A stretch of 61,607 nucleotides of DNA, the filler included, from Fonticula-like sp. SCN 57-25 (taxonomy: Eukaryota): assembly GCA_001724245.1 (NCBI GenBank). It is 7 parts of 7 records of this genome, joined end to end, with 100 filler letters (N's around TTAATTAATTAA, not from the genome) between each part and the next. Parts side by side here need not be neighbours in the genome. Positions count along the whole stretch, not along the records: positions 47,178 to 54,343 come from MEDX01000388.1; 6 more parts are not named here. One strand, written 5' to 3'. Positions 1-61,607 of the stretch are shown here, one piece after another. Position 1 is the first letter of the stretch; each line of letters begins with the position of its first letter. The translations under genes were made by a program, and so were the position numbers. The notes beneath the pieces are model-generated. The model saw only the letters and a list, made by a program, of their open reading frames with translations. It ran no database searches and was not told the DNA's origin.

Positions 1-1
1 G

Positions 2-1267
2 GGCGACTTTCGCCCTGCCTACAACGCGCTCGGTTTGCTCAAGGAAACCTTTCCCCAGAGCCGCATTCTTGCCATGACGGGTACCGCCTCTCACGCCTCT
101 GCAAGCGAGATCGCGAGAGCTCTGCGATGCCCCGCGGCGCGCATTGTATTGGGGGACGTCGACCGCGCGGAAATCTCGTATCAAGCCAGGTCTGACCGAA
201 ATGGACGAAGCGTTCGCCATGCTTTTGATTCGCTCTTTGAGCTGCTGGCTAGGCACCAGAGTGAAACGGGCATTGTGTTTGTCGCCTCTGTGAGGAGCTG
301 CGAGCTCATCGTTGAGGCGATCCGCGAGCGATTTGGCATGGAATTGACAGCTGCAACATACCACGCTCGGGTGAGTTGTAAAGAAAAGCTAGCGCGCGCG
401 CGCCAGTGGGCGTCGGGTGCTGTCAAGGTGATGGTCGCAACTTCCGCTTTTGGCATGGGAATCAACAATCTGTCATGCCGCTTTGTTATTCACCTTCAAA
501 TGCCGCCGTCCTTGACCGCCCTGCAGCAGGAGAGCGGCCGCGCTGGCCGAGACGGTCGTTCTTCTGTTTCCTATCTTCTTGCTACACGCTCGGATCACGC
601 GATATGGGCGCCTGTTATGTCCAAATCGGCTCGCGAGCAGGTGGTCAAACAAGCGGGTGGCGTGGCTCCGAGTTTGCCTGTCTTTCGGTCGAAGATATTT
701 GACACTACGGTACCGCGTCACCAGCGCATCGAAGAAGTCTGGCTCTATGCCTCGCTCCAGTGCTGTCGCCGCTGGATACTATCTGCAGGCGTGAGTGCTG
801 TATGTGCTGCTCCTGTCTCGCAACGTCTGTGCGGCAGCAAAGCGCCTTGCGATCATTGCCAGACGCAGACGCACGAGTCGCCGCGCGTGGACGCAAGCCA
901 ACACGCGCAGTTGGTCCATGATATCGTTCTCGAGATGTACGACAAGGGCATCACTGTTACGGTCGAAGGAGTAATTGGCGTGTTCATGCGAAGCGCAAGG
1001 GTCTTTGATGAGTTGAAACGGCTTGGTACATACGGCGAAAACTGTCGCGAGTCACTGTTTCTAAAGCCCACGGCTCGCCTGGGTGCCTACCTTGTCAGTG
1101 TCTTGATTGCCCGTGGCAATTTGCTGTTGTTGGTATTGCCGCCTGATATCATGCGCGACAATGACGAGGACGAGGACGAGGACGACCCGATGGAACAACA
1201 GCGCTGGCGCCACTACTTTTCTTTGAGATTAGGCACGCCTCTTACGCTTCCTCTCTATTATTTTTGA
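2..1267 (+). CDS. RecQ-family DNA helicase, 5'-truncated, intronless
   Basis: Frame open from base 2: GDFRPAY (RecQ aromatic loop), MTGTA (motif III), ATSAFGMGIN (V), QESGRAGRDG (VI), Zn-binding CCRR...CDHC followed by a winged-helix-sized region. Confidence 0.92.
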   Translation, partial: GDFRPAYNALGLLKETFPQSRILAMTGTASHASASEIARALRCPAARIVLGDVDRAEISYQARSDRNGRSVRHAFDSLFELLARHQSETGIVFVASVRSCELIVEAIRERFGMELTAATYHARVSCKEKLARARQWASGAVKVMVATSAFGMGINNLSCRFVIHLQMPPSLTALQQESGRAGRDGRSSVSYLLATRSDHAIWAPVMSKSAREQVVKQAGGVAPSLPVFRSKIFDTTVPRHQRIEEVWLYASLQCCRRWILSAGVSAVCAAPVSQRLCGSKAPCDHCQTQTHESPRVDASQHAQLVHDIVLEMYDKGITVTVEGVIGVFMRSARVFDELKRLGTYGENCRESLFLKPTARLGAYLVSVLIARGNLLLLVLPPDIMRDNDEDEDEDDPMEQQRWRHYFSLRLGTPLTLPLYYF

Positions 1268-1594
1268 TTTGATTATTATTCTTTTTGTAATGTTACTCAA
1301 TATATAGGCCTATTTCACTTCTATCTATCTACATCTCGTTGTTCTGATCCATCGACAGTTGTCCTCTAATCTCGTCTCCGATGCAAGTAGTGCATTTGCC
1401 GCTAGGATCGCTTCGAGAGAATATGTTACAGACAACATTTTGTCACGCGTTAGAGAGCGACGGGAGCGCCGGCGACAGCGGCATACTCAGCGGGAGCGGC
1501 GTGTACAGAGGTGCGAGCGGCGACGTGGACAGCACATATGGCGACTCTGAGTGGACCAGCCATGTCGGAGGTGGCGATGACGGTGTATCTCTAT

Positions 1595-2227
1595 TCAAGG
1601 GCTGTGTATTTGTGTGACAATATAGCGTAAGACCATTGTCAATTTCATTTTAGTTTGTAATGACGCGCACGCTGGTCCATGCTGGGGCAGGGGCTCTACC
1701 GTCGGCGTCACGAGGGCCGATGAACGCGTTATGAGGGCCGATGTACGAAGCTCACTCACAACTTGCGGATCCTCAAACCCAAGTGTTCGGAGACTAGACA
1801 TTTTGCTGGCTGGGTCGGCATGGGTAAAGGCAAGCACGGCCGACGCCCACCCGTCCTCTATGTCCGTGGTCTGCGACTCTACGAGCGAAGCCGGATCGCT
1901 AAACTGAGAGGTGAATCGAGCTAGCTCGAGACCAATGAGACCGTCCTTGAAAATTACAAAGTTAAGTCGAACAAAATGATCATTCACTTTCGATATCATG
2001 AAATACCCGGGGAGCAGAGGAACCTGGCTCGACTTGCACGAACGAAAGTACGAACGTGCACGCAATGGAATCTCTTCGCCAGCCTCCAGAATGCGCAACG
2101 TTTCAAGATGAACCGGCAGCGGTGACACATTGTCAAAGATCGCTACTGGTTTGCGGTACCCATTAAAAATAACAGGCTTGGCCCAATGTAAGGCATTCTT
2201 ATACCATTTGCGTGGCGGCGGCGCCAT
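1595..2227 (-). CDS. Hypothetical protein (210 aa)
   Basis: ATG-initiated ORF with globular-looking composition; no motif recognised; 3' end may be spliced. Confidence 0.45.
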   Translation of the reverse strand: MAPPPRKWYKNALHWAKPVIFNGYRKPVAIFDNVSPLPVHLETLRILEAGEEIPLRARSYFRSCKSSQVPLLPGYFMISKVNDHFVRLNFVIFKDGLIGLELARFTSQFSDPASLVESQTTDIEDGWASAVLAFTHADPASKMSSLRTLGFEDPQVVSELRTSALITRSSALVTPTVEPLPQHGPACASLQTKMKLTMVLRYIVTQIHSP

Positions 2228-2405
2228 TTTGCCAACAACGCTGACACACAGAGTACAGAGCCACTGGAGAGCTGATGACCATCAGTCGATCAGACGAATC
2301 AGATATGAAAAATTTTATAGGCAAAGTCTAAATCCACATCAATGTAGGTCTAAACACACACTTGATGACCATCAAAGTGAAACTAATCACTGATCAGCTT
2401 GATGA

Positions 2406-3890
2406 TCATGAGAGGGAACAGTATTTTGAGACGGCGACAAACAAAGGGAGAATGCGGTGACACGGAGACAAAAGCATGCGGAGCTCAGTTTTCAGGGCGT
2501 TGTGCGCGCCTTCAGCCCTCGACGAAGCCTCGTTGCGCAGGTGCCGAGCGTTCTTCGTCCACGCTGTCGCCCACTTCTCCTTGTAAGGCACCCACTGTTC
2601 ACAGAGATACACGACGCATTCGCCGTAGAGCGGGGAAGGGTGCGCTTGCATACGCTCGAGCATGGCGTCAAAGTCCGCCCGGGTCGAAGCGAACGCGAGG
2701 CCCTTGAAGTCCACCGTAAATGCCGCCGCGCCACCTATCTCCTCCGCGTCGTGGTCCCTCACAACGCGCTTGTAGCGCGCCTCCACATTTTTAAAAATGT
2801 GCCAAATGCAGAGCATGTGACGAGTGTCCGGAAGTACGCCGCTGAGAGCGCCCATCAACGCGAGATCACGATCAGCGATGAACACCGCCGGATGACGGAC
2901 GCCCGGCATCGCCCGGAAGCAACCCAAGGCCCACACAAAGTCGCCGCGCGTTTCGTGTCTCAGAAAGACAACAGCAGCGGTGAAAGTTGTGTTCAACGAC
3001 GTTGCTCCGACTATTTGAAAAACGGGCATGCCGTAGACGAGCGTCTTATAAGTGCAGTCGGCGAGGAACACAGAAGGAAAGCGATGCGCCAGATCGCGAC
3101 TCTGCACAGACCACACAAACATATGCGTCAGCCGTCCCTCAGCGTCCTGCTCAAACATCGGCGGCGTCGTGGGGTCCGATGCAGCGCGAAGGTCGTCCAA
3201 GAACGCTTGCGAGTTCGTGCGCCCGTTCAATCGTTGACGACGGATTTTAGCCACGGCGTTGATAACGTCCTTGTTTGTGCAAGCAATGCTCGGAAAGGCC
3301 ACGCGCAGCTGTCGATAAATCTGGGATGCAGACATGTTTGCCAACGTGCCCGCGCGAATGGTGGTCAGCTCGGCCTCGCTGAACCGTCGATTGCGCGGAT
3401 GTGCGGATGCGGCCGGAGCTGCAGGATGGCTGTGGTCGGGCACAGCTGTAGCAAGCTGCCACCGCTGCTCTCCATTCGGCTGCACGGAGCGCGTGATCAA
3501 AACTTTGTATGGGCACCCCACCATGCGAGTGCCGCGGCGTCGCACGCGGCGACCACCAGCGTCTGCGCCATCAGCACCTCATCAAGGTCGATTCGGCGGA
3601 GGAGCGCTTCCTCGATCACAAAGGAGACATGCTCCCCAAACACCAGAATTGCGAGTGCTCAAGGCAAAGCCGAGGCCGGCAGCCTGGGCGAACGCAGCCC
3701 TGCGCGCTTCCTCGAAAGACGAAAACGTGCCCTGCAAGACCGCGTTGAAGGTAGCTGGCGGCCCATCTTAAATGGCTTCGTCCTCTAAATCAAACTCCAG
3801 TTCGGCTTCAAAGTCTTGCTGAGGCTGGTGCTCTTGAGCGACGCCAGGATCACGCGGAGGCACCCCATCGGCGCCATGTGCTGACGCCAT
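2406..3890 (-). mobile_element. Mutator/MULE DDE transposase pseudogene (FAR1 DNA-binding + MULE domains)
   Basis: One frame from ATG 3890 with in-frame stops at 3768-3770 (TAA) and 3579-3584 (TGA TGA). FAR1-type FSSFEEA..GF..CDRG..GTRMVGCP..W..HSH; catalytic LADCTYKT, IADRDLAL, CIWH, RAEGAH; ends shortly after the catalytic Glu. Confidence 0.9.
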
Positions 3891-4267
3891 GGCAGAATGT
3901 CTGCTGTATCTGTGATGGTCATTAATACGTCAAAATCGCATGCGCTTCCGCAGCATGGCAAAATAGTCTCCCTCGAAGAAAAATTTTTTACTAACTTTAG
4001 CAGTTTTTTGTTGGACTGCCTGTGTGCCTCCCGCAGGCCTCCCGCGCTTGCTGGCGGATGTCGCACACGCAGACCTTTACTTCTACGGACAACAATTATA
4101 GTTTGGGCAACTCGTTTCGCGTTTTATTTGAGGGCGGTTTAAACACGGTCCGTGGTTCGGCTGACGTGCGTAGAAAAAAATTAGCTCCGGCCGCGCCCGA
4201 GTCGTCGACAACCAATTCGCTTCCACTGGAGACCACCAAACTGCTTCCAAAAGGGACAAGCAAATCG

Positions 4268-4655
4268 ATGCCACAGGCGACAACCGCCCCACGTTCAACT
4301 GAACCGTCCCCAGCCGGTATGCTTGATCAAGTCGTCGGCTCTCTAATGAATACGTTCGGAAACAGACATGTCGAAGCTGGAGGCCCTCATGTTGGATATA
4401 CAGCGCAGTGTGGCTAAAAAGGTGGACGTTGACCTTATGCACGATAACCTCTCCGCTGAGATCACCCAAATTCGACAGACCATTGCTACCAAGAACGATC
4501 TGCAAGCCGTGAAATTGTACTTTACGGCAATGTACATACTGGGCGGGCTTTGCGCTGCTGGCCTCGTAATGTTGCACTCCGGCCCCAGTCTCGCTGTCAT
4601 GTATGCTGTCTTGGGACTGCTCGGGTATTGTGCCTACGCAAGTTTTGGCCCCTGA
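4268..4655 (+). CDS. Small coiled-coil protein with C-terminal membrane anchor (CCDC90/DUF1640-like)
   Basis: Exons 4268-4316 and 4366-4655 join in frame across a GTATGC...CAG intron; heptad region with ATKNDL then hydrophobic helices. Confidence 0.6.
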
Positions 4656-5014
4656 CATCATAGTACGTTCACTGCAAGTTTAAGGTCGAATCCGACCCCT
4701 TCTCGGATTCATATCTCGATTTCTTTTCATTCACCGGCATGACAGTCGAAATGGATGAAACTGAAATACAATTGAATTGAATGAACATGAACGAGTAAAT
4801 AAATTTTGTGCGGGATCCGAGAGATCATTTTTCGTTTGCTCGTCTAAAAGCATGTTGGTGCTCGTGGGACGTGCCTGACTACGATGGCGCCCATTTGTAG
4901 CCGCCAAGATCCCGCTGGTATCACGTTTCCCGCCATTTTCAAACCGACCTGAGACAGACTCTGAACTACATTTTCTGTGTGACAATACAAAAAGATTGGT
5001 CTGGTGATCCACCC

Positions 5015-5121
5015 TTAACTATTACTTTAGCTATTACATTATAGTTGATAGCTATTATTTCATTGTATGATAGCTATTAATTCAAAATTTGATGAGTATT
5101 ATATAACTTGATAGCTATTAC
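5015..5121. repeat. AT-rich cluster of TGATAGCTATTA repeats
   Basis: Exact 12-mers at 5046, 5068 and 5109; partial copies at about 5015 and 5028; core ATAGCTAT is palindromic. Confidence 0.85.
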
Positions 5122-5856
5122 AAGTGCCTCGGTCCAGCGGGTTGACTAGGTCGCGTTGGCCTCCCATAGGGCTCGTCCTGTCGCGCGCGCATTTAACAAG
5201 CGCCACTTTGGTAGTTCGGTGGCACCAACGCTCATTGAGGCTCAACCGGCAGCAATGAGCCATCGCTCGTTCTCTGCAATCGCCCTTCCCCAACAGATTC
5301 GCGAGCGCAACGACGACGGTTAGCACTCGGGCAAGTAGTCAAAAGGGGACAACTTGCCGCCGCGCTATTTACAAGCCACCACGCAACGGTTCGGATGCAA
5401 AGAGCTTTCTCTTGCACGCACGAAGGAAGGTTGAAGCCAGCAACGGCCCCAGTCAGCAAAGCAAAATCAGCAAAAAACGCCCCGCTACCAGGCGCAAAGT
5501 AGCGATGTCGACTGAGGGCACTGGCGAGGCCACTCAAAGGACTTGCGACTGACCTGCTGCTGACCACAACACATCACCGACGAGTAGAAGAATCGCGTTC
5601 GATTTGACATGCGCGTCGCCTCACGCAAAGACGTTTCACGGCGACAGCCCGTAGTGCGGTAACGTCCAAATTTTCAGCTCGACACTCGCGCAGCCTTGAC
5701 CACCCACATAATGCGCTTTATGTAGCGGATCGCAAACAGTTGTGGGCTGGATCGCCATGTGCGGACGGTCTGGTCACGCTTGTGCTAGGGATCATGCTTA
5801 GATTGAGATGAGCGTTCCTCGCGTGTGTGCCAAACAAACGTCTTGTGACGCGCAGG

Positions 5857-5964
5857 ATTGGAAAGGCCAACGCGCGTAACGGTTAGGCATGATGATTGGT
5901 CAGCCTCTTGCAAAGTTTCGTGTGCTGATTGGTCAAATGCACACAAGCCCTCTTTGCTGATTGG
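5857..5964 (+). promoter_or_regulatory. Four tandem inverted CCAAT (NF-Y/HAP) boxes upstream of the kinase
   Basis: ATTGG at 5857, 5895, 5928 and 5960; three are in a TGATTGGTC context. Confidence 0.65.
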
Positions 5965-6052
5965 TCGAACCTCTACCTATGTGGTGGGGTTCCAGTGAGA
6001 TTTTTCTGGGGCAAGCCCGCCCCTCGTACCGTTATTTTTCGGATCTAGAGAG

Positions 6053-7165
6053 ATGCCTGCAGGTCCGACTCTCTCTTACAAACAAATAGTGTCACAAGCA
6101 ATCTGGGATGACGGCGCCTTTGGAACTGTACGTATATACCGAATGAGCAAGGATGGCTCTTCTACTGTAGTCGCTGGAAAGTCCATCGCTCCCAACCGAG
6201 ACATGTCGTTTCAGGCGATCCTAAACGAACTTATCATGCTTCAACAAGCACAGTGTGAGTTTGTCGTCAAGTACGTGGCTCAAGACGTTGGCCAAGTGGG
6301 AGAGTCAGGGAACGTCATGATCTTCACCGAGCTCTGCCAATGCTCTGTCGAAGCTATGCTCGACTTTAACAACAGGTCCCATTTCGCCATTCGTGCCTGG
6401 GGTGACAGCTACCGACGTGTGTCCCCTCCAAAGTTTGATGGTCTGGAAGAGGTTGTTGTGTGTCTCGACTCGATCCTTCAAGGGCTAATTTTTCTTCATG
6501 ATTATACCATCATCCATCGTGACATTAAGCCGCTAAATATTCTACGATCATTCGATGGCAAATATAAGCTCTGCGACTTCGGATTGGCCAAGATCGTGCA
6601 GGGCCGTAAGCACACAACGAAAGCCTACAGCGAGTGGTACCGGGCACCGGAGGTTTCTACTGGTAGCTATTCATTTAGTAGCGACATTTTCGCGACAGCC
6701 GTGACCTTCATGGATATGCTAGCGCAGTATCAAGGCGACAATGGCGCCGTCAAGTATCGAGATATGTTTTTTTCAAATGAAACCCGAAACTTTACGGACC
6801 TGTTTGCTTTGCAGGAGTTCCGAAGGACGGTTCCGAAAGAGGCACGTCGGTATTTGCCATTGATTGAACAAATGATCCAAATGCCCCCCTCATTACGCCC
6901 AACCCTCGAACAAGTGCGAACTTATCTCAAAGAACAGACAAGCGTACCTCCGTTTGAAGACCTTGATCTCGATTCGGGATCGGAGCATGAGATTATCCAT
7001 CCGCCCTCAGCATCTCAACTTCCGCAAAATACATCTACGCTGCAAGCCAGGCCAGCCAGGGTTACACTTTCAGATGGTCGAGTGATCGATATCGTCTCAT
7101 TCTGGCACGACGACAGCGGCCGTCTTGGTGGCACGACATATACGGGGGAGCACGTTCACATATAA
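6053..7165 (+). CDS. Ser/Thr protein kinase, intronless, divergent
   Basis: DGAFGTV (partial Gly loop), VAGK, HRDIKPLNIL, DFGLAK, YRAPE, SDIF. Confidence 0.92.
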   Translation: MPAGPTLSYKQIVSQAIWDDGAFGTVRIYRMSKDGSSTVVAGKSIAPNRDMSFQAILNELIMLQQAQCEFVVKYVAQDVGQVGESGNVMIFTELCQCSVEAMLDFNNRSHFAIRAWGDSYRRVSPPKFDGLEEVVVCLDSILQGLIFLHDYTIIHRDIKPLNILRSFDGKYKLCDFGLAKIVQGRKHTTKAYSEWYRAPEVSTGSYSFSSDIFATAVTFMDMLAQYQGDNGAVKYRDMFFSNETRNFTDLFALQEFRRTVPKEARRYLPLIEQMIQMPPSLRPTLEQVRTYLKEQTSVPPFEDLDLDSGSEHEIIHPPSASQLPQNTSTLQARPARVTLSDGRVIDIVSFWHDDSGRLGGTTYTGEHVHI

Positions 7166-7202
7166 TGTGAAGGGTTACTGGCGGTGTGAGCCTTAGTTAA
7201 GG

Positions 7203-7226
7203 TCTCTCTCTCTCTCTCTCTCTCTC
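7203..7226. repeat. (TC)n microsatellite at contig end
   Basis: Seen directly. Confidence 0.95.
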
Positions 7227-7326
7227 NNNNNNNNNNNNNNNNNNNNNNNNNNNNNNNNNNNNNNNNNNNNTTAATTAATTAANNNNNNNNNNNNNNNNNN
7301 NNNNNNNNNNNNNNNNNNNNNNNNNN
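7227..7326. other. Artificial contig linker; identical linkers at 20639-20738, 27940-28039, 39807-39906, 47078-47177 and 54344-54443
   Basis: N44-TTAATTAATTAA-N44 spacer with stops in all frames, repeated six times. Confidence 0.99.
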
Positions 7327-7444
7327 CACCTCATACGGCATCATGAACGCGTCAACAGAGCTCAATAAAGATCAAAAAAGAATATTTAAATTGGTATGAT
7401 GAATGAAAACAGCATTTTAAAGAGAGCTCCTAAGCAATTCACAT

Positions 7445-7879
7445 TTACTGCTGCGACTCGACGGCGGCGGCAGCGGCAATGAACGGCGCGGTATCCTTGC
7501 GGAGCACCTTGGCATGGTGAGCATTGGCCCACTGGTACACAATGTAGCTAAACATCGGCGCAATTCAATCAGCGCACATTCACAGCTACTTAAAGAGGCA
7601 AAAAAAGAGACGCACCCAGTGAGGAGTCCGGGGGCCCAATCGAGGACCGTGTCCGAGAAGCGGCGGAGGACGTTGTACGGCGCCTTGCTCACAAAGCCGT
7701 GGAAGGGCTTGAGCTCAAAGGGGGCGAGCGCGTACGTGACAATACCGCGCGCCTATCAAAGTGTGAGCAAAAGGAACGTGAAAAGATGCCCAAAAGAGGG
7801 CAAAAGTGAGCGGCATTGGACGCACCTTGGGCCCAAGGCGGCCCCACTCACCAATGTAGCGAAGTCCGGCTCCACCCAT
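7445..7879 (-). CDS. QCR8: Cytochrome b-c1 complex subunit 8 (3 coding exons, probable 5'-UTR intron); missed by the ORF track
   Basis: Spliced product MGGAGLRYIGEWGRLGPKARGIVTYALAPFELKPFHGFVSKAPYNVLRRFSDTVLDWAPGLLTGYIVYQWANAHHAKVLRK...; GTGCGT...AG introns. Confidence 0.88.
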
Positions 7880-8154
7880 TTCTTTGCGAAAAGAGTTAGT
7901 ATAAAGATACGCAAAAAAACCACAACAACACGGCTAATAAACCACACTCGTTTCCACACAAAAGGCCACACAAAGGCGGCCAAACCAGCGCGGCTGAAAA
8001 AGCGCACCTTTGGACGATGTTCTTCCGACACGAGGCAAACAGCGTTCGGAAAAAGAAGACGGCTCACTGATGACCATCAACGGCCGCTGACAATGATCAA
8101 GCATTACTCGAGGGGCAGTGCCAAGTGACACTGAACTTGTCCCTGATCAGCAGC

Positions 8155-8643
8155 ATGTCCAAGGTGGTGCGCGTGGCCAAGCCGCAGGATTTCGACTCTG
8201 TCGTGGGCGACCTCGCGGAGAAGGTTGACCAGCTCTATGTGGTCATGATTGGCTCGGAGGATCCGCAGACGGGCGAGTCGTGGTGCGAGGATTGCGTCAT
8301 TGGTACGCTCGGCTGATGCTGATGATGCCGGGTCGCTGACATTGCCTCCAGCTGATCCCATCATCCGCTCTACTGTGACCAAGATCCCCGGCGCCGTTCT
8401 CGTCGAGTGCCCCGTCGGCGACCGCGCCGTGTACAAGAACAACCCGACGCACCCCTACCGCGTGCACGCCAAGGCCAAGCTCACCGCCGTCCCGACCCTC
8501 TACCGCTGGGCCAAGGTGCGCCGCCATCCCTGATGATCTCTAAATGTACTGATGATGCGCAGGACGGACCGCTCGGCCGCCTCGTCGAGAGCGAGTGCAA
8601 CTCGCCCGACAGCATCATCGCGCTCTCCAAGCTCCGCGAGTAG
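8155..8643 (+). CDS. TXNDC17: Thioredoxin domain-containing protein 17 (TRP14)
   Basis: Introns 8303-8351 and 8516-8562; TGESWCEDC, VGDR..Y..HPYR, LTAVPTL, RLVESEC. Confidence 0.88.
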
Positions 8644-8832
8644 CCATCATCGCCATCGCCATCTTCTTTTCCCGCCAAACACACTTTTTGTAAAGAATCG
8701 TTCATTGAATAATACTGTGCTGCTCTAAAAGCATTCAACACATAAAAAACGGCCAAATTAATCCAAAAAAGACGCAAAAAAAGTTATAATTCTTTATAAA
8801 ACGTCCAAAAAATGTCATTTTTCTTACTTTTT

Positions 8833-11800
8833 TCAGTGCGCCGCGCGCTTCAGTCCGTTCGTCGTCGGCTGCAGCAGCGTCGTCAGCAGCGGCTCGATGA
8901 ACGCATCCAATTTCATTTTCAGCGCCTGCCGCTCCGCCGCGCCCAATTTTCCCTCCTGGGATATCTCAGAGTAGTACTTGATCTTTGGCTCGGTGCCGGA
9001 TGCGCGAAGAGTGACGCGGATGTTGAGGTGATCGTAGCGGAGTGTGATGAACTGGGAGGAACGGTCAAGTGGAAGTAGGCTCTGTTGAGGGAAAAGGAAG
9101 GGTTAGAGACAAGAAATATGACATGAAAGGAAGGGAATTTACACTAAATATGACATAAAAGTATGGAAATGCACAAAATATGACACAAAAGTATGAAAAT
9201 CAACTCTAGACATGACACAAAAAAGACACAAAATTGATACACACATATGAAAATCAACTCTAAATACGACATAAAAAGATAAATATCCACACACTAAAAG
9301 TAACACTAAACATACTTACACCCATACTACACTTTTCCATACCTTGTTATCAGGCTGCGCCGTATCAATCCCATACGTAATATCACAAATCGACGACGGC
9401 CGTAACTCATCCGGCAACGTCGCAAAATACTCTTTTTTTCCCTTTTCTTCCACTTTTCTCTTCTTTTTCTGCCCATTTTCTTCACTTTCTTCCACTTTTT
9501 CTTCACTTTCTTCATCAATGTATCCGCCCATACCACGAATACGTTCAAATATCCTTGCCGTCGGCACCACCGCACCCGTAATAAAATAGTACGAATTGCT
9601 CGACACAAATGTTCCGTACGTGGCGTAAATGTCGTCGAGGTAGTCGAGGAGGGTGAGGCGGCGGAGGGAGAGGGAGTGGGCGAGCTCGGCGGCGACGATG
9701 GCGGCGGAGATGCCGTCCTTGTCGAGAATGCGCGGGTTCACCATGAAGCCTAGAAGGGAAGGGGTAAGGGAGGGAAGGGAAAGTGAGGAAAGGCGGGGAA
9801 AAAGAGAAGAAAAAGAGAAGAAAAATATGAAAAAGAGAGAAAAAGTGACCATAAAAGACACAAAAAGAGTCATTTTTGGCCATAAAAGACACAAAAATGA
9901 CTAAATTGATCATTTTGTGACAACAAAAAAGACATGAAAAGACACCAAAAAAGACCAAAAATGTCACTTTTATGCACAAACGACACTCAAAACAACCAAA
10001 TTAATCATTTCACAATAATTAAGAAAACAACCAAAAATGACCAAAAATGTCACTTTTACACCCAAAACACGCACAAAAGTGCATAAATCATGCCCATTTT
10101 TCACCCTCTTTTACTTCTTTCGCGTACCAATAGCCTCCTCATAAGCAAACAGCACTCTCACCCCCCCCCTCTCCATCCTCTCCGTCTCATTCCCAATCCA
10201 CTTGAACCCAGTCAACGCCTTCCCAAACCTCATTCCTTCCTTCTTCGCCACCGCCTCGAGCATGCTGCTGCTCACGGCCGACGCCAGAAAGGCCTTGGGG
10301 GAGGGACCGGTGTCGGTGCGCATGAGGTAGACGGCGAGGATGGCGCCGATTTCGTCGCCGGTGAGGATGCGGAAGGAAGAAGAAGAAGTGCGGATGGCGA
10401 TGCCGAGGCGGTCGGCGTCGGGGTCATTCGCGAGAATCACGTCGGCATTCGTGGCATCTAGAGTGAGAGAAGTGAGGAGAAAGAGGGAAAAAGAGAGAAA
10501 AAGTGGAGAAAAGTGAGTAAAAGTGAGTAAAAGTGAGTAAAATTGAGTAAAATTGACACAAAATGACACAAAATGATAATGTGGCAAAAGTGGCAAAAGT
10601 GACACAAAATGACACAAAATGACACAAAAATGACACTGACAAAATCAACACAAAATGACACAAAAAGGACCAAACAGCACCAATATGCATCACTAACCAC
10701 CATCACCATCACCATCACCATCACCATCACCATCCACGATCCAAACCATTCTTCTCGCACCTGCAAGGCGAATTGCGAGGTCCAGTGCCGCTTTTCCCTC
10801 CTCTGGATTCGGAAAGTCGACCGTCGGGAATTGCATGTCGGGCTCGATCTGCTCCGCCACGGGGATGAACGGCGGCAGTCCAGTCATCTCAAACGCTATT
10901 TAAAAGTGTTTAAGCGCCTTGAACAACCATTAAAAAAAGACGTACCGCGCTTGGCGTATGGGGCGCCGACGCCGTGCATGGCCGTGTAGACGATGCGAAG
11001 ATCGGATGGGGCGATGGCCGGCAGCGGATTGGTCATCTTGACTGATCACGAAAAATGGCAAAAATGGCAAAAAAGGGTCAGTTTAGCAGAAAAAGAAGGA
11101 AAAAAAGCGCACTTTTGCGACGCGTGGCGGTTTGTTCGAGAATGAGCTTGAAATAAGCGTCAAAGGCGTCATTTGGCGAGCTGCAGAGGGGCGATGTGCG
11201 ATGCGCATCGGCATCCCATGATCGCGGCTTGAGATTCACCTGGATCATGGCAGAGATGTGCTCATCGGCGGGCGAGACGATCTGCGCGCCGTTGCTGCCG
11301 TACACTTTGTAACCGTTGTCGGCGCGGGGGTTGTGCGAGGCGGTGATCATGATGCCGGCGACGGCATTGACATGCTTGATGGTGAATGGCTGCAGGTTAA
11401 CCAAGAGTGAGATGGCCATCATGCGGATCGGCATGGAGATCGGCAAGAAGATCTGAGGCGTACCACCATGGGTGTGTGCACGAGGCGGTCAAAGAGGTAG
11501 ACGCGGACGCCTTCGGCGATAAAGACGCCCGCGGCGAGGCGCGCAAACTGCTCGGATCCGTTGCGGTGATCGTGGCCGATCACGACGCCGCGGCGGCGCG
11601 CATCCTTCTCGGTGACCAAGAGATGCTTGCAAAAGCCCTGCGTCGTCTGGATGATGATGAGGTCGTTCATGCACGCAAAGCCCGCGGCGACGGTCGCGCG
11701 AAGGCCGGCAGTGCCAAAGGAGATGCGCTTGCCGAGGCGCTTCTCGAGCATGGGCCAATCGCCCTTGTCGCGAAGAGATGTGATCTCATCGCGCGTGCGG

Positions 11801-11924
11801 GGGCACTTAACAGGCGTTAGAATTACGAGAAACTTGACAGAAAAAGGCAGAAAAAGGAAAAGATGCGCACGCGGTCAAAGAGCAGCCACTCGTCGACCAG
11901 CGCCAGCAGTTGGTCGCGATCCAT
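8833..11924 (-). CDS. PGM2: Phosphoglucomutase-2 / phosphopentomutase family
   Basis: FGTAGLR, ITASHNP, FPNPEEG, DPDADR, LTGFKW, YEEAIG, DKDGI and [12 protein letters not shown] across multiple exons. Confidence 0.92.
10480..10735. repeat. Intronic low-complexity tandem repeats (AAAAGTGAGT, GACACAAAAT, CACCAT)
   Basis: Seen directly inside a PGM2 intron. Confidence 0.9.
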
Positions 11925-12379
11925 CTCTTGATCGTGCGGCGATGCCGGTTGTTTGGGAGTCGAGATGCAATGTGCAAACTGGTTTGGAAAGCAATGTACG
12001 CAAAAAGAGTAGTGCAGCGAGGCGGAATAAAAGGCAGCGCGGGACATTCAAGTGAGTCATAAAGTGACAATACTTGCATTAAATAGCCATTGAAAGCCAT
12101 TGTATGGTATGAGCAAGCTTGTTCTCTATTTCTTTGGCGATGGTATGGGTCGATCACAGATCGAGACGCCTTTCAAGTGTGGCAATGTATATATACTTTG
12201 TATGCAAACGTATTGCTAGGCGCATTTCACCTTTATATAAATGTAGTATAACGCAGCACAGCGCGTATCGCGACGCGTTAATTATGCACTATTCTCTAGC
12301 TTCATCTTTCGCTTGATCGTCCTTGCATAACACTTGGCGCCATCGATGAGCATCGATCATAACAGGAATCCACGTGGCC

Positions 12380-13933
12380 ATGGTGGTCGGTGCGGCCGAT
12401 GTCGCGGTTGTGGCGGCGCATGCGGCCGTCGTTGTCGGCGCCGCCTTTATCTCGTCGATAATTAGCAGCCTCGTCTACTTGATATACTGGCGGTTTATCG
12501 AGAAGAAAAAAGTGCGACAATTGATAATAAAAAGTGTGTACATGTTCTGATGCATTGCAGGCAAAGTTTCCTCGGTCGGTCAAGAAGCAAGTGACCTTTG
12601 ATCTCGACAAGAACACGGCGATTGAAGCGGCCGCAAAGTCCGCTTCGGCCGAGTCAATTAGCGCTGAATCTTCTCCACCGAAAACCCCTCCAATTGAAGG
12701 TACTTTATTGCAGTTATTTTAAATTTTATTAACATTCTCATCAGCCGCTCCGAGCACGCCGAGCATCCCGCCCGCCATCGCGAGCCGCCCCTTCCGCCCG
12801 ATCCCCGACGAGTTCTCCAACATCCTCGAGCGCGCGCGCCTCTCCATCCGCCAGTGGCTCGCCGACGAAACCCCTCGCACCGTCGCCCTCAAAGAGGTAC
12901 GATGAAGATGATGATGTCTGATGAGGCATGCTGCAGCATGATGATGGCCGATGCCGATGATGTCGCCGATGATGCGCGTGATCTCTAACCATTTTCCACC
13001 CAGGACGGCCTTCGCGTCTACTCCATGCCCGACAAAGGCCGCCCCGACCGCTACCGCGCGCACATGCTCGTCAAAGGCCCCATGCAGATCGCCTTCCAGG
13101 CCCTCTACGACGTCTCCTCCCGCGCCGACTGGGATCTCGGTGCGCCGCCATCCCCAACATTTTTCCTCACTCTAACTCTTCCCAAGGCTGCTCCTCGCGG
13201 CTCGTCTGCTGGTTCGACCCGTGCACGAGCGTGAGCCTCTACACGAACCCGCCCGTGTCCGGCGTGAGCAGCCGCGAGTTCCTGGATCTGCGGCGGCTGT
13301 TCAAGATCGACCGCGGGTTCGCGATCGTCTCGCACTCGGTCGAGATGCGCGACGTGCCGACGACCGAAGGGTACTTTTGATAGTTTCACCATATGTTTGT
13401 GTGGATGCTGACGGTGATGGCGATGGCGATGGCGTGTAGGAATGTGAGGGCGATGAATTATGCGACGCTGCAGATGGTGCAGCAGAGGGATGATGATACG
13501 GCAGAGGTGTGCTATCTAGTGCAGAGCGACTTGCGTGGTACGTTTTTATATGAGAAAAGTTTAGTTTTATATATGAAATGTGTATTTTTATAGTTGGAAT
13601 GTGTATTTTTATGTATTGAATGTGTACTTTTATGTTTATGGAAAGTGAACTTTCATAGTTGAAATTTATACTTTTCATATACAAAATGTGCACTTTTTAT
13701 AGTAATTTTTATACTTTATACAAAATGTGACCTTTTATAGCCAAACTAACAATAATTTAGGATGGCTTCCTGCGTCTGCGATCAAACTTGCCATGGCAAG
13801 CAGCATTGGCAAACTACTCAAGGACTTGCGCAACTTTGTCGAGACAAAAGGAAAGGAAGTCGAGCCAATTCCTGACCTTTTATTGGAACTCAATTCGGCG
13901 CAAATTGATTATAAGCCACACGAGTTTAATTAA
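12380..13933 (+). CDS. START-domain lipid-transfer protein with N-terminal transmembrane anchor
   Basis: Hydrophobic N-terminus then KKK; START motifs R.DWD, VSSREFLDLRR, SVE..VP..G.VRAMN, LVQSDLRGWLP. Confidence 0.8.
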
Positions 13934-14186
13934 ATAGATTATTTTGTTATAGATGGTTTTTTTGTATTTCCTTGTCATTTCAATAAAGCCAATGTTGTTC
14001 GTGTCAATAGGGAAACATAAAAAACATAAGAAATATCAACAAAAGTAGAGTGGATATTCATATTGAAGGGTCAAATATATTGGATATTTGAACATGATAT
14101 CAACATAAATAGAGTAGAAAAGTAACAAAATATGCACGTATATATACTTGTCTAGAGCGCGTAACAAAATGGATAAATGTCGTTTT

Positions 14187-15397
14187 CTATTGCCCCGCTT
14201 GGCTCATAATTGAACACTTTATCAGTTCAGTGTGCAGTGCCTCTGTCTGCGCAGCCACAATTCCTATATAATTATAGTGTAAGTACCATTGAAAAGCAAG
14301 TGAAAGTGACACAAAAACGCGCGGGAAAAGTTGACAAAAGTGCTTAAAATTGTCACAAATGTCACAAAAACCCGCCAAAATGTCCCAAAAATGGTAAAAA
14401 TGTCACGAAAGTGTCACATAAGTGTCACAAAAGTGCACAAAAATGTCCTAACTCATCCCAAATCATCCCAAAATGTCCCAAAATTCCCCTTCGCACCTCT
14501 TGGATTTGCAAATTCCACCCCCGCCTCGTACGTGTACCCCCCCCCCCCCCCGTCCGTCAGCCTCCCCCCACTCGCCACCAGCAGCGCCTCGCACGCGCAA
14601 ATGTCCCACTTGCTCGTCGCCGCGCCCGGGTACACGTACGCGTCGGCCTCGCCGTCGAGCACCGCGAGCACTTTTCGGCCCGACCCGCCGATCCGGAGCG
14701 TCTGCTGGGCGCCCATCGCGGACAGGAGCGATGCTGTGGCGCCATCAAGGCGCGACTTTGAGACGGCAATATAGCGGCGGCCCACGTGGCCGAGTCTGTT
14801 GCTGTTGAGGCCTGTGATGCCGGCGCCGATTGCGCCAAAGACGGATCGGCCGGCGCCGTTGCAGCCAAAGGGATGGTGGATGATGCCGGCGACGGGGGTG
14901 CCGCGGACGCTGATGCCGATCAGGGTTGTGACAGAGTCGAGGTGGCCGAGCGTGTACTCTTTGGTGCCGTCGAGGGGATCGACCCACACGACGGTGCTGG
15001 AGAGGGGGGCGTCGGGGATAGAGGGGGGGAAGGCGAGCGAGGCGGCATGGCGGCGCCATGTGGGGGAATCGCACAGATCAGAGACGAGATCGCTCGCGAT
15101 CGGGTCGCTGGAGAGGCTCATTTCGCCTTCTTCGCCGACGACGTGAAGGCCGGGGAAGAGGCGGCGCAGCGTGTGCACGATCACGAGCTGCGCGCGGCGA
15201 TCGGCGAGCGTCTGCGGATCGGCGGCATCGCAGCCGGATGCGACGGATTCGCAGTTTGCGGCCTTGTCAACTGCGTAGAGGTGGCCGCCAGCAGTCACGT
15301 CGCGGATGACGCGACCGGCGCACTCGGCTACGGCGACGCACGCAGACAGGAGCAGCGGAAGCGCAATGCGCTCGTTGATGGCCGCGGGTGCTGACAT
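14187..15397 (-). CDS. BPNT1: 3'(2'),5'-bisphosphate nucleotidase (inositol monophosphatase superfamily)
   Basis: DPQTLADR, VGEE, WVDPLDGTKEY, GGSGRKV, KWDICA; last exon GIVAAQ... after an AT-rich intron. Confidence 0.88.
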
Positions 15398-15608
15398 GGC
15401 CACGTGGACGAGCAAGTGAAGATGACAGTCACGCAAGTGAATGTAGTGCAGTACATTTCAATATATTTGTATTATGTTTTGCCAAAAAGACACGTTAAAG
15501 TACACATAATGGTGACAAACAAAAGCGAATGCGCCTCGAAAAATGCGCAAAAAAGAGTTTCACAATTAAATGTCTGAATCGCATTGCGCCGTCGTCAGCA
15601 TGTCGTCA

Positions 15609-19966
<4,358 letters not shown>

Positions 19967-20029
19967 CGTGCGACTGTTGTGAAAGATGCGCATCTGAGCG
20001 GCGCAATGAACGATTAAGACGACACATTT

Positions 20030-20638
20030 CCCGGTTGGGCCGACTTGCCAAGTAGGTCAATGTGCGCTCCTGCATGTCGTCAACGCAGATTACGGCATGG
20101 CCTTTGCGGTGATCCTCGGCGACGCTCTTCAGCGCGGCCCATTCTTCTCATAATCTTCTGCCGCATGTGCGAGACTGGCAATACAATCGTCGTGCTCGGC
20201 CTTTTCGCCCGCGCGGTGCGCACTCCACTCTCTTTGTAGCGACTCTCTGTGAACATCCAGCAGCTGCCGCTCGCCCGCACTTGCGTCCCGCGACACCTTC
20301 TCCATGGCCCATCGACGGCCATCCTGCTGGTTCAGCTGCTAGCCTGCTGCAGCTGTCGGGCAATCGCCTCACCGGTATGCGGATGGGGGGCGTCCTGCAC
20401 GGTGAGCAGACACGTGCGCAAGGCAAAACTCTCGTCGATAAAATGGGCAGTCACGCCGAGCAAAGGCTGCCCGCGAGACGATCTCCAATGGTCGGCCGTA
20501 AGAGCAATGCCGAGTCGGGAGCCAAGGAGGTTCTTGATATTCTTGCGCGATAGGTCGTAAGACTTGGTAACAAGTTGCGCGAGGCCTGCACGCGACATTT
20601 TTGCCATTCCGCAATTGCGCATGAAAGCAGCAGCAGCA
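20030..20638 (-). mobile_element. hAT-superfamily transposase remnant
   Basis: IALTADHWRS..LGVTAHFID..L..LL..HTGEAIA (first catalytic Asp block), stop at 20332, then a short EEWAALK fragment; cut by contig end. Confidence 0.8.
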
Positions 20639-20802
20639 NNNNNNNNNNNNNNNNNNNNNNNNNNNNNNNNNNNNNNNNNNNNTTAATTAATTAANNNNNN
20701 NNNNNNNNNNNNNNNNNNNNNNNNNNNNNNNNNNNNNNCTCCTCCTCTCATTCGTTCCTCATTCGTAAAATATATCCTTTTCTTCGTCCATGCTCGCAAG
20801 AA

Positions 20803-21157
20803 TTAGCGCTTCTTGTCGCGCAAAAAGTTGCCCTTCTTGATCGACGTCAAGTTTGTCTTTTTGAAAAAGAGCTGGCCGTCCTGGGTGCCGAGGCGCTCAG
20901 CGTTACGCACAGGCGCCTTATCGGCCATGTCCCACAGCCACGCGGGGTACTCGGAGTCGGCCAGCGACGGCGGATCAGCGCCATCCTTAGTCACATTGAT
21001 GCCAGGAACCGACGCTACAACGCAAATTAAAATGATTAGCCAAAAACCAGCAGTGGTAAGTACACTACGTACACGAGTAGGCAGAGCGACAAAAAACCGG
21101 CGCGGGCCCTTGGAGCGCCGCGGGCGCCCGCCTTACCATCGCCGCCACTCGCAGCAT
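20803..21157 (-). CDS. MRPL54: Mitochondrial ribosomal protein mL54
   Basis: Presequence-like exon 1; GINVTKDGADP..LADSEYPAWLW..IKKGNFL. Confidence 0.88.
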
Positions 21158-21257
21158 CCCGTGGCGAAGTGGTCACGTGATGATCAAAGGGTACAGGAGT
21201 GTCACAGTCGTGTACGTCAGCTACAGCATTGTCACACATCCGTTCTGCTGTGCCGCG

Positions 21258-22152
21258 ATGACGACCTCGCACAGGCCGACGTTTGCGCCCGCGCTGGGCG
21301 GCGCCCCTATTGCAATTTCGACGAGCATCAGCTCAAAGGATGGAAACCTGCAGCCCATCAAGCTTCGGTGCGTTTTCTCTCATTTTGTGTTGAAGGGCAT
21401 CCTTTTAACATGCTCGTATAGCGAGTCGATGCCGAGCGCTGACCGCGACCTCAAGGCGGAGCTCTTCCGTCGCGAGCAGCTTGCCAGTGGCAAGAAGACT
21501 GGCGGTTCGTCCTTTATCTTTGTCTTTTCACTTTTTCTTTGGCTAATTGTTGCATGTTTACTTTTCTAGCGCGTGGGGCCGAAGACGACGAAGATGACGA
21601 GGTGACCTCCCTGGTGGCGTCTTCCGTCGCGTCTTCGTCGAAGCGCGCCCGCAAGGAAGGTGCGCCTCATCCTTCCTTATCTCTATTTCCCCTCTTACAA
21701 AAACGCGCTCAGACAACCCCGATGCGGACGACACGGACGATGACAGCGAAGATTCAGCTGATGATGCCGACTCGGGCGACGACAATGCCGATGATGACGA
21801 CGATGACGACGACGAGGATGACACGGAGGCGCTCATGCGCGAGCTGGAAAAGATTCGCCGCGAGCGTGAGGAGGAGGCGGCACGGCAGTCGCGGCTGGAA
21901 GAGGACGATGCTGAGCGGCAGCGCGCGGAACAGGCGCTCAGAAGTAATCCGTTGGTCAGCGGCGGCGACTTTAGCATTAAGAAAAAGTGCGCCTCCTTGC
22001 TTTTACTACTCCTTTGCTTACCTGTCGAAAGGTGGTACGACGACACCGTGTTCAAGAACTGCGCAAAGAAGGAGGATACGCAGAAGCGGTTTATCAACGA
22101 CACTACGCGGTCGGACTTTCACCGCAAGTTCCTCGGCCGCTTCATCAAATGA
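21258..22152 (+). CDS. CWC15: Pre-mRNA splicing factor CWC15
   Basis: MTTSHRPTF, EDDTEALMRELEKIRRER, NPL, KKKWYDDTVFKNCA, FINDTTRSDFHRKFLGRFIK. Confidence 0.95.
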
Positions 22153-22485
22153 TGGCCGGTTTATAGTCGATTTTGCTGTGGCGTTTTTTTCTTTTGTTGT
22201 GTATGTTTCATAGGTGAGTGTGTGTTGGCGTATCGTACTGCAGCTTGTGCTGCTCTGTTGTATGTGGAAGGCATTTGGAGGAGTGTGGTCGCGATGGTCC
22301 CATGTGAACATCGTGTACCTCGCTTTTCTCTGCTGCTGCTTCTCAGATAATGCATTTAATCCTTTATTTTCGTTGGCGTGACGGGGAGGTGATCAGGGTG
22401 GAGAGCAAAAAGGGGGCCACAGGCAAACTAGAATGACTTCCATTAAAGTGTATTGAGGTGTTGTACAAAAAGAGGCTTTGGAGCG

Positions 22486-22954
22486 CTAGTGATCGGACTT
22501 TGTCATAACCGGAAGCTCCCAGCCGCTCTTCTCGGCCTCAGCGGGCGTCTTGGTGAAAAGGTTGAGCGCGTGCAGGCCGCCGGTGGTCATCTCCTCCTTG
22601 AAGAGGTCAAACACCATGCGGTGGCGCTGAATGAGAGGCTTGCCGGAAAACGACTCAGACACAATGCTCACGCTGAAAAGAAAAACAAAAAGTGAGCACG
22701 AAATGCAACATTTTATAGAAACATACCGAAAATGGGTCTCGGGGAACGTATTGTCGCGCATGGCGGCGTGGTGCGCGTGAAGCCGCGAGTCATCGACAAT
22801 TTGCAGATGCTGCGGGCTCAGCGTCTCCGTAATCTGCAGTTTTATGTTACTACATGTAAAGTACAAGGATATTCATTCGTACGCGAGTGAAAAGCGCCTG
22901 GTACACGGGTCCGGGCATCCTGGCGGCCACCCGACTCGACAACGTGCGGAGCAT
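22486..22954 (-). CDS. BOLA1: BolA-like protein (mitochondrial BOLA1 type)
   Basis: GPV..ITETLSPQHLQIVDDS..HAHH..ETHFRVSIVSESFSGK..RHRMV..GLHAL..KTP; two introns. Confidence 0.88.
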
Positions 22955-23038
22955 CCGAACAAACAAATGCTGACGGTACAAAATGTCACGTGTCAAGCTT
23001 TGAACTGTTAGAAATCACGTGACGACTGTAGCGCGGGC

Positions 23039-25921
23039 ATGCTTGTGGTGGCGGCAGGTTTGCTGCGCGGCGCACGCGGCGGTGCATGCCTGCGCCCCTC
23101 GCTGCATCTGACTCGCTCGCTGTCGCAGACGTCGCGGGCTTTGTATGCGTCGTCGACCGCGTCTCTTTCCCAGATTCGCAACATTGGCATCATCGCCCAC
23201 ATTGATGCAGGCAAGACAACGACGACCGAGCGCATGCTCCACTATGCCGGCCTGACGCGCTCGATCGGCGGTACGATCCTGCTGGCGTGTTTCTTCATTT
23301 GGCTAACCCTGCGATGCCGAGTAGATGTTGATGAAGGAGACACTGTGATGGATTTTCTCAAGCAGGAGCAGGAGCGCGGCATCACAATTCAGTCTGCTGC
23401 TATCACATTTGGCTGGCGCGAACATCAGGTGAATTTGATCGATACGCCAGGCCACGTTGACTTTACAATTGAGGTTGAGCGCTCGCTCCGCGTACTCGAC
23501 GGCGCCGTTGCGCTGCTTGACGGCGTGTCGGGCGTAGAGGCGCAGACCGAAGTCGTGTGGCGGCAGGCCGCAAAGAATGGCGTGCCGCGGCTCGTCTTTG
23601 TCAACAAGCTGGACCGCGAGGGCGCCAGCGTTGGGCTTTGCGTGCGATCCCTTCGCGATAGGCTTGGTGCGCGGCCGCTGCTGCTCCAGCAGGCCGTCGA
23701 AGCGGACGACGGGGCCGGGTACACGGGCGCGCTCGTTGACCTCGTGGCCAACAGGGTCGTCGACTGGGACGACGAGGCGGGAAAGACCATGCGCGAGGTC
23801 GGCATTGATGAGCATCCGGGAGGGGAGGCGGCCGCGCAGAAGGCAAGGGAGATGCGCGCAGAGCTCGTGGACGCGGTCGCGGAGCACGACGATACGCTTA
23901 TGGAAAGGCTCATGGAGTGCGACGTACGTCGGAAGAGCAGAGAATAGGCAGCGATGTTTTTGTATTCTTAAAGCTATCGAGGCCGCTTTCTGCGTTAATG
24001 TTCCTTTTTTATATGCCTATCTAGTGTGTTTGCTCCTTTGCCTTTGATTTATGCTTTGGTGTCTCTCATTTTCAGCATTGCTTAGTCGCGTTTGTCACAC
24101 TCGCTGGCCCTGTTGTCTAACTCGTACGTCTTGGTAGTCTGCTGCACTTATTGGCGCTGACGAGTTGCGTGCTGCGATTCGTCGCGTAACGCTGCGCAAC
24201 GAGTGCGTCCCCGTCCTCTGTGGTATGTCGTTCAAGAACCGCGGCGTGCAGCCGCTCATGGACGCCATCATCGACTATCTCCCCTCTCCTCTCGAGCGTG
24301 GCGGCATCACCGCGCTTGTGGAAGGCGGCGACGCAGCAGATGCGGCGCGGAGCGGCGGCAGGCCGGCCCGCGGCCACAAGGCTGCTGCTGGCCAGTCGGC
24401 GTCGTCAAGTCGGGAGGCAAAGTTTGCGGCAGATCCCAACGGCGACCTGCTTGCCTACGCGTTCAAGGTGACGGTGGACAAGCAGCGCGGCCCGCTTGTG
24501 TTCCTCCGCGTGTACTCGGGCACTCTGGAGGCGCGGGCGCAGCTGACGAACGCGACGCGCGGCGGCAAGGAGCGCATTACTAGACTCCATCAGGTGTACG
24601 CCAAGCGCGTTGAGGACATGGACGCTGCGCCGGCGGGGAGCATCGTCATGGCCGTTGGGCTAAAGGCCACTGCGACAGGAGATGCAATTGTCGCCCACTC
24701 GGATAAGAGAAGGTGCGCAGACGATCCGACTGTGTCCATGATGCCTTTGTTAATCTACTGGCTGGTTGTCTGCTGGTATCGACATTGTATCTTTTTGGTA
24801 ATTCGCATGTTTGGTGTTTCACTCGCACTCCTGATTGTACACTATAACTAATTTGTATTCGCAGACTGTCTTTGCCCGGCCTCGATATTCCTCCCGCCGT
24901 CTTTTTCCGCTCCATTGACGCTGCCTCGACCGCTGACGAAGCTGCGCTTCAGGATGCCCTGCGGGCCATGCTGCTCGAGGACCCGTCTCTTGTGGTGCGT
25001 TTTCTTGTTTTCGTACCCTTTTCTCTCCCCTTACATTCCTCTTTGCTACAGCTGCGCGTGGACGGCGACACAGGCCAGCGGCAGATTGGCGGCCAGGGCG
25101 AGCTGCACCTCGAGATTGTAGAGGACCGCCTGCGCACGGACCACGGCGTGAGCGCCCGGCTCGGCCCGATCCTCATTGCGCTGCGCGAAGTTATTGACGG
25201 CGCCAGCGTCGGCCGTGTGGCTGCGTCGGTGGACCGCGAGATCGGCGGGAAACGTCACGCGGCCACAGTGTCTGTTTCGATTTCGGACTTTGCGTCTGCC
25301 ACGGGACCCTCTTCGGCGGCGCTGCCGATGGACGCGACCGTTTCGGTGGAGGCGGAGGAGTTGACGGAGGAGCTCGCCGAGCGCTGCGGCCTGTCAGACG
25401 ACGAGGTGGCGGCGGCGGCGGAGAACGGCGCGCGCGCTGCGCTCGGGCGCGGGCCGCTGCTGGGGTACCCGGTCGTGCGCGCGCACGTGTCGGTGCGTGT
25501 TGAGGAGTTGAGTGACGGCGCGTCGCCGCTGGCAGTGACGCTGGCCACTGCAGAGGCCGTTCAGCGTCTGCTTCAGCGGCCGGCGGCGGTCGGTGGCGCG
25601 CGCCTCCTTGAGCCCGTCATGGCTGTGGCGGTGACGGCGCCCGACACGCTCATCGGGACAGTCATGTCGGACCTCACGGGCCGCAGGCGCGGCAACATTG
25701 CGGCGATAGAGTCGGTGCGCGAGGGGAAAAGCCGCGTCACGGCGACTGCGCCGCTGAGGGCGCTTGTCGGGTACGCGTCCGCACTGCGAAGCGTCACTTC
25801 GGGCGCGGCGGCTTTCAACATGGCGTTTGACTCGTACGAGAGAATGAGCGCAGACGCGCAGGCGACTGTGATGACCGAGCACGGAAGGCCACCCGTCAAT
25901 TTTAACACAGAGAGCGATTAA
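23039..25921 (+). CDS. GFM2: Mitochondrial elongation factor G2 (ribosome-releasing factor 2)
   Basis: IRNIGIIAHIDAGKTTTTERMLHY, VDEGDTVMDFL..ERGITIQSAA, DTPGHVDF, NKLD, EDPSL, GELHLEI, LLEPVM. Confidence 0.9.
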
Positions 25922-26059
25922 GAAAAGTTTGTGTTCTTTCTTGTTTTCACGGCTGGATGCGCCCGTTCGTGCAAGACAAGGGTATTGTATTGTAAATATC
26001 TTCATCAATAATCAATACGTATAATACAAATAATTCCAAATAATTATCTACATATCAGT

Positions 26060-27714
26060 CTATAGAGAGCCCGCTAGCCCTCGCCACCCGTCGCTCAGAG
26101 ACGCCTGTCGCCTCGGGTCAAACGCATCCGAGTACGCCGGCATCTTTGAATCCCCCACCACATGGGCCGCCATCAGCTCTCCTGCACCCTAATCACGCAA
26201 CGTTAGCCATCCTGCGCCGTTACTCCGCCCGCATTAAACAGCGCGCGCACGTATGAGCTCATGACGCCAATTCCTCTAAACGCGCCGCACACAAACGCGC
26301 CCAAGGGCGCGTCCCTGACGGGCCCGACGAGCGGCACGCCTCCATCCATGGCGGTGCAATAGTACCCTCCATCCACGTGGACGCTTGGCCGCGGCCCGCC
26401 AACCGGAAAGAGGGCGCCAAACGCGGGCAACAGCTGCGGAAGCGCGCGCATGAGGAGCTCCGTGTAGAGCGGGTTGGCGAGCTTTGCGACGTCGAGGTCG
26501 GGCGCGTCGCCGCCACTCGGGTAGCCGTGATGCACCCACTCCCAGAGGGCAAGGTACGCGGAGCGACCCAGGGGTCGACCATGCAACCCTCCGGGGAGCG
26601 GGCCAAGCAGTGCCGAAAGCAGTGCGTTGTCGCCCTGCGCGTCCTGCTCGGCATCGGCAGAGGCAAGCGCGCTCACCTCTTCCTCCAGTGCTGCTCTCTC
26701 CGACTCGTCCCACGACAAAAGAGTCTCATCGCTCGAGATCACCATCGGCGTCGCGAGCAGCTCGGCGGCGGCGGCGGGTGCGGAAGCGAGCGGGTCCCCC
26801 AGGCGAAAGCTCACCTTGGGGTGAAGCTCATTGCGGACAGCCGGCGGTCGCACGCCGGGGAGCAAACGCCGGTGCGTGTCGGCGAGGTACGGCCCTGCCG
26901 CGTTGATCACCACCGGCGTTTCGATGCGATGGCGTTGCAATGCTGTCCGCGACGACGACGGCGGCGGTGGGGGGAGCGCGCCGCTCTGCTCATCCCAGTC
27001 TCGGGGGACGGCGGCAATGTCCACGCCAGTGATGCGGTCGCCCGAGACGACGCTGCTCACGGCGTCATAGCTGGTCAGCACACGCGCACCGCGCGATCTC
27101 GCCTCGTCAAGAAAGTAATGTCCAAGGCGGTGCGCGTCCACCCAGCCGGCGCGGCGGGCATGGAGAGCGGCCGTCGGGGTGGAGCCCGGCGGCGGAGGCG
27201 ACGAGGAGGAGGAGAATAGGAACGGAAACGCGCGACGCACGGCATCGGGCGTCTCGTAAACGTCAAATCCCGCTGGGATCAGTCGCGAAAAGGAGGAGCT
27301 GTCAGAGGGCGGCGCCGCAGCGGAATTAAACCGACGAAGCGGACCGGCGGCGCCGCAGTCGAGCGCGCGCTGCGCGGCAGAAACGTACGAGGACGCGCTC
27401 GTGCTTGAACGACCCACATAGAGGTACCCGCGGGCATCGAGGCCAAGACGATCCGGCGCAGACTCTGCCGCGTGCTCGATGCCTTCAATGGAGCGAGACA
27501 CGAGACCGACAAGCGGCGGCGTGTCGAAAAAGTCACGGAAGCACTCGGTCGAGCGAGCGCTGGTCAGCAGCATGGGCGACCGCGCGCGCTCGATCACGAC
27601 GACATCGCGGAGGCCTCGAAGCGTCAAATGATACGCGCAAGCGGCGCCCAGTACGCCGCCGCCAACAATGACGGCGGACGCGCGAGCGGGGAGCGACGCC
27701 GGCGGGATCGACAT
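26060..27714 (-). CDS. FAD-dependent oxidoreductase (DAO / sarcosine oxidase beta-like)
   Basis: VIVGGGVLG..VVIER, INAAGPY, GGYY..PLVGP, GIGVMSSYGAGELMA; one intron near the 3' end; alternative start at 27780. Confidence 0.85.
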
Positions 27715-28039
27715 TGCCAGCCGACGCCCTGGCAGCGTTGCGGTCTGTGTTAAATCCACCATAACTTCCAATCTACTCATACGAAGCAACGACGATTGGT
27801 GGTGAGTTTGACGGGGCTCAAGGTATGCAAAATATATTGCTGTACGTTTTACATGCTCAAAAGCCGTGTTCGAGCCCTTGCTGATGAATGAGATAAAAGA
27901 ATACAAAATGAAATCAAACATTACACGAGCTCTGAGACGNNNNNNNNNNNNNNNNNNNNNNNNNNNNNNNNNNNNNNNNNNNNTTAATTAATTAANNNNN
28001 NNNNNNNNNNNNNNNNNNNNNNNNNNNNNNNNNNNNNNN

Positions 28040-28349
28040 TTGGAGAGCGAGCGCCTAATAGATACGGCCACTGCCAAGGCGTACGCCGACTCTATCAAGG
28101 CGCAGTACTTTGAGACGTCCGCCAAGGTACCTCATCATTCAAGTTATTGTTTGCTTTTAATATTGTGTCATGTTTTTGATATTTTTTTGGCCTGTCTTGC
28201 CGAGTTTGCTGACACTGGGCGTCTAGAACAACACGGGTGTCGGCGAGGCGTTCCACGCGGTAATTGTCGAGATGCGCAAGAATGCCACGGGGGGGTCGGC
28301 CAAGGGAGGCGAGTCTGCCAAGAAGAAGGGCGGATGCACATTGTTATAA
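28040..28349 (+). CDS. Ras-family small GTPase, 3' end only
   Basis: YFETSAK (G5), intron, then NNTGVGEAF..KKKGGCTLL stop (polybasic region + CAAX). Confidence 0.85.
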
Positions 28350-28867
28350 TTTTGTGTATTCTCCTTTCAATGTTGCAGTAGTGAAAAAGACGCCAATCGC
28401 GGTGATTTTGGAACCATTTTATTTTACTTGCTGATGCATGCATTCTTATTGTATTGCTGGCGTTTCTCTTTTCTCTTCCCCTTCTTCCCTTTTCTAGCGA
28501 ATCTTGTTGAACGCTCCCTTTTATTGTGGCTTTTGATTAGGCATAATTGTCTTGACGCAGCTCGTTCGCAGGTGTACTTTTTTCTCCCTTTTCTGTCTTC
28601 CCCGTTCTTCCTGTGAACGTGAATCCCGCTCCCCTCTTTTGTTCCCCTCTTTATCTTTGTTTCCATAACAGTTTTCGGGCATTCTTTTGAATAATTATAA
28701 CAAAACTCATCACCGCCAACCTTCCAACTTGTTGGTATGTCCACACGACCTTGCAGAGATGATGAGATTTGATTGGCCAAGGGCACGTTTTTGATCGATT
28801 TGATTGGCTCTTGGCAATTTGCAAATTTGACAGTGTGAGCAACGCGTGTGCATCTTTGTGCATCACC

Positions 28868-29651
28868 ATGGCTTCAGCTGCGGTCGTGGATGCGGTACGC
28901 TTCGCGCAATCATCGCGAACACAGCAGCGCATTTTTAACTAACCGCATTGATATTTCCTTTCTGTTCTCTTTGGATCATTGTTTTCTTTGTGATTAGGTC
29001 CAGGAAGACGTCAAGCCGACGATCCCACAGGCGGACGAGTTGCCCGCTCTCCCCCTTCAGTGCGGCTGGACTCTCTGGTACGATGATGGCAAGAAGCGCG
29101 ACGACTGGTTCTCCGGACTGCTTCCAATTGTGACCGTCCGCTCCGCCCAGGAGTTTTGGCAGTGCGTCTTTTCGCATTTTGCTTTCTTTTCCGCTCACCA
29201 TCTGGCGGGAATCGCAGGTTGCTGAACAATGTTGTGTGGCCGAGCAACATGAAGACGTCGCAGACCTTTTACTTTTTCCGTGATGGCGTTCCGCCCAAGT
29301 GGGAGGACGACGTCAACCGCAGCGGCGGCAAATTTTTGTGGGAGGTGTCGATCAAGTCGGCCGACGCCATCAACGGGATGTGGATCGGCATGGTGCGTCG
29401 TTTGCTCACACTGGCTCCTTATTCTCGTTGTGCAACTTGCTTACCGTGGCGGTGCGCAGATGCTGTCGTTGGTCGGCGAGACCGCCGCTGACGATCTCGA
29501 GATCCACGGCCTGGTCTGGCAGAACAAGGGCTCCAAGTTGAAGATGCAGGTGTGGAACAAGTCGGCGTCGAGCTCGACCAGAATTCGCTCAAAGTTGGAG
29601 CAGATCATTGGGGAGGGCTCGAGGCCGTACGCGCCTTTTGCCAAGAAGTAA
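28868..29651 (+). CDS. eIF4E-family cap-binding protein, divergent
   Basis: PLQCGWTLWYD, DDW, QEFW, FRDGVPPKWED, GGKF, W..L.LVGE, QVWNK; three introns. Confidence 0.88.
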
Positions 29652-30170
29652 AAAGAAAAAAGAGCGGCGATTTGTACACATTGACTGATAATACAGCACG
29701 AAAAAAAGACGTTCTTTGTTTCCGGCAGCATTGCAGCTGTTATTTAGCAGCATTGTTCAATAAGAGACTTACTGGTTATAATAGAACGACAATGTCGGCG
29801 AGCGCGTCTCTAATCATTGTGAGCAGGTTGATTTCCATGGTCTGTTGATGTATTTCCAGGGCTCTTTTAGGCACGAAAGCTGCGTTTTCTTGGCCAAGCA
29901 GCACCTACCTAGCCCATTCAACTCAACAATATTCAACGCACGTATAGTGAAACTTGGACATCCCATAGCATATATGTCGCCTTTCGAACTTTATGCCGCC
30001 GTGGCAAAGCTCCGGTTTTGATCCAATCCTCCGATTCCACCCCCGATTTCACCCCAGAATCGGCTGGAATGTTCGAGCGCTTTCTGATTGGCTGAATCGT
30101 GATTGGACGACCTCAAGAAGGTCAGCCGACCGTCTTTTGCGTTATCAGTAGTCTTCTGACCACCTGCGAC

Positions 30171-31855
30171 ATGCGCCCGACGGTCGTGTGCGCCCTGCTG
30201 GTGGCGGTGCTCGCGGGCACTGCCCAGGCGTTCGGAAACAACTGCCCCCGCTCTGACAACCATGTGATGCGCGGCACCCCCGTGTGGCCGACCCCCATGA
30301 AGGAGAACCTCAAGGTTGGCTTCTTTGGTGATGGCGGTATCAAGGACAGCAGCGAGGCTGTCGTCCGTGATCTCGTTGCCCGCGGCGCCGACTTTATTAT
30401 TCACGCCGGCGATTTCGACTATGAGTGTACGGCATTTTAAGGTATTTTTTTGCGCTTGCTGAACTACGATAATTTCAGACAACGCCGCTCTCTGGATTGA
30501 GTTCATCGACCGCGTTGTTGGCCCCGACTTCCCGTACTTTGCCGCCATCGGCAACCACGATCTTCTCCGCTGGGCCGGTACGCCCTTTTTGATTGATTCA
30601 GCCATCGGTTCTTACGCCCATTTTCTCTAGATTACTCTGAGTATCTCCTCCAGCGCATGGAGCGCCTCAACGCCACCCAGTACTGCACTGGCGAGGTCGG
30701 CGTGATGGCCGCCTGCAACTGGGAGGGTCTCTTCTTTGTCCTTTCGGGCGTCGGAGTGCGCGGCACTGGCCACCCCGAGTACCTCGATGAGCAGCTCGGC
30801 CTCTCCAACGATATCTGGAAGGTCTGCTCGTGGCACAAGAACCAGCGCGGCTACCAGACCGGCGGCAAGTACAACGCTGTCGGCTGGGACGTCTATGAGA
30901 CGTGCCGCGAGCACGGTGCCATCATCAACACTGGTGCGTCTTATTTTTGTCTGCTCTGACATTGCGCTGATACTGACACTTGCGGCAGCCCACGAGCACT
31001 CGTATGCGCGCACTCACCTGATGTCGCACATGGAGGACTTTGTTATTGCCAACACCTCCAACACGCTCCAGCTCGAGCCCGGAAAGTCGTTTGTGTGGTG
31101 CTCGGGCCTCGGCGGCCAGAGCGTCCGCGGCTGGGAGCGCGGCCTTGAGCAGAACGAGTGGTGGGCGGCCACCGCTGCCAGCGACAACGGCGCCACCGAC
31201 GGCGGCCTCATGTGCACCTTCAACTACAACGGCGACGCCCGCAAGGCGTACTGCGAGATGATCGACCTCAACGGCGTTGTCTGGGACACCTTCTACATCG
31301 TCTCGACCATCGGCGGCGAGAACCAGACGATGCCCGAGAAGCGCTCCAAGTGCATGTCGCGCACCATGGACATGCAGATCTCGCACCGCCACCACGACAA
31401 GGTCATCACGGTCGAGTCCAACACTGACGAGATCGCGCTCATGCTCGTTGCCGGTACGCTCTTTCTTTGTGACTTTTCCGGCGGGCGCTGACGGCGAGTG
31501 TCTAGATACCGACCACGAGGTGAAGCTCCACTTTGGCGCCCCCGGCCTGAACCCCGCCTCGATCACCGAGGCCCGCCTCGAGGTGTACGGCCTCGTCGCG
31601 CAGCACGACGTCGCCCTCACCATCACCGTCACCGGCGTCGATGAGGAGATTGTCTGGACCGAGGACGACGAGGACTGGGAGACCGGCACCGTCTGGGTCT
31701 CGCCCGACATCAGCGCCCTCATCCGCAAGGGCCTCGAGGTCCGCAAGGACATTGAGATCACCGTCACCGCCGACGACGGCAGCCGCACCTTTGCCGCCTA
31801 CGAGACCGACCCGTGCCTCGCCCCGTCTCTCCTTGTCACCTACAAGGAGTGCTAG
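30171..31855 (+). CDS. Secreted calcineurin-like metallophosphoesterase with C-terminal beta-rich domain
   Basis: Signal peptide; FGDG, HAGDFDY, IGNHD, CSWH, AHEHSYAR. Confidence 0.85.
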
Positions 31856-32177
31856 ACAGCGCAAGGCACTCCAAAGGGTTCCTCAGCTTGCTTTCTGTGT
31901 CATTCTGGTTATCGTTCCGTGCGTAGGTAGTTGGCGCGGTAATACAGTTTAGAGCAAAATTTGAATGAAATAGTACCAACGATCCATAAACTATAAAAAG
32001 GCCAAACTAGAGAGAAGAAGGTTTTATTGCTTTTATTGGCAGTGGTCCAGTGTTTCGAATGTTATACTATGCCGCATCGTCCGCATCATCCCGTGCAGAT
32101 CCCGAGCAAATCCCTCGCCAAGCAACACCCCGGATTCAACCCCAGACATTACAGGACTCTCACAGTCTCACGCAAGG

Positions 32178-33483
32178 ATGCTCGCTGCAGCCCGTCAGAT
32201 GGCGGCGGTCGCCCGCTCGCCCATGCTCTCTGCCGCTCTCCGCACTCAGTCCACTGGTACGTGCTGTTGTTTTTGCTACCTTTCCCGTTCTTTTTATTGA
32301 TGCATTGTTACAGAGGCGGCGCCCCAGTACAAGAACATTCTTGTCTCGTCGCGCGGCAAGGGTGTCGGTTTCATCCAGCTTAACCGCCCCAAGGCGCTCA
32401 ACGGTGCGCCCTAGCCCTTTCTGTCTTTTTCTTGTCTCATTACTTGAATGCAGCCCTCAACGGCGAGCTCATTCACGAGGTGAACGATGCGCTCTTCCGC
32501 TTTGACGCCGACAAGACCATCGGCGCCGTCGTGATCACCGGCAGCGAGAAGGCCTTTGCCGGTTCGTCCTCCTACCCCCCCCCCCCCGCNNNNNCCCCCC
32601 CCCGCCTTTTCTAACGCACACCTGCTTAGCTGGCGCTGACATCAAGGAGATGCAGCCTCTGACGTACGCCGGCAACCTCGAGACCAACTTTATCGGCCAC
32701 TGGTCCCGCATCACCGAGGTCCGCAAGCCCGTCATCGCCGCCGTCAACGGCTTTGCTGTACGACCGACTGCCCATTGATGCTGCTCTCTTCATGGCACTG
32801 ACTCTATTTTTTTCAGCTTGGCGGTGGCTGCGAGCTCGCCATGATGTGCGACATCATCTACGCCGGCAGCGAGGCCCGCTTTGGCCAGCCCGAGATCAAG
32901 CTCGGCACCATCCCCGGTACGCCCTCCCACGTTCCTCCCATAAATCGTCTCACACGTGCTTGAAAGGCGCCGGTGGAACCCAGCGTCTTACCCGCGCCGT
33001 CGGCAAGTCCAAGGCGATGGAGTGGTGCCTCGGCGGCGAGATGTTCACCGCCGAGGAGGCTGAGCGTGCCGGTACGCCTCACCTGCCGCGCGCGCCGCAC
33101 GCGCACTGACACCCGGCCTTTGTCCAGGTCTTGTGAGCAAGGTTTTCCCCAAGGAGAAGCTCGTCGACGAGGCCGTCGCGCTTGCCGAGCGCATCGCGTC
33201 GTTCTCCAAGCCGACTGTCCTCCTCGCCAAGGAGTCGGTCAACAACTGTGCGCGCAACACATTTTGTAGTTTGCACTTGCTAACCAACGACAATGTAGCG
33301 TACGAGATGACGCTGCGCGAGGGCTGCCACTTTGAGCGCCGCCTCTTCCACAGCACCTTTGCGACCGTACGCGACTCTTTCGCGCACTGCCAGCACTGAC
33401 ATTGGGCGGGTTTGTAGAACGACCAGAAGGAGGGCATGAAGGCGTTCATGGAGAAGCGCCCCGCCAAGTGGTCCGACAACTAA
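32178..33483 (+). CDS. ECHS1: Mitochondrial short-chain enoyl-CoA hydratase
   Basis: [67 protein letters not shown]; many short introns. Confidence 0.95.
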
Positions 33484-33646
33484 ACAGGGTGGACATTCAT
33501 CTTCATTTAAACCTCAATAAAGTACTCATAAAACATATTTGTATCTCTTGAACCATTGAATTTCACGACAAAATCGGAACTGCCCTCACAAAATCGAGTC
33601 ACACTTCGCTGCCCCTCAAGACGATTCAGAGGTTTGGTGGGGCGCG

Positions 33647-34731
33647 ATGGCGGACGTGGATGAGTTTCCGCGGCAGCTTTTACGGCTCGCCGCCATGCAA
33701 ATGTGCGAGCGCTGCGGTTTCAAGGGTGTAAGGAGAGCGGCGTGGGATACGCTGACAGATGTGCTGAGTGCGAGAATCGAGCTGATCGTGATGAGAATGA
33801 AGGCTGCCACCGAGGTGCGTGGGACCTTTCTGGCAAACGATCGCGATCCTAACCCGTCGCGCTGCCTTTCTTTTCATTTCTTTTCGCAGCTGAGTCGTCG
33901 CACAAAGCCGACGGCGAGCGACCTTACTCTTTCATTAATAGAACTTGGGTTTACCTCTCAGGATCTCGAGATGCTCGTTGCCTCCATGGAGTACGAGGAG
34001 ATGATGCCGTTTGCCCGGTACGCCCCGCCGCATCCCCTTCCTGCTCTACTCACACACGCATGCGCAGGTCGATCCCCCCTACGCTGCGGATAGCGAAAGA
34101 CACGCCGCCCTTTGAGGGGACGCCGGACACGTCCATGGGCGGCCTTCTCCTCCCGCCGCGCGTCGCCTCGGTCGACCTCTTGCGGCGAAACCTTGCCGCT
34201 GCCGCCGCTGCTGCAGCCGCCGCTGCCTCATCGGGCGAGTCGGCCGACGCGGACGGCGCGACGACATTACCTGCGCCCGCAGTCCCCATCTCGACGACGC
34301 CGGCCAAGGATTTTTTTCGGGATGCGCTGAGCCCGAACGCGGCATCGCCGGCCGCGGGCAGCTCAGCGCAGACGAGCGGCGAGAGCAGCGAGGGCAGGAG
34401 GAATAGCGGCGACGCCAGCGGCAGCGCGAGCAGCTTGCGCCTGACGCTTGTCCTGCGGCCGGCGGGCGAGGACGCCGAGGCGGTCCAGTCGCCGCGCCCC
34501 GTGGTGTCCGAAGAGCAGCCGACGCCTAGCGGCCAGCCGGAAGACGTGTCGCCTCTGGAGGCGGCCCTGGCAGCGGCCGCGCAGATTTCGACGCGCGCAG
34601 ACCTCAAGCTCGGGTCGGCCACACGGCCGATGCCCGCCGGGCCGCTCGCGAGGCCGCAGAAGAGGCAGCGCACGGAGACGCTGCTGCCTTTCAAGCTGAC
34701 GGTGGGCGGAGGGGCGTCGCCGTCAGTATAG
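33647..34731 (+). CDS. Bromodomain-associated (BTP) histone-fold protein, TAF3/TAF8-like
   Basis: LLRLAAMQMC..GF..A..TLTDVL..ELSRRTKPT.SDL..L..LG followed by an Ala/Pro/Ser-rich tail. Confidence 0.75.
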
Positions 34732-34993
34732 CAGCCGAGCGTCTTTCTGACAAATTACTTTGTTTTTGTATAATATATTGATTATAAAGTATGCGAGACG
34801 GTTTTTATTGGTGGGGTAAAGGATCTGGACAGGAAAATGCACGCGGTCCTGACGGCGATGTGGCTCCGACGTGTAACACTTTTAGTGGTCGCCCCATCCA
34901 GTTGGGGGAGATTGAAAAAACAATTGGGGGTGATTTTGCCATAGTTTGGGGAGGATTCCGATCGTGCAGAGCCGAGTGCTGCAGAGGACGACG

Positions 34994-35420
34994 ATGCAAC
35001 GGAGCGCGCGTGTGGGGTTGGCCGTGCTGGTGGTGCTGCTGCTGGTGAGCCCGTCGCACGGGTTCGGCTTTTTTAAGAACCTCTTTGGCGGAGGTGGCGA
35101 GGAGGAGACACACCACGAGCACCACGAGAGCCACCACCACCACCATCACCGTCAGCAGCACTTTAACCATCGGCAGCAGAGGCAGCAAGCGCGCCATGTC
35201 ACTGAATTATCGCAAGCCGACCGTGCGCCACACACTCTTTTACCTATTTTTTCTAATGCTTGCAATAGAATGCAACGGGTACTATTGCCAAGACACCGAG
35301 GCCTGTGTCGCGTCTCCATTGCAGTGCCCCTGCCCTAATGATTCGCTTCGGAGGTGCTTTCACGGATCGTCGTCCGTATGTGTGCCGCGCGCCGTTCCGT
35401 GCTCAAAGGTATTACATTAA
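34994..35420 (+). CDS. LCL2: LCL2-like secreted/ER Cys-rich protein
   Basis: Signal peptide, FGFFKNLFGG, His/Gln-rich linker, C.GYYCQDT.ACV..P..CPCP..C..C..C; one intron. Confidence 0.7.
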
Positions 35421-35478
35421 CCACGTCTTTGTTACAATGAAAAGCATACAGTAATAATAATATACATGTTGATACACT

Positions 35479-36363
35479 CTATTGCCCCTTGCTTTCTCGA
35501 TCCCGTTCGGGGATCCATCTCGACACCGGCGAAGGGGACACCTCCACCTTGCTCAGCGACAGCAGCCCTAGCGGACCTAGTGCTTCAGCAGGCACCCGCA
35601 CGCTGACGATCAGCACGTCCTTGGCCACCTGCTGGGAGAGGCGGACGAGAGCCGCGAGCGGCTGCATCGTCGCCGACGACGGCATCGGCCTGTCCGAATC
35701 GTCGGTCGGCTGGATCAGCACCGCAAACCTATCCACAAAAGTTAGAAAATAAGTTGAAATAGGCCAACTAGCGCACTCTGAGTGAACGACGCGCGGGTGC
35801 TGGCGGTACAGAACTAGCATCGCGTCAGCTCGGGGATCGCATACTAGGTCAACGTACCGAACTCGCAGCCGAACTTGGCGCCAGGTTTCGGGATCCATCC
35901 TCGGGCACGGGTAAACACGTACGTCGCATACGACGCAATGAAGAGCGGGTTTGCGTCCACCGCGCGTCGGTAGTACTCGAGCCCGGTCACCTCGGCGGCA
36001 CCGCAGAGCTCATGGAGGACCGCGGCGCCCTGCAGCTCGTGGCACAGATAGACAACCTCTTCCGGGGCCAGAAACCACGGAAGGGTCGGCTGGGACGGCT
36101 CTTTTGAGCCAGATCTCTCTGTCACCACACGGCTGGCGATCGGCGCGCCATAGCATCCCTCGCGATCCAGTTTGCTCGCGACGGCGGGATCGTCAACCCT
36201 GCATGCCTGATCAGCAAACCAAGAATGCGCCGATGACCACGTACCACGCGGCGATCCCACTGCAGGTAATCCTGACGGGCTCGTCCCCAGCGGGCCACGG
36301 CAAGAGGCACGCGAACGGCGCCCCGCGCGCCTTCCGGCGCGGCTTCCTGAGCTGCTCGGTCAT
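35479..36363 (-). CDS. TSEN2: tRNA-splicing endonuclease catalytic subunit SEN2
   Basis: LAPEE..YL, Y..Y..RARGW..KPGAKFGCEFVLYR.HP..HS, RLSQQVAK, RWIPERDR. Confidence 0.85.
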
Positions 36364-36675
36364 CAATCCAGTTTGCACGCTAGTTTGCATGTCAGCAGAA
36401 ATTTGTGGAGGTGGCAGGGAAGTGGGGCCAGTGTGGGGCAGGCAAAAGTTCAAGGCGGCCCATACGAATGGCGGAGTATATGAATGGCCAAAGGTAACCA
36501 TGTGCATGGTAAATAGCTGACAATACTCATGGTCGTAGGCGACAATATGCCTGGCTAAAGGTTTTCGGTCTCGTCATACTAGAGGTGACATATATTCTGA
36601 CAATAGAAATACAGCGGAATAGCATTACATATAGAAGAAAATAAACAATAGAGACTGGTTCGCCGTTCGAGCGCT

Positions 36676-37802
36676 CTAAATGCCCGAATCAAGCAGCGGA
36701 GCGCGCTCATTGCTGTGCGACTCGTTGACGACCTCGGCATTGCCGGCAGGCGCGCGCGCGGCCGCATGCGCCGCCGACACCCTCAGCGAGTAGAACACGA
36801 GCGACAGCGGGATCGCCTCAAGGAAGAGATAGTAAAAGGGGTCGAACCACCACGTGTGCGACGTGTCGTCCGAGATGGAGTTGTTGAGCACGAGCGCAAA
36901 GCGGATCTGGAACACGACGGCAAAGAGGCCCGAGATGAAGAGCAGCTTGAAGAGAAAGTCGCGCTTGGCGAGGCCGGTGAACGTCGACGACTGCGAAATC
37001 ATCGCGAACACTTGGTAGAAGCGGAAGCCGTAAAAGGCAAACGCGAGGCTCAGCTGCGGGCGGTGGGCGTCAGCAAGGGAAAAATAAAAAGCCGAAAGCG
37101 TACGACAAAGTAGAGGCAGCCGACGATGAGCTGCGCCGCCTGCTGCAGCTTGGTGTTGAACGTCGGAACCTTCGGGTCCGTCTCGCTCTGCTCCTGCGCG
37201 CAGCTGACAAAGTCGGCGGTGTACAGCGAAAACAGAATCTATACCAAATGAGTAGGCGAAAACAACAGTGAAATAGTCGTACCGTGTAAAAGACAATGTT
37301 CATGCCGACAAAGATGGCACCGAGGCGCGCCAATGGCCGCTTTTCGGGCGAAAACTGCGAGTTTGGTGCCTTTCCGTGGTACGCTTCGGCCCTACAAGGC
37401 GCAGCAGGGTCAGATCACGACGCCCCCACAATGCGGGGATGACGCACCAGAAAAAGAGGAGGACGCTGTATCCCGTCATGAACAGGTACGACGGGAACAC
37501 GTTAAGGAAGCTGTTGACACAGTTGGGGAGGTAGAGGTTTTCCTCGCGGATGGACGGCTGAAGCAGCCAGAATGCCGCTCGTACTGCGCATTGCGGTTAC
37601 AATATAGTTTGGACAGTGACCGTTGCGTACCTAGGCACCCAAGAACAAGGAAAAAGTAAAAGGTCTTTTGCCACCTCTTCTGCGAGTTGGCCCAGATACG
37701 GAACAGACTGACGGCGGCAACGACGCCGAGTATCACGTAGGCGACGGCCATGACGTACCGCACAGCGGCGTACGCCACTGCATCCTCGTTGGGGTCCTCC
37801 AT
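36676..37802 (-). CDS. Multi-pass membrane protein, TOM1/THH1/GPR137-like
   Basis: About seven hydrophobic segments; QK.FYFFL, PSYLF.TGYSVLLFFWAE, YG.R, YY.FLE.IP; C-terminal E..PLL dileucine-like motif. Confidence 0.72.
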
Positions 37803-38551
37803 GATTGTTTGTGATGATGAATTGTGGGCAGTGCTGTGCACAGGTCATGTCGTGAATCGCATGATGGCATCGCTCAATCGATTGATGATGCTTGGTGTAT
37901 ATGATGTAGGCTGCTGCATAATCGGCCTGCCGTAAAGTAAAACGGTCAGCGCCCAGATCTTTCGTTTTCGTTTTGCACGGGATTTGTCAGAATCGATCCT
38001 TCCGGGTGCTTTCAAAGACTCGGACGTCATCCAATTATTTAGGTACAGCCACGTGGTTCAATATTTTCCATGTGGCCAGGTGGGGCACCCCCCTCAAATT
38101 TATCTAGTTTGAAATGAGATTCGGGGGGATTGTTGTGGATACCCCCGCTCGGTGTCTTCCTTTTTTCTTGCCGTGATTCTTCGAGCTCTTCCACACTCGC
38201 TAATCTCCAGCTAGCACGCCGCTCGGCTCGACACTTTTGTGGTCCACCTGGTACGTACACGGCTATCTGCCTTTGGTTTTGGCGTGCTTCTTTGTGGGGC
38301 ATATTATTGTTCATTGTTTTTTTGGGCCGAATTTGTGATGCGAGCCCGGTCAATCGTCGGGCCGCTGTGTTTGCAAATCACAGCCCTGTGTCTGCCTTCT
38401 TTTCTGTCCCTTGGCCCGGCCACCCTTTGCTAACGTATTTTTGTTGCTCGTTTTTTAGAGGCGTCTTTTTTGGGTTAGCAGCATTTCTCCCATTTTTTGG
38501 CGCGGATCTTCACCACATTCGCGTTTCGTTTCCCGCGTGATTATCGTTTAA

Positions 38552-39007
<456 letters not shown>

Positions 39008-39906
39008 GCACCGCTTTTCTTTGATAGCAGAGCTTGCGTAACGTGCTGTTGTACTGTATTCAATACATTCCTTAAAACCAAATTAACACGCCCATTCATT
39101 CCATTTGTGTGACATGCGCTTTAGAGCCGGTTTATAGAGAAATGGGGACTGAAACCGTAGCATGCGTACAATCGGTCCCACTGTCTGCGGATCGACATCG
39201 GATCGCGATCTGGCCAGGCCGGGCCAAAAAGTTGCGCTCCACCGGCGCGCTTGGTCCGCCACCTCTTCCTGGACCGTGCCCCCCCCCCTGCCAGTGAGGT
39301 TGCTCTGGCGGCCCCTAGTACCGCGTCTTCGATGGCCTTCTCTGACTCGTCCCGCCCAACCCCGAAGTTGCCCGACCGTCCAATCACAGGCCGCCAAGAT
39401 CAAAATCGCATGCAAATCGCATGCAAATCGCAGGTGCGCGCGCGGGTTTTGTCAGGGTGGTGTCCTGTGTTTGTCGGGTGCTTGCCGTCGGGTACTGGGG
39501 GGAAGGTGCCGTGACGAGAGCAAGGGCTACCGAGAGAGCGAGCCTTCTTGTGGTTTGTCATTTACTTGAATCGCGTTTGAGTTGGGAAGCGAGAGATTGC
39601 CCGTTGAATTTGGCGGGGTTCCGTAGCAGGAAGCAGCATCACACCCCCTTTGTGATACTACTTTTGGAGCCTCTTTGCAAACGGTGATCTCTGGCATTTC
39701 GACTGTGTGAAATGTCAGACGATCTGGCATGGGCGCAGTACAAGCTGGCTCGGGAGACTTCGCTGAATGATGCGACGGCTGGCGAGGCTTTGGGATTGCA
39801 CTATGGNNNNNNNNNNNNNNNNNNNNNNNNNNNNNNNNNNNNNNNNNNNNTTAATTAATTAANNNNNNNNNNNNNNNNNNNNNNNNNNNNNNNNNNNNNN
39901 NNNNNN

Positions 39907-40940
39907 GGGGGCGATGCGGCACTTTTCGAGGACGGTGACCATGGCGTGCGTCATCATCATGCCGGGGACGGTGTGGCGGAAGCCCGAGAAGCTAAACTTG
40001 GCCGAGAGCGAGTCATACCAGGGGATCTGGTGGGGCGAGTGCACGTCCTTGTGCAGGTCGTGGTACGTGACAATCTCAAAGCCGGCCTTCTTGAGGGCGT
40101 CGATGACGTCGTGCGTCGAGGCGATGTCGGGGAGCCCGTTGCCGACCTCGATGCCAAACTTGAGCTCGCGGTGGTACGGGTTCTGCGGCTCGTACTTGTC
40201 GGTCATGCACCACTCAAAGCCCGCAAAGAGCGCGCCGGGCTTGAGGCAGCGGAGGATCTCGGAGAAGACGCCGACCTTGTCGGGCGCATGGCAGGTGGCC
40301 TCGATCGTAAAGGCCGCGTCGTACGAGCTGTCCTTGATCGGCAGCGACATAAAGTCCGCCTTGACAAAGTCGCACAGCTTGTCCAGACCGCCCTGCACGT
40401 TCTGCTTGTTGCCGCGCTTGATCTGGTAGTCGTTGTTGTTCACGCCAGTGATGTTGGCCCCGGAGAAGCGCGCGATCTGGCGCATCGGGCCGCCAATGCC
40501 GCACCCGATATCAAGGCACTTCATGCCGGGCGCGAGCTTGAGCTGCGAGGCGAGAAAGTGCTCGCTGCGCGCAAGCGACTCATTGAACGACTCGTCCTTG
40601 TAACGCGGCGCAAAGTGGAACGACTGGCCCCAGCCGTACTCGTAAAAGTCCGTCACAAGATCATAAAAGTTGTTCACCATCAACATATAGTTCTCCTATC
40701 AAGCGCAGAGAGAAAGGAACAAGAGAGCGCGTCAGTACACTGCCTCAAGTGCTGCCAGCGGGGCACGGGCCGGTGTGCATGGCACAAGCCGCCCCGGGCA
40801 TTTTTTCGTACCTTGCGCTCTTCGTGGTTATCCGTCTCGCGGAAGAGCGTAGCATACTGCTCGTACTCCTTATCCACCTGGCCCGACTTGGCCTTGGCGT
40901 CCTCGGTCTGACCGATCTGAAACACGGAAGGGGTCGACAT
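39907..40940 (-). CDS. ERG6: Sterol C24-methyltransferase, 3'-truncated
   Basis: FYDLVTDFYEYGWGQSFHF, LDIGCGIGGP, IEATCHAP, LKPG, IEVGNGLP. Confidence 0.95.
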
Positions 40941-41364
40941 GGCGTCGCGATCCTTGGGCAGCGGAGCGAAAGACGGTCGCGACAAGGAGGGAGCAGTGGT
41001 TGCTTCCCCTGACAAACTTTATACTCTATGCGAAGCGCGTCGCTGATTGGTCGTAAGGGTATCACCTTATCCGCCTGAGCGGGGGATACACCACGGCATC
41101 TATAGGAGCGAATAGGCGAAAGCATGGGGGGACGCCTTGCATGCATCCCACGCGCGATTCCCTTATCTGGCGAAATGGCCTGATCGACTCCTCAACATCC
41201 TCGTCATGATTTTGGTCTGATCACACTGATCTGATTCAAATCAGAAATCAGGGAGAATCAGCGGCCACCAATCGGATCGCGATCGAGGAATAGAATGAAT
41301 CTAGATCGCGTCGTCCACGAGGCGAAACACAGCTGCTCTTTCCTCGAGGACCGTCCGCTTGGGA

Positions 41365-43347
41365 ATGGTGCGTGTGGCGGCGGGATCGTTTGACGGCGGG
41401 CAGCGCGCTTATACTTGCTGTGTTTCTTTAATGTGTAGGCCACCTTTTTGCTGTTCGAGTCCGCCTCGGGCTATGCGCTCCTTGAGCGCCTCGAGAGCGA
41501 GGAGATTGGCCAGGAATTGGCTGAGGTGCAGGCCGCCATGCGCGACCTCGGCAAGTTTGGCAAGATCGTCAAGCTCAAGTCCTTTGTGCCGTTCAAGTCG
41601 GCCGCTCACGCTCTTGAGAACATTAACGATATCACTGAGGGTATCGTCAATGACCACCTGAAGACCTTCCTTGAGGCCAACATGCCCGCCGCCAAGCCGG
41701 GCAAGAAGTCCAAGGCCCAGCTCGCCGTGGCCGATGCCAAGCTCGGCGGTGCCATCCAGGACGGCGTCGGCATCTCGTGCGTTTCCACCGAGGTGACTGA
41801 CGAGCTCCTCCGTGGCGTGCGTCTCCACTTTTCCAAGCTCGTCAAGCAGTTCAAGGGTGCGTTCTTTTTCAGCCTTTTTTCAACTCTTTTCATCGGTTGC
41901 TTACCCGCCGGCCTTGTCCAGATGGCGATGTTGAGCGCGCCCAGCTTGGTCTCGGCCACGCGTACTCGCGCGCCAAGGTCAAGTTCAACGTGAACCGTGT
42001 CGACAACATGATTATCCAGGCGATTGCCCTTCTCGATCAGATGGACAAGGATCTGAACACGTTCTCGATGCGCGTTCGCGAGTGGTACTCGTGGCACTTT
42101 CCCGAGCTTGTGAAGCTCGTGACGGACCACCACCAGTATGCCCGCCTCATCGTCCTGATCCAGAACAAGACCGACCTCACTGCCGAGGATGTCCCCGCGA
42201 TCGAGGAGGTTGTCGGCGACGAGACCAAGGCCAAGCAGATCCTCGATGCCGCCCGCAGCTCGATGGGTACCGACATTTCCGAGATTGACCTCGCCAACAT
42301 CACGCTGTTTGCCGAGCGCGTCGTTGCGCTCTCCGAGTACCGCAAGAACCTCTTCTCGTACCTCTCGTCCAAAATGCACAGCGTCGCCCCCAACCTCTCC
42401 GCCCTCATCGGCGAGGTCGTCGGCGCCCGCCTCATCGCCCACGCCGGCTCGCTCACCAATCTCTCAAAGTACCCGGCCTCGACCGTCCAGATTCTCGGTG
42501 CCGAGAAGGCTCTCTTCCGGTGCGTTGCTCGTTGAAGTTTTAGTGTGGAAGCGTGGTGGTGATATTGTTGTTGAGTGTCATTGATGATGTTGATTGAAAG
42601 TCATTGATGATGATGATGATGATGATGATGATGTGTATGTGTATGTGTATGTGTATGGCTGTTATTGTTATCATTCTTGCACTTTTTCATACACTTTTAC
42701 TTACATTTCTCCTCTTTTTAGTGCGCTCAAGACGCGCGGCAACACGCCCAAGTACGGTCTCATTTTCCACTCGTCGTTCATTGGCCGCGCCGGGCAAAAG
42801 AACAAGGGCCGCATCTCGCGGTACCTCGCCAACAAGTGCTCAATCGCCGCGCGCATTGACTGCTTCACGGAGATCCCGACCTCAAAGTTTGGCGACGCGC
42901 TCCGCGGCCAGGTCGAGGACCGCCTCGTTTTCTATGAGACGGGCAAGGCGCCCGCCCGCAACGTGGACGTAATGAAGGGTGTCATCAGCTCCCTCGATTC
43001 GGGTACGCTTTGGGCGCAGTGATTGGCTGGAAAGTGGCGGGAAAGGGCACGAAATGTGTGGAAAGAAAGTATGATGTTAATTTTCCCTTTTTGCGAGACA
43101 TTTTCCATGGTCGCAAAAAATTTCTCATTTGAATATTTCTGATTCTTTCTCTTTCCACTTTGTGATGGCCCATTTTTTGACTTTTTTTGCTGTATTTCTT
43201 GAACTTATGGCCACGTGCTAACTTTTGCTGCTCGCAGATCGCGTCAAGACGCCAAAAAAGTCAAAGAAGCGCGCCACGGAGGAGGAGGAGGAGGAGCCTG
43301 AGCCGACGCCAAGCAAGAAGAAGAAGTCGAAGAAGTCGGCTGAGTAA
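41365..43347 (+). CDS. NOP56: Nucleolar protein 56 (box C/D snoRNP core)
   Basis: [69 protein letters not shown]-rich tail; intron directly after the ATG. Confidence 0.95.
43061..43149 (+). ncRNA. Intronic box C/D snoRNA candidate (LSU rRNA 2'-O-methylation guide)
   Basis: In NOP56 intron 43003-43237: C-like box ATGATGT 43071, D box CTGA 43139-43142, terminal stem GAAAGAA/TTCTTTC, guide TTCTCATTTGAATATTT complementary to LSU rRNA AAAUAUUCAAAUGAGAA (recalled). Confidence 0.78.
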
Positions 43348-43771
43348 ATAGTAAGAGGCGCATGGTTTATTGCGATTTTTAAACATTTTCACCTCTTTTT
43401 CCTTCTTCTTTCTCTTCATTCCCCTTTTCCCCCTTTGTTCTCGCGGGCGCAAGGGCGATATGTGATGTTTTTCCCTTTCCCTCTAGGCGGGTTTTTCGTA
43501 GTTGTGTCTTTCTTTTTCTTTCCTTTCTTTCCTTTTATGATGGCAAATATAAAAGGCAAAACAAAACTCATTCTCGCAACACACAATGTCAGCATTGTTA
43601 AATATGTTGTCGTACATGAAGAGGGTCCATATTGAATGTATCCATGTTCAAGCATCTTACCAGACAGTGCACATGCTGATCTTGTGTGCAACAGATGGTC
43701 TTTGATCTCGTCTCATGCAATGTCATTGGTATTATTGAATAATGTACACTCTATGCACGGCGCAGCCTGCA

Positions 43772-44381
43772 CTACTCCGCCTTGTCCTTGTCCTTGGCAT
43801 CCTTCGGCCCATCCCTCGGCCGCATCGCGTGGTTCATGAGCATCACGCCAGAGAAGAGTAGCGATGCACCGAGGTACCACCGCATCGACAGCGGCTCGCC
43901 AAAGAACACGTTGCCCATCACAGACTGCGCCACATGAGCGTTAGTATGACGTACATGATGGCGGTGGGCGTACGGTGAAGAAGAGGTTAGCGGCGCTGTT
44001 GACGACCGTGACGTGCGCGGTGCTCTTTGAGAGCGACATTGACCACGTAAAGAGGCCCCACATGAGGATATTGCACGCGACGATGAGCGCGGCAAAGACG
44101 GCGCGCGACGCAGCATCCGCCTGCTCGTACATGGCATAGTTGGGATCAGCGGCCATGGCGGGCGATCCGAGCGAGGTGCACAGCGAGGGATCCGACAAAA
44201 GAAGGCGGCAAAGCAATCGCTAGCGACACAAAAGAGTCAGAAAGGAATAGAAAAAAGTTCCAATAAGAGTGTCACGCACGCTGCCATGCATCTCGTCGCC
44301 GTGCTCGACCGTCAGCTTGGCAAACACCGACGCGAGCGAGCCGCACAGGCCCGCCAGCGCCGCTACCACCACACCAAGCAT
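43772..44381 (-). CDS. TMEM42: TMEM42-like membrane protein (DMT superfamily)
   Basis: AGLCGSLASVFAKL, N..MW.LFT.S, VNSAANLFFT..G..FFGE.LS..W..GASL..G. Confidence 0.8.
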
Positions 44382-44694
44382 CACGGCCACGTGATCTGGT
44401 GACAGGCGAGGTGACAGAGCACGGGGATATGATTGGTCGGTGTATTTGGGGAGCCGCATCGGCGCTATGTATCATAGACGAGCCTGTGTTATTGTAGCTC
44501 GTTTGAGAATATAATTAGTGTAAACAATGAAGAAAAATTATACTTTACCCGTGTGTATGATAAAGTATGTATAAAAGTGTCATTGTTACCGTGCTGTCCT
44601 ATGTGCGACTTCGCCGGCTCGAGCACCAATCATGCCTGTTTATTGTCTGATTGGATTCCTTGTTTTCCCTTTGATTGTCGGGTCTGGCTGCACG

Positions 44695-46680
44695 ATGGAG
44701 ACGGCGGCAGAGCGGCAGCGCAATGCGCTTATGAAGGATCTCATCTCGGTACGCGCGCCTCTGCTCTCCTCTTCTTCTTTGTCGCCTGACTTTTTCCCTT
44801 TTTCAGACGATGAAGGCGGACGACAAGGTGTGGTCGCCCGTCGTTCGCGCCGCAGAAAAGTATTCCAATGCCCTGAAGGGTGCGCACTGGATCCCTCTTT
44901 CTCACGCTCTCTGCTAACGAATGGGCGAGCGCAGACGTGCAGAGCTCTGCGGTCGACCTTTACGAGGTGCTGATCAAGGCGGCTGCGGCCGGTGACAAGC
45001 CGACGACGGTCGATCTCGGTGCGCATTCCTTGCTGTTGCTCACTGCTGCTGATGCCTGTCCGAGCAGGCCAAGGCATCGGGGCGATCGCCGAAGTGTTCC
45101 GCAGCATCGAGCTGTCCCGCGCGTCGGTTTTCAGCGCTTTCCAGGACGAGTTTATTGCCAAGCTTTCGCACGCGCAGCAGTCGAGCAAGTCGAACGCGCA
45201 GGTGCGACAAATCATCCACGAGCACCTCCCTTGCTCACTGATGCCCCGCAGAAACTTGAAAAGGACTATGCCAAGGAGCGAGACCGCGTCGCTGGCGACG
45301 TAAAGCGTGCCGAGCAGGAATCGCAAAAGGCCGGCAAGCGCAGCAATCAGGCGCTCTCGCAGGCGATGACGCAGCTCGCCGAGAAGCTCAAGGAGGTTGA
45401 GCAGGTCGGCCAGTCGCACCTGAAGGACGTGATCGTCGAGGATCGCCGTCGCTTCTGCTTCTTTATCGACTCGTTTGGCCAGGTGATGCACCACGACCTG
45501 CTCTTCCACGAGCGGGCCGTGAGCACCCTCAAGTCGGCGCTCGGCGACTTTACCGCCCTTGCAAAGCTTGCCGACACTCTGCCGACCGACGTCGAGAGCA
45601 TCCTCAAGGTGCGTGTCGAGGGAAAAACGTGATCTTGGCATGTTTCAAGTCGTTTTGTTGTGGTTTTTGTATGGTAATTCATGTTGCTTTTGTACTGACT
45701 ATTACTTTAGACCCACCAGCGCACCTTTGTCCCGATTCAGGGCGACCCCGACGACGCCCCCGCCCACTCTGACGACTACGACGTCGCTTCCAGCCTCGGC
45801 CGCGGCACCGGCACCGACGTCGCCGCCGCCCTCAGCCGCATGTCGGTCGCCTCCGCGCCCTATGACGGCGTCATCCGCGAGGGCGACACTGTCCGCGCGC
45901 TGTTTGACTACCACGCCGACGAGCCCGACCGACTCCCGCTGCGCGCCAACGAGACCGTCACGGTCGTCATGCCCGACAACGCGGGGTGGACGCGCGGGCG
46001 CGCGAATGGGAGCGAGGGATGGTTCCCGTCAAACTATGTCGAGAAGGTGAGGCCGCCGGCGCCTGCTGCTGCTGCGCCTGCGCCGGCGGCACCGATGCCC
46101 GCGGCGGCAATGTCGATGGGCGCGATGATGGCCGGCGGGCCCAAGCCGGTGACGCTCATGAGGCCGGTGTCGAGTGTGCAGCAGCAGCCTGTTATGCAGG
46201 CGCCGGTGCAGCAGCACGTGGTGGAGCAGCCGGCCGCGAGGACGGGTGTCACGCCGCCGCCGCCGCCGCCAAAGGTGCGCCGATAATGAGGGAGAAGGGA
46301 AGTGATATGTAGTGTATGATGATGGGTATTTTGGTTATGTGTTGTTATCCACGCGGCCTCATTTCCTGCAATACTGACATCTTTTCCAGAGCGGCAAGCC
46401 TTCCAACTCGTCGGCCGCGCCTCCGCCGCCGCCCAAGGCCGCAGCCGCGCCGCCGATGCCCCCGCCTAAGTCGAGCAAGAACAGCAGCAGCGGTGGCCCT
46501 CCTCCGCCTCCCCCCCCGAAGGGAGGAGGGGGTGCACCCCCGCCACCCCCGCCGGCCAAGGGCGGCAAGAGCGGCGGCGGCGGCGGCGGCAACGACCGCG
46601 GCGCGCTGCTCAGCTCTATCCAGGGCGGCGCGCGGCTAAAAAAGACGGTCACGAACGACCGGTCGGCGCCCCAAATGTGA
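44695..46680 (+). CDS. I-BAR (IMD)-SH3-proline-rich-WH2 actin/membrane adaptor, IRSp53/MIM-like
   Basis: Helical N-terminus with EDRRRFCFF; SH3 VRALFDY..GW..GWFPSNYV; poly-Pro; WH2 RGALLSSIQGGARLKKTVTNDRSAP. Confidence 0.82.
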
Positions 46681-47177
46681 GCAAAAGAAAAGAAGAAGAT
46701 GATGAGGAAGAGGAAGAAGGGATGGCGGCAGTCGGCCGTTTGATAGCGAGTTTGCTTTTGGCCATTTTCTCCCCGCGGTTTGGGGAGCGGTTTCGGTTTT
46801 GTGTAATCACAACATACTCAGTAATATATTGGTAGTTATATGCAAAGAGGTTTGACGGGGTGAGGAAGGGAAAGGTATATTTTGGTAGAGCATACTTGCC
46901 ACCTTTATTAGCGCTTTGTTGTACCGCAGAGCGGTCCAAAGGCACCAAAATTTGCCTCACTTCATGACAGGCAACGACACAAGGTGCGTTCACCATCAAA
47001 ACACATATGATTGGACCAAAAATCCAAAGTGAACAACAGATCTTGATCACTTTGCACCTTCGTCCGCCATCCCACGCNNNNNNNNNNNNNNNNNNNNNNN
47101 NNNNNNNNNNNNNNNNNNNNNTTAATTAATTAANNNNNNNNNNNNNNNNNNNNNNNNNNNNNNNNNNNNNNNNNNNN

Positions 47178-47740
47178 TCTACAAGTCTCTGGCGTTCTAC
47201 CTCTGCGAGTCTCTGGCGTTCTGCCTCCCTCTGCTGCTGCGCCCGTTGTTCCCAGACATTCTGAGCGGGCTGCGGTTGAGGAGCTGGAGCGACGATGGCA
47301 GATTGTGTTGGCGGCCGAGGCGATGTCGCTGTAGATCTTGGCTGTGGCACCTCGGGGGCTGTCACATTCAATAGCCAACAAGGCTGACCCCTTGCGATGC
47401 ACATTCCGCAGAGCGATTGTTCGTGAGGCTTGCCATTCTGTGGCTCGCTTGATGACCGATGGCGGTCGTAGCGATCGTTGTCGTCGTTGAGCCACATCGC
47501 GAAGGGATCGCATTCTTCACCGCAATTTTTGCATTCCTGCCACCCGTCCGCATGGTTAACAAAAGCATGTGCCGACACCCACCATGATCCGCAGCTGCAC
47601 TTGAAACACCCAAAGCTCTTTCTTGGGCGCTTGAATGCGGATGCGGGATACCATTTGCCGGGCGAACTCACGGGGGGGTCAAGCCGGGCAATCCAGGCCG
47701 CATCCCGCTCCTCTTGGGTTTGCTTCTTCTTTCGCGGCAT
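47178..47740 (-). CDS. 3CxxC zinc-finger protein (ZCCHC24/ZAR1-like domain), 3'-truncated
   Basis: FG.FKC.C..W.SAHA..QECKNC..P..KPH..LCGMC..G..C, then Pro/Gln linker and coiled coil. Confidence 0.75.
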
Positions 47741-48129
47741 CGCCTCGCTTGCCGTTGCCTCACAGGCTCACACTTGACTTGGTCGGCCTGCCGCAAGAGC
47801 CGAGTGGCGATTTTGTCGCAGGACACAGAAGTCACGTTGCCACTTGCCAAACTGCCGAGTGCCGACAGCGAATCTTTCACGTGATTGGTCGAAATCGGGG
47901 ATGTTTCTGATTCCCGCCATTACTTTGCCACTACAAAAAAGCATAAGTCTAGGCTGTATTATTTTGTAGCCGAATCAGTGTTCAAAAGAGGTTTATCAAA
48001 GCATAATTGTCATGAAAGTGCATTCCATACTACAAATTAATATACAACTTGTTTGGTAAACTAGCCAAACATCACCCGAAACATCCTTTTTCCTTTCCAC
48101 AATTTGTCGCGAAACCGACAAAAATTCCC

Positions 48130-48933
48130 TCATTCATCTTGTTGTTGACTATTCCTTTCTTGCAATACTTGCTTATTCATTTCCTCCCTTCTAAACACCC
48201 CCCTCTCGTTGTAGATATCCCGTATGGACACCAAGGTCGCGGCATCGTCCGCCTTGAGCGCCGCCAGGATCTGCTGCGATTTAACGCCATCCGCCGCAAG
48301 CTTGTGCACCTTTTCGCGCTGCTCGCGCGTCATGCGGCGGTGGATGGCAAGCTCCGCCACAGATGCCGCCGGCGAGTGGTTGTGATGGCCGTTGACGAGT
48401 TGCAGCATCCACGAGCCATCGTCGCGATGCACGCCTTTCAGACGAAAGGGGCAGTTGCACTTGCGCGAAGTGGGGCGGCGGCGGCGCGTCTCGGGTGTGA
48501 GGCCGCACTTGTTGCTCACTGGACCGGACCGCGTGCAGGCAATGTAAATCGCCTTGGATTTTGCGCTCTCGATGCTCACGGCAAACTTGTGCTGCTTGGC
48601 AAAGAATTGGGCGCCGCGGATGAGGAGATCACGCGAGGCGTATTCGGTGGGAGTAAAAGAAACAGAAAAGGGCTTTTCGGAAACAGCGTCGCTTTCTTCA
48701 TCTGTAGCATCGGCTTCGGCATCACGAGCGGCATCGGCATCGGGCGCAGGGACATCGGCAGTCGTCAAGCGGATATCGGAGTTGGCCGCACGGAATCCTT
48801 CATTGAGCGCACGGACATCGGCCGCGCGGGAGGCAACTACAACAAAATCAGCAACACACATTGCTTGTTTTCTGGCCGTACCCGCAACGAGAGCCCGCAC
48901 GAGATTCTCCACAGTGAGCGCTTCGTCCGCCAT
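48130..48933 (-). CDS. FAR1/AFT-type (WRKY-GCM1 fold) DNA-binding protein derived from a MULE transposase N-terminus
   Basis: FA..HKFAV..IACTRSG..RRR..SRKCNCPF..W..HNH..HRR..I..L..RDIYN; no DDE domain; uninterrupted ORF. Confidence 0.78.
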   Translation of the reverse strand: MADEALTVENLVRALVAGTARKQAMCVADFVVVASRAADVRALNEGFRAANSDIRLTTADVPAPDADAARDAEADATDEESDAVSEKPFSVSFTPTEYASRDLLIRGAQFFAKQHKFAVSIESAKSKAIYIACTRSGPVSNKCGLTPETRRRRPTSRKCNCPFRLKGVHRDDGSWMLQLVNGHHNHSPAASVAELAIHRRMTREQREKVHKLAADGVKSQQILAALKADDAATLVSIRDIYNERGVFRREEMNKQVLQERNSQQQDE

Positions 48934-49209
48934 GATGTCGTTGACGAGCTTCAAAGATTCCCGCCAAAATGATACTCGACGCTGATTGGTCCACTCGTTC
49001 GCGGCAAATTTTTAACAGTTTTGTGCATGTTTTGCAGGTCAAATACTGTTCCATATGCGCTTTTAACGTGTGCCCTTCACGTATATACACACAAGTGGCA
49101 ATATACATACGTAGAAATATAGTTCAAAAGGGCAATACTTGTAGTACTTTTCATTAAGATACAGATGCCCCTAACAGGCATTCATCAGGACATTACAAAG
49201 ACAAAACTT

Positions 49210-51405
49210 TTAATTGAGCAGCTTCAACTTGAACCTGAGCGCAATTGCAGCTCCAATAAACACAAACGCGACCATTACCGCCGTCATTGCCCAATTCAAC
49301 ACGTGGCGCTCATCCGCCCCCGGGTAGATCAGCTCGAGGTAAAAATTGCCCGTCGGGTACCTGCACACCTGATCGCTCTCCCTACAATTGAACACAAGGC
49401 CCTCAAACTCATTCACGACGACCAATTCAGACGAGTATTTCGCCACAGACACGTAGGAAAGCGTGCTAAAGAACGGCGGCATCGATTCGACGCTCCGCAA
49501 AAATCCGCTGCCGAGCATCGCCAAGATCGAGATCGCGAGCGATCCCATGCTGTTTGCCAAATTCATATCGAAAAAGAGACCAAGCTAGCACAAAAAAAAG
49601 TTTAGACACGAAATTAAACACGTAATAATGAAATAAAACAAGCATAAACTATGAAATTGAATATGAAAACAAACAAAAAATTCGTACCATAAGGACACCC
49701 AAGAGTTCGCCCCAGATATGTAAAAGGACCATGACGCCCCAAAAGGAAAAAATGTGCGCCGCGCCCGTTTGCAGGCCAAGTTGAAAGTACGTAATGAGAA
49801 GGAAAACGGTGGCGGCGATGAGCGACGTCGGCAGCATGTGGGCAAGGTAGGCGAGCATGAGAGTGAAAGAGTTGTAGGATTCGTCGCGGCGCTCGCGGAA
49901 GAAAAGGTCGCGGTGTTCAGGGACTATGATGTGTCAGCAAAGAATAGTAAAGTAAAGTAAAGTAAAGTAAAGTAAAGTAAAGTAAAGTAGCAAAAATGTG
50001 CCAAAAATGAGCCAAAAGTGATCCAAAAGCAACTAAACTATACTAAAAAGACCCCAAAAACCTCCCAAAAACCTCCCAAAATAACGTACAAAGAGCCAAT
50101 GAATTCAACATTCCGATAAACATTGCACAACTAACACTCTCAAACAAAAACCCCGTCCTATTCTGCACCGACGACTGCTCCAACCCCAGCGAAATTATAT
50201 ACGCCAGCATGATCAGCCCAAACATTCCCAACTGCATTGTCCTATCAAAAATGGCGCTCGGGTCGCGCGCCATATTCTTCATCATCCTCGCGTAGAGCGT
50301 CCCGAACGCGCTCAACATTCCCGGCGGATCGCGCTTGGCGAGCGGCAGCGGATCGTCCTTGCCGTGCGCGTCCATGCTGTCCTGCAGCGCGGCGAACGGC
50401 GCCGACGCGTGGTACGAGGCCACAAGTGAGACGAGGCGCTTGAGCGTGTCGCGCTGAACGCGCTCACTACGCTTGTCAATGCTCACGACGTCAACTGAAG
50501 CGGAAAACACGAAAAAAATGAGCTACAGGGCTGTGGCAGGCGTGTTAGAGGCGTACTGTAGTGGTCGAGCGGGCTGGCGTAGGCGTCGCAGGGGAAGCCG
50601 ATGCTCTCAAAGTAGGGGACGACGCCTTGGGCGGTGCCAAAGTAGACGCACTCGCCTTGTGACATGAGCATCATCACATCGAGCAGCTCAAAGATGTCGG
50701 AGCGCGGCTGATGCACGGTGAAGACGATGGTGCGGCCCTGATCTGCGCTGAGGGATCGCAGCATCTGGACGATGCTGTGTGCGGTAAAGCTGTCGAGGCC
50801 GGTCGTGGGCTCGTCTAGGAATAGAACGTGGGGCTGGCTGAGGAGCTGCAGGCCAATGGAGACGCGGCGTTTTTCGCCGCCGCTCAGGCCGCGGCGAAAG
50901 GTGCCGCCAACACGGCGATCGGCGACATGGCGGAGGCCGAGGGAGGCGATCGTCGCCGAGACGCGGTCGGACATTTCGGCGGATGAGAGGGAGCTGGGGA
51001 GGCGAAGGCGCGCAGAGTAGAGGAGCGTCTCGCGGACAGACAGATTGGGGAGAAGGCGGTCATCCTGCATCACATACCCTGAAACGAGTGTCAGCAATGA
51101 CGCATCAACAACAAATTTTAATAGAACAAACCGGTATTGAGACGCAAATAGTCGCTCGAGGCGCGCTCGCCATTGAGGCTGACGATGCCCTCGATGCCGT
51201 CGGACGTCTGACCGGCAAGAATGTCCAGCAGGGTGGTCTTGCCAGATCCGGACGAGCCGAGGATCGCGCAGCACTGGCCCGGCGTTACAAGCCCGGAAAT
51301 CTTGTTCAGGATGTACTTGCGGCCGTCGGCAGACCGGACAGAGTACGAAAGATCGCGAAACATGAGCGTCGCGCCCGGCGACCGCTCGCCGCCATCCGCG
51401 ATCAT
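49210..51405 (-). CDS. ABCG5: ABCG half transporter, ABCG5-like
   Basis: GSSGSGKTTLLD, LSGGEKRRVSI, LDEPTTGLD, HQPRSDIF, QNRTG, GMLNS, GSGFLR..MP..KYSSE..VNEF.GL.FNC. Confidence 0.8.
49946..49989. repeat. (AGTAA)n pentanucleotide microsatellite
   Basis: Seen directly in an ABCG intron. Confidence 0.95.
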
Positions 51406-51793
51406 CTGCGACAAGTGCACGTGATTCTGGGTCACGTGACGAGCGTAAAAGCCGGTTTCTATACGTCTATGGTTCTAGGTTCCAATAAGAAAATTGTTTA
51501 GTGTACTCTTTTTGACGCTCATTTATGGACGCAAACACCACACATAACTTTATTCTTTTCTTTTATGTATTTCGCGAGCGAGATGGAATCATGCGGTCCA
51601 TCCTTTGTCCTTTGACCTCCATGACGAAATTTGGCGGATGTAACTGACCAATGGCATAGCTTCCACGATCACGCAGGAGGCACTACCAATTTCCTTTTAT
51701 GGTGCATTGTTATCTCCCCTGATTGGTCAGTTCATCCCTTACATTTCACATTCAGCTGCCACGGCGGGAACGCCCAGCATCTTGGCCGGCAGC
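51406..51793. promoter_or_regulatory. Bidirectional promoter between the two ABCG genes
   Basis: 388 bp between the ATGs; E-boxes CACGTG 51418 and GTCACGTGAC 51431-51440; several CCAAT/ATTGG boxes at about 51650-51726. Confidence 0.7.
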
Positions 51794-54338
51794 ATGATGG
51801 GTAAGAGCGTTCAGTACGAGAAGACCGAGCGCACGCCGCTGCTGGACAGCGACGCGCACTCGTCTGTCCGCATGGAAGCCGAGGCGGACGTTGTCCCCGT
51901 GTTTTCGCGCAATGAGCGCCCTCTCGATGTGACTGTCAAGAACCTGAGCTACTGGGTCCGGCCGAGCCTCGATGCCGACTGGGAGTCGCTCAACCAGGCG
52001 GCCAAGTGCCAGCTGCCCAAGACGCGCCTGCTCCTCGACAATGTCAACATCCACGTACAGGCGGGCCAGCTGCTCGCCGTGCTCGGCAGTTCCGGGTCGG
52101 GCAAGACCACGTTGCTCGATGTCATGGCGTACAGACACGAGGGCGGCCAGATTACGGGCGATGTCCTATTCAACGGCGAGCCCCGCACGGCGCAAAAGCT
52201 CAAGGTACGCTTGCCACTTTATTAACATTGTTTAATTACGGTTTGGCTTACTTTTGCCTCTCTTTGCATAGGAATCGGGTGGCTACGTCCAGCAGGAGGA
52301 TCGCCTTTTGCCCAACCTGACTGTCCTCGAGACGCTCACCTTTGTCGCCCGCCTCAAGATGCCCGCGAGTCTCCCCCTTTCCGCCAAGGAGGCGCGCGTG
52401 CGCGAGGTGATTGGCGAGCTCGGCCTGATCCACGTGGAAAACTCGCCCATCGGCGGCGCATCGCTCCGCGGCCTCAGCGGCGGCGAGCGTCGCCGCGTCA
52501 GCATCGCGATGCAGCTGCTCCTCGACCCGAGCATCCTTTTCCTCGACGAGCCGACGAGCGGCCTCGACAGCTTCACCGCCAACAACGTCGTGGCGACCCT
52601 GCAGAGTCTCGCGAGATCGAACCGCACCATCATCACGACGATCCACTCGCCGAGGAGCGATGTCGTCAAGATGTTTGACCTCGTCCTGATCCTTTCGCAA
52701 GGTGCGTCGGAAATAACCTGTTTTTGTTGCCTATTTAAACCTGGTGCTTACACGTGGCCGTTTGAATAGGCCGGACGGTTTACTTTGGCCCCAGCGAGGG
52801 CATGGTGTCGTACTTTGCCAATGTCGGCTACCCGTGCCCCATGTACACCAACCCATGCGACTTTTGCCGTACGCCATTTTGATTGGACGAGAAAGGAAAA
52901 CTGATTACGTGGCGATAGTTGATTTGGCCACGATTGACTTTAGGTCGGCGGAGCGCGAGCAGCAGTCGCGCAAGATCGTCGACCAGCTCGTCAGCCGTAC
53001 GCATGATTTGATATGTTTTTGGATGCTTTTTGTGATGTTATTTGTGGTGTATTTTGTGTGATTTTGGATGACTTTTGGATGATTTTGTGTGGTTTTGGAT
53101 GAATTTTGCATCATTTTTGCATCATTTTTGCATTATTTTTGCATGATTTTGCATCTTTTTACATCATTTTCGCCACTTTTTCTCATCATTTTCTCATTTT
53201 CTCATCAATTTCCCTTAGACTATTCTGCCACGCCGTACACGCCGCCTCTGCTTTCCTCGCCCTCCACGGACCTTTTAAAGCAGAGCCCTTCCGTCAACAG
53301 CGACCGCGCCGGCTTCTTCCTTCAATTCTACATCCTCCTCATCCGCACGTGGCGCAATCGCCTTCTCGGCCGCACTGCCCTTTTCGTCGACCTTGTGCAG
53401 GCGCTCGCGATGGCGCTCGTCGTCGGCGCAGTTTTTCTGAATTTGGGCCATGATCAGGTGTCGGTGCAGGACAGATATGGTCTGTTTTACATTATCAGTA
53501 CAATGTATCCGTTCATGCTCGTGCTAAGCACGGTTTCTAAACGTACGAAAAATCGATATTTATGTTTGTTTTTGTGAGAAAAAGTGTGAAAAATGCTCTT
53601 TTTATATATGGTTTATGCATGTTTTTGATATTTTTACCGTGTTTTCGAGCATTTTTATGTGTCGATGAAAGAGTCAATTCTTTTCTTCTTATCTTCCCAT
53701 CTTCTCACGTGACTAACACCACGATAGTGCATCAGGACCGACCCTCTTTCTATACCGAGCGCGAAGACGGCCTCTACAATCTTTTACCCTTCTTCTTTGC
53801 CAAGCAAATCGGCGAACTTCCCTTTGACATTTTCTTTTCCCTCGTCTATTCCCTCCCTATCTATTTCATGTCTCAACTTGACATGACACTTGACAAGATT
53901 CTCATTTTTAACGGCATTGTTTTCCTCATCCTCTTCACAGCGCGCTCGATGGCGCTCGCCGTCGGCGCGGCAATCCCGCGCTTCCAACAAGCCGCCTTTA
54001 CCGCCAATTTCATGTTTACACTTTTCTTGCTGCCATGTGGCTTCATTGTCAACCTCGATACGATATGGCCAGGTGTCGCGTGGACGGCCGACATTTCGTT
54101 TGTCGCGTTCAGTTTTCAGTCGCTGTCGATCAATGAGTTTGTGGGCGTCGAATTTAATTGCCCTAATTTGGGTAACCAGACGCTGTGTCCGATCACAGAG
54201 GGGACGCAGGCGCTCGAGGCGTTTGCGCTGGAGGATAAGAGTATTGAGTGGAGCGCGATTTATATGTCGATCGTGGCGATCGTGTTTAGGACGTTTTATT
54301 ATTTTGCAATGAGGTTTATCGATCAGAGGCCGCGTTAA
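51794..54338 (+). CDS. ABCG8: ABCG half transporter, ABCG8-like
   Basis: GSSGSGKT, LLPNLTV.ETLTF, GLSGGERRRVSI, DEPTSGLDSFTA.N, GYPCP.Y.NP.DF, PF..VL..VSK, FFFAK.IGELP, GFIVNL..IW..W..ISF. Confidence 0.8.
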
Positions 54339-54443
54339 GCATTNNNNNNNNNNNNNNNNNNNNNNNNNNNNNNNNNNNNNNNNNNNNTTAATTAATTAAN
54401 NNNNNNNNNNNNNNNNNNNNNNNNNNNNNNNNNNNNNNNNNNN

Positions 54444-55656
54444 TCTTCTTAGACTTGCGGCTACCCTGTTCCTCCTCCTCTTCTTCGCTGTCACTCTGGC
54501 GATGCCGAACGCCCCGATCGTCCATTTGCACATCTCCGTCGTCCTCGTCGTTCTGATCCTCCTCGGCACCGTCATCGTTCAGCAAGTATTCAAGATCCCA
54601 GAACTTGACAGTATCGTCGTGAGAACAGCTCGCCATCAATTTCTGGTCCGAAGTAACGCGGATTCGCTCCACAGGGAAACCATCATGGTCACCGATAACA
54701 CCGGCCAGGCTGTTCGGATGGATAGTGACAACCCTAGGAGACGATTAAAAAAATGAGTTCACTCGATCGCCCAGTGCTCCACAATGCAGCGTACCGGATA
54801 AAGCCATCGGACGAACCAGTGCAAAGAAGCTCCTCACCGTCGGGTGAATTGACAACGGTCATCGCGTCAATCGAGTTGGGATGCCCAGGGAAGCGGTCCG
54901 AGATATCACCCCAAAGTCCCCAAGACCAGATATTGAGCACGCCCTCCTGCGTGCCCACAACGACCTTCTTACCACCTTTCACGAGGGCAATAGAAAGCAA
55001 TTCATCATCCTGATTGTCGGACTTGTGCACCTCCTTATGCAACCGAATATCGTACACTGCGAGAGTGCCGTCACCACTGCAACAAAACGCAGTAAGCAAA
55101 CAAGGCAGCAATAGCAATATCGCGCACCTGGCAGACAAAAGTATGTTTTGCTCCTCGTTGAACGCAAGTTGCGAAACATAGTCGTCCTGTGTGGCATACT
55201 CGCGGATCGACTTTTGTTGACGGAGGTCCCAAAGCTTGACAGTACCCCCGTCATCACCCGTGGCGATCGAGTCCGGCCCAAGCCGAAGGATTGTATTGAT
55301 GGGGTCTCCATGCGCCTTGGCTTGCTTGAAGAAAACGTCGCCTGTCTCGAGGTTCACAGCCTGGATCGACTTGTCGCTTGAAGCGGTGAACAGCGCTGCC
55401 AGATTCATAGTTATGGTAAGCAAGAGTGTGCAAAAGCCACCAAACACGCACCCTTTCCATTGTCGGAGAACAGCAAGGCACGGCAAGACTTTTTGTGGTG
55501 AATCAAGTGGTGCAGCTGCTTGTTCCCTGTGTCGTGGTCGACCGCGTGCACGATCACATCTCCCGTGATGAGCCCACTTGCGACAATGCGTTCGGTGGGG
55601 TGAAACGCAACCTCAAACACATGGCTATCAAAATTCAACGTGGGCGGCGCCTGCAT
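54444..55656 (-). CDS. WDR55: WD repeat protein 55 / JIP5 (rRNA processing), 3'-truncated
   Basis: FHP..SGLITG, HKKSCR, ATGDDGGTVKLWDLR, SGDGTL, DDELLS, WGDISDRFPGHP.SID, SCSHD. Confidence 0.9.
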
Positions 55657-55912
55657 GGTGAACACAACGAAGAAAGGCTCCGATGCAGCGGTGTACAGCC
55701 ACGCGACGACCCTTCAACCTGTGCCTCCACAGCGGTACCACGCTTTAACTCACGTGGCCAGATCCAAGTTTTTTCACATTCATCTCGCCAGCTCTACGCA
55801 GTGCACTGCTCAGGCAAGCTCGTTGCCCGTACGCGTTACCGCATAACCCGCGACAAAGACGGCCCGGTGACCCTTTTGCTCACATCTACTGACAGCGAGA
55901 AGTTTGTCTGTT

Positions 55913-58900
55913 ATGTCGGTCGAGTGGCCCGGCGATCGCGTCCGCCAGACATTCATTGACTACTTCGTCAGCAAGGGTCACACCTTCGCGCCGTCAAGCG
56001 CGACGATCCCCCACGATGATCCCACGCTGCTCTTTGCGAACGCCGGCATGAACCAGGTACAATGACACTACCTTGTGCATGGTTGTTGATGCAGTGTCTT
56101 AGTTCAAGCCGATTTTCCTTGGTACCGTCGACCCCAACAGTGACATGGCCAAGTTGAAGCGTGCGACCAACACACAGAAGTGGTACGTGCTGTTGCGTGG
56201 CTTCATGTTTCCTCGCTGGTCTAACACACACGCAGCATTCGTGCGGGTGGTAAGCACAACGATCTTGACGACGTCGGCAAAGATTCTTACCATCACACCT
56301 TCTTCGAGATGCTCGGCAACTGGTCTTTTGGCGATTACTTTAAGCGTGAGGCCGTCGATTTTGCGTGGGATCTTCTTGTGAACGTTTTCAAGCTGAACCC
56401 TGACCGTCTCTACTGTGCGTGTTTACCTCACTGTTTAGATGTTGCCATTTCTCACCTTCTCTGTAGTCACGTATTTCGAGGGCGAGCCTTCTTCTGGTCT
56501 TGGTCCCGATCTCGAGACGCGCGACCTGTGGATTGCGAAGGGTGTCCCCGCTAATCGCGTGCTTCCGTTTGGCATGAAGGAGAACTTTTGGGAGATGGGC
56601 GAGACTGGTCCGTGCGGACCTTGCACCGAGATTCACTATGATCGCATTGGCGGCCGTGTGGTTTCGGAGCTTGTCAACATGGACGACCCCACTGTCATTG
56701 AAATCTGGAACAACGTGTTCATGGAGTTCAACCGTGAGAAGGATCGTTCGCTGAGGGTGCGCGATTTTCTTTTATGCCGTAGTTGCCTAAATTTGACGTC
56801 TCGTAGAAACTTCCGGCGCAGTCCGTCGATACCGGCATGGGCTTTGAGCGTCTTGTCTCGGTCCTGCAGGACAAGATGTCGAACTACGATACTGACATGT
56901 TCCAGTATCTCTTTGACGCCATTCGTGAGCGCACGGGTGCGCGCGAATACACGGGCAAGTATGGTCTCGAGGATGCCGACGGCGTTGACACTGCGTATCG
57001 TGTCCTTGCGGACCACGTTCGCACTCTCACTTTCGCGATGTCGGACGGCGGTATGCCGGACAAGGACGCGCGTGGCTATGTTCTGCGTCGTATTCTTCGC
57101 CGTGCCATTCGCTATGCCCATGAAAAGCTCCATGCGCCTCTTCACTTTTTCCCTGAACTCGTTCGCGTCGTTGTTGCTCGCATGAGCGGCACCTTCCCCG
57201 AAATCACGCGCAAGGTCGACGAGATTATCGAGGTCCTCAAGGACGAGGAGACCCAGTTCATGCGCACTCTTGACCGTGGCATCAAGCTGTTCAACAATGT
57301 CGCGGAGAAGGCCAAGCAGAACGGCGAGACCGTCATCAAGGGCTCGGACGCGTTCACCCTCTACGACACATATGGCTTCCCCCGCGATCTCACCGAGATG
57401 ATGGCTGCCGAAAAGTACGTTTCTCATATATACTGTGTTGGCGGAGTCTGACGCACGAGCAGGGGCTTCACCGTGGATCGCGATGGATACGAGGAGGCCG
57501 AGCGCGTTGCCAAGGAGCGTTCGAAGGCTGCGGCCAACGAGACCACGTCGGTCGCGCTCGATATCCACACCATCACCGAGCTGAACGACAAGAAGGTACC
57601 CCACACCGATGACTCGGGCAAGTACGGTGCGTTCATCCCTTTTCGAATCGTACGCTTGCTTATCCTCCTCCGCACCAGGCACTGCCCCCGTGGAAGGGTC
57701 TGTTCTCGCCGTCTTTTCGGGAGGCAAGTTTGTCGATTCGATGGATGGCGGCAACTCGATGTTTGGTCTTGTTCTCGATCGCACCAACTTTTACGCCGAG
57801 CAGGGTGGTCAGATCTATGACACTGGCATTATCGAGATTGTGGAGAAGGGACAATTTGCGGTTGAGAGCACCCAGGTGTACGGTGGCTTTGTGCTCCACG
57901 TGGGCTACCTTAAGAGTGGCGCTGTTGCCGTGAACGACAAGGTTGTCGCGCAGTTCGACGAGGATCGTCGCAAGCCCATTCGCCGTAACCACACTGCTAC
58001 CCACATTCTGAACCACGCCCTGCGCGACACTCTCGGTGATGGTGTTGACCAGAAGGGCTCTCTCGTGGCGCCTGACCGCTTGCGGTTTGACTTTAGCAAC
58101 AAGGTGAGTTTGTTTCCCTTCTTTTTATATGCTCACGGTTTTTTTTTTTAGAATGCCGTATCGGTTGCGCAGCTCGCCAAGATCGAGTCCCACGTTCGCT
58201 CTGTCATCGCGAGCGACTTGACGGTGTTCTCGCAGGAGTCGAGCCTGGCCATTGCTCGTCAGGTGAACGGTCTTCGTGCTGTTTTCGGCGAGACGTACCC
58301 CGACCCTGTTCGCATCGTCTCCGTCGGGGTCCCGGTTGAGCAGCTGCTGAGCGACCCGTCGTCCTCGTCGTGGGTTGCCAACTCGATTGAATTTTGCGGT
58401 GGAACGTACGTGCATTTTGTAGAAAGTTGGCGCCGACTGACCTTTCTCTAGCCACGTGGGTCGTACATCGGAGATTTCTTCGTTTGTCTTGACCAGCGAA
58501 GAGGCGGTGGCGAAGGGCACGCGCCGTATCGTTGCGATTACGGGCCAGGATGCCGTGGCGGCCAACGAGATGGCGAACCAGCTTCATGGGTCGATAGCCA
58601 GCGGCCTCGCGTCGCTCAAGAACAACGATCTTCTTGAGTTCATCAACAACTCGCGCAAGGAGGTGGATGCGGCGTCAATTTCGGTTGTGCGCAAGGAGGA
58701 GCTTCGTAACATTCTCTCTGAGCGCCGCAAGGAGATCGAGGCCGCTCTCAAGTCATCGCGTAGCAGCGATCTCGAGGGTGCCGTGCTCGCGGCTCGCGCG
58801 GCCATCCAGGCTGCCCCCGAGGCACCATTTTACGTCCTCGAGCTCAAGGTTCACGGCGACAGCAAGAGCCTCGCCAATATTGCCAAGGAGTTTTCCCGTC

Positions 58901-59139
58901 CCGCTCTTCTCATCTCTGCGTCTGCGGAAGGCCGCGTGACGCACCTCTCTGCTGTGGGCGACGAGTTTGTAAAGAAGGGTCTCAGTGCGAAGGCCTGGAG
59001 CGGCGTTGTCGCCTCTGTCGTGGGCGGCAAGGCTGGAGGCACCGACAAGGCTGCCCAGGGCAGCGGTGACAAGGCCGACCAGATTGCTGCTGCCATCGCT
59101 GCTGCCGAGCAGTTCGCCAAGTTGAACCTCTCTGCTTAA
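55913..59139 (+). CDS. ALA1: Alanyl-tRNA synthetase (eukaryotic cytosolic type)
   Basis: [53 protein letters not shown], editing HTATH and EFCGGTH, C-terminal GGKAGG. Confidence 0.97.
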
Positions 59140-59408
59140 ACGATCGGAGCAAAGGGGATGTTCCCAAGTAGTGTAGTGTCAAATCAATAAAATTGGGCAA
59201 CAACTTTGATACTTGAATTACCGCAATTGCCTCTACGATATGTAGGATTATGTAGGATATTTTATTATTCCACAATTAATAGTCGGCTGCACTACAAGAA
59301 TTATGCGCAGATTATGCGATTGGCCAGCGATTGGCACCGCCCTTGCTCGCTTGAATTTGCAGTTTGCGTATCGATCGATGCAACCGATGGACTGTACCTG
59401 AAGCACAC

Positions 59409-60151
59409 ATGGCGACAAGTACAGCAGTCGTGACGTCGCCCGTCAGCTGCACTGTATATGTGTCGAACCTTCCATTTTCGTTGACGAACAACGATTTGAT
59501 ACAACTGTACGAAACTCATGGCCCTCTAGTCCGGTACGACGTGTCCGTCTCAATGGATGTCGTCAGCTCATCTCGGTCTAGGGTTTCTGTCGTCAAAGAT
59601 GCTCAACGCCGAAGCAAAGGGGTCGCCTTCTTGTTGTATAAGCGGCCCGAGCACGCCGCTATTGCTGCGGCGGTCATTAACGGGTCTGTTTTGATGGATC
59701 GCACGTTAAAAGGTGTGCGCTGAACTAGCGGGCTGTGCACAGCTAACGTCGATGGCAGCAAGCATAGCTGTTGATAATGGTCGGTCAGAAGACTATTCTA
59801 AACGGCGCGAGTACAAAGACAAGACCCGGTGCTTTGAATGCGGAGTATGTTTACAGCATTTGAAGTGCGCTAACTAACTTTACACCGTAGGAAAAGGGTC
59901 ATATAAGCAACGAGTGCCCAAAGAACAAGTTTGGCACCCGCCCTCTCCCCGACAAAGCGCCAGCCAAGAAGCAGCGCATCTCGCTTTCGCCAAAGGATAG
60001 CGCGGCAACTGTTGAGGGGGTGGCCGATGACTGGTCACTTGCAGAAAGGCCAGGCTACAGCGAGCCGACCGATGCTGCTTCGTCTGGGACAAAGCGCCGG
60101 CTTCGTCAATCTGACTACTTTAGTGACGAGGACGAAGAAGTGGACGAGTGA
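59409..60151 (+). CDS. ZCRB1: U11/U12 snRNP 31-kDa protein (RRM + CCHC zinc knuckle)
   Basis: TVYVSNLPFSLTNNDL, RSKGVAF, ASIAVDNGR, DKTRCFECGEKGHISNECPKN, C-terminal YFSDEDE; three introns. Confidence 0.92.
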
Positions 60152-60270
60152 AGTTGCGACACGAAAGTAATAGTGATAACAATTATGATTTCTATGTTGA
60201 AGGAATGATGTATAGTACTGTAAACCATAAAATGACACATGTATGGCTCATTCATTCAACTCGAAGCGTG

Positions 60271-61607
60271 CTAATATTCGGGGCTGTCCGGGGCGGCCTG
60301 CGACTCGACCTCGTTGATTGAGTAGCCCTTTGTGGGCAGCTCGCTGAAAGCCATAATGGAATCTATGCATCGACCATTAGTTGACGACGTTGTGTCAATG
60401 GTGCCGTACCGAAGAGCCAGTCAATATTGACACTTTTCGCGGCAGCCACGGCTTCAAATCTTTTTGATTCAACGGTGCCGAGGATAACATCGGCGCCAGT
60501 CACGCTCTGAGTGACCTTACAGCCGACAAACGTCACCAGCTTCTCAAGCTCGCCTTGGGGCGCCTTGGTTGCGCCAATGAATATGTTGAGTGGTTTCTTG
60601 AAAAGCAAAGGCAGCTTGCCTGGGCCGGCAGCGAGAGTGGTCTCCCTCGCCGACACAGGCGCCGGAAACCAATCGCGCAACTGATATGCGTCCTCCTTCT
60701 CCCACGCGCTGCACACAATGGACTTGAGACACCACTCCGGAGACAAAAGCCATGCGCCCTTTGCTGCGCCTTGAAGTACCGACATAGTACGGCGATCGCT
60801 GCCGCTAATGACGTGGGTGGTACGAGCGTCGACTTCAGCGCTCACTGTAAATCCACCCAAATGCTGGGCGGCGGCGGAGATGATATCGCGCATACTTGCA
60901 GACACATTCGTCGCAACAATGTTGAACTTGCCTTTGGAGCGGCCAGCCGACTGAAGGGCGTTTGACACACCGTCCACTTGAATCCTGCGACGCTTGGAGG
61001 CGGATGACTCGGAAAAGGCACGAGACATTTGAGAGCCCTCTCCAAACTCGTTCATAAACTCCATAGGAAAAGAATCTCGTGGAGCGGACAGCTGGGAGCT
61101 GCCAACGGGGCCGGAAGAGGAAGAATCTGCTGCCGACCAGTCCTCGTCTTCACTGCCCCGCTCCGAGCTTCCGCTCGACTCGGCAGGCTCGCTGGATGAT
61201 GAAGCAGCACGCTTGCGCTGCTTCGCAGCGCGCTTAGGAGACGGAGAGGTTTTGACGTCCGACTTGGCCTTGCGCTTTGGCGCAGATGACTTTGAAGAGG
61301 GAGCATCTGCCGCCTTTCGCGCGAGCACACCTGGCGGGTCATTCTTTGTAGCCGTCTTCTTGACTGCGGACTTCTGAGGGCGGGGTTTGAGGCTTGTGTT
61401 GTCGTCCACAGTCTCCTTTTCTCCTGAATCCTCGTTGGGAGAGGCCGAATCTTGGGCAGTTGTGGTAGTCGCATCGACATTATCTTTTGGGGCGACCTGA
61501 GCCTTGGTCGCAGACTTTTTTGTATCGTCCTTCTTGACCACGTCCTTCTTGACCACGTCCTTCTTGACCACGTCCTTCTTGACCACGTCCTTCTTGACCA
61601 CGTCCTT
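60271..61607 (-). CDS. Tandem C-terminal BRCT protein, microcephalin (MCPH1)-like, 5'-truncated
   Basis: TTHVISG..RRTMSVLQG..G.WLLS.EW..S, second BRCT ending WLFDSI after splicing; long K/S-rich disordered N-terminal region. Confidence 0.78.
61528..61607. repeat. 15-bp coding tandem repeat (KKDVV)n
   Basis: CTTCTTGACCACGTC repeated about five times up to the window end. Confidence 0.95.

Follow-up and report, generated by a model that had tools for sequence, protein, structure and literature searches.

A very probable box C/D guide snoRNA with a 17-nt LSU rRNA complement in the last intron of NOP56 of a eukaryote near the base of, or beside, the fungi

The human NOP56 gene hosts, in addition to SNORD86, the snoRNAs SNORD56, SNORD57 and SNORD110. 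The available portion of PMC11028025 describes SNORD86 as an orphan that is barely detectable in mature form and that acts in cis via alternative splicing and decay. On LSU rRNA, the sites of the U24 guides are C1437, A1449 and G1450 in yeast, C1447, A1459 and G1460 in Arabidopsis and Cm1673, Am1685 and Gm1686 in Dictyostelium, according to the sections at hand of PMC8053127 and PMC8817022. Two of the Neurospora guides differ in their location, CD51 being intronic and CD50 intergenic (PMC2780460, in part), and 21 of the 49 sites of Dictyostelium are specific to that organism (PMC8817022, in part).

We here describe an element in the last intron of a NOP56 gene that, judged by its sequence features, very probably is a genuine box C/D guide snoRNA. 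It was found in a window of 61,607 nt (the whole stretch of DNA that was analysed, filler included). The host gene is NOP56 and not NOP58, since its 198-aa exon scores 289 bits against human Nop56 and 271.5 bits against yeast Nop56, while the best Nop58 reaches 211.6 bits. These scores, together with a 36-residue K/E tail exon that follows 43237, bear out the initial annotation, which had placed the element in the last NOP56 intron. The gene is one of ribosome biogenesis, and its start codon would lie in an exon upstream of 41439. The parts of the gene that matter here are the following.

41439..41856, + strand: NOP56 exon, N-terminal domain (open frame ATFLLFES...KQFK; donor GTGCGT at 41857)
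41922..42519, + strand: NOP56 exon, Nop domain (Nop56 versus Nop58 bit scores; contigs of relatives join or break at 42517/42519)
42722..43002, + strand: NOP56 exon directly 5' of the intron with the putative snoRNA (translation ends SSLDS; 69-80% identity to 80 metagenome NOP56 loci)
43003..43237, + strand: last NOP56 intron, 235 nt (donor GTACGC, branch motif GCTAAC, acceptor CAG)
43217..43222, + strand: branch-site motif GCTAAC (from the sequence; branch A at 43221)
43238..43347, + strand: last NOP56 exon, K/E-rich tail of 36 residues and TAA stop (from the translation)

From the frame, the donor, the branch motif and the acceptor we infer that 43003-43237 is spliced out as the last intron of NOP56. 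Its removal restores the frame into the K/E-rich tail, and when it is left in, a stop codon follows 6 codons in. The G+C content is 41% for this intron and 55-62% for the NOP56 exons. The borders of the preceding intron were confirmed at the DNA level by contigs of distant relatives, in which 42517/42519 is fused directly to about 42720/42742. Contigs of several other organisms, including one from run X12, cover NOP56 exons only and not the intron.

The protein is at most 78% identical to named proteins, with early-diverging fungi on top, green algae at about 75% and Fonticula at 74%. For the neighbouring sterol methyltransferase the best named match is a Nuclearia transcript (64%), and unnamed sequences reach at most 67%, apart from its own entry and one relative at 83%. 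Judging from these protein sequences, the host is a eukaryote that branches near the base of the fungi or next to them, and none of the named entries in the protein collection is a close relative. A lookup of the host protein in a protein atlas returned Nop-domain clusters only, without usable taxonomy.

Box C, box D, a terminal stem and an rRNA antisense element, by which a box C/D guide snoRNA is recognised in sequence, are all present in the element, and after re-indexing all motifs of the initial annotation were recovered at their positions on the + strand. We distinguish the following parts.

43058..43158, + strand: putative box C/D snoRNA with the whole of its extended terminal stem (minimum-free-energy fold; weak generic C/D matches in Rfam)
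43071..43077, + strand: box C, AUGAUGU (agrees with RUGAUGA at 6 of 7 positions; the last is U, not A)
43139..43142, + strand: box D, CUGA (from the sequence)
43061-43067 with 43143-43149, + strand: inner stem GAAAGAA/TTCTTTC (from the sequence)
43058-43065 with 43151-43158, + strand: outer stem GTGGAAAG/CTTTCCAC (8-bp perfect)
43045-43048 with 43168-43171, + strand: outer flanking complement GGGC/GCCC (from the sequence)
43088-43096 with 43111-43119, + strand: internal 9-bp hairpin TTTTTGCGA/TCGCAAAAA, between box C and the guide (from the sequence and the fold)
43122..43138, + strand: D-guide antisense element, 17 nt, abutting box D (perfect LSU complement; D+5 base at 43134)
43081..43093, + strand: possible accessory LSU pairing (13 bp including 3 G-U, in one LSU variant)

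The inner and outer stem registers make use of one 5' strand, and the minimum-free-energy fold merges both into 12 pairs with a 2-nt bulge, 43058-43069 pairing with 43145-43147 and 43150-43158. In either of its forms, perfect with 8 bp or bulged with 12 bp, this terminal stem would join boxes C and D, which span 72 nt. It starts 55 nt past the 5' splice site, inside the range of 41-60 nt given for intronic snoRNAs of Neurospora (PMC2780460, in part), and ends 79 nt ahead of the 3' splice site. The motif GCTAAC starts 75 nt after the end of box D, its branch A (43221) lying 79 nt after that box and 63 nt after the outer stem. The mature RNA would probably be shorter than 43058-43158, roughly 43065-43149. 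By eye, no recognisable UGAUGA or CUGA of C'/D' boxes was seen between boxes C and D, where there is only the 9-bp hairpin; highly divergent C'/D' motifs do occur in known snoRNAs (PMC3116282, in the excerpt at hand). The fold of 43040-43175 is unremarkable (z = -1.30), with 18 of 200 shuffles folding at least as well.

A search against Rfam at the gathering threshold gave 0 matches in the whole window. Below the threshold the best match was to snoR69Y (RF01198; 21.3 bits, E 0.18, gathering score 45), followed by snR79 (RF01184; 19.9 bits, E 0.6, gathering score 55), and the weak generic C/D matches span 43064-43150 and 43067-43144. The alignments to snoR69Y and snR79 run through the boxes and the A/U-rich spacers only, and the element is therefore to be placed in the class and in no curated Rfam family. 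The initial annotation had raised the possibility of a new guide; with no family at threshold, it is credible that this putative box C/D snoRNA is uncatalogued so far.

The stretch that adjoins box D on its 5' side (43122-43138) has a complement in LSU rRNA, which is present exactly once per fragment in all 40 of the eukaryotic LSU fragments listed. These come from a set of at least 40 loci (about 50 kb), which are eukaryotic LSU contaminants in prokaryote assemblies and not the host's own LSU. LSU pieces were also seen on two 'viral' contigs. The 17-nt segment equals the Rfam LSU_rRNA_eukarya consensus (Infernal alignment of LSU fragment L001), with 13 positions that are highly conserved and 4 that are variable among eukaryotes. 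Compared with the usual minimum of at least 10 nt ending at box D, the complement is 17 nt long, the target being the eukaryotic consensus and the fragments, from which the host's own LSU may differ. The initial annotation had taken the target from fungal 25S rRNA; the 17-nt guide abutting box D is indeed an exact complement, to the eukaryotic LSU consensus, but the host is not a sampled fungus, and 'fungal 25S' is better taken to mean 'eukaryotic LSU consensus'. The guide-target duplex has 16 predicted pairs (-18.5 kcal/mol), the terminal U-A being left open by the program. In the consensus structure the target segment takes in a single-stranded junction, the 5' strand of a conserved 6-bp hairpin and the 7-nt loop of this hairpin, and the A opposite 43134 is the last unpaired base before this hairpin (about position 1469 of the Rfam LSU model).

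The complement was compared with what shuffled sequence yields. Even when as many as 3 mismatches are tolerated, the guide together with a D box was found at 1 site in the window, where 0.00 were expected (100 shuffles). The longest CTGA-anchored LSU complement in the window is the one of 17 nt; such a length or more was reached in 0 of 300 block shuffles, 16 nt in 1 and 15 nt in 8. Anchored complements of 11-13 nt are no more frequent than chance would have it (5 in the window, for a shuffle mean of 4.36), and one of at least 13 nt was present in 93 of the 300 shuffles (exactly 13 in 71). A scan for a C box with a D box at 45-140 nt from it, both enclosed by a stem of 8 bp or more, gave 2 sites in the window, against a shuffle mean of 0.14 and a maximum of 2 (100 shuffles), and of these two only the site in the NOP56 intron also has an LSU complement. 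That a 17-nt anchored complement should coincide with a suitably spaced C box and a stem of 8 bp or more is far beyond chance.

Several other candidates were set aside. At 5889-5960, what looked like a C/D element is made up of three copies of CTGATTGGTC, an inverted CCAAT box. Two anchored 13-mers, at 30092 and 30637, lie in a promoter and at an exon edge and do not exceed chance. The stretch 43102-43114 can form 13 bp, including 3 G-U, with an LSU site about 216 nt upstream; it adjoins no box and resembles other spurious runs in the scan.

The element was also looked for in other sequences. The runs that contain the stretch are metagenomes, and no RNA run with the locus was found among the 21 runs. 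Contigs of two further metagenome runs, X2 and X5, contain the element with 0 differences, X2 sharing its study with the probable source sample; such identity is a matter of presence and not of selective constraint. A diverged contig (X4 record 18, covering 43009-43193) differs by 9 substitutions and 2 indels. Of the substitutions, 4 of the 9 were located (43050, 43051, 43053 and 43160) and the other 5 could fall in the core; the indels are an insertion that follows 43158 and a deletion of 1 nt at 43148. No located difference lies between 43061 and 43147. The deletion at 43148 is the only located change inside the RNA, where it shortens the U-run of the 3' stem arm with pairing still possible. 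Judged on the located differences, this contig weakly suggests that the core is conserved. A scan of metagenomes with the exon adjoining the intron gave 80 NOP56 loci (69-80% identity, many of them transcript-like), of which 0 of 80 carried the guide; they contained only 3 weak, unrelated C/D-like matches with LSU 10-mers. A 20-nt guide-plus-D pattern had 0 matches in genome contigs. An 18-nt version had 9 matches in viral contigs, which were treated as chance because all 9 are without a C box within 110 nt upstream. No orthologue of the element was found among the 80 metagenome NOP56 loci and the genome contigs.

The element might instead not work at all, being either a snoRNA pseudogene in decay or a set of short motifs that came together by chance in an A+T-rich intron. 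Such a reading would fit with an orthologue and an Rfam family at threshold both not being found, and with the imperfect box C, no C'/D' pair having been seen and the modest fold. It is at odds with the joint statistics (0 of 300 shuffles at 17 nt; a mean of 0.14 stem sites), which are far beyond chance, with all motifs being intact, and with the located differences of X4 record 18 all falling outside the C box, the guide and the D box. We therefore consider a non-working element unlikely.

The best explanation, which we regard as likely, is that the intron encodes a box C/D guide that is cut from the spliced NOP56 intron and directs fibrillarin to the equivalent of yeast A1456. The snoRNA would be transcribed within the NOP56 pre-mRNA. 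Its long terminal stem would bring boxes C and D together in a kink-turn, to which the core proteins Snu13, Nop58, Nop56 and fibrillarin would bind, and after splicing and debranching, exonuclease trimming of the intron would leave a protected particle of about 80-100 nt. The 17 nt upstream of box D would then pair with the near-universal LSU segment, and fibrillarin would 2'-O-methylate the rRNA A opposite 43134. Transcription, kink-turn assembly and trimming are steps of the general biology of intronic snoRNAs; for this locus, we infer expression, snoRNP assembly, processing and methylation from the sequence.

The numbering of the predicted site follows from the published U24 sites. A C situated 12 nt before AG can be placed on the LSU segment in one way only, so that the first base of the 17-mer would be yeast 1452 and the predicted target A1456. 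By this placement, the site would be the equivalent of yeast 25S A1456, with the guide pairing with the equivalents of 1452-1468. The D+5 rule picks the very A that the initial annotation had named, and its A1456 numbering agrees with the spacing published for C1437, A1449 and G1450. Its remark that the site is not known to be modified in yeast or human is in line with the lists that we consulted. An A1456 equivalent is absent from the yeast list and from the Neurospora list (1437), in the parts at hand of PMC8053127, PMC8817022 and PMC2780460. The corresponding Arabidopsis A1466 is absent from a list running A1459, G1460, C1479, and Dictyostelium 1692 from one running Am1685, Gm1686, Am1689, Gm2132 (both in the sections at hand of PMC8053127 and PMC8817022). 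Among the papers listed by a literature search on the site, none was relevant. In the main text of PMC5824354, which uses alignment coordinates, there is no U24, NOP56 or 1456; the main text of PMC8351944 has none of the site terms and that of PMC5027482 no '2357', and in the portion at hand of PMC12309372 NOP56 occurs in the reference list only. The predicted methylation site would be new relative to the yeast, Arabidopsis, Dictyostelium and Neurospora lists. To our knowledge, the site is not among the known human modifications, of which partial lists were consulted.

It could also be that the element forms a real snoRNP with another main role, either as a folding chaperone via bipartite pairing of 43122-43138 and 43081-43093 with LSU rRNA, or with a target in SSU rRNA, an snRNA or a tRNA. 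In one LSU variant, the stretch 43081-43093 can form a second pairing, situated 10 nt 3' of the main target (-16.2 kcal/mol; equalled by 2.3-2.7% of shuffles), in a layout like the 'extra base-pairing' of yeast and human snoRNAs (PMC3116282, in part), and the complement screen covered LSU rRNA only. According to PMC3116282, however, extra pairing stimulates methylation and does not replace it. Moreover, in 11 of 14 LSU contexts the accessory match is at chance (23-67% of shuffles equal it) and in one it is borderline (5.7%), the accessory stretch overlaps the internal hairpin, and a duplex of 17 nt whose end coincides with box D has the canonical methylation geometry. A main role of this kind seems to us highly improbable.

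Another connection that we considered is that between the element and the expression of its own host gene. As a cis-acting sensor like SNORD86, it would let snoRNP assembly on the pre-mRNA alter the splicing of the last intron, by which Nop56 would feed back on tail-bearing Nop56, with or without guiding on rRNA. The element does sit in the gene of a protein that binds it, as SNORD86 does, but its perfect 17-nt rRNA guide, against the orphan status of SNORD86, argues for a guide that acts in trans (both points on SNORD86 from the available portion of PMC11028025). The sequence GTATGA at 43069-43074 overlaps box C and looks like a 5' splice site, whereas the three donors of NOP56 read GTGCGT, GTGCGT and GTACGC, none of them GTATGA. 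A retained last intron leaves no downstream exon junction for junction-dependent decay, and as the element is in the last intron, its retention would therefore come without a downstream junction to trigger decay. Retention would end the protein 6 codons in, with loss of the K/E tail only. We judge a cis-acting sensor very unlikely, and the NOP56 feedback element suggested in the initial annotation found no support, given a perfect rRNA guide unlike that of an orphan and a retention that removes only the tail. An even broader scenario is that a deep-branching fungal relative, on its own account without link to the vertebrates or by very old inheritance, put into the gene of Nop56, a protein that binds it, a box C/D snoRNA which would guide a lineage-specific methylation of the A1456 equivalent with accessory pairing and at the same time tune tail-bearing Nop56 through the last intron; to this we attach very little credence.

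If the preferred reading of an rRNA methylation guide is right, the catalogue would gain one guide and one predicted site of ribose methylation. This site would lie at the base of a conserved LSU hairpin, and its neighbours are methylated in other lineages (the U24 sites, Dictyostelium Am1689 and Arabidopsis C1479). Lineage specificity is the norm for such sites, and a specialist would therefore not be surprised. The presence of a snoRNA inside NOP56 outside the vertebrates would be a mild curiosity.

Compared with known systems, the two families that came closest in the Rfam search act elsewhere, snoR69Y guiding Arabidopsis 25S C2949, which is another site, and snR79 a site in 18S. The element resembles human SNORD86 in being a putative box C/D snoRNA within a NOP56 intron (PMC11028025, available portion). 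Unlike SNORD86, it has a canonical perfect 17-nt rRNA guide and is found in the last intron, and no sequence similarity between the two was detected with Rfam.

With the U24/snR24 guides (SNORD24 and SNORD76; Arabidopsis U24; Dictyostelium CD19; Neurospora CD50 and CD51) it shares the LSU stretch on which these box C/D guides, encoded in introns in some species, act, the U24 sites C1437, A1449 and G1450 being 3-15 nt 5' of the duplex of the NOP56-intron guide (PMC8053127, PMC8817022 and PMC2780460, each in part). No similarity to the U24 families was detected with Rfam. In contrast to U24, the guide would span the equivalents of 1452-1468, so that no U24 site is covered, and the predicted site would be 7 nt 3' of A1449. 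The element is further like Dictyostelium CD33 (26S Am1689) and Arabidopsis SnoR147 (25S C1479), which are lineage-specific guides with sites in or beside the same 17-nt segment. By the spacing from the common U24 sites, Am1689 would correspond to yeast A1453 and C1479 to yeast C1469. The sites of these two guides, which are known here by their target site only, differ from the predicted A in lying 3 nt 5' and 13 nt 3' of it, respectively.

Two further stretches of the candidate box C/D snoRNA in the last intron of NOP56 are complementary to LSU rRNA. The first, a U/C-rich segment directly following box C (43081-43093), can form 13 possible pairs, 3 of them G-U, with LSU nucleotides +27 to +39 counted from the start of the 17-mer that is complementary to the guide, a segment on the 3' side of the main target and 10 nt away from it. 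Only one LSU variant, seen in 17 of the 35 fragments whose context was complete, allows this pairing, which could be an accessory one. The second (43102-43114) spans the internal hairpin's loop together with its 3' arm and is complementary over 13 bp (3 G-U) to a conserved LSU segment, which lies on the 5' side of the target at a distance of about 216 nt, in 8 of the 8 long LSU fragments tested; it adjoins no box, and similar spurious runs turn up in the same LSU scan.

Pieces of eukaryotic LSU rRNA were also present in two contigs filed as viral (L001 and L002, from the viral_contigs collection), and short eukaryotic LSU rDNA contigs occurred in more than 40 prokaryote genome assemblies (genome_contigs; L092-L131 among the matches listed), presumably the result of contamination or mis-binning.

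A compact C/D-like element of 67 nt (ATGATGT ... CTGA) was observed at a distant metagenomic NOP56 locus (L061, 1291-1357), approximately 1.2 kb 5' of the matched NOP56 exon. Its box D is preceded by an LSU complement of 10 nt, and the element might be another NOP56-hosted snoRNA.

A motif scan of the window yielded a box C/D look-alike, which was rejected as a mimic: at 5889-5965, CTGATTGGTC(A/G)A is repeated in tandem, three times in all. These repeats are inverted CCAAT boxes, as are the two ATTGG motifs at about 30085-30105, directly 5' of an apparent coding start; both sets look like promoter elements.

Two features in and beside NOP56 were also noted:

39907-40695, minus strand: sterol 24-C-methyltransferase gene of the plant/protist 'cycloartenol' type, a neighbour of NOP56
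42520-42721: middle NOP56 intron, 202 nt, 36% G+C

Most of the middle intron is microsatellite, consisting of (TGA)n followed by (TGTGTA)n. The start of this intron is retained in a closer relative from sequencing run X4, and the whole intron is absent from contigs of more distant relatives (runs X2 and X12).

The 3' part of the sterol 24-C-methyltransferase gene enters an N stretch. Among the best 120 matches to its product there were no named fungal proteins, and the closest named relative was a Nuclearia transcript (64% identity), matches that are relevant to the position of the organism in the tree.

What the first reader, a model, noticed from the sequence alone, without database searches (positions are those of the whole stretch)
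49210..54338. Head-to-head ABCG5/ABCG8-like pair in a unicellular eukaryote, with two intact ATP sites
Seen: two divergently transcribed ABCG half transporters whose ATGs are 388 bp apart. The minus-strand gene has ABCG5-type TMD motifs (GSGFLR..MP..KY.SE..VNEF.GL.F.C); the plus-strand gene has ABCG8-type motifs (FFAK.IGELP, GF.VNL..W..W..SF). Both keep a canonical Walker A (GSSGSGKT) and signature (LSGGE). Known: vertebrate ABCG5/ABCG8 form an obligate sterol-exporting heterodimer encoded head-to-head with a short shared promoter, and have one degenerate site (G8 Walker A GCGRAS, G5 signature ISTGE); yeast has a related full-size protein, YOL075C. Inference: this may be a pre-metazoan, catalytically symmetric G5/G8 sterol exporter whose gene arrangement predates animals. 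Caveat: head-to-head pairs are common throughout this genome.
Basis: partly seen in the sequence, partly recalled or inferred. Interest (0 to 1): 0.85.

Follow-up and report, generated by a model that had tools for sequence, protein, structure and literature searches.

The report
Protist ABCG5/ABCG8 head-to-head gene pair
Two neighbouring, oppositely oriented transporter genes in this microbial eukaryote are the counterparts of the animal sterol-export pair ABCG5/ABCG8, which suggests that both the partnership and its back-to-back gene layout are far older than animals.

Summary
Two intron-bearing ABCG half-transporter genes lie head-to-head on one contig piece, with start codons 388 bp apart. 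My gene models give 603 aa on the minus strand and 650 aa on the plus strand.

Against solved structures, the membrane-domain exons hit human ABCG5 and ABCG8 respectively by wide margins. In ML trees the minus-strand protein groups with a metagenomic relative and a snail ABCG5. The plus-strand protein groups with Fonticula, Capsaspora and animal ABCG8. Forcing the two window proteins to be sisters is rejected.

A second, distantly related metagenomic eukaryote (L001) has the same divergent pair, 258 bp apart.

Both ATP sites look canonical. That is the usual state across both clades, invertebrate animals included; only the lizard and human sequences I saw are degenerate.

Among the fungal and amoebozoan full-size relatives I could split, 115 of 117 are a G8-type half followed by a G5-type half. 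This supports an old heterodimer.

The substrate (sterol) is inferred only. There was no RNA evidence. The trees held only one animal G5 reference and no named ABCG1/2/4/White.

Verdict: a new member of a known kind, with real evolutionary interest.

The parts
49210..51405 (-). ABCG5-type half-transporter gene (winG5), predicted 603 aa. Exons 51405-51132, 51078-50557, 50494-50090, 49923-49688 and 49584-49210 (stop included).
   Evidence: tblastn with P0286. Best open GT..AG model. Pfam ABC_tran and ABC2_membrane. The last exon hits human ABCG5 at 57.6 bits against ABCG1 at 16.8. Tree placement.
51794..54338 (+). ABCG8-type half-transporter gene (winG8), predicted 650 aa. Exons 51794-52204, 52272-52701, 52770-52868, 52919-52996, 53219-53542 and 53728-54338 (stop included).
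   Evidence: tblastn with P0003, P0002 and P0004. Best open GT..AG model. The last exon hits human ABCG8 at 114 bits against ABCG1 at 54 and ABCG5 at 20. Tree placement. The exon 4/5 linker is poorly conserved, so that intron is the least certain.
51406..51793 (.). 388-bp shared intergenic region, putatively a bidirectional promoter.
   Evidence: Sequence. Bridged by independent contigs. Promoter function is inferred, not shown.
51642..51732 (.). Perfect 11-nt inverted repeat AACTGACCAAT / ATTGGTCAGTT (arms 51642-51652 and 51722-51732). These are two CCAAT-box-like sites facing opposite ways.
   Evidence: CTGACCAAT occurs 3 times in the window against 0.34 expected, and 0 of 100 shuffles reach 3. 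Reading them as NF-Y-type sites is from general knowledge and was not tested.
51431..51440 (.). Palindromic E-box GTCACGTGAC, 26 bp upstream of the winG5 ATG.
   Evidence: 1 match, but 7 of 100 shuffles also give at least 1, so it is not significant on its own.
51235..51258 (-). winG5 Walker A, GSSGSGKT (canonical).
50864..50887 (-). winG5 ABC signature, LSGGEKRR (canonical; human ABCG5 has ISTGE).
50792..50827 (-). winG5 Walker B, VLFLDEPTTGLD, with the catalytic Glu. The H-loop TVHQPRS is at 50699-50719.
52085..52108 (+). winG8 Walker A, GSSGSGKT (canonical; human ABCG8 has GSSGCGRAS).
52473..52496 (+). winG8 ABC signature, LSGGERRR.
52533..52568 (+). winG8 Walker B, ILFLDEPTSGLD. The H-loop TIHSPRS is at 52638-52658.
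54174..54182 (+). N-x-T sequon (NQT) in the last extracellular loop of winG8. It aligns with the NLT of human ABCG8.
   Evidence: Alignment. That the human site is glycosylated is recalled, not tested.

Best explanation
The two genes are orthologues of animal ABCG5 (minus strand) and ABCG8 (plus strand).

Inferred mechanism: they are transcribed divergently from the shared 388-bp region. The two half transporters (NBD followed by a six-helix membrane domain) then assemble into a heterodimeric exporter.

Both composite ATP sites carry canonical Walker A, signature, Walker B-Glu and H-loop residues. Both sites are therefore expected to hydrolyse ATP, unlike the human pair, where the site formed by the G8 Walker A and the G5 signature is degenerate.

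The cargo is most likely a sterol or similar neutral lipid, by orthology. This is the least certain step.

Shown here: gene structure (predicted), family membership, clade placement, motif state, physical adjacency, and a second non-animal occurrence of the same arrangement.

Inferred: co-regulation, heterodimer formation, ATPase symmetry and substrate.
For: 1. Similarity to solved structures.
- winG5 last exon: ABCG5 57.6 bits, next ABCG1 16.8.
- winG8 last exon: ABCG8 114, next ABCG1 54, ABCG5 20.
- The intronless L001 pair gives the same split at full length. P0286: ABCG5 331, next ABCG16 256. P0003: ABCG8 377, next Pdr5 282.

2. Trees on 55 rows x 643 columns.
- LG+F+G4 (SH-aLRT/UFBoot): G5-type split 99.8/100; winG5+P0286+snail 99.9/100; G8-type 90.7/97; winG8 with Fonticula 96.1/100; the clade with 4 animal ABCG8 rows 97.8/97.
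- The PMSF C20 quick tree agrees.
- NBD-only and TMD-only FastTrees both keep the two core clades.

3. Forcing winG5 and winG8 to be sisters is rejected.

4. Synteny. L001 carries the G5-type and G8-type genes divergently, 258 bp apart. Head-to-head G5/G8 in human, Drosophila, Daphnia and Tetranychus is stated in passages of PMC3724490.

5. Fusion evidence for partnership. Of 120 full-size relatives listed, 117 could be split into halves. Of these, 115 have a G8-type N half and a G5-type C half, 1 (Cavostelium) has the reverse order, and 1 (snail) is G5+G5.

6. Motifs are canonical in both genes.

7. Adjacency is confirmed by contigs from two studies.
Against: - The NBD exons of both window genes hit human ABCG8 best. 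For winG5 the scores are G8 190, G2 173 and G5 143. G5 identity therefore rests on the membrane domain and the whole-length trees.
- The Walker-A exon of winG8 hits Pdr5 (56.5) and ABCG16 better than ABCG8 (43.3).
- Only one animal G5 reference was available. It is a 1324-aa snail model with two G5-type halves, which may be a merged annotation.
- No named ABCG1/2/4/White or S. cerevisiae YOL075C sequence was in the trees. The outgroup rows I could name are protist ABCGs.
- The broad G8-type clade has only moderate support (94 SH-aLRT; 90.7/97), and it is not recovered in the NBD-only tree.
- There is no evidence of transcription, splicing, dimerisation or substrate.
- The fungal relative Cdr6/Roa1 is linked in the literature to drug susceptibility, not sterol export (passages in PMC6647914 and PMC8211738).
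Confidence: 0.62

Rival explanations
1. The same orthologous heterodimer, but its cargo is not sterol. It could be xenobiotics, phospholipid or another lipid, with sterol export a later animal specialisation.
For: The fungal full-size relatives (the YOL075C/Cdr6 group) are described as of unknown function or as affecting drug susceptibility (passages in PMC2848647; PMC6647914; PMC8211738). The window proteins are only about 30-35% identical to animal G8 sequences in the membrane domain.
Against: The nearest characterised relatives by tree and by score are the sterol exporters. Nothing in the sequence points to another cargo.
Confidence: 0.24
2. The genes are G5-type and G8-type orthologues, but each works alone as a homodimer. 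The head-to-head layout would then be a historical leftover or a product of a compact genome.
For: Other ABCG half transporters (ABCG1, ABCG2) work as homodimers, as the PDB entries with two identical chains show.
Against: 115 of 117 split full-size relatives join one half of each type, and only 1 joins two of the same type. The layout is kept in L001, whose proteins are only 45-47% identical to the window's, and in animals.
Confidence: 0.09
3. A lineage-specific inverted duplication of one ABCG gene.
For: The two genes share two intron positions in the same phase, and both have very similar NBD motifs.
Against: They are 36% identical. They fall in different clades at 99.8/100. The sister constraint costs 271.7 lnL, with p-AU 0.005 and p-KH and p-SH 0.
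Confidence: 0.01
4. An assembly artefact or animal contamination, that is, two genes joined by mis-assembly of a metagenome, or DNA from a small animal.
For: The window is a chain of metagenome-derived contigs joined by linkers.
Against: Contigs from runs X1 and X3 (two studies) span both start codons with 0-2 differences. winG8 lies outside the animal ABCG8 clade (98.8/100) and next to Fonticula.
Confidence: 0.02

Closest known systems
Human ABCG5/ABCG8 sterol exporter (PDB 5DO7, 7JR7, 7R87-7R8B, 8CUB)
   Same: - Two reverse-topology half transporters encoded head-to-head.
- Each window gene is the best match to its own partner in the membrane domain.
- Same clades in the trees.
- Conserved loop cysteines in G5 and an aligned N-x-T sequon in G8.
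   Different: - The human pair has one degenerate ATP site: G8 Walker A GSSGCGRAS and G5 signature ISTGE. Both window genes are canonical.
- About 30-35% identity.
- Short introns: 4 and 5 here.
- Function untested.
Arthropod ABCG5/ABCG8 orthologue pairs (Drosophila CG11069/CG31121, Daphnia, Tetranychus)
   Same: Head-to-head orthologue pairs, as stated in passages of PMC3724490.
   Different: These are animals. I had none of their sequences, so they were not compared directly.
Fonticula alba H696_02791 and Capsaspora owczarzaki CAOG_06121 (annotated as hypothetical / ABC transporter domain-containing proteins)
   Same: Nearest named relatives of winG8, at 51% and 46% identity over the last exon. 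They fall in the same clade as animal ABCG8.
   Different: Their G5-type partners and gene neighbourhoods could not be fetched, so whether they are also head-to-head is unknown.
Fungal and amoebozoan full-size ABCG proteins of the YOL075C / Cdr6 (Roa1) group
   Same: The N half falls in the G8-type clade and the C half in the G5-type clade. Both NBDs are mostly canonical.
   Different: - One fused polypeptide of about 1300 aa, against two separate divergent genes here.
- That the rows I used belong to the YOL075C group rests on source names and recall. No S. cerevisiae sequence was compared.
ABCG1, ABCG2, plant ABCG16/25, Pdr5/Cdr1
   Same: The same ABCG fold and the same NBD-then-TMD order.
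   Different: Much lower membrane-domain scores (17-54 bits against 58-114), and they lie outside the G5/G8 superclade where sampled.

Membership tests
ABCG subfamily half transporter (both genes) | One NBD (ABC_tran) followed by one ABC2_membrane domain in a protein of about 600-700 aa | tested here: met
   Pfam hits on the exons of both genes. Models of 603 and 650 aa. About 6 hydrophobic segments in each C-terminal half by a crude hydropathy scan.
ABCG5 (minus-strand gene) | Closer to ABCG5 than to any other ABCG with a solved structure | tested here: inconclusive
   Met for the membrane domain: G5 57.6 against G1 16.8. Not met for the NBD exon alone: G8 190, G2 173, G5 143. The full-length relative P0286 hits G5 at 331 against 256.
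ABCG5 (minus-strand gene) | Falls in the clade that holds animal ABCG5, apart from ABCG8 and other ABCGs | tested here: met
   winG5+P0286+snail P0168 halves at 100 SH-aLRT and 99.9/100. The P0168 C half hits human G5 at 453 against G8 at 280. Only one animal reference was available.
ABCG8 (plus-strand gene) | Closer to ABCG8 than to any other ABCG with a solved structure | tested here: met
   Last exon: G8 114 against G1 54. Middle NBD exon: G8 119 against G2 108. The Walker-A exon alone is not diagnostic: Pdr5 56.5, G8 43.3.
ABCG8 (plus-strand gene) | Falls in the clade that holds animal ABCG8 | tested here: met
   A 9-row clade with Tubulanus, Zootoca, Nucella and Lymnaea ABCG8 at 96 and 97.8/97. 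It is kept in the NBD-only (0.95) and TMD-only (0.87) FastTrees.
ABCG5/ABCG8 pair | The two genes lie adjacent in divergent orientation with a short shared intergenic region | tested here: met
   388 bp between the ATGs. Bridged by independent contigs. The same layout in L001, at 258 bp.
ABCG5/ABCG8 pair | One degenerate nucleotide-binding site (G8 Walker A and G5 signature non-consensus) | tested here: not met
   Both are canonical here. The feature is also absent from 3 of 4 animal ABCG8 rows and from the snail ABCG5. It therefore defines the vertebrate proteins seen here, not the family.
ABCG5/ABCG8 pair | Obligate heterodimer that exports neutral sterols | not testable with these tools
   Indirect support only, from fused G8-type+G5-type proteins.
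YOL075C / Cdr6 full-size group | A single polypeptide with NBD-TMD-NBD-TMD | tested here: not met
   The two halves are separate genes on opposite strands.
ABCG1/ABCG4/ABCG2/White-type half transporters | Best similarity to, or clade with, these proteins | tested here: not met
   PDB scores for ABCG1 and ABCG2 are far below G5 and G8 in the membrane domain. No named animal members were in the trees, so the clade test is incomplete.

The most novel reading that the evidence does not exclude
The ABCG5/ABCG8 heterodimer and its divergent, shared-promoter gene layout date back at least to the common ancestor of animals and the Fonticula-like protists, and the two half types go back to the ancestor shared with Amoebozoa. 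That would make it one of the oldest conserved bidirectional gene pairs known.

On this reading the ancestral machine had two working ATP sites, and the degenerate site is a late change in the line leading to vertebrates.

The long-uncharacterised fungal YOL075C/Cdr6 group would then be a covalent G8-G5 fusion of the same machine. That points to a lipid or sterol export role for it.
Probability: 0.5. Interest if true: 0.72.

Novelty: new member of a known kind. Interest (0 to 1): 0.56.

Why it matters
ABCG5/ABCG8 is the textbook asymmetric ABC heterodimer and the locus behind sitosterolemia. Its head-to-head layout has been documented in animals (passages of PMC3724490).

Here the same two-gene module appears in a microbial eukaryote. 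It also appears in a second, distantly related one, and both have intact ATP sites in each half. Three things follow.

- The duplication, the partnership and probably the shared-promoter layout predate animals.
- The data give a natural 'symmetric' version of the transporter. It could be used to test why vertebrates tolerate or need a dead site.
- The fungal YOL075C/Cdr6 group, called of unknown function in the papers I read, is linked to the same lineage as a fusion of the two halves.

My paper searches found nothing describing non-animal G5/G8 pairs or that fusion. The library lacks most subscription journals, and supplements were closed. Lee 2016 and Wang 2011 were not held. Prior description therefore cannot be excluded.

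Tried and rejected
- **Word-indexed homology search.** The G8 membrane exon gave 0 hits among 472 candidates. The P0286 membrane part gave 3 hits, one of them itself. So animal ABCG5 sequences and the Capsaspora and Fonticula G5 partners could not be fetched.
- **NBD-exon search.** It listed only full-size proteins, because two NBDs add up in the score.
- **No whole genome is held.
- **treekit 'careful' PMSF tree.** It did not finish in three 300-s calls, and treekit's own clade test did not finish either. I replaced them with my own iqtree2 LG+F+G4 run and an AU test. The constrained search was stopped at 70 iterations.
- **Sequencing runs.** No RNA holder was listed, so splicing and expression could not be checked.
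- **Runs X4 and X5.** They gave only short or diverged contigs, and I drew nothing from them.
- **Protein atlas.** The feature hits were plant ABCG fragments. The first structure row was a chordate ABCG5 cluster. I treat this as a lead only.
- **Complex prediction was not run.** One job compares the partner only with unrelated proteins, so it cannot tell a heterodimer from a homodimer. A pass would mostly reflect likeness to 5DO7.
- **L003.** It proved to be a strain variant of L001 (98.9% DNA identity), so it does not count as an independent case.
- **L004-L011.** These are other ABC genes that match only the NBD.
- **E-box GTCACGTGAC.** It is not significant: 7 of 100 shuffles give at least one match.


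Full report
**What is there**

The window is not one continuous piece. Six N44-TTAATTAATTAA-N44 linkers join separate contigs. The finding lies wholly within piece 47178-54343.

The ORF listing and sequence show ABC-transporter exons on both strands, running outward from a 388-bp gap (51406-51793). Pfam finds ABC_tran and ABC2_membrane in the exons of both genes.

I built gene models using tblastn with relatives found later (P0286, P0003, P0002, P0004) and an exhaustive search over GT..AG combinations that keep the frame open.
- The minus-strand gene has 5 exons and 603 aa (49210-51405).
- The plus-strand gene has 6 exons and 650 aa (51794-54338).
- Seven of the nine predicted donors read GTACG.
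- No RNA run holds the stretch, so the introns are predictions. The intron in the unconserved linker of the plus-strand gene (52997-53218) is the least secure.

No other ABCG gene lies in the window.

Contigs from two runs of two studies span both start codons, so the adjacency is not an assembly join.

**Which ABCGs are they**

Scores against all solved structures:

| Query | Best hit (bits) | Next hits (bits) |
|---|---|---|
| Last exon, plus gene | human ABCG8 114 | ABCG1 54, ABCG2 51, ABCG5 20 |
| Last exon, minus gene | human ABCG5 57.6 | ABCG1 16.8 |
| NBD exon, minus gene | ABCG8 190 | ABCG2 173, ABCG5 143 |
| NBD exon, plus gene | ABCG8 119 | ABCG2 108 |
| Walker-A exon, plus gene | Pdr5 56.5 | ABCG8 43.3 |

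The NBD exons are less diagnostic. The likely reason is that the human G5 and G8 NBDs carry the derived, degenerate motifs.

An exhaustive HMMER search with the plus gene's last exon found 2409 proteins at E<=0.001 and only 8 at E<=1e-30. The nearest hits (names) were:
- the window's own fragment;
- Fonticula alba H696_02791 (51% identity);
- an unnamed 667-aa metagenomic protein, P0003 (47%);
- Capsaspora CAOG_06121 (46%);
- Pigoraptor (45%);
- Filamoeba (39%);
- then animal ABCG8 (Tubulanus, Lymnaea, Nucella, lizards).

**A second non-animal pair**

A metagenome scan with P0003 returned contig L001 (8084 nt). There P0003 (4054-6057, plus strand) sits head-to-head with an intronless 658-aa gene (1819-3795, minus strand; P0286), 258 bp away.
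- P0286 hits human ABCG5 at 331 bits, against 256 for the next family.
- P0003 hits ABCG8 at 377 bits, against 282.

L003 is a 98.9%-identical strain variant with the same layout, so it is not independent.

The L001 proteins are only 45-47% identical to the window's. In the trees P0003 lies outside window+Fonticula. The two organisms are therefore far apart.

**Trees**

I split full-size proteins at their second Walker A and first built a 117-row overview. I then built a 55-row, 643-column set: 14 G5-type rows, 23 G8-type rows and 18 other ABCGs.

IQ-TREE PMSF C20 quick tree, SH-aLRT support:
- G5-type 100; G8-type 94; both together against the rest 95.
- winG5+P0286 95; with the snail halves 100.
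- winG8+Fonticula 91; with P0003 99; with animal ABCG8 96.

The 'careful' run never finished. I therefore ran iqtree2 LG+F+G4 with 1000 UFBoot and SH-aLRT (finished; values are SH-aLRT/UFBoot):
- (winG5, P0286) 97.8/100; plus snail 99.9/100; G5-type split 99.8/100.
- G8-type 90.7/97.
- winG8+Fonticula 96.1/100; the clade with four animal ABCG8 rows 97.8/97.

Forcing winG5 and winG8 to be sisters costs 271.7 lnL, with p-AU 0.005 and p-KH and p-SH 0. The constrained search was stopped at 70 iterations.

NBD-only and TMD-only FastTrees both keep the two core clades. The wider G5-type and G8-type groupings appear only in the TMD tree.

The snail reference (P0168, Batillaria) hits human ABCG5 at 453 bits against ABCG8 at 280.

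Limits of the trees:
- That snail model was my only animal G5.
- The outgroup rows I could name are protist ABCGs (Capsaspora CAOG_06421, Ancoracysta, Acrasis, Andalucia, a cercozoan).
- No named ABCG1/2/4/White was included.

**The ATP sites**

An alignment of 40 G5-type and G8-type rows shows canonical Walker A, signature and Walker B in nearly all of them. This includes both window genes, both L001 genes, Fonticula, Capsaspora, the snail ABCG5 (ISGGE), and the Tubulanus, Nucella and Lymnaea ABCG8.

Only the lizard ABCG8 is degenerate in that table (Walker A ESSACGKTS; Walker B region ILILNDPT). Human ABCG8 shows GSSGCGRAS and human ABCG5 shows ISTGE. A paper passage states the same asymmetry (PMC8544900).

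So 'two intact sites' is correct for the window. It is the ancestral and common condition, not a peculiarity of this organism.

**Evidence that the two types work together**

Of the 120 full-size relatives listed, 117 could be split into halves.
- In 115, the N half scores higher with G8-type membrane domains and the C half with G5-type (medians 107 against 54, and 94 against 66).
- One, from Cavostelium, has the reverse order.
- One, the snail model, is G5+G5.

The trees place these halves accordingly. Half-size dictyostelid proteins sit at the base of each group: Synstelium with the N halves at 99.9/100, and Acytostelium with the C halves at 95/99.

Independent fusions in both orders are classic evidence that the two parts form one machine. 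Combined with the conserved divergent layout in the window, in L001 and in animals (PMC3724490 passages), I infer a heterodimer. This was not tested directly.

**Mechanism proposed**

- Divergent transcription from the 388-bp region. It holds a perfect 11-nt inverted pair of CCAAT-type sites. The 9-mer CTGACCAAT occurs 3 times in the window against 0.34 expected.
- Assembly of a G5-type/G8-type heterodimer.
- Two competent ATP sites.
- Export of a sterol-like lipid.

The last two steps are inference from orthology and motifs.

**Comparison with what is known, and novelty**

Head-to-head G5/G8 is described for vertebrates and arthropods.

In the papers I could read, the YOL075C/Cdr6 group is called an early-branching cluster of unknown function, with no link to G5/G8. 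This rests on passages in PMC2848647, PMC6647914 and PMC8211738.

Nine library searches turned up no account of non-animal G5/G8 pairs. Key papers (Lee 2016, Wang 2011) were not held. Supplements, where ABCG trees often sit, were closed.

I rate the window feature as a new member of a known kind. The wider evolutionary reading is the interesting part.

Noticed in passing
window 7227-7326, 20639-20738, 27940-28039, 39807-39906, 47078-47177, 54344-54443: Six linkers of N44 + TTAATTAATTAA + N44. The window is a chain of separate contigs, so genes on either side of a linker need not be neighbours in the genome.
   Followed up: yes
window 50495-50556 / 52869-52918 and 49924-50089 / 53543-53727: Two intron positions coincide in place and phase between the two paralogues: after the NPxD-type motif, and just before the FPEHRD / LHQDRP segment. 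This is 2 of 4 introns in one gene and 2 of 5 in the other. It suggests introns older than the G5/G8 duplication.
   Followed up: partly
window, the 9 predicted introns of both genes: Seven of nine splice donors read GTACG, a strong extended donor consensus. The introns are short, 50-222 nt.
   Followed up: no
window 49934-49996: A pentanucleotide microsatellite (AAAGT repeats) lies inside intron 3 of the G5-type gene. Public contigs break there.
   Followed up: no
window 48130-48933 (-): A 267-aa ORF next to the G5-type gene has a weak FAR1 DNA-binding domain hit (23.6 bits, below the Pfam cut-off of 28.1). It may be a transposase-derived gene.
   Followed up: partly
window 54734-55408 (-): A WDR55-type WD40 gene lies on the next contig piece (Pfam WDR55, 203.7 bits, cut-off 200).
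   Followed up: partly
P0168 (Batillaria attramentaria, 1324 aa): A snail protein model made of two ABCG5-type halves that are close to each other in the tree. It is either a tandem duplication merged by annotation or a real G5-G5 fusion.
   Followed up: partly
P0169 (Cavostelium apophysatum, 1332 aa): A full-size protein with a G5-type N half and a G8-type C half. This is the reverse of the order seen in 115 fungal and other full-size relatives, so it looks like an independent fusion.
   Followed up: partly
P0021 (Rhodelphis marinus transcriptome): A G8-type protein from a lineage outside Amorphea. It could mean a still older origin, or prey contamination of the transcriptome.
   Followed up: no
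L001 3870-3915: The intergenic region of the second pair holds four tandem copies of an 11-nt unit (GCACGAAACAA) and one ATTGG site. I saw no obvious similarity to the window's intergenic region.
   Followed up: no
window 52459-52629: Summed contig depth jumps about ten-fold in all four runs. This is the conserved signature/Walker B stretch, which attracts contigs of other organisms' ABC genes, so it is not a copy-number signal.
   Followed up: partly
G8-type alignment, NPxD motif: winG8, Fonticula, P0003, Capsaspora, Tubulanus and Lymnaea share NPCD(F/Y), where most other rows have NPAD. This may be a marker of the core G8 clade.
   Followed up: no
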